From: Monocercomonoides exilis PA203
Taxonomy: Eukaryota > Protista > Preaxostyla
Assembly: GCA_001643675.2 (NCBI GenBank)
Contig: LSRY02000014.1
Coordinates: forward strand, 372,001 to 436,000
Direction of reading: 5' to 3'
Length of the DNA stretch: 64,000 bases
Shown here: piece by piece, positions 1-64,000 of the stretch
How the letters are laid out: the number at the start of each line of letters is the position of its first letter
Numbering within the stretch: the first letter of the stretch is position 1
Notes under the pieces: model-generated
Seen by the model: only the letters and a program-made list of their open reading frames with translations
What the model was told of the DNA's origin: nothing
Databases searched by the model: none
Position numbers and translations under genes: made by a program

Positions 1-3000
1 GAAGATGTTGATGCATCGTTCAACAAAGTTTTCCCATATTTCGTCCATTATGCGTCTCAGCTTCTAACTCTTTCTTCAGATCTTCTTGATTCAGGCATAA
101 ATGAGCTCTGCAGAATACGATATGAAAGGATACAGCTTATGAAGAAAAGAGTGAAATCAGAAGAAATGCCTGATAACCTCGGTTGCAGCTTCACTTCAAC
201 AGAAATTGATGATATTCTGATCGTTCTGAAAAAGTCAAGTGTTGGTACGTTGTGTCAATCGTTGATTTTGTTGCTGTCGCTCATCACTTCAAACTCGCCG
301 TCAGTTGCTTCTCTCATGGTCAAGCCTGTTTCTCGTTTTCTTTCGTCTTACAATAAATTCTTGAATGCATTGCTTGGGAAAGACAACGAAATGAATTTTT
401 CAGACAGCGACTCAGAGAGCATTAATGAGATTAGCAATGCTTTTGCAAAGCGTAAGTCAGATGAACTGAGCCATTCAGAACTTGCTGTCTTGAAAAAAGT
501 TACTCAGTCAATAAGTGCACCTAAGCCAACTCGCATAGAAACGAGACATCCATATGACAACGATCAGGATTGGAAGAAAACTGTGAAGGTGGATGAAGCT
601 GTTGGATACAAGTTGCACTTCAATACAAAATGCGAGACAGAAAATAAGTACGATTGGATTCGAGTATTTGAGGTTGTGCAAAAGCCGAATGGCAAAGATG
701 GAGAAGGCAGGGAACTGATGATGTGCACTGGAACCAACTTTCCAAAGAAAGACGTTCTTCTTATGAAAAAAGGCTTGGTTTTCCAATTTCACTCTGATGG
801 AAGTGGTGTTGAGTGGGGCATAGAAATCGATGTGACACCAATAATGGGAGACAAAAAGGTTGTGTCCGAATGGTACGTCCAATTGAGCTATGAAATTGCG
901 CAAATTCTGTCACTCTGCTTGAAGTGTATATGCAAGTTCGGCGTTGGAGAAAGCGCAAAAAGGGCGCATTTGAAAGGAGAAAAAGAGGAAGAAGAAGAAG
1001 ACGACGACGAAAATGCAAATAAAAAAACCGAAACTGAACCTTCTGATAAACCAGACGAGTCAACTGGCCAAGAAGAGGAAACGAATTCAGATTCTGATGA
1101 TCATTCATCCGAAGAAAGCTCACACTCCAGCCAAAATAATAACTCTGAAGGGAAGGACAAGGGAAAGGAAGAAAGTGCATCACTCTTCAGAACGTCTTAC
1201 ACAGACATCAATTTACTTTTGGAGCAGATGCGTATTGGCTCAAAAGTGAAAGGCAGATGGGAGAATGGAAGATGGCTGTGCTATGAAGATCCGTCCTCCT
1301 CTGCAAAGTCCAATCTGCGTGTTTACGTGTACGGCAAAAACGAGCTGGAAATCTGGGAAGGTTCTTTCTGCAGATCTGCGTTGCTTCTTCCTGAGGTTCA
1401 AGAAGCATGCGCAAGGCAACTATTTAGCAGAGGAGTTTCAGAGGCTGTTATTCAGTCTGTCGAAGCGGCATCGTCTTTGCTAAATAAAAACCTTTCAGTT
1501 TCTGTCGCAAAAGAATATGTCTCATCAATTGTCAAACAAGAACAATTTCTCGAAGGGAGTCGTTTGTGTGCTGAATCGATGCTTCTGAAGGAGATACTTA
1601 CAATGCCCGACTCCATCATTACAAGTTCATTGGATCTTGTTCGTGATTCAGTGAAAATAGCAGCACCTGCTTTAAAACTTCCTGAGCAGGCTAATTGCGA
1701 CACTCCTTCAACAGAACTTACTGCAAAATTGCTGATCAACAGTCTTCTCTTTGGCCCTTCTCAAACAGAAAAGCTAAAGTCAAATTACTCAAAATTGACT
1801 TCTCTCCCAACATTTGTGCCAGGCGAGCAGTTGGTCGATACGCTTTCTCTTGCTCAACCACCATTCCCAATGGGATCTCAGACAAAAGCAGCAGGAATGG
1901 AACTTCTGGGAATTGTTCTGGGAACAGTTCTTGCAGTTAGTTCGGCTGCATTAAAAGGAGCACTCGAACTCGCAAGAGATATGAGCAAGAAACTTGCGGA
2001 GAAATTTAAAGCTGCTAAAGGATCCGGAGATTTTGTATCCTCACAAACTGCGAAGGTAATGATTCCACGCCAACAAATAGATACGAACTTAATTAGAGTG
2101 TGGAGAGGATGCACGTCTGTTGTCGCTTCGCTTATCAGAGGATCACAAGATAAGAAGGGTCCAGTACTTAGCATTTTACTCGAAGAAATAAGGAGGCGAA
2201 GCTTCTTACTGATTAACAGTTGTAGATTCGACGGATTGCGTGTGATCAAAGAAGCCACAACCTCCTTTGAAGCACAGCCACCTACTGTTTCAGCAGCAAT
2301 TTCGATATCACAGCTTGGGGCAAATAAATCCAATACAGAAAAGACCGGAACACTTCAATTGTCAGCCTCTGATCTTTCTCAAGTGCTGCTATTTTTGAGG
2401 GAAGTGTCATCAGTTCAGTTCATCAGGAGTGTTCTATTTTGGCGTTTGGCAGCAAGAACAAAGACGCATTCGTTGCATCAAATCGCACACATTCTCGAAA
2501 AAGAGGATCAAAAATTCAATGGCTCTGCAGATACGTTGGCTTCATTGCTTTCGCCAATGTATCTAACAGTTTCAAATATCCCTCTTTATCAATCATTGTC
2601 GCAAATGATTTCCGAGAGCCAGGTTGGTTCACTCACCGAAGGTTTAGAATGTTCAGGCGATATGCTTTGTTCTTCTGTGAATACTGCGCTTTTCGAAGTT
2701 GGAAAGTCGTTGTTATATCAGTTGGAGAATTCTTCATGCTTGGTTGATGAGATTTGGTTGATTGTCAATGCTCAATGCGATGGCACAGAGAATTCGAAGA
2801 AAGATGCAATTTCTTCGATGGGAAATATCAATCCTTACATTCATGTGGCAGGTGAAGCCTTGGTTGTAAGATGTCATGAATTGATTGCCATTTTGGCTTC
2901 AATAAACTCAATTGTTGGCATTCTAGTGAATAAGACGAATCAATGTTTGTTCAAATCAACCAAGAATAATGATACAGCTGATGCTGAAAATGATTTCTCA

Positions 3001-6000
3001 AACATTTCCATTCTTAAATTGTTGCATTTAATCAAAAAGATTGCTTCGCTTAACGATATTGGACTGCCTGAAGTTAAACGACTTCGGATTTCTGCATTTT
3101 CTTTGCTAAAAATCATAGTAACTGAGTTACTGCTACCTGAAATGCATGAATCAAACACTTCATCAGAAAGCATTTCAAATGACAGTTTCAACGCAGAAGA
3201 GGTGTTTAATTCAAACTGGGAGAAGTTATTCAATGAAACTCAACTCGGTGCTATCGAAGTGCTCAAGTTTTGTTTGAGAATGGCATCTGAAGAAATGAAA
3301 ATTGACAAGACTGAAAGATCAGCACAGCTCAAAAATTTGCTTTTAAGACGAAAGGCTTCTGAAGAAAGCAATTCTTCTGCTTCTTTTTTGTCCTCATCTT
3401 TATTGCTTCCACCTATCGATGATTCGTATGCCTTAACTGTTGCATCATTTATTGGCAGTTTAGTTTTTTGCGCACTTAACACCATGGTGGCTTCTTATTC
3501 AACTGTTGCCGATGATTCTGATGCAAAGGAATTAGAAGGGAAGAGAAAACAATCATTCATTGCATTGTATAGTGCGCTCGACGCAAACTGCTATCGGGAC
3601 ATAGCGTTACTAACGCTGTTTGGTACACCACGCATTCAGCGAATTGCAATTCAAACGTTATCTTTGCTTCTTCGGTATCATTCTGGACCAGTTGAAATTG
3701 AGATTCAAGATATGAAGATTAATCCACTAGATGTTCTTCTTCTTCTGTCAAACTTAACAATTTTTGGAAGAATGAAAGACACCGTGAAAGATTATCATCT
3801 ATTTGACCCAACAAATAAAAAAGAATTGCGCAGAATCAAAGATAGTTCTGACGCACTATCAATTCTTACACAAGTTTTAGTTTCTTCAACATGCTTTTCA
3901 GCCGCTAATGCGATTGGTAGCGTTGTTCCAAAGGTCTTTCCCACAATGGCAGATCCAGAGGAGGTTATACCAAAAGAAAATACAACAACAGGGCTCCAAA
4001 ATGAAGCAAAAAAGAATTTTTCGATACATCCTACAGATTTTCCGTTGTATGCTTCTCAAATGTCTGTTCTGAAATCACCAGCATTCCTTGAAGCTATTCA
4101 AAAAACATACAACTTTAATGATGAAATCATGAAAGTTGGAAAACTGTGGATTGATGAGTTGTTCCATAACTTCGAAAAATTCAGTGAGTGTCAAATGGAA
4201 ACTCAACTGGAAGAAAAAGCCACAAAAGAAAATCAGCCTGTAAGCATGTCAGACGGACAGATGTTATCTGAGAGCAAAGACTCACCTGTGAATAAAACGT
4301 TAAAGCAAGATGAGCATCACACAGAAATTGATAAGAGTCAAAATGGAGATGGTATCAAAGAAAGCACACATGACTCCGATTCTTTGTCAATGTCATTCCC
4401 TGCTAAATATCACGAGAAAAATAATCCTCTGATTACTATGTTCGAAAACTCACATTTATTTATGACTCCTCAATTGGACCTTCATCTTCCAACTATACTT
4501 AATCTACAAGATCATCTAAGCGGTTTATTCAGTTCGTTACATCATAATCAACGGAATAATTCTGCTTCCACATTAGCTGATCAACTTGCTTCACAATCAT
4601 CCATTCTCTCACCTACATCACCTAGAAATACCTCAAACCTTCTACATCCACCCTCTATGGATTTCAATAGCTGGGCATCACGCAGTTCAACAAGTTCTCC
4701 CATTGAAGAGACAGAAGATTTGATCCCATCTATCACATTGTTTATTAAGGCCTGCACGCAATTCCTTAATCATCCGCTACGGTTGGTTCCAATTGAGGAA
4801 GTACAGTCGCTTGAGCGATGTGCTTCAGAAGCATTGCGCTCTCTGGCGATGATCAGCTTCGACAGCATCTCAGCGTATAAATTTCTTGTGCAGCATAGCA
4901 AATATCCAAGCGGTGCTTCTATCATCGAACAGCTTGCTTCAAGACGGATTAAAGGAGCTCAACGAGTCAGGGAGAAGTTGATGGAAGCTGTGAAAGACCT
5001 TCCAAAGACGTTGAGAAACACATATCTTTGGCTGCAAAACTTGGATGAAGGAACATCGAGCAGCGAAATGGAAGAAACTTGCAACAAGAATTGCACAGTT
5101 GAAATGCAGAATCTACCAAAGCTGATCGAACAATCAGCTGCTTTGAAAGTTCTTGGCTTGGACGTCGACAGCGAAGCTGATGTTGGTCTGAATGTCGAAA
5201 TCAAAGTGCAGGATGGTTCATTGAAAGCCACGACAGGAGTTATTGTTGACATCTGGAAGGAAAGTGGACTTTGCTTGGTGTCTTTTGATCAGTCTCCAGA
5301 GCTTAAACTCGTTCCCATCAAAGCTTTGGCTCTTCTTTCACAAGAATCATCAATTAGCAATCAAGACATGATATTGACTGATGCACTAAGGAAAATTCAT
5401 AAAGGTTGCATCCAAATGTCTCAAAAGCAATCTGGAGAAAATTCATCAGAAAATGTTCCATTGCTGTTTGGAAATGCCACTTTTCAGGTTACGAAGCAGT
5501 TGAATGAGCTATACAACAAACAAGTGAAAACATACATGCATTATTCAAATAGTGAATCATCTTCATCTCTGTCATTGCAAAATGGTGATGCTAAAAAAGA
5601 TGTAGCTGACGAAGAAAAAGATGTGCAATTTACAGATGAGCAGAGGGTTATGACATCTGCATTGCTTGTGCTTTCACGCATTCGCTGTGATGTCATGAAA
5701 GTTATAAACCGAATTGTTACCTTTGGAAAAGAAGAGTTGAATTGCTCCTCAGCTGCACAGAGTGGCTTGAATGAGTTGGATTCAATGGTAGCATCTGTTG
5801 TGCAAATGGCCTCACATGGCACTGTGAATGAAGCAAAAACAGTCACAAATAAACGGGCATTAATGCTTGAAAAGGTTCTGTGTTCTACAGATTATACTCA
5901 AAATCCAAATGAAAATGACAAAGATGGATCTTCTTCAGCATCATCTTCAAAATCGTCTATTGAGCCTACATCTGTAAATGATATATATCTCAGATGTTGG

Positions 6001-9000
6001 ACAGATTCATTCCATAAGAAAGTGACGACTGTTTGCTTCTGGATATGCCCGAAGTGCTTCGTTGCAGGTATTGCGGTGTGCTCATGTGGACGTGAATTGA
6101 AGTCACCAGCTGAACTAATTAACCCGAAAGAGTTTAAGTGCTCTGCATGCAAAAAGGTGCAGCCACTAAGCACACAAAAAGATATGTGCGGATGTCATGG
6201 TAAGACAAGTGCGTACTTACAGCATCAACACTTCTTTGCTATTGTTAACAAGGAAGAGATGGAGCTGATCTATTGTCAAACCAAAAAACAGAAAGAAGAC
6301 ACATTCGTGCCGCTGCTGCATTGCCGCAAGACTGGGGTGGTCAGAGTTGCTACAGACAATGAAAAGATGCTGAGGATTACTTGCCCTGGCAGCCACTTGA
6401 AAAAGTCAACAAGTGATGCTGATTCGTCCAACTTGCCATTTACTCCTATCATGGATTTAGCCACAACAAACCTTGAACATAGCAATATAATAAATGCAAT
6501 TATCAATCAACCAGATGTTCCGTTGACTGCATTTAAGCACCCGAAGCTCCCAATTGAACCGCATGTTTTCTTTAATAGTAAAGATCACAGCGATGTTAAG
6601 GAATCATTTGAAAACTCAAAGAAAAAATATAAGAGTATTTTGAAAGAGCTAAAGAGAATCCAGAAGAGAATTGTTAAAACAGAAAATAATAATAATTCAG
6701 ACAATACAAACACCAGAAATACTAGTTCGTCGTCGTCATCATCATCATCTTCTTCTTCTTCACAATCAAGTACATATGAAAAAGATCTTTCTCAGATTCT
6801 TGCAGAGGATAGCATTAAGATTGATGATGACCTCCTTTCGTTAAATGAAGAAGACGAAGATTCAAATGTCGTTTGCGCTACAAACGAGGAATTTTCTGAT
6901 TGTACTTGGGAATTGCTTCCGGTATTCTTTATGACAGAAAACAAATATCCACTAAATCGTTTGGCTTCTCTGGATCATCTAAAAACAATAGCATCAGATT
7001 TTTCATTCAGCAAGTATTTGAAAAGTGCCAGAGATTGCATATGCGAGTCGATTTTTGATAAGCAATACTTCAGAAATGTTACAAGTCTTCTGAAGCGTGT
7101 GTTTGAGCATCCAGTTTTTAACGCTGATATTTTACAATTAGAATCAATTTTCAATATTGGCGCCTCGCAAGGCTTCAAGGTTGATTTTTCAATGATCCAT
7201 CCTGCTGTGAGTGCAGCGATGATAGCGGCTGCTGCAGTGAAGAAAGGAGAGCGTGTTCTTCTTGTTGGAAGCGATGCCTTTGTGATGTCCTCAATTTTGT
7301 CGAAGCTAATTCGACCAGGAGGGATTGTGGTGCAATCAGCGGGGAATGAAAATGTATATATTCAACAAAGATCTTATCAAAATCGCAGTAACGTAAATGC
7401 CAAGAGGCTCAATGAATTGGAAATAGAAAAGCAACTGAAACTTTTAAATGATCGACCCGAACCAACGTCATCATGCTCTTCGCCACTTTCACCAAAACAG
7501 CCATTGTCCGAACTTTCTCCTTCTGGAGCATCAGAAAAGATCAGCAAGAGCAAGTATTCTTTGGCTTGCTATGATATGTTTAAAGATGATGACATCACAC
7601 CGCTTAATGTCTTTCACACTAAAGCCGATGCCATGCAACTGCCTCCTTCATTATATGCGTTTGATGTTATCATTTCAGCAAGCAAATTCGATTCTCGCTA
7701 TCTTCTCAGCCTTATTGCTCTTCTGGACCAACACAATCCTTCTTCAAGAATTATTTATCCGGACATTGAAGAGATGAAAGTTTGCCAGGTTACGCTACGA
7801 AGCAAAAGGCCAAGAATTTCGAAGTTTGCACAGCTTCAATCGGAAGATGAGCTGAAAGCATTGCCTCTCTGCACTGAGGAGTCGGATCAGAGGCATCCGT
7901 ATCGGGATTGCTTGCCAGTTGGAAATATGCCTTTTAGAGGAAATGATCACGAGCTTCCGTTTTTGTATCAGGAAGACACAATGAAGGAAATGACGATTGA
8001 TCTCGCAAAGAGAGCGATAACATATTTATGTGAAAAAATTCCTGTGGTTGAACTGAAGCAGCCATTAACTTTTGATAAAGTATTTCCTGATTCATTGAAG
8101 CAGGTCTCTCTTGATTACTCAAGCACTGGGAGGGCTGAGGCGTTATGGTCTTCAATTCAATGCATGCAGTTTGGCATGTGCACTAAACATTCTGGACCGC
8201 ATGTGGGCATTTATCACAACTATCGCCAAACAGTTGAACATATCAGAAGACGAGCAAAAGAATCAAAAGAAAAAGAAAACTTAGAAAAAGAGGAAAATAA
8301 ATTTACCAGTTTGTTACCTGCGGCTATTGCAAAGCGATATCCTCTATCGATAAAATCTTGTTTTGCTGAACAATTTCCTGAACGCTACGAGAAAGCGCAG
8401 GAACTTGCAGACAGAATCGATAGCGAAGAGGCAATTGTGGAATATGAAGGCGTTAAGTGCGAGTTAAGTCGGTCAAACATGGAAAGGGCAGAAATGATAG
8501 GGGAGAAGTATGGCTCCATTTTATCTATGAATTGCAGCTGCTGCGGCGTCAGTTTCGGTGGGTGGTGCATCTGCCTACCGTGCAAATGCTTCTGCCACAA
8601 CCACAAAACAAAAAAGGAAGTGGTGAACATTCAGCGCATGCGAAAGAAAGGGCGCGCATCTTGGAAAGAAAAAGGGCAAGCTGACTTAAGCAATGTTGAT
8701 CCATCGATGAAGTCGATGCTGTCGGTTGGCGAGCATTATTACTCAAATGCATTCTGCGACTGCTCTGAGGGAGTTGACAACATGCCACAGGCGTGGAAGT
8801 GCAACTTGAATCTATGTTCTAAATACGAAATTGGAAATATTAGCAAACATTCCACAGATTATGAAGGGACATCTTCTTCTTCTTCTTCCTATTCTTCTTC
8901 TTCTTCTTCTTCTTCTTCCTCTTCCTCCTCCTCCTCCTCCTCCTCTTCTTCTTCTTCAAACAAAACGGTCCAGTCAAATGAGAATTCTTCATTGTCGATT

Positions 9001-12000
9001 GCTGAGCCAATGTGGATTTGCCCATCGATGGAGATATTTGCTCCAGATTTCATAAACACAGAGGAGGCAATGGAGCTGAGCCGCCTTGGAAAAGATGTCA
9101 TCTTTATGGGATTGAAAGTGTACGAAGATTATGATGAAGAAATATTTTATCACACAACTCCGAAAGATGAGATTTTTAACGTTGTTGGCCAGCCATTCGA
9201 ACAGGAAAAGGAAGCATTGTTCGAGTTGTTTGAATTGAAAAGAAAGAAGAGAATCAGCGAAAAATGGGCAAATGATTGGAATGAGATGAGCTCAGCTGTT
9301 AGCTCCAAAGAAATGAAAGAAAAGACCTCATCGAGCTCTGATTCAGAGAAAATGGAAGTTGACTTTAGTGGAAAGAAGGAAGACGATGAAGAAGAAAAAG
9401 AAAGAAAGCCTATTTGCTCTTCATCGTCATCTTCATCTTCATCGTCGTCGTCGTCGTCATCATCATCTTCTTCTTCTTCTTCTATTCTTTCGTCAATCAA
9501 TAAGGCAACAATTTCAAAGTGCAAATCATTGTTTTCGCTGATGTTTTCTCATTCATTCATAAAAGCAAATGCTGAGCATTTGGAACTTGAAGAAAAGAAG
9601 GGCGAAGAAGAGTGGCGAGAGCAGACAGAAGAAAATGAAGATGAAAGCACCGAAGAAGAATCCGAAGCTGCTCTGGAAGAAAAAGAATGCAGCAACGATG
9701 AATCTGATAAGATTGAAGATATCGAAAAAGAAGAGGAATACAGTGAAAGCGAAGAAAATGCTAATGAAATGGAAGTGAAAAGGGACAAAGACGACGAAGA
9801 TGATAAAGAATCCATTGACACTTCATCAAGCGAGTTGGAAGAGGAAGAAGAAATGTCTTCTGATGAAGATTCTCTTTCTGGTGCTTCATTGCTTGCTAGC
9901 ACCAGCCGCAAGAAGCATCGGAAGAAAAGAAACTATCGGCGCTGTGTTGGGCTACGGAGCAAAGGCTTTAGGAGGTTTTATGATGGTGGAGAACGTCTTT
10001 TAGGAGGAATGGAATCAGATTTAGATTCAGATTCAGATATGCTTGATTTGTTTTCCAATTGCAGTGATTCGGATAGTGTGTCTATAAGCACATCAGTTTC
10101 AAGCGATTCATCTGACTCGGCAGATGATAAAGGAGATCAAGATAATGTAAATACTGGTCTCGCATTCTTATTTGAAGAAGATTCTGATAAACCTGCATCT
10201 TCAGGTTCCAATAACAATTCTAATATTGATGACTTCTTGACAGATTCATCGAGTGAAGACAGCGATAGCGACAGTGATAGTGACAGCGATGAAGATGATG
10301 ATAGCTATAGTAGCGACGGTAGCAGTAGCAGCAGCTCAAGAATAAATGATTCAGATGATTCGTCAGATAACTCTGCTGATAGGCTAATGAAACTGAAAAA
10401 CATGTTCAATAAAAAGAAGGAGAAACTGAAGAGTGTTATTAGTTCATTAAAACAGCAAAAGCAAAATATAAAGCACTCTTCGGCAGCGTCCAGGAAAAAG
10501 GAAGACGAAAGAGAAGTTGAGGATGTTGAACCCCAAAACTTGGAAACATCACTTTTGGTTGACAAATGCAAATTGCCTTATGCTTCCTCTTACAGTGGGA
10601 CGGTTCTAAAAGAAGACGTTAAAGTTTTGGAAACTATTTTGAGCCAGTCTGCAGACAGCTCAACCATTTCTGTAACTTCATCGTCATCCTCATCATCCTC
10701 ATCTTCTTCTTCTGCTTTTGGTGCCCTTCTTGTTCCTCCACCTGAAGTTGCAAAAGAAAAATCGTTAAACGCATCACAATTGTCTTCCTCTGCGAATAAA
10801 GTTAAATCCTCAAGTTCTAATTTACCGCCACGTGTTCAGAAAATTGTTTCATTTTATGCAAAAGCAAATGAAGAAGTTCGCACCAATAGTGCATCTTCAT
10901 CTTCTGCTTCTGCATCGTCCAAAAGTGGACAGCTATCACAGATGGAAAACGAAGAAAGAACTTTTGTCGACTCGCTCTGCGGAATCGATCTCATTAACCG
11001 AGTGAAAGATAAAGGCAATGCTTCGTCTTTGATTGCTTCTGTATCACCTGCGACTTCTCCTTCACCAGACGACAGCCCACAAGCAGAACTTTCTGCTATG
11101 GATGAAAGACACAGCACTTTGGATCTTAAAAAATTGATTTCTGAGTCATCTGAGGAAGAGGCATTGCATGGTGAATCAAGTGACGCAACGCAAAGCATGC
11201 GGAGGAAGATGGATGGGCTTTTGTCAAATTTAACCGATCATCAGGCGGATCGTGAACAAGAATTAACAACACGAAGATGCAGAGGTCATGGTACACAGGA
11301 AGATGAGGATGAGGGCGAAGAAGAGGAGGAGGAGGATGAATTATCTGATTTTCTCAGTTCATCTTCTGATGAAAGCGATTCCTCAATTTCTACTGATAGT
11401 GATGGGCACTCTATTTCTGCTGGTGAGAATCCGTCTGGAGCTAGCTTATTCCTGAATTCTGCATCATCGCTTTTCAGTGGAAGTTCTGAAAGCAATGGAT
11501 TGTTTGGCTGGGGCAGATTGGGAAGTGGTGCTGAGTCTGCAGAAGGGTTGATGCTTTCTAACCAGATGTATCAGCTCAGCAAGCCTGATCATGGATTCAC
11601 AAACCCGAACCCCAAATCAGTGAAGCCAGGGGATGTGTATTTCCTGAAACAGAACATTAAGTTGAACACTCTCCCGATGATGTCTCACATTTCATCGTCT
11701 TTAGGCAATTGCACTCTTTCTGATTTATCGTATTGCCCTGCTGTTGTGATCAAATCCGATGGTGTGATGGCCTTCGTAGAGGTATCTGTTGCCTCAGTGG
11801 GGCTGATCCAATATTTGTGGGTTCCGATTGAATCGCTTTGTGTTTGTAATATTTTAACTGACGATCCTGAAATTCCGCTGACAAATTCTACTGATTGCTC
11901 AAACATTGCTGGAACAAGCTTTGATTCTAGACTGAAAAACAACAAAGTTAAAAAAGAAGCACTGAAAAAGAGAGCGGTGCAACTGTTAATTGCCGAGCAC

Positions 12001-15000
12001 TTTTTATCGCAGCAAGTTGCGAAAGGAATCATTGTTGACTTGATTATCAATGTGCCGAGGAAAGAGAGGTTCCAAGACAAGCTGACCACGCTTATCAATG
12101 AATCGACAATGCTTTCATTTCTGAGAAGCGCAATGTTTGGAACGATCTTTCTTGATTTGAGAGCAGAAAAGGAACTTATACAAGGTCGTTCGCCAGCAAA
12201 CAGCTTCGGGTCAGTTTTTGGTTTGATGAGCAGCTCATCATCTTCCACACAAAATACTTCATTAGAAATTGAAAATTCAACAAGCAGGAATTATGTCAGC
12301 GCAAAAAGTGGAGAGGAAGCACTTATTTTGCTGACGCAAAGGTTTGGCTGGTGGATTGCGGATGAGTTTGCCGAGGACAATCTTGGAAATCGGATTGTCG
12401 AAGTGCTTTCCTCTGAAGGCAGCTCTGCAATTCAAAGAAACAATTCACCACTGTCATCAAAAGAGAAAGAAAAAGATAAAAAGGCAAGAGGATGGGGAGA
12501 TGGATGCCTTTCGATGCTTTTGCGCTATCTTCTTTCAACATTGACATCTCCTCGACGTGTAGCTAATGCGATTATCGTATCCGAAAATCAATCTTTGGAT
12601 GCAATTGTTCCCGAAGAAAATCTTTGGAATGTGGAATCCAGTTGCTCATCTTCTTCGACTTCATCGTCTGCTTTCTCGCCATTCAGCCTTTCTGAATCAG
12701 CTGAGACATTAAGTCAAAAGCAGAGAGAAGATATGTGTAAAAGTTTAAGATACCAAAAATCAAAAAATATCAACCTCGATAGTTCCGAGAGTTTTAATAG
12801 AAATGCACATGCTGTTCCTGGTTATTCTGTATATCCTTTAGTCAAAGGATCAGACAGCGAGAGTTCAGCAAGTGCAAATTCGTTGAAGAAGATGCTTGTT
12901 GTTGAATCGCCTCACAACTATAAGGATAACTCGGATATTACAATGGAACTGACAATTCCGGGTGCAAAGAGCCTTCACTTTGTCTTCGATCGCAGATGCT
13001 ACACAGAAGGTGGATGTGACAGACTAAAATTTTATGATGCAAAAACAGGAAGAGAGTTGAAAGAGTACTCAGGAAGCGATGGATTTGAAGATTTCACTGC
13101 AGAAGGTACTGATAGCGTTACTTTTTCGTTCAAGTCAGATGGGTCAGTAAACTACTGGGGATACAAGTTCTTTGTAATGGAAGGAGAAAGTGCAAAAGGA
13201 GTCAAGTCATCAAACGAAACATCTGGAAATTCGCGTAGTGTGGCAATTTCCTCAAGAACACTTAAATGGAACGAGTTCATGAAAGACGCAAAAGAAAGCG
13301 GAAATCTTGCAAAGGCATCTTCAGAGAATAGCAGCGCAAGTGACAATAGCAAGGAAGAATCAGCTTTGAAAAAAGTTGAAGAAAAGCAAGCAAAAGCCAG
13401 TGAAGGAACACTTGAACTGGTAGCATGGATTCTTCAGCTTCTTCTGTCGCTGCCAACACGAGGCTTCCGCAAATTAGGTAGCTCACAAATAGAATCATCA
13501 CCTTTTTCGTCTTCGTCTGCCCAAAGCAGCCAAAACGAGCTATTGATAGACTTTTCCCCATTAATTCGTCCTGTTCTGAATCTGACAATTGTGATGACAG
13601 TGAAGCATCCAATGCATCATGTATTCTCAACAATACTCTCACAAATGCTTGACAGATGGAGTTATTGCCACAGCAACATACCATCAGCCGAGAAATTGTC
13701 AGAAGCTGTTCTTAACAAATCTTCACAAACTTCTCCTGCTTTGGAAAGCTCTTCATCTACTTCATTCCCTCAATCATTTTATTCAGGAGAGATGTGTCTG
13801 CGTGGCTTCCCAACGAACTCAGTTGAGGAATATATAAAGTTTGCTGGAATTAAGGCAAAAGAGCCAACAGCAAAAGAAGAAGAAAAAATAAAACAATTGA
13901 GAGCAAAATGGGAGGAGAAATTGATCAAAGGAGAGTTGTGTGATGACTTGTCAATATTTAAAGAGGATACGGATGTGTCGATGCCAAGTTCATTTGCGCT
14001 GTTGGAGCTGAAGCTTGCAATGCTCAGAGCTTATCATATTTACATGAGAATAAAACATGCTCGCTATGCAGCGGTTAAAATTGCAGAGACAAGGAAGAAA
14101 GAAAACGAAGAGAATGAAAAGATTGAAAAGATAAATGAATTAAAGCGAGTGACAAAGACAGAAGATGTGTCTGATTCTGATTATATTCCACAGTTCTTCT
14201 GGAGATTTGGATCATATTCATCCATGCTTCAGCAGCTCAATGAACTTATTGAGCTTGCACATTTCTTTACTGAACCTTTGCCAAACCCTACATCCAGACA
14301 GACTGTCTCTTCGCAACAGAAGTCTGTTGATTTCACTTCATTTGCCTTGAGAAAATCATTCAGAACTGTCATCTGGAAAGGTGTGCTCGATGCTGTTCGT
14401 CGCAGCATTGTGGAGACTCTGCATCCATATGGCAGAGAGGGATACAAGACTAAGATCATACTTCCTGGTGCTAGAAACGTTCGAGCAAAAGTTCTTCATG
14501 GCTCAAAAATTGATAGCAATAATAAACATAAGTTATATCTCGGAAACAAAGACTTTGATAATATGGAGGAAAAATCTGTATTTGCTGCTCAAGCATATTC
14601 AGAGAATACAAGTAAGTTTTTGCTACGCATTGATACAAATGACAGCCCACCGAAAAAGCCAAATGATTATGGAATAAAATGTTGGATTGAGTTCAAATTT
14701 GGCACAGAAGCCGAAGAGTTTATGAAAGCTGTAGATATTGGAATGATTATGAAGAAGCCGTCGGATTATACATCTGAGGATGAGACTGAGCTGATATCTG
14801 CGATAGAAAGAGAAACTCAAGTGGGAACGCTGCTTCTTCCGACGATGCGAAGGATAGAAGATATTTATCGCGATGGAAGAGTCTGGAACTTTGGCTTAGA
14901 TGCCAAGTTGGTTGACACTCTTAACGTTATCATGAACAAGGAACACAAAAAGGCCTGGAAAACTTATGGAGTTGGAGATATCGTTGAAGAAATTGGAGAG

Positions 15001-17322
15001 CCATTCAAGTTGGATTCTTCTTCTGAAACGCAAAGTCAGCCACTCAGCCAAAATGCCTTGAAAGATGTACTTGCTGGATCTGGTAATGAAGGAAATGACA
15101 ATAGTTTGCCGCAGTACCAACTGTCCTTATCTCTTTCTCCACCACCTGATTCTCCAAGCCCTAACCCAGCCATCTCTCCTGCATATTCGCCAATATCTCC
15201 AACTCAGTATGCTACTCGATCTATATCGCCTCCACCAATGCCAAGAGCACCTCCTCGTCCAGAAGGTCATCCAAGTACCGCATCTTCTCCGTTTTCTTTT
15301 AATTCTCCACATTTTCCTCCATCTGCAGTCATGCAACCTTTGCCATCAACCGGACCATTTGCAAGCAGTAATAAAAGAGGTTCGTCTCATGCTCCTCGTG
15401 CGTCTTCACCACCACCAATGGCACTTCGCAGTGCTAACTCATTCCCTCAATTTGTTCCTCGTAGCGGAAACCCGTCAGCACTCATATCTCAGCTGGTATC
15501 CCCGTATCCTTCTGACTCACCATTTGCTCATCTGCCACTTAGTTCGAGCCCGTTTTTCGAGGAAACTCATCCAGAACACAAACTGTATGTGAACTTACTG
15601 GCCGATGAGTTATCATTAACCCCATCAACCTTGTTTTCTTCTCGTGGTAGTCAAGCTACATCTTCATCTTCGGCTCTTCAAGATCCTCTATGTATTCATC
15701 CTCTACATGTTCGACTTCAGCTCATCTTCCGGTTGAATGATATTATCTCTTATCTTTTGGATGTTGTGCCAATTACAAAACTCAAATCATCATCAGTAAT
15801 ATTTTCTGCGATTCAATCTGTGCGTTCTCTAATATTCCAGCCAATTAAGCAGCGTATTTGGGATAAATGCATTTCATCTATGCATTTCTCTCAGAATCAT
15901 CCTCATATCATGGTTAATAGAACAATACGTAAAACAGGAAATAAAGTTCGTAACTCTTTGTACAGCCAAGTGATGCGTGCTTTGGACGTTCATATTGCAA
16001 ATGGTTCAATTAAATCAGATGACTATGCATATAGAATTGATTTTACAGGAGAAGGAAGCACTGATCAGGGTGGTCCTTATCGTGAATCTTTGTCAGATAT
16101 GGCTGCTGAGATCCAGGAAATTGACGATGGATCTGATGACAATGGACTGTCGAGCAGTTTAAGAGGCTCAAGCATCAGAACGGATCAATCGTTTGGGCAA
16201 GAAAAATCAGGATTTTGTAAAAGATGTAGATTGCCGTTGTTGCGTCCTTCTCCCAATCAAGCTACGAAGACTGGAAGTGAAATGGACTGCTTTATATTAA
16301 ATGTGTCTAATGATGAAAATTTGTGGAAAACTGGAAAATATCCGCAGAGCTTATCTCTATCGTTATCAAAGAGCGATGAGGAAGCCCGTAGACAAACGAT
16401 GCCTTCTTCCAAAGTTGCCATGCTGAGGTTCCTTGGCGTGCTTATGGGCATTCATATTTTGACGAAAAATCCGATGAATGTGATGCTTTCATCACTAACA
16501 TGGAAACACATTGCGAACGAACGTCCACAACTGAGCGATATAGCAAGTGTTGACGAGCAGTTTGCCAGAACGATTCAAACAATTCGATTATGTCGCAACC
16601 GCGATGAATTTGAGTGTTATGGTGTGGAGTGGAACGTATTGGGAACGGATGAGGTTCTTGTCGATCTTTCTTCCTTCAATCCACATTCTTCAAATTCTTC
16701 ATCAGCTCCATCTTGTCATATGCCTGTTGCATTCGAAGATAGATATTCTTATTGTTCTGCTGCTGAATCTTATCGACTTTGGGAAGGAGCGGAAGAAGCA
16801 GCTGAAGTGCGACAAGGATTATTGACAATGATTCCTGAAACAATACTATTGCTGTCAACTGGGCGGGAATTGGAAATGCTTGTTTGTGGGGATCCAGAAG
16901 TCAAAGTTTCAGATCTTCGCCTCGTCACAGAATTTTCAGGAGGACTTTCGGATGGCGATGAACTTGTTCAGATGTTCTGGGAAATGCTTGAGCGAATGAC
17001 TAATACTCAAAGGCAGTTGTACTTAAGATTTGTAACTGGGAGAACTCGATTGCCACCGATTGTGGAAGGGAAAGTTCCGTCTCAGTTAAAAATCCGTGTC
17101 GAACCCAAGCAAGGTACAGATTCTATCTTCCCAGAAAGTCACACGTGCAATCAATCTCTGGAGTTGCCTCGCTATTCAAGTGTGGATATTATGCTTGAAC
17201 GATTTGTATATGCAATCACAAATTGTATATCCATTGATACAGATTTTACTGCAGAAGGTGGATATAATGATGAAACTGATGATGCTGAAGATGAAGCTGA
17301 AGTTGAATCATCTTTTGATTAA
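1..17322 (+). CDS. Giant HECT-domain E3 ubiquitin ligase (HECTD4/UBR5-like architecture), 5'-partial
   Basis: The frame is open from base 1 (GAA GAT GTT...) into the 139..17322 ORF, so the gene starts upstream of the window. C-terminal HECT motifs: 'IDFTGEGSTDQGGPYRESL', 'LRFLGVLMG', 'ELEMLVCG', 'FWEMLERMTNTQRQLYLRFVTGRTRLP', 'FPESHTCNQSLELPRYSS' (catalytic Cys codon 17146-17148). Confidence 0.92.
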   Translation, partial: EDVDASFNKVFPYFVHYASQLLTLSSDLLDSGINELCRIRYERIQLMKKRVKSEEMPDNLGCSFTSTEIDDILIVLKKSSVGTLCQSLILLLSLITSNSPSVASLMVKPVSRFLSSYNKFLNALLGKDNEMNFSDSDSESINEISNAFAKRKSDELSHSELAVLKKVTQSISAPKPTRIETRHPYDNDQDWKKTVKVDEAVGYKLHFNTKCETENKYDWIRVFEVVQKPNGKDGEGRELMMCTGTNFPKKDVLLMKKGLVFQFHSDGSGVEWGIEIDVTPIMGDKKVVSEWYVQLSYEIAQILSLCLKCICKFGVGESAKRAHLKGEKEEEEEDDDENANKKTETEPSDKPDESTGQEEETNSDSDDHSSEESSHSSQNNNSEGKDKGKEESASLFRTSYTDINLLLEQMRIGSKVKGRWENGRWLCYEDPSSSAKSNLRVYVYGKNELEIWEGSFCRSALLLPEVQEACARQLFSRGVSEAVIQSVEAASSLLNKNLSVSVAKEYVSSIVKQEQFLEGSRLCAESMLLKEILTMPDSIITSSLDLVRDSVKIAAPALKLPEQANCDTPSTELTAKLLINSLLFGPSQTEKLKSNYSKLTSLPTFVPGEQLVDTLSLAQPPFPMGSQTKAAGMELLGIVLGTVLAVSSAALKGALELARDMSKKLAEKFKAAKGSGDFVSSQTAKVMIPRQQIDTNLIRVWRGCTSVVASLIRGSQDKKGPVLSILLEEIRRRSFLLINSCRFDGLRVIKEATTSFEAQPPTVSAAISISQLGANKSNTEKTGTLQLSASDLSQVLLFLREVSSVQFIRSVLFWRLAARTKTHSLHQIAHILEKEDQKFNGSADTLASLLSPMYLTVSNIPLYQSLSQMISESQVGSLTEGLECSGDMLCSSVNTALFEVGKSLLYQLENSSCLVDEIWLIVNAQCDGTENSKKDAISSMGNINPYIHVAGEALVVRCHELIAILASINSIVGILVNKTNQCLFKSTKNNDTADAENDFSNISILKLLHLIKKIASLNDIGLPEVKRLRISAFSLLKIIVTELLLPEMHESNTSSESISNDSFNAEEVFNSNWEKLFNETQLGAIEVLKFCLRMASEEMKIDKTERSAQLKNLLLRRKASEESNSSASFLSSSLLLPPIDDSYALTVASFIGSLVFCALNTMVASYSTVADDSDAKELEGKRKQSFIALYSALDANCYRDIALLTLFGTPRIQRIAIQTLSLLLRYHSGPVEIEIQDMKINPLDVLLLLSNLTIFGRMKDTVKDYHLFDPTNKKELRRIKDSSDALSILTQVLVSSTCFSAANAIGSVVPKVFPTMADPEEVIPKENTTTGLQNEAKKNFSIHPTDFPLYASQMSVLKSPAFLEAIQKTYNFNDEIMKVGKLWIDELFHNFEKFSECQMETQLEEKATKENQPVSMSDGQMLSESKDSPVNKTLKQDEHHTEIDKSQNGDGIKESTHDSDSLSMSFPAKYHEKNNPLITMFENSHLFMTPQLDLHLPTILNLQDHLSGLFSSLHHNQRNNSASTLADQLASQSSILSPTSPRNTSNLLHPPSMDFNSWASRSSTSSPIEETEDLIPSITLFIKACTQFLNHPLRLVPIEEVQSLERCASEALRSLAMISFDSISAYKFLVQHSKYPSGASIIEQLASRRIKGAQRVREKLMEAVKDLPKTLRNTYLWLQNLDEGTSSSEMEETCNKNCTVEMQNLPKLIEQSAALKVLGLDVDSEADVGLNVEIKVQDGSLKATTGVIVDIWKESGLCLVSFDQSPELKLVPIKALALLSQESSISNQDMILTDALRKIHKGCIQMSQKQSGENSSENVPLLFGNATFQVTKQLNELYNKQVKTYMHYSNSESSSSLSLQNGDAKKDVADEEKDVQFTDEQRVMTSALLVLSRIRCDVMKVINRIVTFGKEELNCSSAAQSGLNELDSMVASVVQMASHGTVNEAKTVTNKRALMLEKVLCSTDYTQNPNENDKDGSSSASSSKSSIEPTSVNDIYLRCWTDSFHKKVTTVCFWICPKCFVAGIAVCSCGRELKSPAELINPKEFKCSACKKVQPLSTQKDMCGCHGKTSAYLQHQHFFAIVNKEEMELIYCQTKKQKEDTFVPLLHCRKTGVVRVATDNEKMLRITCPGSHLKKSTSDADSSNLPFTPIMDLATTNLEHSNIINAIINQPDVPLTAFKHPKLPIEPHVFFNSKDHSDVKESFENSKKKYKSILKELKRIQKRIVKTENNNNSDNTNTRNTSSSSSSSSSSSSSQSSTYEKDLSQILAEDSIKIDDDLLSLNEEDEDSNVVCATNEEFSDCTWELLPVFFMTENKYPLNRLASLDHLKTIASDFSFSKYLKSARDCICESIFDKQYFRNVTSLLKRVFEHPVFNADILQLESIFNIGASQGFKVDFSMIHPAVSAAMIAAAAVKKGERVLLVGSDAFVMSSILSKLIRPGGIVVQSAGNENVYIQQRSYQNRSNVNAKRLNELEIEKQLKLLNDRPEPTSSCSSPLSPKQPLSELSPSGASEKISKSKYSLACYDMFKDDDITPLNVFHTKADAMQLPPSLYAFDVIISASKFDSRYLLSLIALLDQHNPSSRIIYPDIEEMKVCQVTLRSKRPRISKFAQLQSEDELKALPLCTEESDQRHPYRDCLPVGNMPFRGNDHELPFLYQEDTMKEMTIDLAKRAITYLCEKIPVVELKQPLTFDKVFPDSLKQVSLDYSSTGRAEALWSSIQCMQFGMCTKHSGPHVGIYHNYRQTVEHIRRRAKESKEKENLEKEENKFTSLLPAAIAKRYPLSIKSCFAEQFPERYEKAQELADRIDSEEAIVEYEGVKCELSRSNMERAEMIGEKYGSILSMNCSCCGVSFGGWCICLPCKCFCHNHKTKKEVVNIQRMRKKGRASWKEKGQADLSNVDPSMKSMLSVGEHYYSNAFCDCSEGVDNMPQAWKCNLNLCSKYEIGNISKHSTDYEGTSSSSSSYSSSSSSSSSSSSSSSSSSSSSSNKTVQSNENSSLSIAEPMWICPSMEIFAPDFINTEEAMELSRLGKDVIFMGLKVYEDYDEEIFYHTTPKDEIFNVVGQPFEQEKEALFELFELKRKKRISEKWANDWNEMSSAVSSKEMKEKTSSSSDSEKMEVDFSGKKEDDEEEKERKPICSSSSSSSSSSSSSSSSSSSSSSILSSINKATISKCKSLFSLMFSHSFIKANAEHLELEEKKGEEEWREQTEENEDESTEEESEAALEEKECSNDESDKIEDIEKEEEYSESEENANEMEVKRDKDDEDDKESIDTSSSELEEEEEMSSDEDSLSGASLLASTSRKKHRKKRNYRRCVGLRSKGFRRFYDGGERLLGGMESDLDSDSDMLDLFSNCSDSDSVSISTSVSSDSSDSADDKGDQDNVNTGLAFLFEEDSDKPASSGSNNNSNIDDFLTDSSSEDSDSDSDSDSDEDDDSYSSDGSSSSSSRINDSDDSSDNSADRLMKLKNMFNKKKEKLKSVISSLKQQKQNIKHSSAASRKKEDEREVEDVEPQNLETSLLVDKCKLPYASSYSGTVLKEDVKVLETILSQSADSSTISVTSSSSSSSSSSSSAFGALLVPPPEVAKEKSLNASQLSSSANKVKSSSSNLPPRVQKIVSFYAKANEEVRTNSASSSSASASSKSGQLSQMENEERTFVDSLCGIDLINRVKDKGNASSLIASVSPATSPSPDDSPQAELSAMDERHSTLDLKKLISESSEEEALHGESSDATQSMRRKMDGLLSNLTDHQADREQELTTRRCRGHGTQEDEDEGEEEEEEDELSDFLSSSSDESDSSISTDSDGHSISAGENPSGASLFLNSASSLFSGSSESNGLFGWGRLGSGAESAEGLMLSNQMYQLSKPDHGFTNPNPKSVKPGDVYFLKQNIKLNTLPMMSHISSSLGNCTLSDLSYCPAVVIKSDGVMAFVEVSVASVGLIQYLWVPIESLCVCNILTDDPEIPLTNSTDCSNIAGTSFDSRLKNNKVKKEALKKRAVQLLIAEHFLSQQVAKGIIVDLIINVPRKERFQDKLTTLINESTMLSFLRSAMFGTIFLDLRAEKELIQGRSPANSFGSVFGLMSSSSSSTQNTSLEIENSTSRNYVSAKSGEEALILLTQRFGWWIADEFAEDNLGNRIVEVLSSEGSSAIQRNNSPLSSKEKEKDKKARGWGDGCLSMLLRYLLSTLTSPRRVANAIIVSENQSLDAIVPEENLWNVESSCSSSSTSSSAFSPFSLSESAETLSQKQREDMCKSLRYQKSKNINLDSSESFNRNAHAVPGYSVYPLVKGSDSESSASANSLKKMLVVESPHNYKDNSDITMELTIPGAKSLHFVFDRRCYTEGGCDRLKFYDAKTGRELKEYSGSDGFEDFTAEGTDSVTFSFKSDGSVNYWGYKFFVMEGESAKGVKSSNETSGNSRSVAISSRTLKWNEFMKDAKESGNLAKASSENSSASDNSKEESALKKVEEKQAKASEGTLELVAWILQLLLSLPTRGFRKLGSSQIESSPFSSSSAQSSQNELLIDFSPLIRPVLNLTIVMTVKHPMHHVFSTILSQMLDRWSYCHSNIPSAEKLSEAVLNKSSQTSPALESSSSTSFPQSFYSGEMCLRGFPTNSVEEYIKFAGIKAKEPTAKEEEKIKQLRAKWEEKLIKGELCDDLSIFKEDTDVSMPSSFALLELKLAMLRAYHIYMRIKHARYAAVKIAETRKKENEENEKIEKINELKRVTKTEDVSDSDYIPQFFWRFGSYSSMLQQLNELIELAHFFTEPLPNPTSRQTVSSQQKSVDFTSFALRKSFRTVIWKGVLDAVRRSIVETLHPYGREGYKTKIILPGARNVRAKVLHGSKIDSNNKHKLYLGNKDFDNMEEKSVFAAQAYSENTSKFLLRIDTNDSPPKKPNDYGIKCWIEFKFGTEAEEFMKAVDIGMIMKKPSDYTSEDETELISAIERETQVGTLLLPTMRRIEDIYRDGRVWNFGLDAKLVDTLNVIMNKEHKKAWKTYGVGDIVEEIGEPFKLDSSSETQSQPLSQNALKDVLAGSGNEGNDNSLPQYQLSLSLSPPPDSPSPNPAISPAYSPISPTQYATRSISPPPMPRAPPRPEGHPSTASSPFSFNSPHFPPSAVMQPLPSTGPFASSNKRGSSHAPRASSPPPMALRSANSFPQFVPRSGNPSALISQLVSPYPSDSPFAHLPLSSSPFFEETHPEHKLYVNLLADELSLTPSTLFSSRGSQATSSSSALQDPLCIHPLHVRLQLIFRLNDIISYLLDVVPITKLKSSSVIFSAIQSVRSLIFQPIKQRIWDKCISSMHFSQNHPHIMVNRTIRKTGNKVRNSLYSQVMRALDVHIANGSIKSDDYAYRIDFTGEGSTDQGGPYRESLSDMAAEIQEIDDGSDDNGLSSSLRGSSIRTDQSFGQEKSGFCKRCRLPLLRPSPNQATKTGSEMDCFILNVSNDENLWKTGKYPQSLSLSLSKSDEEARRQTMPSSKVAMLRFLGVLMGIHILTKNPMNVMLSSLTWKHIANERPQLSDIASVDEQFARTIQTIRLCRNRDEFECYGVEWNVLGTDEVLVDLSSFNPHSSNSSSAPSCHMPVAFEDRYSYCSAAESYRLWEGAEEAAEVRQGLLTMIPETILLLSTGRELEMLVCGDPEVKVSDLRLVTEFSGGLSDGDELVQMFWEMLERMTNTQRQLYLRFVTGRTRLPPIVEGKVPSQLKIRVEPKQGTDSIFPESHTCNQSLELPRYSSVDIMLERFVYAITNCISIDTDFTAEGGYNDETDDAEDEAEVESSFD
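535..840 (+). other. CUB-like domain 1 of the HECT ligase
   Basis: 'ETRHPYDND...LHFNTKCETENKYDWIRVF...FQFHSDGSGVEWG' fits the S/T-x-HPY...TE-x2-D...F-x-SD-x-S...WG pattern of CUB-like domains in large E3s. Confidence 0.7.
5995..6200 (+). other. Cys-rich zinc-ribbon-like segment in the HECT ligase
   Basis: 'WICPKC...VCSCG...FKCSAC...MCGCHG', paired CxxC/CxC knuckles. Confidence 0.5.
7150..7800 (+). other. Degenerate PIMT/PCMT-like SAM-methyltransferase fold in the HECT ligase
   Basis: 'SMIHPAVSAAMIAAAAVKKGERVLLVGSDAFVMSSILSKLIRPGGIVV' and 'YAFDVIISAS' parallel PIMT pre-motif I, motif I and motif II. Confidence 0.5.
8161..8820 (+). other. UBR-box-like zinc finger with insertions
   Basis: 'GMCT..SG.H' ... 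'CSCCG...CICLPCKCFCHNH' ... 'AFCDCSE...WKC' follows the UBR-type Cys/His pattern. Confidence 0.6.
12898..13180 (+). other. CUB-like domain 2 of the HECT ligase
   Basis: 'VVESPHNYKDNSD...IPGAKSLHFVFDRRCYTEGGCDRLKFY...FSFKSDGSVNYWGYKF'. Confidence 0.8.
14407..14700 (+). other. CUB-like domain 3 (divergent) of the HECT ligase
   Basis: 'IVETLHPY...KIILPGARNVRAKV...DYGIKCWI' parallels domain 2. Confidence 0.5.
16030..17250 (+). other. HECT catalytic domain
   Basis: GEG-x2-D-x-GG-P-Y-R-E start motif and P-x-S-H-T-C-x-Q-x-L-x-L-P-x-Y-S-S catalytic motif. Confidence 0.92.
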
Positions 17323-18361
17323 AGTTGATATTGTCATTTAGATTTTTGGAAATATTTTAATTTTTGAATTTTAATTAATAGCAACAAAATGAGAAAATAA
17401 TTTGATTTTTTTTTTTTTTTGCGTATGTGAAAAGCATTTTATTTGATTTATTTTGTATATGCTTTTATTCATGAAACGTATTTGCGCATTCTTCATCTAA
17501 TTTGAAAACTTTTTTTTTTCATTGTTATCGCAAGACATTCGTTCATTTCTCTTTATAATTAATATTTTTTGATATAAATATTAAAGAAAAAATCAAACAA
17601 ATAAAGCATTTGTTCGAAATATGCAATATTCACAAATAGTATTCTGTTTCAGAGCTATTATTGAACCATTGACTAAAATATCTTAAGAAAAATGAGTTTT
17701 CACATCACGTAATTAAAATTATTGATTTAAATAATCGAATATGCTATTTTCACGACAAAATGTCAGTTAATATGCGAAAAAGTAAAAATCGGAGAATTGA
17801 AATTCGTTGGAAATATGCATTTATCTTTTAATAAATCTCTTCATTTTGAAAATTCCACTTTATTTGTATCAGTACTAAGTATTTGCCCTTATTTTCATTG
17901 AAAGAGGGAAACAAGTTCACTCTTTCGTGAATGAAAATTTTTCGGAAACATCAACCAAATTTTTTTCTTGAAGCAAAAACCAATAAATAATAAACAAACA
18001 AAATAAAATAAAAATAAACACTCTCGATTTTCATTTGTCAGAAAAAAGTGAAATCAAAATCAAGACAATAAAGAGATGAAACTTCGAAAGCAACAATCTG
18101 ATTTTTGAACTCACTTTTAGATTCTGTACGAATTTGATTGAACAAATATCAAACAACTGAATAATTGCTGTATTGATTGCATTCATTCAACATAGCCAAT
18201 TCGTGTTCTTTCACATCCTCGAATAGAGAATCTGAAGCTCACACAGTCGACTGAAGTCAGCTGCTGATGATGGAAATTAATAAATTCATGTCAATGGCAC
18301 TTGAGAGTTGAATGGTTGTGGTTGGATTGACGGAAGAATAATCGCTTTCTTTTAAAATAAA

Positions 18362-18450
18362 GAGGAGGAGAAGGAGAAGGAGAAGGAGAAGGAGAAGGAG
18401 AAGGAGAAGGAAGAAGAAGAAGATGATAATAATAATAATAATAATAATGA
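18362..18450. repeat. Compound microsatellite (GGAGAA)n-(GAA)n-(AAT)n
   Basis: Tandem units read directly from the sequence. Confidence 0.9.
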
Positions 18451-19333
18451 CGATGATAAAATGAAGGCAAACGAGAAAAAGAAGGTGAAAATAAGAAAAG
18501 AAGAGAAAGGGATAGAGTTGAAAAGAGATGAACAAAGATTTCATTCTTTAGAAATTCTTTTTGTTGGAAACGAAGAATTTAGCAAAAAATTGTATGATCT
18601 TCAATAAACTGCACTTCCAGCATTTTAACCTCATTCAACTTTGAATTCTTCATTTGAATGCAGTTTTGTATGCTCGAGAAAAACAGATTTTTTACAAAAA
18701 CAAAAAGGGAATTCATTTCAATTAAGAAAAACAGATTTTTGAAAAAGAATTTTGATTTGGACTTGATCTTTTATATGAAATACATGTTAACTTAAATTTT
18801 CATCAATATATCAGCATATTCCATCCTGTTTATTCTTTTCATTTCAAACTCACAAATCACATAAATAAAGAACAACTATCCAGAAGCAATCTATTTTGTG
18901 AGCAACAAGAGTTCATATGGATTTATTAGTTCTCGGTACGAAATTTTGTTTCCATGCTTCTTAAACTGTATAGATGAAAGAAAAATGGATTTCTTCAAAA
19001 CAAATAACCATAAAAGATCCAAATATCAAATCACTTGGCTGAAGTGTTTGAATGGAAATGATAGAAATGTGACAAGATGTTTGAATCTCCTCACAGAATG
19101 AATTGGTTGCAAATTGAATCACATTTATTGAAGATATTTATAAATCAACTGGAAAAAAAGAGGAGGTAATTATTATCGACAAAAATATTTGCATATAAGT
19201 ATTATAGAGATTTTGACTAAACTGTTTTATTTAGAAATTATGGATTTTTTTCTTACAAACAGAATTTTGAGATGAAAAACTTATTTTAACCCTTTATAAA
19301 TTTGTCAAACGAATTTTTTGTGTTTATTTCTTC

Positions 19334-21328
19334 ATGGATATAAGCACAGTCAAAAAACAAAAAAGGGCAACGAAAGCAGTATAAAATTGCATTAATTAAT
19401 GTTGTAATATGGTTTTTTTATTCATAAGATTAACTTGATAAACACAAAAATATCACAACTGTTAGAAGTCGCTGAAGACATTTTGAATGGTGTTCATTAT
19501 TCTGACAATTTAATTTTAATATTATGAATATTTTCAATATAGGTCTGAATGCACCAATTCAGAGGGAAATTGAAAAAGAAAAAGTAATTTACGCAGAATA
19601 TGAAAGAAAATGCAAAGGTGAATTGGAAATGGATTTATGCAATATAATTGATCGATTCAACAAGGAGCGTTTTTCTGTGTTAAGACAATTTGATGTTTGA
19701 ATAACTTAAATAAATTGAAATTCTTGAATTTTTTCATTTCAGGAACAATTTGGAGAGTTATGCTTTTTCTTACAAAATGGATTACTTGAAAACGAAATCA
19801 TCAAATCATCTACGTCCATGTTTCCATCATGCTTTATTTCGGCGTGCAATAAAGTTATGGATATCGGTTTATTTAAGCCAAATGATCCATCATTGTTTTC
19901 TGAATGTGGGGGTGTAATTGAAAATCTAAATGATGCAGCAAATAAATGCTTAAAAGAATTGAATAGTTTAGAAGGAAATAATAAGAGCAGGTTTCGATGT
20001 CTAAAATGTAAACGTCACATGGAAGATATGATTGATGAAGATCGTAATCTAACAAACGGAATATACGAAGGAATGCTCTTAGGTATTCCACACATTGATT
20101 TTATAGATCCAAAAGGTTCTATTTTAGCGCTTAGCGTAGAAAATCCCATATTGAAGACCAAAAAAGTCATTTCATTTTCTGACATTCCTGCGTCCAATTA
20201 TTTCTTGCCACGGAGTCCTGTGCCAGGCATTTCAGCTTCAAAACTCTTAAATTCAAGGTCTCAATCACAGGATGCGCGTGCATCGCCTTCAAAATCCAAA
20301 AAGACAGCAGCAGCAGCAACAACAGCAACAACAAGAGCATCGCGCTCTTCCAGCGCATCTGCCACATCAAGAACATCAAGAGCATCGAGTTCATCGAGAA
20401 GCAGAAGCAAATCAAAATCCCAAAGCAAATCGAAAACACAAAGCAGATCAAAAAGTGCCAAGTCCTCGAGGACATCCAGAGCATCAAGCACGTCGCGTGC
20501 CCCTCCAGTGCCAAAGGGCACGAGGGATCCTTATTATGTAGTTTCTGAGTGCTTTCGGTATTTCGCAAAAAAGCCGTCTTCGCAGCTGGCGCCCCGATGC
20601 TCAAGGCGCTCGAGAACTTCTTATGGCTTTCCTTTTGCCTGCTCTTTTTTGACGTCTGCTTCTCCGATTCCTCCTGTCTTTAAGCTCACGATGCAGCGTG
20701 TGGCTGCCCCGCCTGCTCCGCCGAAGAGGAAGACGACGGCGCTCTCTGCAGCGCCTGTGTCAGAAGAAGCAGCACAGAAAAAACTGAGAGAGAAACAGCA
20801 TGCTGCACTGCAAAGCGAGTCGAAGAAGAGGATCAAGCAGATGCTGCCGGATGTGGACATCGGGCTGGCGATTGCAGAGATATCTGAAGATGCGTTCCTG
20901 CTGAAGCAGACGAACGAGGAGCTGGAGAGGGAGCTGGAGAGACAGGAGCTGAAGAAGATAAAAGGGAAAGACAAGATTAATTACAACATGAAAAATGTGA
21001 AGCTGATGGAAGGGGTGGGAATGATGTATAAAGGGCAGATTATCTACATCGGAGATTTTGTGGAGTGGAGGCATTTTACACGGCAGTTTAGAAACAAAAC
21101 ATATGGAAGATTGACACAAGTCGCAAAAGATTATGTTTGCTTTTTGATGAATTTTTTCTTTCTTTGTTTTTATGATGTTTATGATAATTTATATATATTT
21201 GAATATACACATTTTCTTCTTTGATTAATCAGATAGTTGTTGAGTCTCCTGATTCGTTCGATCATGTCTTTTCACTGAAAGAACTGTGTTCACCAGGCGT
21301 CACATTCAATCATGAATTTTCACTTTAA
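19334..21328 (+). CDS. Sds3/BRMS1-like subunit of the Sin3 histone deacetylase complex; exons 19334-19378, 19429-19489, 19543-19694, 19743-21134, 21233-21328
   Basis: Four GT-AG introns (50, 53, 48, 98 nt) join into one frame. It has an N-terminal coiled coil ('LEVAEDILNGLNAP...IIDRFNKERFSVLRQFD'), an 'LAIAEISED' motif, and a C-terminal beta domain ('MEGVGMMYKGQIIYIGDFVEW...GRLTQVAKDYIVVESPD...FSLKEL') resembling the SUDS3 C-terminus. Confidence 0.6.
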
Positions 21329-21747
21329 TGGAAATTTTATATTTTTTTTTAAAAAAATTGAACAATTTTAAAATTTTCTTCTATATTCAAAGATTCAGCA
21401 AATTGTTTGGATTATGTTTATGTGCAGTGTATGTTTACATTGCTTAATTGTTTTTATTATAATTGTTTTATTGTTTTTCTGTTTATGATTTTTTTATTAC
21501 AAAGAATAATATTTGAAAGTTATCTATATTTAAATAAAAATTATACAGCTATTAAATAAACAAGCATAAGCATGGAAAATCATATTTAATTTTTTTGAAG
21601 AATATTAAAAAAAAATATAAAACAGTTTACTGTAATTTTTTGATTTTTCTGATCTTTGCCATTACTTCATTAAAATCGTAACAGTCATACCAATTCTGAT
21701 TTTGAGAATATAGAATATATTCATATTGTGTTTACTAAATCACGGAG

Positions 21748-24700
21748 ATGTCTCACTCTCGAGAAGAAAAAGGATTGTTTTCCAATACTTCCGAAGCAGA
21801 GATACTTGCTGAGAAGCCATCCAAACTAGATACTGTTTCTTTTTTCTTGGTTTATCCACTATATGATCAGGTGCGTTATTGTTATTATTAATAAACATTT
21901 GTTACTCTATTCATTTTCTATTTTTGTTTCAATAATCACTTTTTTATCACGACTTATTTTTTCTATTTTCTTTTTCATGGATATATCGCTTCAGGGGCGC
22001 AATGACACAAAACCATGGGTAATAATTTCTTGGATAATTATGACCTTACAGCTTTGGGGGACTGCTGGTTATGGAGTTAATTTTCAAAACATACCAATAA
22101 TCAATCAAGTTTGAATTAAAAAAATTGTTTCATCTCTGGTAATAGTAAATTTTAAACGAAATGCTTTTAGATACTTGGGTTTCTTGATGGAAGTGCTTTT
22201 GCAGGATTATTTGAAACAGGATTTTTGGTCATGAATGTTCTTGCAATGGCTATCTTTCTATTTGTTCTCCTTTTCTTTATTTTATGTGCTTCTTTGATGA
22301 AGGTATCAATCTTGGGCTCTTTTATTATTATTTAAAGGTTTAAATATTATTTCAATATTTTTGTTGTTTAATCACAGAAAATTCTTGTTAGCTCTCCTTG
22401 GATTTTATCTGTTGAGAGAACTGTAGCATCGATCTACTTTTCAATATGGTTTGCATTTTATTTTATTTTTTTTAAAAAAAAATATTATTTCTTTGATATG
22501 CCATTTTGATTTAATTCCTTTTAACATTTCAGTTTTATTCCAACACTCAACATATTGATGACTTCAGTTGATTGTCGTAATTCTGTACTTGCCATTCAGC
22601 CGCTTCAAGTCTGCTGGGACACAGTACACATTATCATAACAGTGTTTTCATTGTTGGTTTTTATTTGCGTTGCATTCTTCCACATGTATTATTCGTTACT
22701 TATCTTCAACATGAATCCAAAACGTGGAGGGCTTAATTCACATTGCAACGGAAAAGCTGCAGCAATCATCAGTTTGTTTATTACAATGCAAGTTGTTGTT
22801 ACTCGAGTCACAATGACAGATCGCGGGTGGAGGTCTATTTTGACAGTTGTACCTGCTCTTGGGGTTTTGGCTTTTGTGATGATGACTCTTCCATTTTATC
22901 ACATTGAGAAAAACGTGTGGATTGCTGTGACGCTCATCTGCTATTGGTGGATCAGATGGGGATGTGAGATCGGTATGGCTTTATTTTTATTGTTACTATT
23001 TATAGCATGCGTAATGTGGATATACTATTATTCTATTATTAGGATATTGGATGCCAAATAATGTTGCATTTATAATTTTGTGGGCAGTGATGTTGTGTAT
23101 AATGGTAGCCTCATCCATTGCCGTTGCTTTATTTATTCGAAAGAGGCTGAAAATGCATTTCTTGCTCTCTCCGAACTGCGAGCCAATTGTCGATCCATCC
23201 GATCCTGAGGCCATCACCAAGCTGCCAAAGCGCCTGCGCAACCCAGCCGATGCTCAACTAGCCATCCGCTTTCTGTTCGAGCACAAGCTGTGCGGGCGAG
23301 AAGCGTGGTGGAAGCAGAAGCGACAGGAGGCGATGAAGGAGTCTCTGGGTGTGGTTGGCTCAACTCGCCCGCTCGGCGGCATGAGCAACGGGATGGGCTC
23401 GATGAACAGCCTCGGCGAGCCGACGATCCAGTTTCCAACAGGCTTTACACTCAGCGAGCAGCTGGACGTCGTGTCGAAAAAGAACAAAGTGTCACAGGAC
23501 CACATCATGTTTGCAGAGATGATCCTGATGAATGCCATCACATACAACCCCAACGACGCTGACCTCCTCCTTCTCTATTCTGTGTTCACACGTGTCTATC
23601 GCAAGTACAATCTGAAGGCAGACAACATCCTCCGGCGCTGCCGCGTGCTGTCATCTGCGGTTTCGCTGCGGTTTGTGGTCAGCTCGCACTTCCGCAGCAC
23701 ATCCGACGACTCTTCTGCGATGAATGCGAACGAAGACCAGGACGACCGGAGCGAAGGAGACGACAACGCCAGCACAGGAATCGGCATGATGGGCACAGGG
23801 ATGGCGATCAACAGCGGAGGGATGGGAGGAATGGGAAGAGAAGACGGCGACGCTACGGGGAGAGAAAGCACAGCAGGCGGGCTGGGCACGATGGGATCGA
23901 CGTATTACGAGCACACCAACGGATCAAACAACAACAGACGCAACGGAGGCATCAAATCTGCTGCAGCAAAGGCGATGCTAGAGACAGCTGAAAAAGCACG
24001 CGAAGAGGCGAAGATGTGGGCGAAGGAGTTTTGGAACAACTTGCTTAGGCCAAAGATCAACATCGAAGCGATACCAATTGTTTTGAATCGGATTGCCACC
24101 AACGAGATGATAGCGCGCAAAAGCTATGAAGAGCTGATGGCAACTCACCCGAACAACGTGAGAGTGCTGAGAGGATATGCAGCGCTTCTGAGAGAAATAT
24201 ACCGCGATGACGACACAGCAGAGACGCTGATGCAGCAGGCAGAGCAGATTGAAGAGGACCAGTCATATACATACTCAGCCACCATGTCGTATGCGACACT
24301 TCAGAGTGGAGCGTCGATGGAAGGAGGAGGAAACGGTGGTGGAGGAACAATGGGAGACAAGAATATGACAGGCAGTGTGTACAACTTGGCACAGCACGGC
24401 AGCATTGGAGCTCGCGGTAACAATCCGAATTATCCAGCAATGGACGCGATGTCAGGCACATCTGAGATGAATTCTGTTGCGAAGAAGAGAAGACTGCGGA
24501 GGAAGAAGAGGAAGAAGAAGCAACTGGCGATGCTGGAGCAGCTGTCAGGAGATGATGCCAAAAGCGGGAGTGGCGTGAACACCGGGAAAGGAGGAGTGAT
24601 TAAAGACAGCTTCAACGCTTTTCTGCCAATTCAAGCACTTTTTGTACTGGTGATGGTGGGGATTATCCTGATCAGCTATTTTGTGCTGGAGAAGTATCTA

Positions 24701-27700
24701 TCGCAGGCTGCCTCCAACAGCCAGTACATCACAGAGCTGAGTGTGCTCACAAACAGAATCGCGCTGATCACGCTGTATTCGAAGCTGCTGATGTATCAGG
24801 TACATCCAATGTATTCCCCAGCTAACACTGGAAAGGGCTTTCCGACGTGGTTGATGAGTCCAGATGACTTGCGTGCTCATATTGGAGAACTCTCATCAGA
24901 AGTACTGAGCTATTTGATGGCAGTCTACACGCGTCTGAACAACGAGCCGTGGGAAGAGCAGGATGTGTCGCTTGTGTATGTCTCATACACAGGAGATGTG
25001 GTGACTGACGATTGGGTGATTACTCGCTCTCTTTATGACACTTATCGTTCATTTGCATACTCAGGCAACGATGTGGCCAACTCGGTCAGTCAGAACTTGG
25101 ACAGTGCCACGCTCTTTGCGAGGCTGGCGAACATCATCATCAACTATCCAACAGGCATCATGGAGTCTGCAAAGAGGGCAAGTGTTCAGTACAACAACAG
25201 AATCGAAGACGATCTGAAGGCAGCGCGTGTACTGCTGTCACTGGCAAACACAGCAGGCATACTGATTATGCTGTTATTATCTGCACTCATCACTGTTGTA
25301 TCATTCTTGATCGCGAACAGACATTATGTCTCTGCTATGCGCCTTCTCCTCTCCGTGCCGAAGAATCTTGTCCATCAAATCTCAATCGATCTGATCACAT
25401 CTGAAGCAGACGATGTGCCTGTCATCGGAAGCAGTGGAGGCGGCGGAAACGGTATGCTCCATCAGAACATGTCTGTTCCTGATATGACATCACGCAGTGG
25501 AGGTGGAGGAAGCGGGGGTGTTATTGGCAGTCAGGTGGAAGTGGTGACTGAAGGAATGCCTGAGATCGACGATCCAGCACTCGGAATGGGCATTGTCGAT
25601 TCTGCCACACACTCACAGAGGCAGTTTGAGACGCGAGTGACTGGAAGCACAGCACATCAGCAGTCAAACACACCCACAATCATCGGGCAGCCAATGATAA
25701 CATCGAATTCGGGCTCCTTCCGCCAGTCAAACGAAGCGATGCCACAAGAACAGGTTCCGTTCATCAGAGTGCATTCAGCCACAACCATCCAGCCAAACGG
25801 CACTGCTGCACAGTCGCCGCAGAACGTACAGCCATTAGCTCAGTCATCGATATTCCCTGCGAAGAATCTGAACACTCTTTCTTCTCCACCTTCTTCATAT
25901 TCGCCTGGTTTGTCCTCTTCATCCACTCCCATGCTCTGCAAACCAATGATATCAGCAGGATCAAACCTCTCCTCTTCTCCTTCTCTTCGTCCACCTTCCT
26001 CTCTTATCAACCTCAACATGCAGCAGCCAAGAATACTCACATCTCATCTGTCTTCGGGAAGTGGTCAGTACAGCACAGCTGCACAATCAAATGGTCTAAT
26101 TCTCCCGTCCACTTCTGTGAACAGCGGAGGTGTCAGCATCAATGTCCCACAGGGATGTGCTGTTCCTGCTATTAACGTGGGAACATCTTCGACTTCTGCT
26201 TCTGGTTCAATATCAGCTACATCAAGTGTATCGTCTCCAATGAACGTTCCATTTGTCAATGCTGGCATTGCTCCTCCAACAATTGTTGATTCTTCATCTC
26301 CTTCTCTCGTTCAGACTGGCCCTTCAGACAACAGCAACATGCCAGCTGTTATTCCCTCGCTCAGTGAACTAGCCAACCAGGATGCTGCTTTTATGTACAG
26401 CAGCAGCACAAATCTTCAGTCGAGCTCTGCTCCCATTCAACAGACAGCCACTGCAACTGTCTCAGTGACGAGTCTGAACAGCAATTTTGCTCCAGTTTCG
26501 ATGCTGCAGGAGCCACATGAAGAGGAAAGAATGGAAAGCGGAGAAGGAGGTAAGGATTCATCTGACCGGATGTCGCACAATGAATCAGGAGACAAGATGG
26601 AGCCCTCACAAAACAGCATAGACGATGAGAAAGGGCAGGAGTACAGCGCTCGTTCAGACAGGAAGGACACGAATGAGTCAATGCAAAATCCTGAGGAAGA
26701 GATGAAGGCGGCTGAAGGCGGAGAAAAACAGATTTCGGATAGATCGTCGATGTTTATGGAAGGTGGCCTTTATGACAACATGGATATGTACGAGCCTGTT
26801 ATGTCGAATGAGCTGAAAAACGCGAAGGAATACAAAGAGAAGACGGAAGAAGAGCTGAAAGAGACACAAAACGAAACACTCAAAAAGGAAGAGACAGACA
26901 GAAAAGAAGAGCCAGAATTCACGCCTGTCTCTTCATTCAGCGGGCACAACGAAAACGAGAGAGAAAATGAGCAGACGAACGAAGCAGCATCAAACGAGAA
27001 CTCACCAGAGAGTGCAACAGACAGCCGAAGGCAGCAGCCGTCAGAGAATAGTAAAGCAGGCGCTGAGACGTCACATTCAGCGCTTCCATTCAACGCTGAC
27101 CCGACAGCCAATGAAGGGCTGCAGCTGTCTCCTGCCCAGTTTCAGGAGATCAGAGACAAAGAAGACGAGAAGTGGCTGCCCAGGCCGAGCGAGATGCTGC
27201 AGTCGTTTGAGAAGGAAGGAGGGATGTTGGATGTGAATGCGAGTGACCACGATGCAAATGGGCTTTCATCACGAACACTTTCAACATCGCTCTCACAGGC
27301 GTCGTTTGTGTATGTGGTCATCGATGGCAAAAAGAAGAAAAAGAAGAAGAAGAAGAAGACTCCAAAATCTGCTTCTGCAAGTGAGAAGTCAGCAGCACAG
27401 GAGCTTCGTGTGCAAGTGAGCTCTCCAATGGATGGCGCAGCTGATGGAATGAAACCTCAATCGCCTGAGCAATCACCACAAGAGCCTCTTCCATCCAACC
27501 CATTCTCAACCACAACAGCAAACGAGCTGATTTCAAAGTCCTCTTCCAGAGCGACTCCTCAGCCGCTGCCTGCGACTGAAATGGGACAATCTTCAGATGC
27601 TCAGAATGCTCCAAAGCCCATCTCTGCTGCTCAGTCCACTCACTCGCTGTATCAGAGCCAGCAGCTGCCTGTCAACACACTGTCCAATGAAACGTCTTCG

Positions 27701-30643
27701 TTTATGCCTCCCCTCCAACAGACGATGCAGCCAATGTTTACTGCCCCCAACCAGCCTGCTTCTGCATCAGCGTCTGCACAAAATGCTGCTTTGAATTCAA
27801 TGAATTCTGCATTTTCTGACCTCAACAAAAATCAGATGCGCCGGCAATCATTTTCCGGCAAAGAAGCACATGAGCAGTTCAGCGACACCTGGGAACAGCC
27901 CTCGAACACAGTGCGCAATGGAGGAGAGCTGCCTCACAACCGCCCTTCTTCAGACTCGCTTGTCAGAGGCCCCGAGGGGCAGCTGGGGAGGTGGGTGATA
28001 AATGGAAGTGGGCAGCCACAGTTCCTGCCATTTGTGGCATCGCCTTCTGTTTCATCAACACTGCCAGCGTCGTCTGTCAAGACAGACTCGTCTACAACAC
28101 TTGATCAGTCTCCTCAGCCTTCTTCATCATCTTCAATAGGAATCAACACATTTGGGGTGTCTTCAACCACATCCACACCTGGTTCATCAATCATCCCTGA
28201 GAACTCCATCACCCGCATCTCTTCCCCACCACCTTCCTCAGGCTCTGCTCTAATGCCTGAGTCTGCGCAGTCTACTGTTCCGATGCTATTTGTTCCATCA
28301 CAAGCACAAATGTCTCCATCTGCTATGCCTCTGCCAAGTGTCTCCCCACAGCCCACTTCGCAGATCGGCAACACAGCCTCAATGAACTCCCAGGTGCCCA
28401 ACGGAAGCACAGGATTTCCTCTCTCTCCATCACTTTCAAGCATCGGAGGACTCACACCAGAGTTTCTGCACGGGCTGGCGATGAACGACCCGTCGCAGCA
28501 GCAGCAGATGCTGTTCCATCTGATGCAGCTACAGCTGATGAACTCGCCTCAGCAGCAACAACAGCAGCAGAATCAACAACAGAGCCAGCAGCAGGCACAG
28601 CAACAGCAGCTACTCCAGGAAGACAAGGAAAAAACGAAGAAGTCCAAAGGCAAGCGTTCGAAGAAGAACAAGAGGAAAGGGAAGAACAGTGAGAGTGACA
28701 GCGAAGAAGAGTTTGATAGCTCCGAGTTTGAGTCAAGTGATGAAGAGAACGAAACGCTCAGCATGAAGCGAAAGAAGAAGTACATCAAAATGTCTCGAAC
28801 AGGAAACAGGTCGCGGATGGGGCGAGATGGGAACATGAGATACTACGAAGACGAGGAGGAAGAGGATGATAGCAACGAGTCATCGGATGAAGACTACGAT
28901 GAGATCAACAAGAAGAGGAAGTCGAAAAGCAGGAATCATGGGGCACACGGCAAGGATGGGACGGACAAGATGAAAGGATATGGGAAGAAGAAAGGAAAGA
29001 AAGGCAAAAGTGGAAAGGGAATGAGCGTGAAGGTGAACCCTCAGACGAAGATGGAACAAATGCAGATGCAGCTGCAGTTACAACAACAGCAGCAAGGGAT
29101 CATGCTGAATGCAGCAGTGGATGAAAATGACAAGACAGCAGCAGCACAGGCAGTGCGAGGAGAGATCGAAGACGGTGAGTGGGACGAGCTGCTGATGAAG
29201 AACATCAACAAGACAATCGATGCACACCACAGAATCCCATCTGCTGTGAAGAAGTTCCATCTGGCGCAGATTGCAGTAATGGCGCTGATTATGTTTGCGA
29301 CGGCGATTGTGTTTTCGGTGCTGCTCATCACGTCGCTCTCAGCCATCGGCACCACTTCGTCGTCTCTGATGCTTGGCGGGCTGACTGAGGCATCGTTCAT
29401 CCAGCTGGCCCTGTTCATCTACCAGGCAGGGCTCGGAAGCGGCGAGATCACACTCGTGCACAACCAGTCGCTCAACGAGAAGTTCTGTACATCGACTGTG
29501 ATGTGCGACTATTCCCACGTTAATTCTTCTCTGCAGCACCTGATGGAGCTCGTGAAGAAGAGCCATGCTGTATCCAAGCTGCTCAACGACGCCGTGCTGG
29601 CAGGCACAAACAAGACAACCGGTTGGATCGAAGACTCAAGAATGGATGTGGCAACAGAGGAATGCGACCAGTCCGTTACAATGGTGGGATTTGCGACTTT
29701 CCCGTATCGCTGCCCGATGCTCGACACATTCGCCTATGGTTATACATCTACACTTTCTTTGCAGGCGCAGATGTGCGAAAATCCACAGAGGAATGTTGGA
29801 TATGACACTTATCTCGGCTATGACATGGTGCGTGCGCGGTTCCAGAGGAAAGTGATTGACCTGCGGAAAGCGGCGGAGCTGTCGCATTTTGCGCCTATTG
29901 ATATTAACGATACAGGATACGGCTTTATGGTCACCTCGTCGTATGCAGACACCTCGTCGATGCTGAACAAGATAACACTCGAGCTGATGTCTTCGCTGAT
30001 CAGCAAAGTGAACTCGGTGCGCACCACATCCATCACAGCAACTATTGTGGAGTGTGTCGTGCTGATGTTTCTCTTCGTGTTCTTCCTCATCTCCTTGAGG
30101 AGAGCCATCCACAGCATCGAGGCACAGACTACGCAACTGATGTGGCTGATCCCAGACGACCTGAACGAGCACACCGTCCTCTCGCAGGAGATGAAGACGG
30201 GAGTGCCGGCGATGGACAGTGGAAGGAAAAAGCTGTTTGAGGTGCTGGCGCTGCTGCTGGAGGCGGTGTACACACAAAGCAGCCGCGCAGAGATCAGACA
30301 GCTGTGCACTGAGCTGATGATCCAGGCGAAGTCTTATTTCGCAACAGAGGAGAGGATGATGCTCGAAAGTAACTACGACGAGGAGGCCAAGGAAAAGCAT
30401 TGCAGCGAACACCTTCGACTTCGCCAGCGTTTGACAACGTTGTCTGATTATGTATCTTCAAACAACTCTGCCCTTGTGCTTGGGGCTGTTCAGCTCCTAC
30501 ATCCTATTTTCCACTCACACTTCTCTTTGTTAGATGTTCAATTTGGCAGTCATTATGTAAAGGCGATGAATCTGGAAGTAGATAATGAAGATTCATCAGA
30601 TGATGATGACGATGAAGACGCGGACGAAGCTATGCTTATGTAA
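21748..30643 (+). CDS. TmcB/TmcC-like polytopic membrane protein with C-terminal hemerythrin-like domain; exons 21748-21870, 21995-22108, 22171-22302, 22378-22448, 22533-22972, 23043-30643
   Basis: Five GT-AG introns join hydrophobic exons in frame to the 2530-aa ORF. An N-terminal TM bundle is followed by TmcB-type helical repeats ('EFWNNLL...ARKSYEELMATHPNNVRVLRGYAALLREIYRD'), two TM-loop-TM modules and a terminal hemerythrin fold. Confidence 0.8.
30180..30565 (+). other. Hemerythrin-like domain
   Basis: 'MKTGVPAMDSGRKKLF...YFATEERMM..SNY.....HCSEH...HSHFSLLDVQF' matches the bacteriohemerythrin pattern (TG-x3-D-x2-H; HFxxEE; HxxEH; HxxxxD) with two His positions substituted. Confidence 0.75.
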
Positions 30644-32458
30644 TAGTCTTTATTTTCCGATATAAAGTCTTTATGCCTTACTGGTCGTGCCAGCAGGCAT
30701 ATCTTTATTTATTCAAACTTTATTTATCGCATCCATACATTTGATAAACATTTGTATTCATTACTATCAGGATTGTATAACTATTCACTTCACTGACTAT
30801 CCCGACACTTTCTTTTTCGTTAATTTTTATGTTTTCATCCTGGTATTTAGTTTTAACATTTTTATCTTTCTATCGCAGTTTCTTATTACAACATAATTAA
30901 AATTTTATTTTTGATTTTGTCTGATCTTAGTTGGATTTAATTTTCAAGCGACATGGATATAACTTTTGTTTTTAAGTGTTTATTCAGATAAAATCAATTT
31001 TCCCCTCTCCTTTTGTTTATCTCATTAGACAGATTATATATATACATTTCAATTCTCAACTCATAAATTTTTTATCTCTTTTTCTTTTGAAAAAAAAAGG
31101 AAAGATAAGAAGAAAAATTATTCTCAATCTTTTAATATTTAGCAATGATTTGGAATTTATATGGAAAAAATGACAAGATTCTCAAAAATCGAAAAAAGAA
31201 AATATATTTGAACTAAAAAAACGATAAAATAAATCTTGGCTTTTGATCATTCTTTTCATTTCACACATTTCAAAAAGCAAGAACGTTTAAAAAGCCGCTG
31301 ATGAACCATTAACAATCCAATCTTTGCAAACCTTTGAAATAATATTTTATTTTTCAAACATCCCTCTTCGCTCAATAATGAAATTCAACAAATTGTTTAC
31401 ATCCAAATAACAACTGTTTCAACATAACAGCTTCATCTTGAAACTTCAATTTTTATTACCAACAAAGCAAAATAACGTTTGTGGATGATCACTTCTTTTA
31501 ATTTTTATTTTCTTGACCATAATTCAAAAAGTTGTTCGATTAAATTTTTGAAACAACTGAAATCCAATCAAAATAGTTTTATTAAAACTTTTTGCAAAAT
31601 TGTTTGCATTTCTAATCAAAAAATGACTTATGCATGGTTATTCTTCATTGAATTGAGACCTATGTGTTTATTAATTAACAATTTTTAATTAACCTTTCTT
31701 TAAAAAATTTTTTTATTTGTAAAATGTGAAAATTTGAACGAAGCAGAATATGACACACCTCATTTATCTCGAATTATATTTCCCCATGCTATTGTTTTTT
31801 TGCTTTGCCACAATGATCCATAACAAAAATTTGACGCTTCGTCCTCTTTCTTTTGGTAAAACATTCATTTCTGCTAAAATACTCATCATTAATGCTCGCA
31901 TTTCTCCATTCCATATGGCGAGTGATTTTTATCGAAAATTATCATCTCTGCCATCAAAAGCATCAACAATCGTAATCTTCGTAAATTTTCTATGATCTTT
32001 AATTTTATAAAACAAATAAATAAATGCAGCACCAACAAATATAAAGCAAATCATATGACTGAATCATTGCTAAAATTTTACTGTTCAAACTTCCTCCTTT
32101 CTTTTGATAAAAGATTGTTTCAAAGAATTTCTCTTTACCAGCTGATATTCTTAATGAAAATTCAATATCTTTCATAGAAGCCTTAAATGAAGCGCCCTAA
32201 TTATTGAACAAAGTGCAAATGCTATACTCTCTGCCATTGCTTAAATATCAAGAAATTTTTAAAGAAAAATGATTTATTGAAAAACATTACACTTATGATT
32301 AATGTTGTCGATAATTAAGAACTTTGACAAATGATAAGTATTCATTGTTTTTTCCACAACAAACGCAGAAAACAAACGTGTTATGTTTTCGTTTCTCCCA
32401 TATTTAAAAAAGGAAATCGAGTAAAAGATTAGTATATTTCACGTGTTTGTTGTTGTCA

Positions 32459-35400
32459 ATGCAATCAGGAATATGTTGCATTGTTTGCATAATATATTTT
32501 CAGTGCATGTGTGATGTTGCCAACAAATGTGAAGCTGAATCGAATGAGGAATTAAAGAAAAGTGATATTTCAGATAATCTTAGGAGAATGTGGTTGAACA
32601 ACTTTCAAAAGGACATATTTTCCAATGAAATAACATTTAAAGAAAACAGTGATGGAAGAGAAGGAACGATGAAAACTGAGAAATTTGAAAAGACGATGAA
32701 TGTTCAAACAAAAGAAGGGAATGATGATGTGATCAAAGTTCCAGAAATCAGTCCAAATGAAACGGTTCGAGGAACAAAATTGTCTGATGAACGAAAAATG
32801 AGGAAACAACAAAGATTTGAGGAAGAAAGTTGGATTGAAGGATGTTTGATGTTTGACAATTCTTCAATAAAACTTCACTCCCTGGGATTGGTGCCAAATG
32901 ATGACCAAAGTGTCTTGAATGCTGTGAATGGATGTTTCGTCGAAGTGAGCAGATGCAGGATAGAAATTGAGGGAGAAATGCCACCATTTTGTTTGAGTGG
33001 AAGTTGTGAGCTGCTCACCAACATTTCACTCAAATTTTCATCTTCATTTTTGTGGAAATGCCCATCTCTCTTCTCTTCAAAACCATTTGAAGGGGCTCAT
33101 TCAGAAAAATGTCATGTTTCAGTTTGTTCCTCTCATTTCTCCTCTTTTTGTGTGTCTTCAGCCCCATTCCTCTCATCGTCATCTATTCCTCTCATATCTC
33201 TCTCACAACTATCTTTTTTCAACATCTCAACAGCATCTTCAAATTGTTCATCTCCAACCACCACATCAATCCAAACCACTTGTTTGATGAACAGTTGCTC
33301 CTTTTCGTCTATTTGTGATGCATATGATGGAGGAATTGTTCCCTCTCTCAACAATCCCTTGGCTTCTCTGACAGCCTCAAATACATCGTTTATTGGGTGT
33401 TGTCGAACAAGAAATGTTAAATGTGAAGGAAATGCAGATCATAAGCTGACTCCAGACAGACAGAATGAAACATTCAATGGAGCTAATTCGTTCACTTGGT
33501 GTGAATGGAATGGATCAAAGACAACAGGAGAAAATGATTCATGGACTGATGGAGCGTCAAGCGGAGGAGCTATTTGCATGTTCAGTCAATCATTCGCCAC
33601 TGTTTCAGTTTTTAACAGTGCTTTTAATGGATGTGTTGCACATTGTTGTGGTGGAGGTATTTTGTGTGTTTCAATAAATTCTATAAAGATTGAGAACAAC
33701 TCGTTCTGTTCCTGTACGGCACAACACCATTACGGAGGAGGATTGTATGTTGTGTCAATTTCATCATGTGTGAGGATCAGTAGTTGTTCGTTCCAGAATT
33801 GTGAAACAAATAGTGCTGGAGGAGGATTATATCTTAATGATTTTCAGGTTTCAGGAACAGGATGCATTGGGAAAGAAAATGGTGGAGGGGAGAGCGCTTG
33901 TGTGTCTGATTGTTCATTCGCTTTGTGTTCAACAAAAGAGTCATATGGAGGAGGGATTTATTGTTTTAGGGTTCCTTTAACGTTCATAATGAGGAATATT
34001 CAATTCATTTCGTGTTCCACAGTATCACATGGAGGAGGAATTAGATTTTATCATTTTCGAGAAAGCGATCCGAGTGACAGAATATTTTTTTATTTCTTCT
34101 TCTTTCATAATTGCAGATGAACGACTTCTTCCACTCCATATGGACATGATGTGATCTTTTCTGAAGAATATAATGAATCTTTGTCCTGTAATCCATTCTG
34201 TGAATCGTACACAACGAATAGTGATGAGAAGAGAGAATGCTATTCGTATCACATCGGTGACTGGATTTACGAGCACACTGAAAAGAAGGAATGGCTGAGA
34301 TACAGGCCTTTAGATCGTTATGTGGGAATGGACGGAGATGATTCAAATGAAATGTGTGGGATAAATGAATCTGAACCATGTCAGACTGTGGGGCATGTTG
34401 CCAGTGAGAGCATTGCACTTCTGAGCTCGACAATCACAGTGCTTGAAGGGAGACATGGAAGTGAAGGGGCCACGATCAGTGTTGGGGTAAAGAAGATTTC
34501 TGTTTTGGGGAAAGGGAAGACGGTGAGTGTGATTGGGACGAGTGCGCTTTCTTCGTCTTCGCCAACGCTGTTTAGCGTATCTACTGGGCAGCTAGCGGTG
34601 GGGAATGTGGGAATTGATCACAACGCGACAAGAGACTCTTCACCGAGTGTGTTTGTGGTGTCACTGGGGAGCGGGACTCTTTCGTTGGAGGATGTTCTGA
34701 TCTTTTCAAGTGTTAATGGAGAGAGAGAAATATCAGCATCGATATTTGTGATGGAACTGTCTCAGTTGAGGATGGGTGATGTTGAGATAGAAAATATGAA
34801 AATGAGCCAACCTCTGTTCGAAGAGCCATCAACAGAAGAATCAATATCGGGAGAGAGTATGTTAGCGAATGTGACAATTCGGAATGTGAATCGGACAGGG
34901 GGAGATGGAGTGGTGATAGCTAAAAGCGTGAAGGGAGGAGAGACATTTGTTGTGTGGAACACAACGATTGAGGATTGCGAGTGTGTGAATGGAAATGGAG
35001 GAGGAATCAAAGTGGGACTGTTATCATCAACAAGCAAGGTTCTGATTGGAGATTCAATATCATACAGTGGAGGGACGACTTCGTTCAATCAATGCAAATG
35101 CAGTGGATATGGAGGAGGGGTGATGCTGAATCTGGCTGATGACTCATTTGACTTTGAGATCTCAACAGCGAGTTTTGATGGTTGTGCTGCAACATTGGGA
35201 GGGAAGAACGTGTTTGTGGAAGCACAGGACTTGTCAGCTGTTATCAACAGCACATCAATTGGATTCTATCCCATTATTGAGGTGAATAAAGCAGACTTGG
35301 ATGAACTTTGTGGAAGAGAAAGAAACAATCCGGAGCTGGTTGTTCCACTTGTTATGTTTCTTCGAACATTTTCATCTCCAGCATATGTGAGTGGAAGAGA

Positions 35401-38400
35401 AGGAAATGAATTCAGACTGTGTGGATATGAAGATTACCCATGCAAGGGAATTGAGAATGTTGGAGAAGTTCAGTTTTCGAACAAAATGCGAGTGATCAGA
35501 CTGACAAATGCATTTTCATTTGATGAAGAAGTGAAATTGAAAGGACAGTCATATGAGGTTGATTCGAGTGACAAAGATGTTGGAATAAAAATCGAGGCAA
35601 CAGGAACAAAAACACAAGAAGCATTGGTGATGAACAGTGTTTCATCAACATTCACCGAGATATTATTTGAATTGGGAGGATCTATTGGAGAGCGATCATC
35701 ATTTGTTCATTCAACAGGAGGCACATTAAAATGTGCTGATTGTGGGATAAAGATGGGAAGCGAAGTGAATTCTGTGAATTATGTGTTCATGGGTGCGAGT
35801 GGAGGGAAAGTGGAGATTATCCGGATGAGTTGTGGAGGGAGTGTTAGAGAAGTGAGATTTGTGAATAGTGTGATTGTTGTGAATGGAAGTTGTGAATGCA
35901 TGATGGATGAGGTGATAATCAACAAAACAACATCAAATGGAGTGAATGGGCTGATTGAGATTGCCACAAGCAGCTCAGCTACAATTCAGAATTGTTCGAT
36001 AACAAATTGTGATCTTCCGAGTTGTGGAGCAATTCAAGTTGAGAAGTGTTCATCAATCACATTGAAGAACACCTCATTTGAGAGCATCACGAGAGGAGCA
36101 GGAGATGGTGGATGTGTTTGTTTGAGATCAAATGGTGATGGAAGCAGAGACACAATGAGAATTGAGAATTGCACATTCCTTGTGTGCAAAGTGAGTGAGA
36201 ATGGAAAAGGAGGAGGAGGACTGTCAGTTTCATTGGAGAATCCCTCTGAGCTGTATGTGTCTTCAACAAGATTTGAGAAGTGTTGTGCACCATCAACGAG
36301 TGGATCTAATGGAAGAGGAGGAGGATTTCTTCTTTCTCAAACAGATTCGGATGCAATCTTTGAATTATCAGGAGATTTGATATTTGATGGAAATAAAGCA
36401 ACCATTGGAAAGAATGTATTCATTTTAGCATCTGATCTGAACAAAACTGTGACAAGTGACTCGTTCAAGTTCGATTATTCCTCAATGAAGGATGATAAAA
36501 CTCTTTTTGTTGGAAGTGATAACTTTCATTCAAACAAGGAATTATTCATGTTTCTCGTTCCATACAAATCATTTGAGATATTTATCTCATCTGAAGGATA
36601 TGATGTTGCAAGATGTGGAAGTGAGAAGGAGCCATGTCAAACGATGTGGAAAGGGATAAAAAATATTAAAGAGGGAGATGAAATGAAAACAATTCAGATT
36701 GAAGGATCAACTGTCATTCAAGATTCGTTCAATGCATCCAATTATCAGATCAAAAAGAGTGCAAAGATGGGAGAAGAAAACGTGAAAGCCAAATTGAATT
36801 TTGAAAAGGCAATTGGAAATCAACTGGAATATTTCATGGAAAATGATATTCATCTTGAATTATCAAACATACAACTTCAACTGACATATGGTTTTGACAA
36901 CTCAGCCAAAACGATTATTACCAACAAAAATGGAGAATTTGTGATTACTGGATGTTCATTCCATTCAGAAGCTGGAATGAACAATGGATTTGATTGTGTG
37001 TTTGTGGATGTGATTGGAGGAAGTGTGGAAGTGAATGATTTGTCGATGGAATCGTGCAATGTTGGAGATAACATATTTGTCGTTCATGATTCTGGAATTT
37101 CTTGCCATTTTGTGAATGTTCGAGTGGAATCGTTGAATGAGAGTGGGGGATGCATTTTATCGATTAAGATATCTGAACAAGGATTGAAGATCAATGAAGG
37201 AAGTGAAGGAGGGATAAACCTTCAAATTGACAAATCATCATTTTCAGGTGTGAAGAGAAGTGACAATGGAGCAAGTATTTTGGAGTCAAAGAGCGAGAAA
37301 AAGATTTGTTTGGTTGTGAATTCGAGCAGCATAACAGAAGCCAAGGCAGAAACAAGTGAAAAAGGAGGGGCAATATTCTTCACATTGGGTGTGTCTGGAT
37401 CAATGAAGATGATTCAATCAGCAATCAGTCATTGCAGCTGTAGTGAAAGCACAGGAAGAGGAGGAGGGGTGTATTTGGCAACAAAGGAAAGAGGAGAATT
37501 GAATTTCATATTTGTGGGGATGAGATTCAGTTCAAATACAGCAAGCGTGGGGAATGATATTTTCGTTGAATGCTTCAACATCACATCTCAGATCAATGAA
37601 ACCCAATTTCAATTTGATCTCCGAGAAGGTCACTATTCACGAATTAATGCGATATATGGAAGAGATGAATGTGATTATCCAAATGATACAGATCTGATTG
37701 GATTTGTGACTATCCATCAGAGTGACACAATTGTTGTGAGCAGTGTGAATGGATCAAACGAAAAACAGTGTGGAACAAATGCTCTTCCATGTTATTCGAT
37801 TGAATATGGATTGGTGCATCTGACATCTGAATATGTGAGTCTATTGTATGTTGATACAGAGAGTGTGGTTGGTGGAGAGATGAATCTGGAGGAGATGAGC
37901 TTGAGTTCGAAGAACAGAGGCTTGTGCAAAGTTGAAGTGAAATCAAGCTTTGGAAAAACAAGAGAGGCATTAATCATTACCACAAATACAGTCTCATTGG
38001 TGAGGGTGAATTTTGTGTTTAATTCAAATTTCATCTCTCAACATGAATCATTGATATCACCTGAAGGAGGTATTTTTGAAATGATGAATTGCTCTTTTTC
38101 ATCAAAACAATCAGTGGAAGGTGAAAATGCTGAATTTGCAAATATACCATTTCATATTATAAACATGGAAAAAGGAGAACTACAACTTGACGGATGTGCA
38201 ATATCAAATCTCATTCTTCAAAAATCTTCAATATATCTCTCGTCAGCTCTTCCATCAACAATTGATTCATTAATGATTTGCAATTCAACAGTTTCTCATT
38301 CGCTTGTTGAAATTATTGAATGTGGACAATTAAATATGGAAAAGTTTCATTTAGAAAATATCACAGTTGAAGGAAATGAAGAATCATTGATATCTTATTT

Positions 38401-40588
38401 GTCTATGAAAAAGACAATTCAGTTGACAAACTGTTCAATGAGTGGAGTCAGCTCAAACAAAGCAAAAGGGAAATTGATGAAATTGGATAATTGCAAAGAT
38501 GTGAAAATGGACAGTTGCATTTTTGATGGGAGTTCAAATAAAAGAAAGGAGAAGAATTTGAATGTGGAACAAGAGATATGCAGATGGGAAGGATCTCTTG
38601 TGAATGTTGTGAAGAGTTCTGTGATGATGAAAGACACAACAATAGCAAATTCATCAGAAGGTGGAATAACAATAAGTGGAGGAAATGTGAATATTGAGAA
38701 AGGAGAATTCATGAATAACAACCCATCTATTGAAGGATATCCATCAATCAGAAGAAATATCATTTGCTCAGATTCTGGAACATTGAATGTGATGAGTTTG
38801 AAAGGAGGAGATGGATTGAAGGATAATTCTTCACTTTGGATTCTGAATGAAGGATGTGAATTGGGAGGGATGATTGAGGAGAGAGCATCATCATTCTTCA
38901 TTCCAGTGGTGGAAGAGGCGAGGAATGAGACAGGATCTGAGGGAAGAACAATCATCACACTGAGTGGGAGACTTCTTCTGCCATGTAATGTTTCGTTGAA
39001 GTTGAGCTTCAGGAATGGAAGGGAAGATGTGGTTGAGAGTTATGGGATTGGAGAAAAGGAAAGTGTGTCAGAGAATGAAATTGTTGCTGTTGTTTCATCG
39101 GTTCAGATGGGAGCAGTGGGAGCAGAGACAGAAGTGAGTGTGAGTCTTCTGTTTGGAAAAGGTGATTCGCCTTCATCGACTGATTTGTTTATCCTGAAGA
39201 ACAGAAGCGAAACCGAAGGAAAAAGAGATGACATAATTGTTGAAGGAGGGAAAGAAGGAAAATCATTTTGGCCAATAATTGTTGTTGTTATGGCAATAAT
39301 CCTTTTAATTGTTCTTATTGTGTCAATAATATTCATTGTTCGATGGAGAAAACAAAAGAGAAGGACAGAGGAACTTGAAGTGATTGTGGAAGACACAGTG
39401 AAAAAGGATCCGAAAGCATTTGAGATGGTGACGATGGAGATGTCACCAGAGGAGCAGTGGAGGAGAGCCGAGAGGGAAGCTGAAAAGAAGAATGAGGAAA
39501 GGATGAAGAAGAGGGTGTATGAGAAAAGCTTGGGACACTCAGAGTCATCAGAGCATTTGCTGAGTGAGAGTGGCTCCACTGAATACATTTTGGGAAGAGA
39601 CTCAGACAAGATTCCAGAATGGATGCTGGAGAAGGTGGATGAGAAAGAAGTTGAGGAAGAGGCAAGGAAGCGAACGCCATCACCATCCATCTCATCCACT
39701 TCAACCACAGATACTTCAGACACAGAATCCACTTTTGTTCGAGGGGAGGATCTGTGCCCAACCACCTCATCCATGTCGAATCTTGTGGATGTGATGGCCT
39801 GTTCGTCTCCTCATGAAAAGCTGATTGTTGATCTGAGGGATTCGCTGTTCATGCTGCTGCACGGAAAGAATGCGAAGAAGGAGATGGCGATTGGTTCATT
39901 GAAGGAGAGAGAGCAAACAGCTGCTCAAATCCTGTTCTGGGTGGCGAATGGAGCTCTCCACTCATTTGACGAAATGGATAATCCACTCCAATCTCTTTCC
40001 AATCTCAGTCCTCACATTGTGCTGTTCTCAGAGCACATGGTGATCTGCATTGTGATGCATTCAGACTTCTCATCTTCAGACTCAGATTCATCATCCATCT
40101 CATCAACAACAGTTGTGACATCTGCAAGTGATGATGATGATGATGACTCTCTGCCTTCATCAGCGTTTGAGGATGAGGATGATTTCAGGAAGGAGTGCTT
40201 GAGGTGGAAGGCGCCAGAGCTGCTGGTGAACAAGATGATGGGGGCAACAAAGGAGTCGGTGGCATTCTCGATTGGGATGATGGTGTGGGAGTGTCTGACT
40301 CTTCAAATTCCGTTTGGGGAGTATGGAGCAGAGGTGGCGGGGCAGAAGATTGTGAATGGGGAGAAGCCGGATGTGAGGAGGGTGGGCGGGAGCAGCTTGG
40401 CGGGTGTGGTGAAGGGGTGCCTGTCGCAAGACTGGGGGCAGCGGCCGAGTGTGAACGAGCTGAAGCGGGAGTTTATTGTGCGGTTTCCGAAAGGGGCAGC
40501 AATCATGACGATGACAGACGCGATCTGTGTTCGGGAAGAGTCCATGGCTGGGCTGAACAGAAGCATGATGAGCGAGTCGGAGGAGTGA
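32459..40588 (+). pseudogene. Giant single-pass receptor-like TKL pseudokinase interrupted by an in-frame TGA (34118-34120)
   Basis: ORFs 32447..34120 and 34151..40588 share one frame separated only by TGA (...HNCR*TTSSTPYGHDV...). It has a Cys-rich ectodomain with repeated GGAI/GGGLY motifs, a TM helix 'FWPIIVVVMAIILLIVLIVSIIFIV', and kinase subdomains VIII-XI ('RWKAPE', 'VAFSIGMMVWECLT...PF', 'CL..DWGQRPS') but no recognisable HRD or DFG. Confidence 0.7.
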
Positions 40589-41680
40589 GAGGATGAGGAT
40601 TGGAAGTTGGCAAGCAGGAGAGCAGGAGAGCAGAGGAGCAGGAGAGCAATGAAAATGAGACAATGGAGACGATGCGAAGTGTTCTTGCCATTCACAACAA
40701 CATCCTCTCCAAAAATAAAGCATGTTGATGCATTGGAGAAGAGGAATGCAAAAGGAGGATGATTGAAAGGGAAATGGCTGTTGGGGCAGAAGCCTTTGAG
40801 AGGAATGGGCATGGTGAAAGGAGGGGAGATGAAGTGATGCACCCCTTCAAAAAAAGAGTCAGAATGAAAATATGAGCTGGATTTGCTTGAAGGAAGTGAG
40901 CCAACTTTGTGGAATGGAGTTGTGGAACGGGGTTGAGGAGAGTTTTGTTTTTCTGTCAGATTTTCAACATCAATTTATTACTTTTTCACTTTCTTTTTCA
41001 TTTTTCGTTTTTGTTTGCTTTTCAAAGTTTGTTGTGGAGCAGCATGATTTGCGAGTTGTGCTGTCTGTTTGCGTTATTGAAAAAAAAGGAATGCTTTGAG
41101 TGTATTTCAGTTCTGTGTATTCAATATTTGGAATTATTTGTTCATAATCATCACATTTATGTTATAAACTTATATTTTAATTTGTTGAATCTGTTGCCTT
41201 AGGTAAAAATACACTCATTTGAATGCGACTTTTTCTGAAAACAAAGATCACAAAAAACCTATTTGATTTGAATTATTTTTTGTACCTCAACAACATTTTG
41301 TTTTATTAATTATGGTTTTCAATTGTTTGATCCTTATTTTCATTATTATAATAACTATATTTTGAGAGAAACGAGAAATAAAATAAATTTTTGCTGTGTA
41401 TATCTCAACTTTTTTATTAATGATCTTATAAAAATAAATAACTGGAATTTCAAATAGTCAAAAAAAAAACTATTCTTGATTTTTAGTAAATAAAGTCTGA
41501 ATAATAAGTGAAAAAAGTGAACAATTCATTTTGCTGAATCTTTCATGAAAATTCCTGAATAGCAATGTTTTGTAACAAACGATTTTTTCAAATGATTATT
41601 GTCAAACAATTGATTTATTCTTTTTTTTTAATTCTTTCATTTCATCAATTCTTTTTTCCTACGAAATTCACAGAAAATTT

Positions 41681-44006
41681 TTCTAAGTCGAAAAACTTTC
41701 AAACGAAATCGAATACACCAAATATTTATCAAGATCGAAAAAGTTTAATTCAAGATCGAAAATTATTATACGAAATCGGAAAACTTTAATTCGAAATCGA
41801 AAATATTTTATTCAACATCGAAAATTCTTTATCATCAAGAAACTTGAAAAATATCATAAAATTCATTCTCATGTCAGTTTCTTTTCTTTCGGTTATTGAT
41901 CCGAGATATTTGAAATTTTCAATCAGAAAAATATTTTTTGATGTTTTTTTGGTGTTTAAGTGTGTAAAATAGCGTGAATATAATAAAATATTCATTTTTT
42001 TTTTCTTCACATGTGTTCAGGAGATTACAAGGAATATGAGCAAAAAATAAAAGTGATTGGATAGTTCATGATCTTGTTTTGTGCACAAACAGACAGAAAT
42101 TTATCATATTTATTGAATACGAAATGTTTTGAATTTCATTTACTGCATTGGAAGCTGATACAATAAAATATTTTCGTTTTTCATATTAATAAAAGAATCG
42201 ATTGTAATCAGTCTATATAATAGAAAACAGTCGTTCAAAACGAAAGAAAAACATTTCCGATAAATAAACATAAGTTATTATCAACATTTGTGTCAAAAAA
42301 TATTCTTGGTTTTAACTTGAATTGAAATTCTGAACCAATTAACTTCTTTTTCCTTTTTGAATTTTAGTTTTTCGATGTTGAATCATTTTTGGTGTAATGT
42401 TTTCAATGATGACGACTGAAATTCATTGATCCTTTTCTCATTTTGAAAATTGAAAGTGTTTTATTTTATCAGATTCAAATGTAATAAATGGGTGATTATT
42501 TTTGAAATCATAACTTTTTTCGGGGTGTCAATTTTTCATTTTCATTTGTCGGTTGGAAGAGATTTTGTATTCTATTTGAGAATTCTATGACAACTGTTTT
42601 TAAAACAAACGTTAAAGCAGAAATAAAAATCATGATAATGTTTTTCTAGCCTTTTCTCTTTTAAGTGTTCTTTTGTTTTTATAAAGGAGAAATATTCAAA
42701 CCGAAAATTTAATTAGAAATAATATAACATCAAAAATAATCACCCAAATGAAATCGAAAACATTTCGTTTCATGGAAATGAGATTTATTTCTGTCTTTTT
42801 GAACGAAAAATAATATAAATAGCGACCCTGCTTTTTTTTATTTTTTTGTGAAATAACTTTTTGTCTCCTATGTACATGTGAAGAGTTAAAAAATAATGAA
42901 TTTTTTCTTTTTCATTCTGTTGAACACAATCAAACACCATAAATGAGGGAAAATACGGACTTTGAAGCTTTTAATGCACAAAGAATGAAAAAATTGTTTC
43001 GCTTATAACTTTATTTCGCTGTCTCAGTTTTCAAAATAATGTGGATTTGCATATCTGAAAGCTGGCATCATTAAAATTAAATCATGAAGTTTTGTGACAT
43101 TTTTCGAATGTCAAAAAATAAACATATTTTTTTTGTGTTTTTTGACTTTAAAAAGTCAATAAAAAATGTATAATTTTTCACTGAAAATGCCTGAAGAGGA
43201 ATATTTTGCAACAGCTCAATTTTAAAAATTATTTTTTGAATGAATTTGATTAATTTCTCGAATCATTTACTGAAAAAATAAGAAACTGAAATGAGTGTGA
43301 ATTTTTTGATTTTTTTCAAAATTTTGGATGATAAAGAGTTTTCGATGTTGAATTAAACTTTTTAGATTTTGAATAAAACTTTTTCAATGTTTAAAACTTT
43401 TACGATTTTGAATAATTTTTGGTGTGTTTGCAAAAAAATAAAATAAAATAAAAATAAAAAACAAAACGTTTTATAAAAAGTGTTCAATCGAGAAAATTAT
43501 TGTTATTCAGTTTTTGTGAATATTATCAGCAACGTTTGTGTTGTTGTTCTCTGCGAATAAAGTAAATTTTGAACAAAAATAAACTCAAATATAAACAAGA
43601 AACAAAACTTAAAACATTTGTTTCTTTCAAAAAGAAATGAGTTTTTTTCAATGAAAAAACATGTAATAAGAGAGCCAACACTGTATTCATCATTCTTTTC
43701 AAAATTGGTTATGAAAACATAATTTTTCTATGACTAATTTTCTGTGAAGAAGTATGCTTTCAATTCAAATAAGACAATTTATCAGAATTCCTCTCATGTT
43801 TTGAAAATTTGCAATTGTTAAATTGGCAGCACAAAAACATATATGCAAAGAGATGGAAAATCATTAAAATAACAAGCATCGTTGATATTTAAACAATAAA
43901 TAAATAATTTTTTTTATTTTTTAACTTTTATTGATTTTTGTAAACTTTCAGAAAATTTTTAGTTTTTCAAATTTTCGACTTTGGTTGAAAGTTTTTCGAC
44001 TTTGAA
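41681..44006. mobile_element. Large degenerate foldback (long inverted repeat) element, interrupted by later insertions
   Basis: The left arm (~41681-42215) matches by eye the reverse complement of right-arm pieces at ~43970-44006, ~43218-43428, ~42746-42944 and ~42412-42489 (e.g. ATTCAACATCGAAAATTCTTTATCATC vs GATGATAAAGAGTTTTCGATGTTGAAT). The arms carry ~20-bp subrepeats (TTCAAGATCGAAAA). Confidence 0.7.
42490..42745. mobile_element. 256-bp MITE with GGG...CCC ends and 4-bp AAAT target-site duplication
   Basis: Perfect 16-bp TIR GGGTGATTATTTTTGA / TCAAAAATAATCACCC, AAAT on both sides (42486-42489, 42746-42749). Removing it restores the foldback arm. Confidence 0.8.
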
Positions 44007-44188
44007 TTAAACATGTGTTTCTCCTTGACTAATAACAGATAAAATTGGTTTCCTGACGGATCGAGAGATAATTTTCACTTTAGAACCTCAATTATGAAAA
44101 CAATTAATTTCAACGCTAATATTATAAAATATTAATTCAAAAAAGTGAAGAATGAAAATACGTTTTTCAAAAAAAATATTGACAAATA

Positions 44189-45003
44189 CAGTTTGCGCAA
44201 AAAATACAGGACAAGATCGATTTCTCAATAACCGCAAGAGGAATAATTCTGTTAATTTTCCTCAAAATATATCTTTTCAATACAGTCAAAACCGGATATT
44301 ATTACATCGGTTTTTGCACGACTTTTTGTGACTATATCCGATTGTGATAAAATATGATGCTGCTTAACAACGAAAAAATTGACTCAAAATACATTAACAA
44401 ATTAATTAATTTTGTGTCGATTTTTTTATTTTTGGAAATTCTGCACAAACACACTATTTTCACTTGCTTGAACATTTTTGATCATAAATACTCATAATTC
44501 AGACTTATTTGAGCATATTTTTGCAAAATCAAAAAATTCATATTTTTGATCAAAAAACCGATTTTTCATTGAAAAAATCACCCATAATAATAATAAATGT
44601 GATTATATATTTTCATCCCTGAGATAATATTCGATGGAAAATGAATGAAAAATGAGCTAAAAAGGTCGGTGCATGGAAAAATGTGACTATAAACGAATGT
44701 GATTGTATTCGATGTGATTATATCCGGTTTTGACTGTACAAACTCATTTGATATTCAAATCTTTCTGAACAACTTCATTTGCTCTCAGAAAAAATTAATG
44801 ATTAAAATCTCGGAGAAATAGGATTTTGAGTTTCTCCGAAATTTCGATATTTATTTTTTCTGAGCACAAACGAGGAAGTTTTGTAAGTCTCGTTTTTCCA
44901 ATGAGTTTGCATTAATGAAAAGTGTTTTGAGAAAAATTGATAGAATTATTCCTCTTGCAGTTATTGAGAAATCGATCTTGTCCGGGATTTTTTGTGCAAA
45001 CTG
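44189..45003. mobile_element. Tc1/mariner-type palindromic MITE (TA target duplication) carrying a nested insertion
   Basis: TA-CAGTTTGCGCAAAAAATACAGGACAAGATCGATTTCTCAATAACCGCAAGAGGAATAATTCT ... AGAATTATTCCTCTTGCAGTTATTGAGAAATCGATCTTGTCCGGGATTTTTTGTGCAAACTG-TA; the internal arms continue to a centre near 44825. Confidence 0.85.
44283..44736. mobile_element. pogo/Tigger-like MITE nested in the 44189-45003 element
   Basis: TA-CAGTCAAAACCGGATATTATTACATCG ... CGATGTGATTATATCCGGTTTTGACTG-TA (27-bp TIR, 2 mismatches, TA TSD). Confidence 0.85.
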
Positions 45004-45740
45004 TAAAAAAATTTAGAATTTCTTGATCATCGGACCGATAGTGAAGACAGCGACTGTCAGAGGAATTTGTATCTGGCAGGGAAGAAATTATTTTTTTAAT
45101 TTGTGAAACAAAGCAAAGTTTAAATAATAAAACAAAAAGAATAAATTCAAAAAAATTAACTCATTTAACGAAATCCCCAAAAATCTGCAAAAATAAATAT
45201 TAGATTTAAAAACAAACACAGACGTAGATTTTCAATTACTGACGGACAAAACAATAATTTTTTTTATCTGAAACACTTGTTCACTTTGAATAAATTTTTG
45301 CCATTTATTATTTGTAAGTTTTCTAATTTTTAAAATTATTTTTTTATTTTTATTGATATTTTTCTTTATCTATGAATAATGGAAATACAGAAATAATAAA
45401 TCGATATTCAATTAATCAAACTTTTCAAAAAGGAAAAATTGTTGAGCTGATGATAACTTTTGCTTAATGAATGAGGAATTAAATATTATAATTTATTTCA
45501 ACGTTAAAATAACAAACAATCAATTGTTCAGGTTCACGAACTTTTATATGACAAACAAATTCTCGCAAATTCAAAGTCCATTCTCATTAACATCTTAAAT
45601 TATTCATAATTAACACTCCAATAACAATTTTCATCAAAATTATTTTGTGTATTTGAAAATACCAATTGTCCAGAATTTTAAATTTGATAAAAATAAATGA
45701 CCTTCCAAAACTTCTCAAAATTTAGGAAGAAAATGAAGCC

Positions 45741-47975
45741 TCAACCATAAGTTTCCTTTTTTTGCAAAAAATGAAAGCATAAAATTTTCTTTAAAGAAAA
45801 AGAATTTTCACACTGCTTCAAAATTTCCAACTCGATCTCTCTCAGAATAGACGAATCCTTTGAAATTAAGGTTTCATATTTAATCTTGAGGTCTTGCATC
45901 TTGGATATCTTTGAATTTATAAAATTAAGTTCAGGAGTTCGGAAACGTTCCTGCAATTGTGAAAAACAAAATTTCAATTAAAAAAAGAAAAGAAAAAAAC
46001 TTTTCGGTGACAAACTATTCTGAAATTACACCATTTCTGCAAGCATTCAAGTTTTGAACTCAAAGCTTCCATCTGATGTTGAATGAAATCCAATTGTGCA
46101 CGAGCTTTTCTCGCCAAAGACAAAATTTCAGAATACTCGTAAAGAACACTTTCTTCTGAAATCTTTGAAATTCTTAACTCATTGTAAAGAATTTCCAGTT
46201 TTTGTAATAGTCCATTCGTAGTTTCAAGAAAATTTTCATTTTGAGAATTTGGAAAAACAAATGGAGAATTAGGCAAATCAGGACTAGGTGCTGGAGAAAC
46301 ATATGGAATTGGAATTAATTTATCTATCATTTTTTTCAATTGAGCATCTGTCAATTTTCTCTGTTGTACAGTTTCCATCAACAAGTACACATCAATCCAT
46401 TTTTCCAGACAATCACAATATCCACAAAGACTTATGCATTAGATCAAAATTTTTGAATTAAGATTTTTCAATTTTATTTTTTTGCTACAAATAATAAGCG
46501 TTGCTTTCAACGTTGTGAATTTCATATTAATCATTGAGCTGCCCTTTAGCATATTTCTTATCAATAGCAGAAAAAAAAAATTGAAAATTTTCTAACAATT
46601 GCACATTCGTTTCTATGAAAAATAATAACTTTGAGCTAGAAAATGGATATTTTAAAGAGCGTTTGATTTTGCTTTGAAAGTGAAAATGCTTTTCTAAATC
46701 ATTATTATGCGCTATTTCAAGGTTTTGTTATGCAAATGCTTTAAAAAAAATTCAAAAAAAAAATATTATGAATGAGAAAAAAAAATTGAAGTAAAAAATT
46801 TTAGTAGAATTATTGAACATCGATTGCTTCTGCATTAACTCTTAAATTCCGTCAATATTACTTATTGATTTCGTTGATTCGAAAATTTTCTCATTTCTTT
46901 GAACAAATTCGTGCTCTCGCAATATCGTTCCTCTTAAATCTTCGCATTCCATTCCAACAGCTTCTGAAATGAACACGTTTTCGCATCCTTTTATCCAGAT
47001 ATTTCTTGCTTTTTCCCAATTTTTTTCTTTTTCTGCAACAACACGCTTTTCCCAAGCAGCAGCCGAACGAAGATTATCAATCCTTCCATTTAACGTACTT
47101 TTTGTTATGCTTATCAAATGATTTGCTTGAGCTAACGAAAAATTAAGTTCCTATTTTTTTCAGAATGAAAAAAAAGTTAAAAGACAAAATACTGTTTCAA
47201 ACATCATTTGACTTTAATAATTTCTCGTTTTCCTTTTTTCTGAGTATTATTTCTGCAGCTTGTTTTTCCACTGTTGACTCAAGTTCCTTTAATGCATTCT
47301 CCTTTTCTTCACATATTTTCATAACTTTATCAGCTTTTTCTTCAGTCGTTTTCAATTTTTCTTCACAACGAGAACTAATAATATCGCATCCTTTGACTTG
47401 CTCCATCAATAGGCGTAATTTATTTTCGCATTGATCATGAAAATTATCCTTTTCTTTAAGTAAAATTTTCAGATGTTCAACTTCGGCTTTGGATTCGCTT
47501 AGTTGTTCGTTAATTTTACTAATCGTCTCATCTTTTTTTTGAACAAAATTCTTTAAATTATCGATATTATTTTTCAAGTTCTGAATTTCTAAATTAATAC
47601 TTTCCCTGTATTTCATAAAAAAACAAACAAGCAAAAACCTCGTTTCATCGCAACCTCACGACTCTCAGCTGTAAATTGTGCGAGTTGTGCCTTTTCTTTC
47701 AAATCTTCAAGTTCTTTTTCAAGAACATAAACAGAATGTGGCTTCAAAAAATTAAAGATCTTTAATAATGTCTTTTATTGATATTGAAATACTTTTTGTA
47801 ATGCGTAACTATGAGTTTCTTCTGATCTTAACTGATTGTTGTTGCTGCACTCACTCTGAATCTGCCCATCAATTTGATGAAAGAAATTGTTCAAAAACAA
47901 AAAAAGGTGAACAAAAACTTTTTCATGTTCTTCTATGTACCGTTTCAAGTTTTGTTTAAAAACGAAAAAATCCAT
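45741..47975 (-). CDS. Multi-exon coiled-coil protein of unknown function (3' end and exon boundaries approximate)
   Basis: A chain of short minus-strand ORFs (47775-47975, 47197-47634, 46842-47117, 45974-46390, 45741-45977) with E/K/Q/L heptad character, separated by AT-rich intron-like gaps with GT/AG ends. Confidence 0.5.
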
Positions 47976-48264
47976 TCAAAAATGTCTAATCAACGTTAAA
48001 TAAAGTTTCCAGATAATAATCATTTTAAATAAAAAATTAATGGGTTCGATCGTTATTCCGATTTTTATTGTGGAAGTCTTTTCAATTTAATTACTTCTTT
48101 TAATTTTTTCCCAGTTAATAAAATGAATCAAGTGCTATAAAACAAAGCATTTTTGAAATACATTAACTTTAATCCTAGAAAATAATAATCTTTTCAAAAT
48201 TAAAAATTACTTTAAAAGCCGTCAAAAAGTTAAAAAATAAACCAAAAACACTATGAAATGAATC

Positions 48265-51200
48265 TCACCTCTTCACATAAATAACGCTATCTTTTATTTT
48301 TTCGAAATAATCACACAGATCCATCAGTTCCTCCTCAGACGTGATCAGAAAACAGAACATCATTGATGGGTCGAGTGAAGAGAAAGGCATATGAAGCACA
48401 CGACGAGGGTAGAAAGAGGACAGAGAAGGAGAAGAAGAAAGAGGCTCTGACAGCAGCGTGGACAATGAATGAGACATTGATAAAGGAAAAGGAAAAGAAA
48501 GAGAGCGAGGAGAAGAGGAGGAAGAGGAAGGATTGGACAAGTTGGAAATGACATGTGTCGAAGAAGCAGAAGAGTTAAATGGAGAAGAAGAAGAATGAGA
48601 AGAAGATTCTTTCTTTTCGGTAGTTCCGAAGGGAGAATTGATATAATCAATAGAGAAAGGCACGGGAGGAGGCGGAGAAGGAGAATTCCGAGTATCCGAA
48701 GCATAACTGTTCAGCTGATTAGAAGAAGAAGAAGAAGAAGAAAAGGAAGAAAAGGAATTTGAAGTGGAAGAAGGAAAAATTTGGGTGCATTGCAATTGAT
48801 TAGGAGGAGGAGTCATCGAATAATCAGATTGAAAAGATGTAGAAGGCTGAAGAGGTTGAAGAACATTCAGAGAAGAAAGAGGAGGAAGAGAAGGAAGAGG
48901 AAGGGGCAAAGGAGGAGGAGGTGGTGGCGGAAGAAGAGGCATATGAGAAGGAGAAGGAGAGGAAGAATGAGGAAGTGCAGAAGAGCGGAGAAATGAAGTG
49001 GAAGAGGAAGAAGAAGAGGAAGGGGAAGAAGAAGAGGATGAAATGGAAGAAGTGAGTGGAGAAGATGCATGTTGTGTGGATGGAGAGGAGAAAAGAGAGA
49101 AAGTATGGTTTGCTGAAGTGGGAAGAGAAAAAGAAGAAGAAGAAAATGACGATGAATGAGAAGACAAGGCTGAGGTCAGCATTGGCTGAGGAGGAGGTGG
49201 CTGAGGTCTCGAAATTGCCTGGCAAGAGGAAGAATTTGAGAAAGAGGCAGAAAAAAGAGGAGAAGAAGGGGAATCAGGCGAAGGGCTTGTACGAGACTCA
49301 AACAGAGTTTCTGGATTGGACATCCACGAAGGAGAACGGGGTTGGTATGACAAGGATGATTTGGAAGAGGAAGAGGAAGAGGAAGAGGAAGACGAGGAGG
49401 AGGAAGGAAAAGGCGAAGAAGAAGAAGAAGAAGAAGAAGAAGAAGAAGAAGAAGGAAAAGGAGAATGATAATCAACTGATGATGGTATTGGAGACTTAGC
49501 TGTTTGTGGAGTATTAGAGAAAGAAAGAGGTTGAGATGTATTCATTGAATCAGATGAATGAGAGACGGAATTTCTTGGAGTGGTCGAATGATTCAGAGAA
49601 GAGGAAATGGCTGACTCGAGTGCTTTTGTGCTGAATGGCTGGACAAAAGAATTCTGAATAGACACATTTTGAGAGGAGCTGCATTCAATCAGAGGTTGAG
49701 GGGGAAAGCAAGCTGAGTAACAGCTTTGATTGGATAGACGAGATTCTTCTATTCTCTTTGCTGGCATCAGACTTGCACTCAGTTTAGTCGCATCTGAATG
49801 GTTCAGCTGAAATCCATCTTTATTGCTCATTTTCTTCTTGATAACTCCTTCTCCATTTCTTTCTCTTTCTCTTTCTCTTTCTCTTTCTCTTTCTCTTTCT
49901 CTTTCTCTTTCTCTTTCTCTCTCCTTCTCCTTCTCCTTCTCTTTCCCCTTCCTCCCCTCTTCGTTCCTACCCCACCTAACCTCCGCACACTTCTGTGTTG
50001 TGTGTGGATCCAAATAATACACCTCGTCTCCTTTCCACCCAACAAACCAGAAAGAGGAACGAGGTTTCCCACCCACAATGCCAACAGAGGAAGGGAAAGA
50101 AAGGGCTGCTTTGATCTGCGGAATGTACTCTTCAGTGATGCGACTGAGCCCCAGACGCACTGGAATCAGCAGAAGAACTGGGGGGAAGGGAGAAGGGAAG
50201 ATGTATGAGTGAGAAGAAGAAGAGGAGGATGAGGATGATGATGATGATGATGAAGGAGAGGAGGAAGACGTTGGATGAGGAAGGGTTGGAGTTTTAGAGA
50301 GAGGTTGGGTTGATGTTTTTGAATGGAATGGAACAGACTCATGTGCTTGCAATGGATCAGGGTTCAAATGATTTGAGAGGCAATTTGCGCTCTTCTGTTG
50401 GGAAGAAGACGGACAGCCAACTTCACATGAAATTCCTGTTTTATTTGTTCGCTTCGATTTTGCTGACTTTATTCGTTTTTTCTTTGATTTCGAAGAAGAA
50501 GAAGAAGAAGAAGAAGAAGAAGAAGAAGAAGAAGAAGAAGAAGAAGCTGATGATTTTGGAGAATTGTTTCTTTTTGCTGACAGTTTTGAGCTGAAAAGAT
50601 TGGACAGCCTGTTTATTCTATGTGTGTCTTTCTCAGAGACAGTTCTGATGTTAATTGCCTTCGATGCAAAAGAAGAAGAAGAAGAAGAAGAAGAAGAAGA
50701 AGAAGAAAGAGAAGCAACAGCAGAAGAAGAAATTGCTGATGAAGAAAAAGTTTCATTTGAAGAAATATTCGAAGCAGCAGGAGAGACAGCTAAAGAAGAT
50801 GGCTGAATGTCAGATGACAGGGCAAATCTTGCATCGTCTGAAGAAGCCAGAGAAGGGGCAGCAACACCAGCTGAGGGCAAATAGGAGAAGGAGCGGTGGC
50901 TGAAGGAGTTGTGGAGGGAAAGCGGGATGAAAGGAAGAAGCGAAGAAAGCGGAAGGACGGGCGGAGATGAGAAGCAGAGGCATTTTGTGGGAGGCTGAGA
51001 AAGCGCAGGAAAACTGGGCAGATTGTGAAGAGTGTTTAGAGAAGAAGAAGAAGAAGAAGAAGAGGCAGAAATCTTCCAGTTGATAGGAGAACAGGAAGTT
51101 GCAATGGAATTTGACTGATTTGTCAGAAATAGATCAGACTGATATGATTGAAGAGGGGTTGGAATGTCTTTGTCAGCAGCATCAGAAAAGCTGTTGATTG

Positions 51201-53478
51201 AGCTGTCTTCCTTGACCAAGTTAAAACTTCTTGTTCTTTCATTGTTTGTTGAATTAATCTTAAATCTTCTGTTTCTTTCTGAAGAAACACTATTCAACTG
51301 ATCTTCATCATTCACTCCCTCTGAACATTCGTAAAAGTCTCTTCCTAATTCATCTTCATCTTCGTCTTCTTCACATTCTTCTTCATCCCCTTTCACACCC
51401 TCCTCCTCAGACTCTTCCTCTTCCTCATCCGTTCTGCTTGCATTGCAATAGAAATCTTCCTCATTCGCTTCAATCACTTCTGCCCCTTCGAATTCATCAT
51501 CCAGCTCTTCAAATTCCTCATCGAGAGCATCACAACACTTCGTCTTCTTCTCCGTCATTGGTTGTATCCCTCCTTTCTTTTTGTCTGTTTTTACTTTTCC
51601 TTCTCTTTCACTTACACCACTCGCATTATTAATACCTGATTTCTTCTCTGTTTTTTCGCCATCTCTTCTCTTTTTGTACATTTCAGTCAAATCCAACTCT
51701 CCACTCGTCAGTGCATTCAACATGATGCTGTTTGCCATGTCTACCTCAAAGTCTGGTATAGTCACCAAATCATACTCATCTTCTTCATCCACCTTGTCTG
51801 CGACTGTCTTGTCATTTTCTTCTTCTTCATCATCGTCTTCATCCTCCTCATCTTCATCATCTTCTTCTTCCTCCCCTTCCTCACTTTCTTCTCCTTCTTC
51901 ATTGGATTCTTCGTATTCTTCGCCCTCTTCTCCTTCCTCTCCTTCACCTTCCTCTTCCTCCTCTTCCTCCTCGACTTCTCCCTCTTCCCCCTCTTCATCT
52001 TCATATTCGCTCTCTTCTTCACTCTCGTCATTGCCATCCTTTTTCTCAAGCACATCATTTTGCTGCACAACAACTTTCACATTTTCAAATGGAGTGTTCG
52101 CCAGCCTGCTTTGTGACTGAGCAGATGCCATTGAATTTGACTTTTCCGAAAGAATTCCATTTTCCAATCCCTTTTTCGTTGATATGCAAACATCCAATTC
52201 TGCTTGACTGGCATTTGCGTCTTTTTCTTTCTTGTAGCAGATGCACTTGTATTCTTCTTCTGCATCGTCGTCATCACTCAGAATCAGAACACCATCGTCT
52301 GTTTCATCTCCTTCTCCACAGCTTTCTTCTGAACTGATATCCGCTTTCTGTGATTGAAGCAAAATACCCAAGCCGAGCTTTGCTACTGGTGTGTCCTGTT
52401 TTTGAATAAAACTAGCAGAAAACTGCGAAGAGGCAGAACTCGAGACTTGAGAAAAAGGGCAATTCGGAGGAGATGCAGGATGCTTAAATGAAGGGAATGA
52501 CAGTTTGCGCTTTTCATTCAGCGAGAAACGGCGAGATTTCTCTGAAGAAGGCAAGTTTGATGTTTCTGTTGATTGACTACGCGCTGTCTGAATCACTTCA
52601 CTTTCACATAATTTTGTAGCTATCTTTGGAATTATTGTTTGCTTACTATACTCTTTCCAATGAATGATGCGGAAAGGCGAAGGATAAAATGGATAGAATT
52701 CATTTTCTGACGAATGCGAAGAAGTTTCGGCCAGTGCAACCAAACAGAACACCTTCCTCCTGTTCTTAGGATTATGCGTGGAAGAAACAATGTCATAATG
52801 GCTTACAACACAGCTATAATGTGAATAGTATGACGAAAGTGTTTCCATCAATCCTTCTTCAGTGACTTTTGGAAAGGCTAATAAACTCTTGCTTTTGTTA
52901 CGCAATTCTGATTCACGTTTGATTTTTTGTGCAAGCGCTCTGAGACAAATGATTGAATTTCTGCAAGGTACCACAATTGGCAATGAACGGTGATGATGGT
53001 GATTGACCAAACGTTCGACAATTATAGAACTTTCTGCAGGAGATAACCATGATCCAATTTTCTTTTTAAGTTTTTCACCTGCCATGGAAATGTTGTGAAT
53101 TGAAAATGGAGCATTTGGATCATCAAGAAAAAGTGGGACAATTTCTTGGTCCAAAATGGTATTCTCCTTTTCAGAACTTATTCCTCTTTGAATGACCGCA
53201 ATGCGCTTTATAGTTTCTGCGAGCATCATCTGAGTTGTGCGATGAACGCAACCCCATCCTCGATCAGAAGTTTTCTTTGTTTGTCCAATAGATTGAAAAT
53301 TTTTTCGATAAGTAAATTGAAGAAGAGACTTATATAGCCCAGAAAAATGCTGCATAGGATCAGGGCAACTGATATAAGTTTTTGTGATTGTTGGTTCATC
53401 CGAATTAACGAGAACTCGTCCATTAAACCAAATTGCTGTTTGCATGCGAAAAATAATTTTGTAAAAAGCAAACACCAA
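48265..53478 (-). CDS. ATG4: Autophagy cysteine protease Atg4 (peptidase C54) with very large low-complexity insertions; exact start uncertain
   Basis: 'FTYRKNF', 'SDRGWGCVHRTTQMMLAE' (catalytic Cys, 53248-53250), 'PFSIHNI', 'IGSWLSP', 'LLLIPVRLG', 'SVGIVGGKPRSSFWFVG...YYLDPHTTQ' (Asp/His near 50010), 'SLDPSMMFCF'. Confidence 0.9.
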   Translation of the reverse strand: MVFAFYKIIFRMQTAIWFNGRVLVNSDEPTITKTYISCPDPMQHFSGLYKSLLQFTYRKNFQSIGQTKKTSDRGWGCVHRTTQMMLAETIKRIAVIQRGISSEKENTILDQEIVPLFLDDPNAPFSIHNISMAGEKLKKKIGSWLSPAESSIIVERLVNHHHHRSLPIVVPCRNSIICLRALAQKIKRESELRNKSKSLLAFPKVTEEGLMETLSSYYSHYSCVVSHYDIVSSTHNPKNRRKVFCLVALAETSSHSSENEFYPFYPSPFRIIHWKEYSKQTIIPKIATKLCESEVIQTARSQSTETSNLPSSEKSRRFSLNEKRKLSFPSFKHPASPPNCPFSQVSSSASSQFSASFIQKQDTPVAKLGLGILLQSQKADISSEESCGEGDETDDGVLILSDDDDAEEEYKCICYKKEKDANASQAELDVCISTKKGLENGILSEKSNSMASAQSQSRLANTPFENVKVVVQQNDVLEKKDGNDESEEESEYEDEEGEEGEVEEEEEEEEGEGEEGEEGEEYEESNEEGEESEEGEEEEDDEDEEDEDDDEEEENDKTVADKVDEEDEYDLVTIPDFEVDMANSIMLNALTSGELDLTEMYKKRRDGEKTEKKSGINNASGVSEREGKVKTDKKKGGIQPMTEKKTKCCDALDEEFEELDDEFEGAEVIEANEEDFYCNASRTDEEEEESEEEGVKGDEEECEEDEDEDELGRDFYECSEGVNDEDQLNSVSSERNRRFKINSTNNERTRSFNLVKEDSSINSFSDAADKDIPTPLQSYQSDLFLTNQSNSIATSCSPINWKISASSSSSSSSLNTLHNLPSFPALSQPPTKCLCFSSPPVLPLSSLLPFIPLSLHNSFSHRSFSYLPSAGVAAPSLASSDDARFALSSDIQPSSLAVSPAASNISSNETFSSSAISSSAVASLSSSSSSSSSSSSFASKAINIRTVSEKDTHRINRLSNLFSSKLSAKRNNSPKSSASSSSSSSSSSSSSSSSSSKSKKKRIKSAKSKRTNKTGISCEVGCPSSSQQKSANCLSNHLNPDPLQAHESVPFHSKTSTQPLSKTPTLPHPTSSSSPSSSSSSSSSSSSSSHSYIFPSPFPPVLLLIPVRLGLSRITEEYIPQIKAALSFPSSVGIVGGKPRSSFWFVGWKGDEVYYLDPHTTQKCAEVRWGRNEEGRKGKEKEKEKERERERERERERERERERERERNGEGVIKKKMSNKDGFQLNHSDATKLSASLMPAKRIEESRLSNQSCYSACFPPQPLIECSSSQNVSIQNSFVQPFSTKALESAISSSLNHSTTPRNSVSHSSDSMNTSQPLSFSNTPQTAKSPIPSSVDYHSPFPSSSSSSSSSSSSSPFPSSSSSSSSSSSSSSKSSLSYQPRSPSWMSNPETLFESRTSPSPDSPSSPLFSASFSNSSSCQAISRPQPPPPQPMLTSALSSHSSSFSSSSFSLPTSANHTFSLFSSPSTQHASSPLTSSISSSSSSPSSSSSSSTSFLRSSALPHSSSPSPSHMPLLPPPPPPPLPLPLPSLPPLSSLNVLQPLQPSTSFQSDYSMTPPPNQLQCTQIFPSSTSNSFSSFSSSSSSSNQLNSYASDTRNSPSPPPPVPFSIDYINSPFGTTEKKESSSHSSSSPFNSSASSTHVISNLSNPSSSSSSPRSLSFPFPLSMSHSLSTLLSEPLSSSPSLSSFYPRRVLHMPFSSLDPSMMFCFLITSEEELMDLCDYFEKIKDSVIYVKR
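49857..49920. repeat. (TTTCTC)n hexamer microsatellite encoding (ER)n in Atg4
   Basis: Tandem repeat read directly; translates as ERERERER on the minus strand. Confidence 0.9.
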
Positions 53479-53830
53479 AATGCAATTTTATGTTTCTCGC
53501 AAATTCTGAATGTACAAAGCCAGAAGAAATAAATAAGTTATGAAATATGAAAATAAAAGAAATATGGTTGAGAAATATTTTTCTTTTCTTTAATCTTTGC
53601 ATTACTGTTTCACTACTTATTCTGAATAGAAATAAAATTTATATTTTATACTGAACAAAAAATATAGAATAAAATTGAACATATAAAAATATTTTAAAAA
53701 TTATAAGAATTAGAACTTTATAATAAAAATGCATGAACAAAAAGTGAAACAGATGTATTAAAATCAAACAACACAAAAACAGCAAATCAAAGTTTGAAAA
53801 GATTTACCATTCAAGGGTTTCAAAAGAGAT

Positions 53831-55816
53831 TCAAACAGCATTATTCGATTCTTTTGAATTGTTTTCAACGGAATTAGATGTCTTTATATGTGAAAGTTGA
53901 GATGACAAAGAAGATCCTTTTTCTGCTTCTTCATTAGTTATTTCTCCAATGCTACCTTTCTTTTCTTCATCATTATTTTCTTTCCTTTCATTTTCAATGA
54001 TTTCTTTTTCATGTTCATTGACTTCACTTGACTCAGTTCTCATCACTTCTTTGGAAACATCATCCTCATTTTTCTCTTCCTCTTTTTCTCTCTTATCAGA
54101 TGCTTCTGCATTATTTTCTTCTGTTTTATCTTCATTCTCCATCTCATTCTGTTGTTCACCACTTCCACTCTCTTGGCTCTTATCCTCTTCGCTTTCCACT
54201 TCCTGTGAATATGCTCTTCTCCTTCGTCTCGGCTGTGCCGATTTGTCCTTTTTGAACTTTGGAAGAGTGCATGTGTCATGCACAATTCCTGTAAAGTCTA
54301 TTTTCTTCGGAGAGATAAGCATCACAAGAGCAATGCCAGCCACCAGAGCAGCCAAGCACGAGCAGCAGCACCATTTGCAACCAGGACACGGGGCAACAGC
54401 TGCACATGTCACACGCGAAAGAGGGTTGTTTCTGAATGACGAAGGAGAAGACGACGAATCCACAAGTGGGAAGGCTACAGAAAGAGATGGGCGAAGAGAC
54501 ATCGAAGACGGATCAGCAAATGTAGTGATGTACGAAGGCACAGCTTGGCTGCTTGAGGAAAGTGCAACATCTCCTTCAAACTGGGTGGAAATTGAGGAAG
54601 AAGAAGCAGACAATGAGGAGAGCTGAGACGGCGGAACGATTCCTTCGACAAACGATGGACTGAAGTGAAATGAAAGACCGCTCCACTTTCCATCTGCACC
54701 CTCAGACTCTTCCAAAGCTGAATCCTTTGCGCTATTTGCTGTCTGAGCTTTCTTCATCTTCTCCATCTTTTCCTTCCGCCTCTTGCTTTGGACGTGCTGA
54801 TCGTGCACTCTGTCGAAATCCGGTCTAAACGCAACAGGAAACGACCCGCTTGCGTCTGTCAGCACAGGAAACTCTTGAACAGCAACAGAAGCGGACTCAG
54901 ATGAAATGACTGAATTGGCAGCATTTTTAGCGCTGGCGCTTCCGGCATCGCCTGCTGCTCCTTCTTCCAGCAACCCCTTTTCTTTCAGCTTCTCTTCGAT
55001 AACGCTGCTTCCTCCTTCCTCAACAGTCTTTGGCTTGTACTTCATCATCGACGCAAAGTAGCAACCGCTAAATGCTCCAGCAATCAACAAGCTGAGAAGA
55101 AGAAGCATCACAACTCCATTTTTCTGTGTGACCACGCCCTTCAGTGAAGGATCATCGGTGCATGCTCTCACGACAAGCGTAAAACATATAATAAGGCAAA
55201 ATGCTGCGACCAGTGAATCAATTGCTGTAAGGCCGTGAATGGTCCATCCGAGATATCCGCCTGATCCAATCATAATTACAGCCAAAATCTTATTTAGCCA
55301 ATGGAAGAATTTTGATGTCTTTTTTTGAATGGCTTGAAGCACTCCTTGCCCAAATAGCGTAAACAGTATCGCAGGCGCTATCATACCGAGAGCAAATAAA
55401 ATCATCTGTATAATTAATTCTGGACCATGAAACATTGTAACAAGAATTCCAAGATACGGAATTGTGCAAGGATTAAATGTGACCAGCAAAGAGAAAGCAA
55501 TTCCAAGGCAAAATGTATTTTTAAATAAAGGTAAAGTCATTGGAGACATTTTACCAATGAGTGACTGAAAGCCCATGGTAATGAATAATAATCCAAGTCC
55601 AAGTCTAAAGCCATTACTGAAGCTGGAATTCAAAAGCTGCTGCAAGAAAAATGACATGACAACAAAAGTTGTTAAAAACCCAAGGACTAGAAAGAAGATG
55701 CTCATAAAATTACGTTTGCCTTTTTCCAAAAATCTCACCATTAAAAGAGGAATAAGAATGATAACACATGGAGACAGTGCAGCGGAGACTCCTGCAGGAA
55801 ACGCAAACAAAAACAT
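53831..55816 (-). CDS. ccdA: CcdA/DsbD-beta family transmembrane thiol-disulfide electron carrier with C-terminal extension
   Basis: 'AFPAGVSAALSPC17VIILIP', 'FLVLGFLTTFVVM', 'LGIAFSLLVTFNPC117TIPYLGIL', 'LFALGMIAPAILF', 'LNKILAVIMIGSG' reproduce the CcdA TM1-TM6 pattern with both Pro-Cys redox motifs intact. Confidence 0.8.
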   Translation of the reverse strand: MFLFAFPAGVSAALSPCVIILIPLLMVRFLEKGKRNFMSIFFLVLGFLTTFVVMSFFLQQLLNSSFSNGFRLGLGLLFITMGFQSLIGKMSPMTLPLFKNTFCLGIAFSLLVTFNPCTIPYLGILVTMFHGPELIIQMILFALGMIAPAILFTLFGQGVLQAIQKKTSKFFHWLNKILAVIMIGSGGYLGWTIHGLTAIDSLVAAFCLIICFTLVVRACTDDPSLKGVVTQKNGVVMLLLLSLLIAGAFSGCYFASMMKYKPKTVEEGGSSVIEEKLKEKGLLEEGAAGDAGSASAKNAANSVISSESASVAVQEFPVLTDASGSFPVAFRPDFDRVHDQHVQSKRRKEKMEKMKKAQTANSAKDSALEESEGADGKWSGLSFHFSPSFVEGIVPPSQLSSLSASSSSISTQFEGDVALSSSSQAVPSYITTFADPSSMSLRPSLSVAFPLVDSSSSPSSFRNNPLSRVTCAAVAPCPGCKWCCCSCLAALVAGIALVMLISPKKIDFTGIVHDTCTLPKFKKDKSAQPRRRRRAYSQEVESEEDKSQESGSGEQQNEMENEDKTEENNAEASDKREKEEEKNEDDVSKEVMRTESSEVNEHEKEIIENERKENNDEEKKGSIGEITNEEAEKGSSLSSQLSHIKTSNSVENNSKESNNAV

Positions 55817-56088
55817 TTCACAATAAAAATATTATCGAGTCGATTATTGAAATGTCTCTTTGCGAATGTGCCTTTTGCGAATAAATTCCAAGCTTCGTAT
55901 TAAATCAAGGACTGAAGATGGCAATTTAGAAATCTTTCTTTAATATTCAATCAAAAATATTTATAACTTAAATAGAGAAAATTTCAGATGTCTCATCCTT
56001 CTTTATTGATTCAGAATAAAAATCTCAAAAACATGTTTTAATCAATCAAAATTGTGGTTAGATCACTATTGAAAAAAGATTCAATTAA
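55817..56088. promoter_or_regulatory. Putative bidirectional promoter between the divergent ccdA-like and nucleoporin-like genes
   Basis: Only 272 bp of AT-rich DNA separates the two head-to-head ATGs; no specific motif identified. Confidence 0.4.
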
Positions 56089-59000
56089 ATGATGTCCAGT
56101 GCTTTAAATGCGCCACAAAGTTTTTATAATTTACAGGATTCTATTCAATTTGTTCTAGGAAGAGAATTAATTGTATGCTTCATTTTTTTAACAACGAAAC
56201 TAATTGCCAATTTATTCTTTTCTCAGCTGTATGATAACACTGAAACATTACGCAAAACTACTTCCTCTTCTTTAACAGCATATTCACAAAAGCATAAAGT
56301 TGTTATTGTCGGAGGATCAACAAATCTTTCCATCATTAGAACTCCATTTCTTCATTATCTTGCTCGTGATGGTATTTACAAAAAAGATACAAAACCAAAA
56401 ATTCCAAGCGAAGTGCTTCAGCAAATGAAAGAGCAGAAAGAAGCATTTTGCGAGAATTTTTTCATGAATATAAATCTTCCTTTTGAAATCACAAGTCTTG
56501 ATCTTTTACCAGATGAAACTGGAATTGCAATATCAACTTTCAGAGCTTCTGCTGATAATAATAGCGATTTACCATCTGCAATCTATGTAATTTCTTTTGA
56601 ATTTTTGAATGAAGTTGCACAGAGCAAAGATAACCAAGAAGAATTGTTTTTTAAACATGCGACTTTGTTGCATTCAGGGAAAAGTCAAATTCAAAAAATT
56701 GCATTTGCCCTTAAAAACAAGGATCCAACTTCCTCAGGCTGCTTACATTTTGCACTTTTTGCGCTTTCAAGAGATGGATCTTTGAATATTATTACATCAC
56801 CAACAAAGAGTAAACTCATTGACAGCTGTCGTATCACTGATTTTTGCGTTAGAAAACCAACTGAAACGTGTCAAGATTGTTTGTATTATTTAATTGTGTT
56901 ATTTAAACATTTTGATATATATTTTCAATTCAGCATTTTCAACATTATTTGTTACAGCAGTTGATCTTATTTCGATATACTCCATTAGATGGAGTAACAC
57001 AGAGGGATTATTCACATATTACCCATTGATTAAATGTCCAGGGCCTTTTAATGGTACGGATGCATTTTGTTATTTTTATAATCTAAGTTTCAACATCCAT
57101 TTCATACTTTCAATTATATTTGAATACAAAATATTTCATTGATATTCAGTGGATGCTCAACCGCCTCTGAAGTCAACAGCCGATGTTGATTTTGTTCCGA
57201 TGTCTTGTCATTTCGTTGAGAACAGATACCTCCACATAAAACAGCCGACAACGCATCCTTTGTTTCCTCAATTTTCTAAAACAACTTCTTCATCAAGCAT
57301 ACCACAACCTCAGAAAATAGACGAAGAAGGCACAGAAGTTGGCGGCTATCTTGTTGTGAGTTTTGCGCCTCTTCCAAAGGAAAATCCTGCATCTTCTTCT
57401 TCGTCTTCTTCATCTGCTCAGTCATCTGATTCAGAGCTGTCTTATATGTTCGACAATCGCCGCATGAAAAACATCATGAATCATCAGTCGCACTCATTTG
57501 TGGCATTTGCTGTTCCAACATTTGCACTTAACGAGCTGAACCTTCGATCTATCGACTTTCAGCAGACATGTGGCCAGCCAAAAGCAGATGTTGTTAACAG
57601 CTGCTTGTTCTATCCACTTCCATCTTTTAATGTGAAATATCCGCTTTATCCAAATGATGAGAGGGCAAACGAAGACGTGATCAATGCCAGAACCTGTTTC
57701 TGCGATTTCCCCGCGATGAATCTGCTGTTTGCTGCTCCGACACGGTCGGCTGTGGTGTCTGCATTCACCCTGACACCCAAAGACCCCTGTGAGATTATGA
57801 AACACCGCAGACAAGAGAAGACCGTTTGCACGCCTATCTCTTCTGCACAATCACAGTCGCCAATCTCATTCCTCTCCTCCACTTCGGATGTTCCAATTGT
57901 GCCAATGTCTTCAGACAGCTCTCCTCTGCAGCTGCTGGAGCAGACGCAGGAGTCGACTGAGGCGCATCTGCCGATGCTCGACTTCGACGAGACACACTGC
58001 ACAGGAATGGCACTCATCGACGACTCCAGCCTGAAGCTGACTGATTATGTGCTCCCGGCTAACAGGAAGGAGGTGTCTCCAACACTTTCGCTTGATTCAG
58101 CATCGTCTTCTGCGTTGGGTCAAGTGAAACAAGGCTCACTTGACAGCAGCGTTGTTCAGGCAATGAAGGAGTACGGCGAAGATTCCGGGTGTGCTCTGAA
58201 AGGAGATGCAGTTATCTCTTCGACCACAGATTTGAGCTCTTTCATCTCATCAGATAGTAATTCTTCCAATTCTTCATTTATGTCTTCTCCTTCCAGCATC
58301 AACTTTCCCAACAAAGCCAACGAAGGAGCAGGCCATTTAATTGGCCCAGTCAATGCGAAGTCAACTTTCCTAGTCCGCTTCCACCAGAAATGTGACGATG
58401 AATGCCCGCTGCTTGTTTGTGCGACAGCTGACGGGAGGCTGCTTGTGTATGCAGTTGTCTGCTATTCTCTTCCGATTTGCATGCCCTCTTCACTTCTGAA
58501 GGAGCGTCGCTCAATCATCAGACCATATGTCTTCACTAATGACGATGCAAAACATCCTTTTGAAAATGTGAAGAGCAAATACTTGGCAGATGATGATACA
58601 GACACATCTCTTACAGACTCTTCATCTGCTTCTGCTTCTCCTTCTGCTTCTTCTTCCACTTCATCTACTCCTTCAAACACAACCATTACACCTTCATCAA
58701 AACCTGCAGAATCTTCTTCATTGTTTTCGAGTGTTCCAACAGCCGATCAGAATGAAAAGCTTGTTTTTCCTGCTGCTCCTTCCTCTGCTCCATCATCTTC
58801 ACCATTTGCTTTCACTCCTTCCACTTCTGTTTTTTCTAACCCATCTCTCAACAGTTTTCCTGCGTCAAGTCAAAATCCTTTTGCTCCTTCAACACAAAAT
58901 ACGAATATTCAGCCAGCCAATCCTTCATTTCCATTGAATTCCACATCAAACAGCCAGAACTCATCGTTGCAATCAGCTTTCCCTTCACTCAGCATCAATC

Positions 59001-61276
59001 AAACTTCTTCAGCTGCTTCATCATCTTCGCTTTCACAAAACCCATTTTTAGCATCCTCTTCCTCTTCCTCTTCATCCTCCTCTTCATCTCCATTTTCTTC
59101 TTCTCCTTTCTCTGTCGAATCGCACAATGTAAAATATGCCTGTGACGTTCCATGTTTCCCTTGTGCCAAAAGCACTCCTGCTTCAAACGGATGCTTGTCT
59201 ACTTCTGAAATAAGTGTCCCAGTCAAAACAGAAAATTCTTCTGTTCAGTCTCTTTCTTTCCCTGCTGAAACATCTTCTTCTTCAACTACTCCTACTGCCT
59301 CTGCTTCTGCCTCTGCTTCATCATCATCATCTTCTTCTTCAATTAATTCACCCATTCATCCATCTGAAGACAATTCAAAGCTAAGCGATGTGACTGCAGC
59401 TGTTGAGCAGCTGAAACTGAGTCTGCCACCTTATCCAAAAATGCCTTCATTTTCTTCTCTGCCTCCTCTTCCCCCTCTTCCCCCATTCAAACGAACTGAT
59501 AAGATTAACACCAATTCATCATCATCATCATCATCATCTTCTTCTTCTTCTTCTTTGTCATCTTCACCCTCACTTTCAACATCTTCCATTAATTCCACTT
59601 CATCATCCAGCCTTCCATCTCACTCTCTCCCCACCCTCACCCCGTCTGCCTTGCACGATCTCTTGTCCTCTGCTCGCAGATGCATCCGCGCCGACTTCGA
59701 CTTCCTCTCAAATTCTGCCCATCTCCTCAACCGCTCAGCTGCTCTGATGGAAGACACCCTCGCAGCCGCTGAAGAAGTGAAGACGAGAGTGAATGAGATG
59801 CAGAGAAAGAAAGATGATGATGGTAATGATGATGGCTTGTTTGGAAGGAAGAGCGAGTTGTTCCCGTCATTCTGCTCAAAACTCAAAGAAGAAGATGATA
59901 AAGAGGAGAAAGACGAAGAGAAAGACGAAGGAATTGAAAGAGAAGGCAAAAACAGGCAAACAAAGCAATCTTCTCGCAATTCACGTGTTCAGCAGCCTTC
60001 TCTTCAAAAGACCCACTTTTCTTCTCAAACAGCAGCAGAAGCGTCTTCCTCAATGAGCAGCCTGATTCATCGCCTTTCCTCTAAAAACAAAGGGCGCATG
60101 CAACACACAGACAAAATCCTGCCTTCATTCACATCGACTGCCTTGTTCAATGCAGATGTGTCTCCATTCACAGTCAGCAGGAATAGTGCAGGTGTTAGTG
60201 ATGCTCTGTCTGAAGTGCCTCAGCCTCCGTCTGCTTCTGCTTCTGCTTCGTCTTCATCATCATCATCATCATCAACAACAACATCTGAATTGCCAAAGGA
60301 TGATCCATTGAATCTGTTTGTGGATTCGCTTCCATCTCGTATCGATGCACTTCATTGGTCGATTTGCAGAGAAGAAGCGAAAGAGAGAGAGAAGAAGTTG
60401 TTGAAGGAGAAGGAAATGATTGAGAAAAGCAAAGAAATAGAAAGGCAAGTGAATGAGAAAGAAAAACAAAATGCAGAAGATATATCATCATCATTGAATT
60501 TCTCTTCAATGAGCGATATAAAGAAGATGAAGAAGATGCTGCAACGCATACTTTCTGCTATTGAAGAGGAAGATGATGAAGCAGAAGAAGGAGAAGAAGG
60601 TGGTGAAGAAGAAGGACAAAAAGGGAAGAAAGCGATGCATCGAGCAATGAAAGGAGCAGCTGACAGTTCAGAACGAAAGGAGAGGAAGAAGAAAGAGAAA
60701 GGAACAGCAGAAAAGAAACGCGCTCACAAAGAGAGGCACGAAACGAGTGGAAGGTTGGAGAAGGATAAACATGGAGGATATGCTGAGGAAGGAGAAGAAG
60801 AAGATGATGAAGAGGAAGTTGAAGACAGAAGGAAAGGGAAAGAAACAAAAGGAAAGAAGAAGAAGGACAAAAGAAGAGAAGCCAAAGAAGAAGAAGAAGA
60901 AGAAGAACAAGAACAAGAAAGAGAGGAGGATTATGATTCAAGTGAAAGGAACGAACAAAGAGGAAAGTCAGAAAGGAGGCAAAGAAAGCGGAGAATTGAT
61001 GAATTGCAAGGAAATGAAGAGAATGAAGAGAATGAAGAGAGGTCTGAATCAGCAAGTGATGAAGAGAAAGGCAATAGAAAAGCTAAGCAACACATTAGAC
61101 AGCCACAAGAAGGCATTAAGAATGTGCACAAAACAGATCGATTTGAACAAGGGAAAGAAAAACTTGGCGAAAATAAAGCAGAAAACAGTATGAAGACGCA
61201 AAATGTGTTTGATCCGATGTCATTCCTCAATGCCAATGTATTCACAGCACCCTCACTAGCAGCGAATAATGCATTA

Positions 61277-61307
<31 letters not shown>

Positions 61308-64000
61308 CTTCTTCTTTAAAGCAAAAGGAGATGAACAGCTTTGAGACCACATTCAAGCCATCAGCAGAGTCTGTGTTCACAACATTGAAGAATAACACCA
61401 ATCCTTTCATGACACTCTCAAATGGCTCTCCTTTTGCAGCTAAGACACTAACACAGGAGACAGCTGCTCCATCTTCTGCTCAAAACCCATTGGTTTCAGC
61501 AGCATCATCTTCGCCATTTGCATCATCAAAGCAGCCAACAACAGCCACATCTTCTTCCTCAAAGGCTCCTTCTCTTCCCTCTGGCAACATATTCAGCCAG
61601 CTTTCAGACTCTCCTTTCTCTCTCACCAGCAAATCCTCTGCACCCGCCAAAGAAGACAACATCTTTGCCAAAAAAGCTGCAAACCCCTTCGCTTCGGACA
61701 GCGCTTTTCCCAAACCAGATGGCAATTCTGCGTTCACTCTGTTTGATCACAGCCAGAAAAAGAGCGAAAATCATCCAGCTTCAGATGCAAGTGATGAAAA
61801 AACAGCTCAAAAGAAAGAAGAGAAGCCGCAGATTGAAAGCTCCGTGTTCAAAATCTTCCAAAGCACAACAGCACCTTCATCATCAACAACAACTTCTGCT
61901 TCATCATCATCTTCTTCTTCTGATGTTTCTTCAAAAACATCTGATTCTTCCAAGTCATCTTCTGATGCTACTCCATCCAATACCTCATCTTCCTCAGCAG
62001 AAAAATCCCTGAGCACCCCAAAAGCGCCATCAACTGTTTCGTTCAGCACTCCCTCCAACTCCTCCAATCCATTCGGCAGTCTGAATTTCCCGTCTCCTCC
62101 GCCAAACGCCTCACAATCATCCAATTTCCTCGTCTCCAACCCATTCGACTCTCTTTCCAAAGCCTCGCCATTCCAGTTTGGTGCTTCTGCTAAGCCAGCT
62201 GTTGCTCCAAATACGTCCACATCTTCTGTCTTTCCTTCTCCCTTTGCGAATAAAAACGATGCTTCGTCGATCTTTTCAGCAGGCGCGAATTCTTCTGCTT
62301 CTGTTTTCAATACAACCGCTGGAGCTAATTTGTCTGCCTCCATTGAAGAACTGAAGATGAGAGAGAAAGAAAAGGAAAAACAGAAAGAAGAAGAAGAGAA
62401 AGCACAAAGAGAGAAAGAAGAGAAGGAAAGGAAAGAGAAAGAGGAGGAAGAGAAGAGGAGGAAAGAAGCTGAAGAAAAGAAGAAAGCTGAAGAAGAAGCT
62501 GAAAGGAGAAGAATAGAAGAAGAATCGAAGAAGAAAGAGGAAGAAGAGCGAAGAAGAATTGAAGAAGAAGAAAAGAAAAGAAAAATGGAGGAAGAAGAGA
62601 GAAAGAGAAAAGAAGTAGAAGAAGAAGCGAAAAGAAAAGAAGCAGAAGAAAAGAAAAGGAAAGAAGAAGAAGCAGCAGCAAAAAGAGCAGAGGAAGAAAG
62701 GAAGAAGAAAGAAGAAGAAGAAAAGAAAGCAAAAGCAGCATCCAATCAAGGACTGCTGCCAACTCCATCAGCAGGAACAGCCAGCAATCCATTTTCAATG
62801 CTATCAAACTCGTCTAATCCATTCATGACTCTTTCGACTCTCCAACAGCCTCAGCCATCGAATCAGACACAAAAGACAGAAGGAAATGCTGCTCAGCCTG
62901 CACAGAATGCTCTTACTGGAGCAGCCCCTGCTGCTTCATCTGCAACTACAAGTGCTTCTTCTGCTCCTGCTCCTGCTCATTCTCCTTCTTCTACATCTTC
63001 TTCTACTTCTGCACCTTCTTTGGGTGCAAAAACAGCAGCACCAACAACAGCTGCGCCACCTGCTCCTTTCCCACCAATGCCTACACAAAACACAAAACCT
63101 GCTGAAAACAAGCAAAATGCTAATCCTTTCGGAACGCCAAGCTTCCTTTCGCCTTCGACTGTTAATCCTCCGCCCTCAAACATCTTTGGATCACTCTCAA
63201 CCACTCAGCCTTCAGCTCCGTCCTCGTCTGCCCCTGCAAACAGCACTAATCCTCCTCCTCCTGCTGCTGCTGCTTCTGCCCCAGCTGCTCCTGCTGCAGG
63301 TCCATTTGCTGCTCTGTCTTCTGATCCTTTCGGGATCCGCTCGCAGCCTTCTGCCGGAACAAGCACCATGCAAAACATCTTTGCATCAGCAATGAACACA
63401 AACACTGCAGCCGGAACAGCCGCAAAGCCTATGGCTGATTTGAGGCCTGGTGCAACAACAGCAGTTTCAGCAGCAGCGCCTCAAGCTACTGGAACATCAT
63501 CACTGTTCAGCAGCAGCATATCAGCACACCCGACTTCTGCTGCATCTGCCCAGCCTTCTGCAATGCAGCTGGGCGGAATGGCTGCAGCCACAGGCGCATC
63601 TTTCAACCCTTCCTCGATCTTCTCTGCATCGGGCGTGAAGCCTGCCACCTCCAGCATCTTTGCCCCTCAGACAACAGCTCCTGCTGCTCAGCCGTCTGCT
63701 GCTGGCACAAACATATTTGGCGGGTTCGGTTCCAGCTCTTCAACCTCCGCCCCCACTTCATTCGCATCCGTTGCCCAGTCAGCCAACCCGCAGCAGTCGA
63801 TTTTCTCTTCTGTGATGTCCAGCATCCCTTCACAGCCTAATGCTGCTCCTTCAGCAGCAGCACCCAACACCTCATCCATCTTCGGAACATCAATGGCCCC
63901 ACCAGCCGCACCTGCTTCGTCAACAGCATTTGGCGCCATTTCGTCTGCTTTCGGGCAAAGTGCAGCAGGATCCAATCCATTCTCTTCTCCATTTTCGAGC
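56089..64000 (+). CDS. Nup214/Nup159-like FG-repeat nucleoporin, 3'-partial; exons ~56089-56172, 56227-56878, 56958-57053, 57150->64000
   Basis: Three GT-AG introns keep the frame. The last exon is in the same frame at 57152, 59642 and 63962; I spot-checked it, and its absence from the ORF track is consistent with no stop before the edge. It has a beta-rich N-terminal region, central coiled coils, and an S/A/P/T-rich C-terminus with NPFG, FQFG, NIFGS, IFGGFG, SIFG, AFGA and AFGQ. Confidence 0.6.

What the first reader, a model, noticed from the sequence alone, without database searches (positions are those of the whole stretch)
53831..55816. Prokaryote-type CcdA electron carrier with its own CxxC tail in a eukaryote with no obvious use for it
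Seen: an intronless gene with intact SPC17 and NPC117 motifs, starting directly at TM1 with no transit peptide, flanked by the eukaryotic genes ATG4 and a nucleoporin. Two more TM helices, a Ser-rich linker and 'CAAVAPC477PGC480KWCCCSC' plus a final TM follow the CcdA core. Established: CcdA/DsbD-beta passes electrons from cytosolic thioredoxin across a membrane; in eukaryotes it is known mainly from the thylakoid cytochrome c maturation system, and the ER membrane carrier of cytosolic reducing power is unresolved. Inference: if the host is a plastid- and mitochondrion-free anaerobe, this could be a laterally acquired ER or plasma-membrane disulfide-reduction relay with a fused redox acceptor.
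Basis: partly seen in the sequence, partly recalled or inferred. Interest (0 to 1): 0.85.

Follow-up and report, generated by a model that had tools for sequence, protein, structure and literature searches.

The report
Nine-helix CcdA-like thiol relay, oxymonad
A mitochondrion-free protist expresses a membrane protein related to the bacterial CcdA/DsbD electron carriers that has three extra helices and a conserved outward-facing cysteine cluster. The same design occurs in tiny DPANN archaea and a few other eukaryotes, so it is probably a new class of transmembrane disulfide reductase unrelated to cytochrome c.

Summary
Window 53831-55816 (-) is an intronless, transcribed 661-aa gene of Monocercomonoides exilis. 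It has Pro-Cys motifs at C17 and C117, nine predicted TM helices and a cysteine cluster (C471, C477, C480, C483) at the start of TM9.

The single sequence misses Pfam DsbD_TM. Profile evidence still places it in the DsbD/CcdA superfamily: hhalign 99.8% against 14 bona fide DsbD_TM proteins, and solved CcdA 5vkv is the only PDB sequence hit and the best fold match.

The tail is not a eukaryotic add-on. About 100 representative proteins share the whole architecture. They come from DPANN (Woesearchaeota/Nanoarchaeota) archaea, from Preaxostyla, Thecamonas and Paulinella, and from unnamed eukaryotic contigs that carry mitochondrial markers. C17, C117, C471, C477 and C480 are invariant in 69 aligned members.

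Eukaryotic members form one clade (UFBoot 96 / SH-aLRT 90) nested among archaeal forms, so a recent oxymonad-specific transfer is unlikely.

In 7 of 13 archaeal loci a leaderless thioredoxin gene sits next to the gene. Charge bias (K+R 17.3 versus 3.2) puts the cluster outside the cytoplasm. No cytochrome c or CcsA-type assembly genes were found in M. exilis or in five archaeal hosts.

Best reading: a thioredoxin-fed transmembrane disulfide relay with a built-in acceptor. Function, membrane and substrates are untested.

The parts
53831..55816 (-). Complete intronless CDS, 661 aa plus stop
   Evidence: ORF list. RNA-library contigs tile 53826-55795 without joints and none covers the flanks. The ortholog P0002 starts with the same N-terminal residues.
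55232..55816 (-). CcdA-like six-helix core (residues 1-195, TM1-TM6)
   Evidence: hhalign of A2 against 14 Pfam DsbD_TM proteins: 99.8%, E 2.4e-28, 187 columns. Profile against PDB: only 5vkv CcdA, E 4.1e-7. AlphaFold2 pLDDT is about 90. VIA-align to 5vkv: Z 7.4, 185 residues aligned, model range 1..195.
55766..55774 (-). S15-P16-C17, first membrane-embedded redox cysteine at a break in TM1
   Evidence: P16 and C17 are invariant in 69 sequences. C17 aligns with the TM1 Cys of CcdA. In the model the helix is interrupted at residues 13-16.
55466..55474 (-). N115-P116-C117, second membrane-embedded redox cysteine at a break in TM4
   Evidence: C117 is invariant and P116 is at least 90% conserved in 69 sequences. 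C117 aligns with the TM4 Cys of CcdA. In the model the helix is interrupted at residues 113-119.
55046..55225 (-). Extra helices TM7 and TM8 (residues 198-257), with C252 (55061-55063) at the outer end of TM8
   Evidence: Hydropathy. AlphaFold2 helices 198-220 and 232-257 with pLDDT 77-93. The equivalent Cys is invariant in 31 archaeal-type members (C245 of A3). Fold matches spanning residues 195 to about 505 resemble helical bundles, so TM7-9 probably form a sub-bundle.
54407..55045 (-). Ser-rich, disordered linker (residues 258-470), predicted non-cytosolic
   Evidence: pLDDT is mostly below 50. Length and composition vary between orthologs, and the equivalent loop is only about 30 residues in archaeal forms.
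54356..54406 (-). Cysteine cluster C471-x5-C477-P-G-C480-x2-C483 (plus C484, C485, C487), predicted on the non-cytosolic face
   Evidence: C471, C477 and C480 are invariant in 69 sequences. A fourth Cys (C483 equivalent) is invariant in 31 archaeal-type members. The topology comes from charge bias.
54308..54367 (-). TM9, the final membrane helix
   Evidence: Hydropathy peak of 2.66. AlphaFold2 helix 478-501 with pLDDT 75-91. Present in all family members.
54248..54307 (-). Juxtamembrane cytosolic motif (residues 504-523, includes C516 and a basic end), conserved in oxymonads only
   Evidence: Full-length alignment A1: conserved in the window protein and in P0002, P0003 and P0004, and absent from Paratrimastix P0005.
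53834..54247 (-). Low-complexity acidic/lysine-rich C-terminal tail (residues 524-661), predicted cytosolic
   Evidence: Mostly low pLDDT apart from one predicted helix at 579-619 (pLDDT about 50-79), and not conserved.
48265..53478 (-). Neighbouring eukaryotic gene ATG4 (context only)
   Evidence: Peptidase_C54, E 2.5e-67.

Best explanation
The gene encodes a member of a previously undescribed architectural class of the DsbD/CcdA superfamily of transmembrane thiol-disulfide electron carriers. Proposed mechanism: a cytosolic thioredoxin reduces the membrane-embedded C17-C117 pair of the six-helix core. The core then exposes that pair to the other side of the membrane, as CcdA and DsbD-beta do. 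The electrons pass to the protein's own cysteine cluster (C252 at the end of TM8; C471, C477, C480, C483 at the start of TM9). TM8 and TM9 hold this cluster at the non-cytosolic membrane surface. The cluster takes the place of the separate thioredoxin-like acceptor (ResA, CcsX, HCF164, or DsbD-gamma) and reduces luminal or extracellular disulfides, or oxidised thiols. In M. exilis the membrane must belong to the secretory pathway (ER, Golgi, plasma membrane or endosomes), and the role has nothing to do with cytochrome c. Shown: superfamily homology, conservation of the five cysteines, the nine-helix architecture, transcription, absence of a cytochrome c system, thioredoxin synteny in archaea, and a single eukaryotic clade. 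Inferred: direction of electron flow, the cluster's role as acceptor, the membrane and the substrates.
For: Homology: PDB phmmer finds only CcdA 5vkv. Profile A2 against PDB gives E 4.1e-7 with both Cys aligned. hhalign against 14 proteins that all pass Pfam DsbD_TM gives 99.8%, E 2.4e-28. Family members P0008 and P0010 pass the DsbD_TM gathering score. The nearest ESM Atlas clusters by features are CcdA/DsbD_TM clusters, apart from one unannotated one. Fold: 5vkv is the top match for both models, and TM1 and TM4 are broken at the Pro-Cys motifs. Conservation: C17, C117, C471, C477 and C480 are invariant in 69 sequences, and seven Cys are invariant in 31 archaeal-type members. Topology: mean K+R is 17.3 in the predicted cytoplasmic loops and 3.2 in the outer loops over 58 members, with the same pattern in the window protein. 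Electron donor: a thioredoxin or glutaredoxin-like gene of 107-121 aa lies next to the gene in 7 of 13 archaeal loci, 6 of them directly upstream on the same strand. Its CxxC starts at residue 14, so it has no leader. Not cytochrome c: no Cytochrom_C or Cytochrom_C_asm in M. exilis or in five DPANN hosts, with positive controls. M. exilis has 45 thioredoxin-domain matches, including small ~105-aa forms and PDI-like multi-domain frames. Precedent for CcdA acting outside cytochrome c maturation: the CcdA to Trx-like lipoprotein to MsrAB pathway in S. gordonii (PMC7034828).
Against: There is no biochemical or localisation evidence. The single sequence fails Pfam and NCBIfam thresholds. No tool gave model coordinates, so the distance between the cluster and the C17/C117 site was never measured. 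The split-chain docking test gave no verdict. A spacing of C-x5-C-x2-C-x2-C plus a fifth Cys is also what a metal or Fe-S site looks like. No known DsbD-superfamily member uses a short non-thioredoxin peptide as acceptor. Thioredoxin synteny is seen only in archaeal relatives and in 7 of 13 loci.
Confidence: 0.6

Rival explanations
1. Metal handling. The outward-facing cluster of four to five cysteines binds a metal (Cu, Zn, Cd, Hg) or an Fe-S cluster. The protein would then be a metal transporter, a sensor or a metal-dependent electron conduit, not a pure thiol-disulfide relay.
For: The cluster spacing C-x(2-8)-C-x2-C-x2-C plus a conserved Cys at the end of TM8 resembles metal-ligand motifs. 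Atlas structure neighbours include LysE and TerC transporter clusters. ScsB, another DsbD-class protein, was found through copper tolerance (PMC3322552).
Against: The two Pro-Cys motifs that define redox-active DsbD/CcdA proteins are invariant. The closest sequence and fold relatives are CcdA, not the metal transporters of the clan. Recurrent thioredoxin synteny points to disulfide exchange. In the non-Preaxostyla eukaryotic clade the fourth cluster Cys is often missing, leaving C...CxxC.
Confidence: 0.15
2. Origin rival. The gene is a recent lateral acquisition from a prokaryote by the oxymonad or Preaxostyla lineage, linked to its anaerobic, organelle-poor lifestyle.
For: The best non-eukaryotic scores are to archaeal proteins of about 300 aa (E about 1e-56). 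The Preaxostyla cluster motif C-x5-CPxC-x2-C looks more like the archaeal four-Cys form than the C[IV]D...CxxC form of other eukaryotes. The eukaryotic distribution is patchy. The window copy has no introns.
Against: In the careful ML tree all 18 eukaryotic rows form one clade (UFBoot 96, SH-aLRT 90, in 92% of 200 bootstrap trees), with Preaxostyla sister to the other eukaryotes. The other eukaryotes include aerobes with mitochondria: Thecamonas, Paulinella and a contig with Tom22. The gene is present in free-living Paratrimastix and has duplicated in oxymonads, and the M. exilis paralog carries three introns.
Confidence: 0.12
3. Conventional CcdA that serves cytochrome c maturation, or a decaying relic of that system.
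For: Automatic source names call relatives 'cytochrome c biogenesis protein CcdA'.
Against: No Cytochrom_C or Cytochrom_C_asm (CcsA/CcmF) matches in the 82-Mb genome or in five archaeal hosts, while nine control genomes ring. Oxymonads lack mitochondria (PMC10703272). The gene is transcribed, its key residues are intact, and it is duplicated and conserved across Preaxostyla.
Confidence: 0.02
4. Assembly contaminant or chimera from an associated prokaryote.
For: None beyond the prokaryote-like domain.
Against: The gene lies 53.8-55.8 kb into the window, which itself begins at base 372,001 of contig C8, next to ATG4. Its GC content is 42%, against 42% for ATG4 and 39% for the window. It has eukaryote-style low-complexity inserts. 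Orthologs occur in three other Preaxostyla genomes. An intron-bearing paralog exists, and there is RNA coverage.
Confidence: 0.01

Closest known systems
CcdA (six-helix class of the DsbD superfamily; solved Thermus thermophilus CcdA, PDB 5vkv)
   Same: Homologous six-helix core. The Pro-Cys motifs in TM1 and TM4 align. It is the best and only PDB sequence hit and the best fold match. The inferred orientation is also N-terminus-out.
   Different: Three additional helices and a conserved extracytoplasmic cysteine cluster. No separate thioredoxin-like acceptor is evident. No link to cytochrome c. The sequence is too divergent to pass Pfam DsbD_TM on its own.
DsbD (alpha-beta-gamma) of E. coli
   Same: A transmembrane relay with a built-in C-terminal acceptor that carries a CxxC on the outer face. 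There are eight helices before that acceptor. The electron source is cytoplasmic thioredoxin (PMC3322552, PMC7197872).
   Different: No alpha domain. The acceptor is not a thioredoxin-fold gamma domain but a peptide of about 15 residues at the start of a ninth helix, which returns the C-terminus to the cytoplasm. Homology of TM7-8 to DsbD TM7-8 was not established.
ScsB class
   Same: DsbD-superfamily membrane core with fused periplasmic redox modules. It broadened the known substrate range to peroxiredoxin and copper stress (PMC3322552).
   Different: The ScsB-typical Lys eight residues after the first Cys is absent (L25 in the window protein). There are no alpha or gamma domains.
Plastid CCDA with HCF164/CCS5 (thylakoid)
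   Same: The only well-studied eukaryotic CcdA. It carries stromal reducing power across a membrane (PMC5526843).
   Different: Plastid CCDA is of cyanobacterial origin, has a transit peptide and six helices, and serves cytochrome f/c6 maturation. The window protein has no presequence, its host has no plastid, and it belongs to a different, archaeal-affiliated subfamily.
CcdA to Trx-like lipoprotein to MsrAB pathway of Streptococcus gordonii
   Same: Precedent for CcdA feeding extracytoplasmic repair of oxidised proteins and not heme attachment (PMC7034828). This is a plausible kind of downstream use.
   Different: It uses separate thioredoxin-like lipoproteins as acceptors. No MsrAB link was examined here.
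The unidentified ER membrane component of the mammalian cytosolic thioredoxin-reductase pathway
   Same: The same logical role: a membrane protein that passes cytosolic thioredoxin electrons into the secretory pathway, 'analogous to DsbD' (PMC7197872, PMC12781119).
   Different: The identity in mammals is unknown, with LMF1 as a candidate. At most this is an analogue in some protists.

Membership tests
DsbD/CcdA superfamily (Pfam DsbD_TM PF02683) | The sequence itself reaches the curated family threshold | tested here: not met
   No DsbD_TM, DsbD_2 or NCBIfam hit for the full protein or the N-terminal 200-240 aa, and none for any of the five Preaxostyla cores.
DsbD/CcdA superfamily (Pfam DsbD_TM PF02683) | Profile-level homology to bona fide members | tested here: met
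   hhalign of A2 against A8 gives 99.8%, E 2.4e-28, 187 columns, and all 14 A8 rows pass DsbD_TM. Profile against PDB finds 5vkv at E 4.1e-7. Subfamily members P0008 (35.5 bits) and P0010 (32.7 bits) exceed the 27.1-bit cut-off.
DsbD/CcdA superfamily (Pfam DsbD_TM PF02683) | Two conserved cysteines, each preceded by Pro, in TM1 and TM4 | tested here: met
   P16-C17 and P116-C117. C17 and C117 are invariant in 69 sequences and align to the CcdA cysteines.
DsbD/CcdA superfamily (Pfam DsbD_TM PF02683) | Six-helix core with the CcdA fold | tested here: met
   AlphaFold2 core pLDDT is about 90. 5vkv is the top match: Z 7.4, rmsd 4.3, 185 residues aligned. Foldseek probability is 1.00 for the archaeal homolog model. 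The Z values are modest because the target is an NMR structure and helical.
DsbD/CcdA superfamily (Pfam DsbD_TM PF02683) | Accepts electrons from cytoplasmic thioredoxin and moves them across the membrane | not testable with these tools
   Indirect only: a leaderless thioredoxin gene is adjacent in 7 of 13 archaeal loci, and thioredoxins are present in M. exilis.
CcdA class in the strict sense | Consists of the six-helix membrane domain only | tested here: not met
   Nine helices plus a conserved cysteine cluster, in all ~100 subfamily representatives inspected.
CcdA class in the strict sense | Co-occurs with a cytochrome c maturation system | tested here: not met
   No Cytochrom_C or Cytochrom_C_asm in M. 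exilis or in five DPANN hosts, and the controls ring.
DsbD class | N-terminal alpha domain and C-terminal thioredoxin-fold gamma domain | tested here: not met
   The protein starts in TM1. No thioredoxin-family Pfam hit anywhere in it. The post-TM8 region is disordered apart from the cluster and TM9.
DsbD class | Eight-helix beta domain | tested here: inconclusive
   Eight helices do precede the linker. However, the 5vkv and profile alignments end at about residue 195, and homology of TM7-8 to DsbD TM7-8 was not tested.
ScsB class | Conserved Lys at the eighth position after the first redox Cys (PMC3322552) | tested here: not met
   Residue 25 is Leu, and this column is Leu in all five Preaxostyla sequences.
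Plastid CCDA | Organelle-targeting presequence and a plastid host | tested here: not met
   M1 lies in TM1. The host is an oxymonad without plastid or mitochondrion (PMC10703272).

The most novel reading that the evidence does not exclude
This is a fourth architectural class of the DsbD superfamily: a CcdA core, three extra helices and a membrane-anchored cysteine cluster. It entered eukaryotes once, very early, from a DPANN-like archaeal lineage, or was inherited from the archaeal ancestor. It served as a transmembrane reductase that brought cytosolic thioredoxin electrons into the endomembrane system or to the cell surface. It survives only in scattered protists, including the one eukaryote lineage without mitochondria. 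That would make it the first identified eukaryotic membrane carrier of cytosolic reducing power outside plastids.
Probability: 0.25. Interest if true: 0.85.

Novelty: new variant of a known kind. Interest (0 to 1): 0.72.

Why it matters
[quoted passage not shown] This family would add a class whose acceptor is a short cysteine cluster built into the membrane protein itself. It occurs in genome-reduced DPANN archaea without cytochromes and in a single clade of eukaryotes.

For eukaryotic cell biology, it gives a concrete and testable candidate for a DsbD-like membrane step. Such a step has been demonstrated biochemically for the mammalian ER, but its protein is still unidentified (PMC7197872, PMC12781119). 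The candidate is found in protists only, so at most it is an analogue of the mammalian component.

For evolution, an archaeal-affiliated gene that is monophyletic across distant eukaryotes is informative whether it reflects early inheritance or eukaryote-to-eukaryote spread. In practical terms, the public gene model for this locus is N-terminally truncated and lacks the first active-site cysteine.

Tried and rejected
1. Pfam and NCBIfam scans of the whole protein, the N-terminal 200/240 aa and the five Preaxostyla cores gave no DsbD hit. Profile methods were needed.
2. Complex prediction with the core (1-262) against the cluster plus TM9 (462-522) returned no verdict: score 0.00, my alignment was not used, and the partner was poorly folded. 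It is not evidence either way.
3. The search for related loci with the 31-row alignment failed for lack of a conserved stretch. A 7-row alignment worked.
It was redone through handles.
5. VIA-align wide search on the archaeal model was dominated by trivial helical-hairpin matches to TM8-TM9. 5vkv was the only match covering the core.
6. A second word-index search with the non-Preaxostyla eukaryote alignment returned only 8 proteins and no new organism names, because low-complexity words swamped it.
7. The three cluster look-ups yielded organism names only for Paulinella and Thecamonas.
8. The ERO1 and heme-lyase searches in the genome were negative, but their controls did not ring, so they are uninformative.
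9. The genomes of the sister prokaryotic subfamily (L039, L040) are not held, so their domain was not settled.
10. Model coordinates are not exposed, so Cys-Cys distances could not be measured.
11. Literature searches found no paper combining CcdA or DsbD with Preaxostyla or Monocercomonoides, and none naming the locus tags; among the listed hits for CcdA with DPANN, Woesearchaeota or Nanoarchaeota, none mentions CcdA. One review could not be read.
12. Rejected readings: a cytochrome c maturation role, contamination, and a tail fusion made in eukaryotes.
Full report
**1. What is in the sequence**

The minus-strand ORF 53831-55816 encodes 661 aa, and M1 is the first Met of the open frame. Hydropathy and AlphaFold2 agree on the following layout:

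- Six helices in residues 1-195, with TM1 and TM4 interrupted at S15-P16-C17 and N115-P116-C117.
- Two further helices, about 198-220 and 232-257. The second ends at C252.
- A disordered Ser-rich linker, residues 258-470.
- A cysteine cluster, C471-x5-C477-P-G-C480-x2-C483 plus three more Cys.
- A ninth helix at 478-501, with pLDDT 75-91.
- A short motif conserved in oxymonads (504-523, includes C516), then a low-complexity tail.

RNA-library contigs from four runs of one study tile 53826-55795 at 100% identity. They show no joints, and none lies on the intergenic flanks. These are assembled contigs, so they show presence but not strand or transcript ends. They do argue for an intronless, expressed gene and for the 661-aa model. 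The stored annotation (P0001, 581 aa) starts at M81 and lacks C17. The upstream neighbour is ATG4. The downstream 'nucleoporin' was not confirmed.

**2. Host**

The window is C8:372001-436000 of an 82.3-Mb, 101-contig genome. The named Monocercomonoides exilis protein MONOS_632 (P0004) maps at 100% identity, in four exons, to a second locus of this genome. The host is therefore M. exilis, an oxymonad reported to lack mitochondria entirely (PMC10703272). Six-frame searches found no Cytochrom_C and no Cytochrom_C_asm (CcsA/CcmF/CcmC) domain, while nine control genomes rang. The heme-lyase and ERO1 searches were negative but had uninformative controls. The genome has 45 thioredoxin-domain matches, including small forms of about 105 aa and PDI-like multi-domain frames.

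**3. Family**

On its own the sequence misses every curated model. The only PDB sequence hit is CcdA 5vkv (E 0.016). Orthologs exist in Blattamonas nauphoetae (two), M. exilis (a paralog) and Paratrimastix pyriformis. All have the same layout, and C17, C117, C471, C477 and C480 are invariant among them.

A profile of the five cores gives the following:

- It hits 5vkv at E 4.1e-7 with both cysteines aligned.
- It aligns to 14 proteins that all pass Pfam DsbD_TM with hhalign probability 99.8%, E 2.4e-28.

Both AlphaFold2 models have 5vkv as their best core match. For the window protein: Z 7.4, 185 residues aligned, model range 1..195. For an archaeal homolog (pLDDT 88.8, pTM 0.82): Foldseek probability 1.00 and VIA Z 6.5. 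ESM Atlas neighbours are mainly CcdA/DsbD_TM clusters. Superfamily membership is secure. Membership of the six-helix CcdA class in the strict sense is not.

**4. The tail is ancestral, not a eukaryotic fusion**

An exhaustive profile search of 1.84 billion representatives found 200 proteins at E<=1e-3, 108 of them at E<=1e-10.

- *Archaeal-type forms.* The strongest non-Preaxostyla hits (E about 1e-56) are proteins of about 300 aa with the same complete architecture. They have the core, TM7, TM8 ending in a Cys, then C-x(2-8)-C-x2-C-x2-C, TM9 and a short basic tail. In 31 of them seven cysteines are invariant. Two pass the Pfam DsbD_TM threshold.
- *Who carries them.* Their contigs are archaeal, with ribosomal S6e, an archaellin and diphthamide synthase as neighbours. 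Named genomes are Woesearchaeota and Nanoarchaeota MAGs of about 1 Mb. In that phylum, 10 of 301 sampled genomes carry the nine-helix form. Another 15 matched only over the core, most in open frames of about 230-250 aa like an ordinary CcdA.
- *Other eukaryotes.* A second set of longer proteins has the motif C[IV]D-x(5-7)-C-x2-C. It includes Paulinella micropora and Thecamonas trahens (there annotated as fused to an MFS domain). It also includes contigs with plainly eukaryotic genes such as Tom22, Ras, FYVE, the proteasome, and ubiquitin/UCH/RING.
- *Conservation.* Across 69 aligned archaeal and eukaryotic members, P16, C17, P23, C117, G186, C471, C477 and C480 are invariant.

**5. Phylogeny**

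I first built a quick ML tree of 107 cores, using classic CcdA as outgroup. I then built a careful tree (LG+C20+F+G4 PMSF) of 62 rows. Fragments, near-duplicates and the classic CcdA rows were left out of the second tree.

- Preaxostyla are monophyletic (100/96).
- The other eukaryotes are monophyletic (99/94).
- All 18 eukaryotic rows form one clade (UFBoot 96 / SH-aLRT 90, in 92% of 200 bootstrap trees).
- That clade is nested among archaeal-type forms.

The domain of that sister subfamily is unsettled, since its contigs carry a bacterial-type SSB and UvrC.

The simplest reading is one entry into eukaryotes followed by loss in most lineages, with some eukaryote-to-eukaryote spread also possible. 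A duplication occurred within oxymonads (window protein plus P0002 versus P0003 plus P0004). A recent transfer into the oxymonad lineage alone is not favoured.

**6. Mechanism**

*Orientation.* Over 58 members the loops predicted to be cytoplasmic hold 17.3 K+R on average, against 3.2 in the others. The window protein shows the same pattern. This gives an N-terminus-out, C-terminus-in topology, the orientation I recall for CcdA and DsbD-beta (not re-checked in the literature here). It places the linker and the cysteine cluster on the non-cytosolic face and the basic tail in the cytosol.

*Donor.* In 7 of 13 distinct archaeal loci a thioredoxin-family gene of 107-121 aa lies next to the gene, and in 6 of those it is directly upstream on the same strand. 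One has the classic WCGPC motif and six have CPHC/CPNC. In six of the seven the CxxC begins at residue 14, so there is no room for a signal peptide, and this fits a cytoplasmic donor.

*Not heme-related.* Five host archaea, including a complete 1.1-Mb chromosome, lack cytochrome c and CcsA-type proteins.

*Geometry.* Fold matches indicate that TM8 and TM9 form a hairpin and that TM7-9 form a small bundle beside the core. This puts C252 next to the cluster.

*Proposed path.* Cytosolic thioredoxin reduces the C17/C117 pair. The electrons then pass to the C252 / C471 / C477-x2-C480 (/C483) cluster and on to luminal or surface disulfides. The last two steps are inference. I could not measure distances because no coordinates are exposed, and the docking test gave no verdict. 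The main rival is that the cluster is a metal or Fe-S site.

**7. Comparison with what is known**

The superfamily is described as three classes, DsbD, CcdA and ScsB. All of them deliver electrons to a thioredoxin-like protein or domain (PMC3322552). This family differs from each:

- It has the CcdA core but nine helices.
- It has a DsbD-like built-in acceptor but no thioredoxin fold and no alpha domain.
- It lacks the ScsB-typical Lys after the first Cys (L25).
- It is unrelated in origin and use to plastid CCDA (PMC5526843).

CcdA is already known to work outside cytochrome c maturation, for example in the MsrAB repair pathway of S. gordonii (PMC7034828). In mammalian cells a membrane protein is required to pass cytosolic thioredoxin electrons into the ER, and its identity is still unknown (PMC7197872, PMC12781119). 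The present family is a protist candidate for an analogous step, not the mammalian protein.

I found no paper that mentions CcdA or DsbD in Preaxostyla, and none that names these locus tags; among the listed hits for CcdA with DPANN archaea, none mentions CcdA. Databases only carry automatic 'cytochrome c biogenesis' names.

**8. Verdict**

This is a new architectural variant of a known kind of system. It has an unexpected distribution (DPANN archaea plus a single patchy eukaryotic clade) and a specific, testable mechanism. Function, membrane and substrates are unproven.

Operators' notes were followed. 

Noticed in passing
window 55574-55816 (-): The stored gene model for this locus (P0001, 581 aa) starts at M81. 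It omits TM1-TM2 and the active-site C17. Orthologs and RNA-library contigs that reach 55795 support the upstream start at 55816.
   Followed up: yes
L003:1519-3162 (G000 C6, about 491.3-492.9 kb): A second M. exilis copy (MONOS_632, P0004; 53% identical over the core) has four exons separated by three short introns of about 68-92 nt, whereas the window copy has none. Its annotated N-terminus begins only five residues before the first Cys and may also be truncated.
   Followed up: partly
P0045 (Thecamonas trahens AMSG_12154, 835 aa): The Thecamonas homolog is annotated as one protein in which the nine-helix unit is followed by an MFS transporter domain (Pfam MFS_1, residues 392-750, 29.9 bits, below the 33.4-bit cut-off). 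This is either a real fusion or a merged gene model.
   Followed up: no
L006:2358-2681, L020:1147-1488, L022:1142-1498 and similar archaeal loci: In several of the archaeal loci two further neighbours recur beside the trx-ccdA-like pair: an MTS-type methyltransferase of about 200 aa and an unannotated protein of about 220-260 aa. Each is seen in 5 of 13 loci.
   Followed up: partly
window 48265-53478 (-): The ATG4 (Peptidase_C54) ORF is 1,737 aa. Very long Ser-, Glu- and Pro-rich low-complexity inserts split the catalytic domain into three matched stretches.
   Followed up: no
G000 (whole genome): A six-frame search found no ERO1 domain in the M. exilis genome. The control genomes are prokaryotes, so the negative is uninformative, but it would be worth checking how this organism oxidises secretory proteins.
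   Followed up: partly
model md14ea80966a3, residues 1-195: The CcdA-like core also aligns structurally with chain A of two chloroplast translocon structures. These are the Arabidopsis TIC complex (8z9y_A: Z 5.3, 174 residues) and the Chlamydomonas TOC-TIC supercomplex (7vcf_A: Z 4.5, 176 residues). It may be only a common helical arrangement.
   Followed up: no
P0052, P0068, P0072, P0088 and relatives (sister subfamily, about 330 aa): A sister prokaryotic subfamily keeps the core and the extra helices but often lacks the cysteine cluster. Their contigs carry bacterial-type SSB, UvrC and a MurG-like gene, so these may be bacterial.
   Followed up: partly
window 42001-48000: A 6-kb stretch is markedly AT-rich (GC 24-30%), compared with about 39% for the window as a whole.
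   Followed up: no
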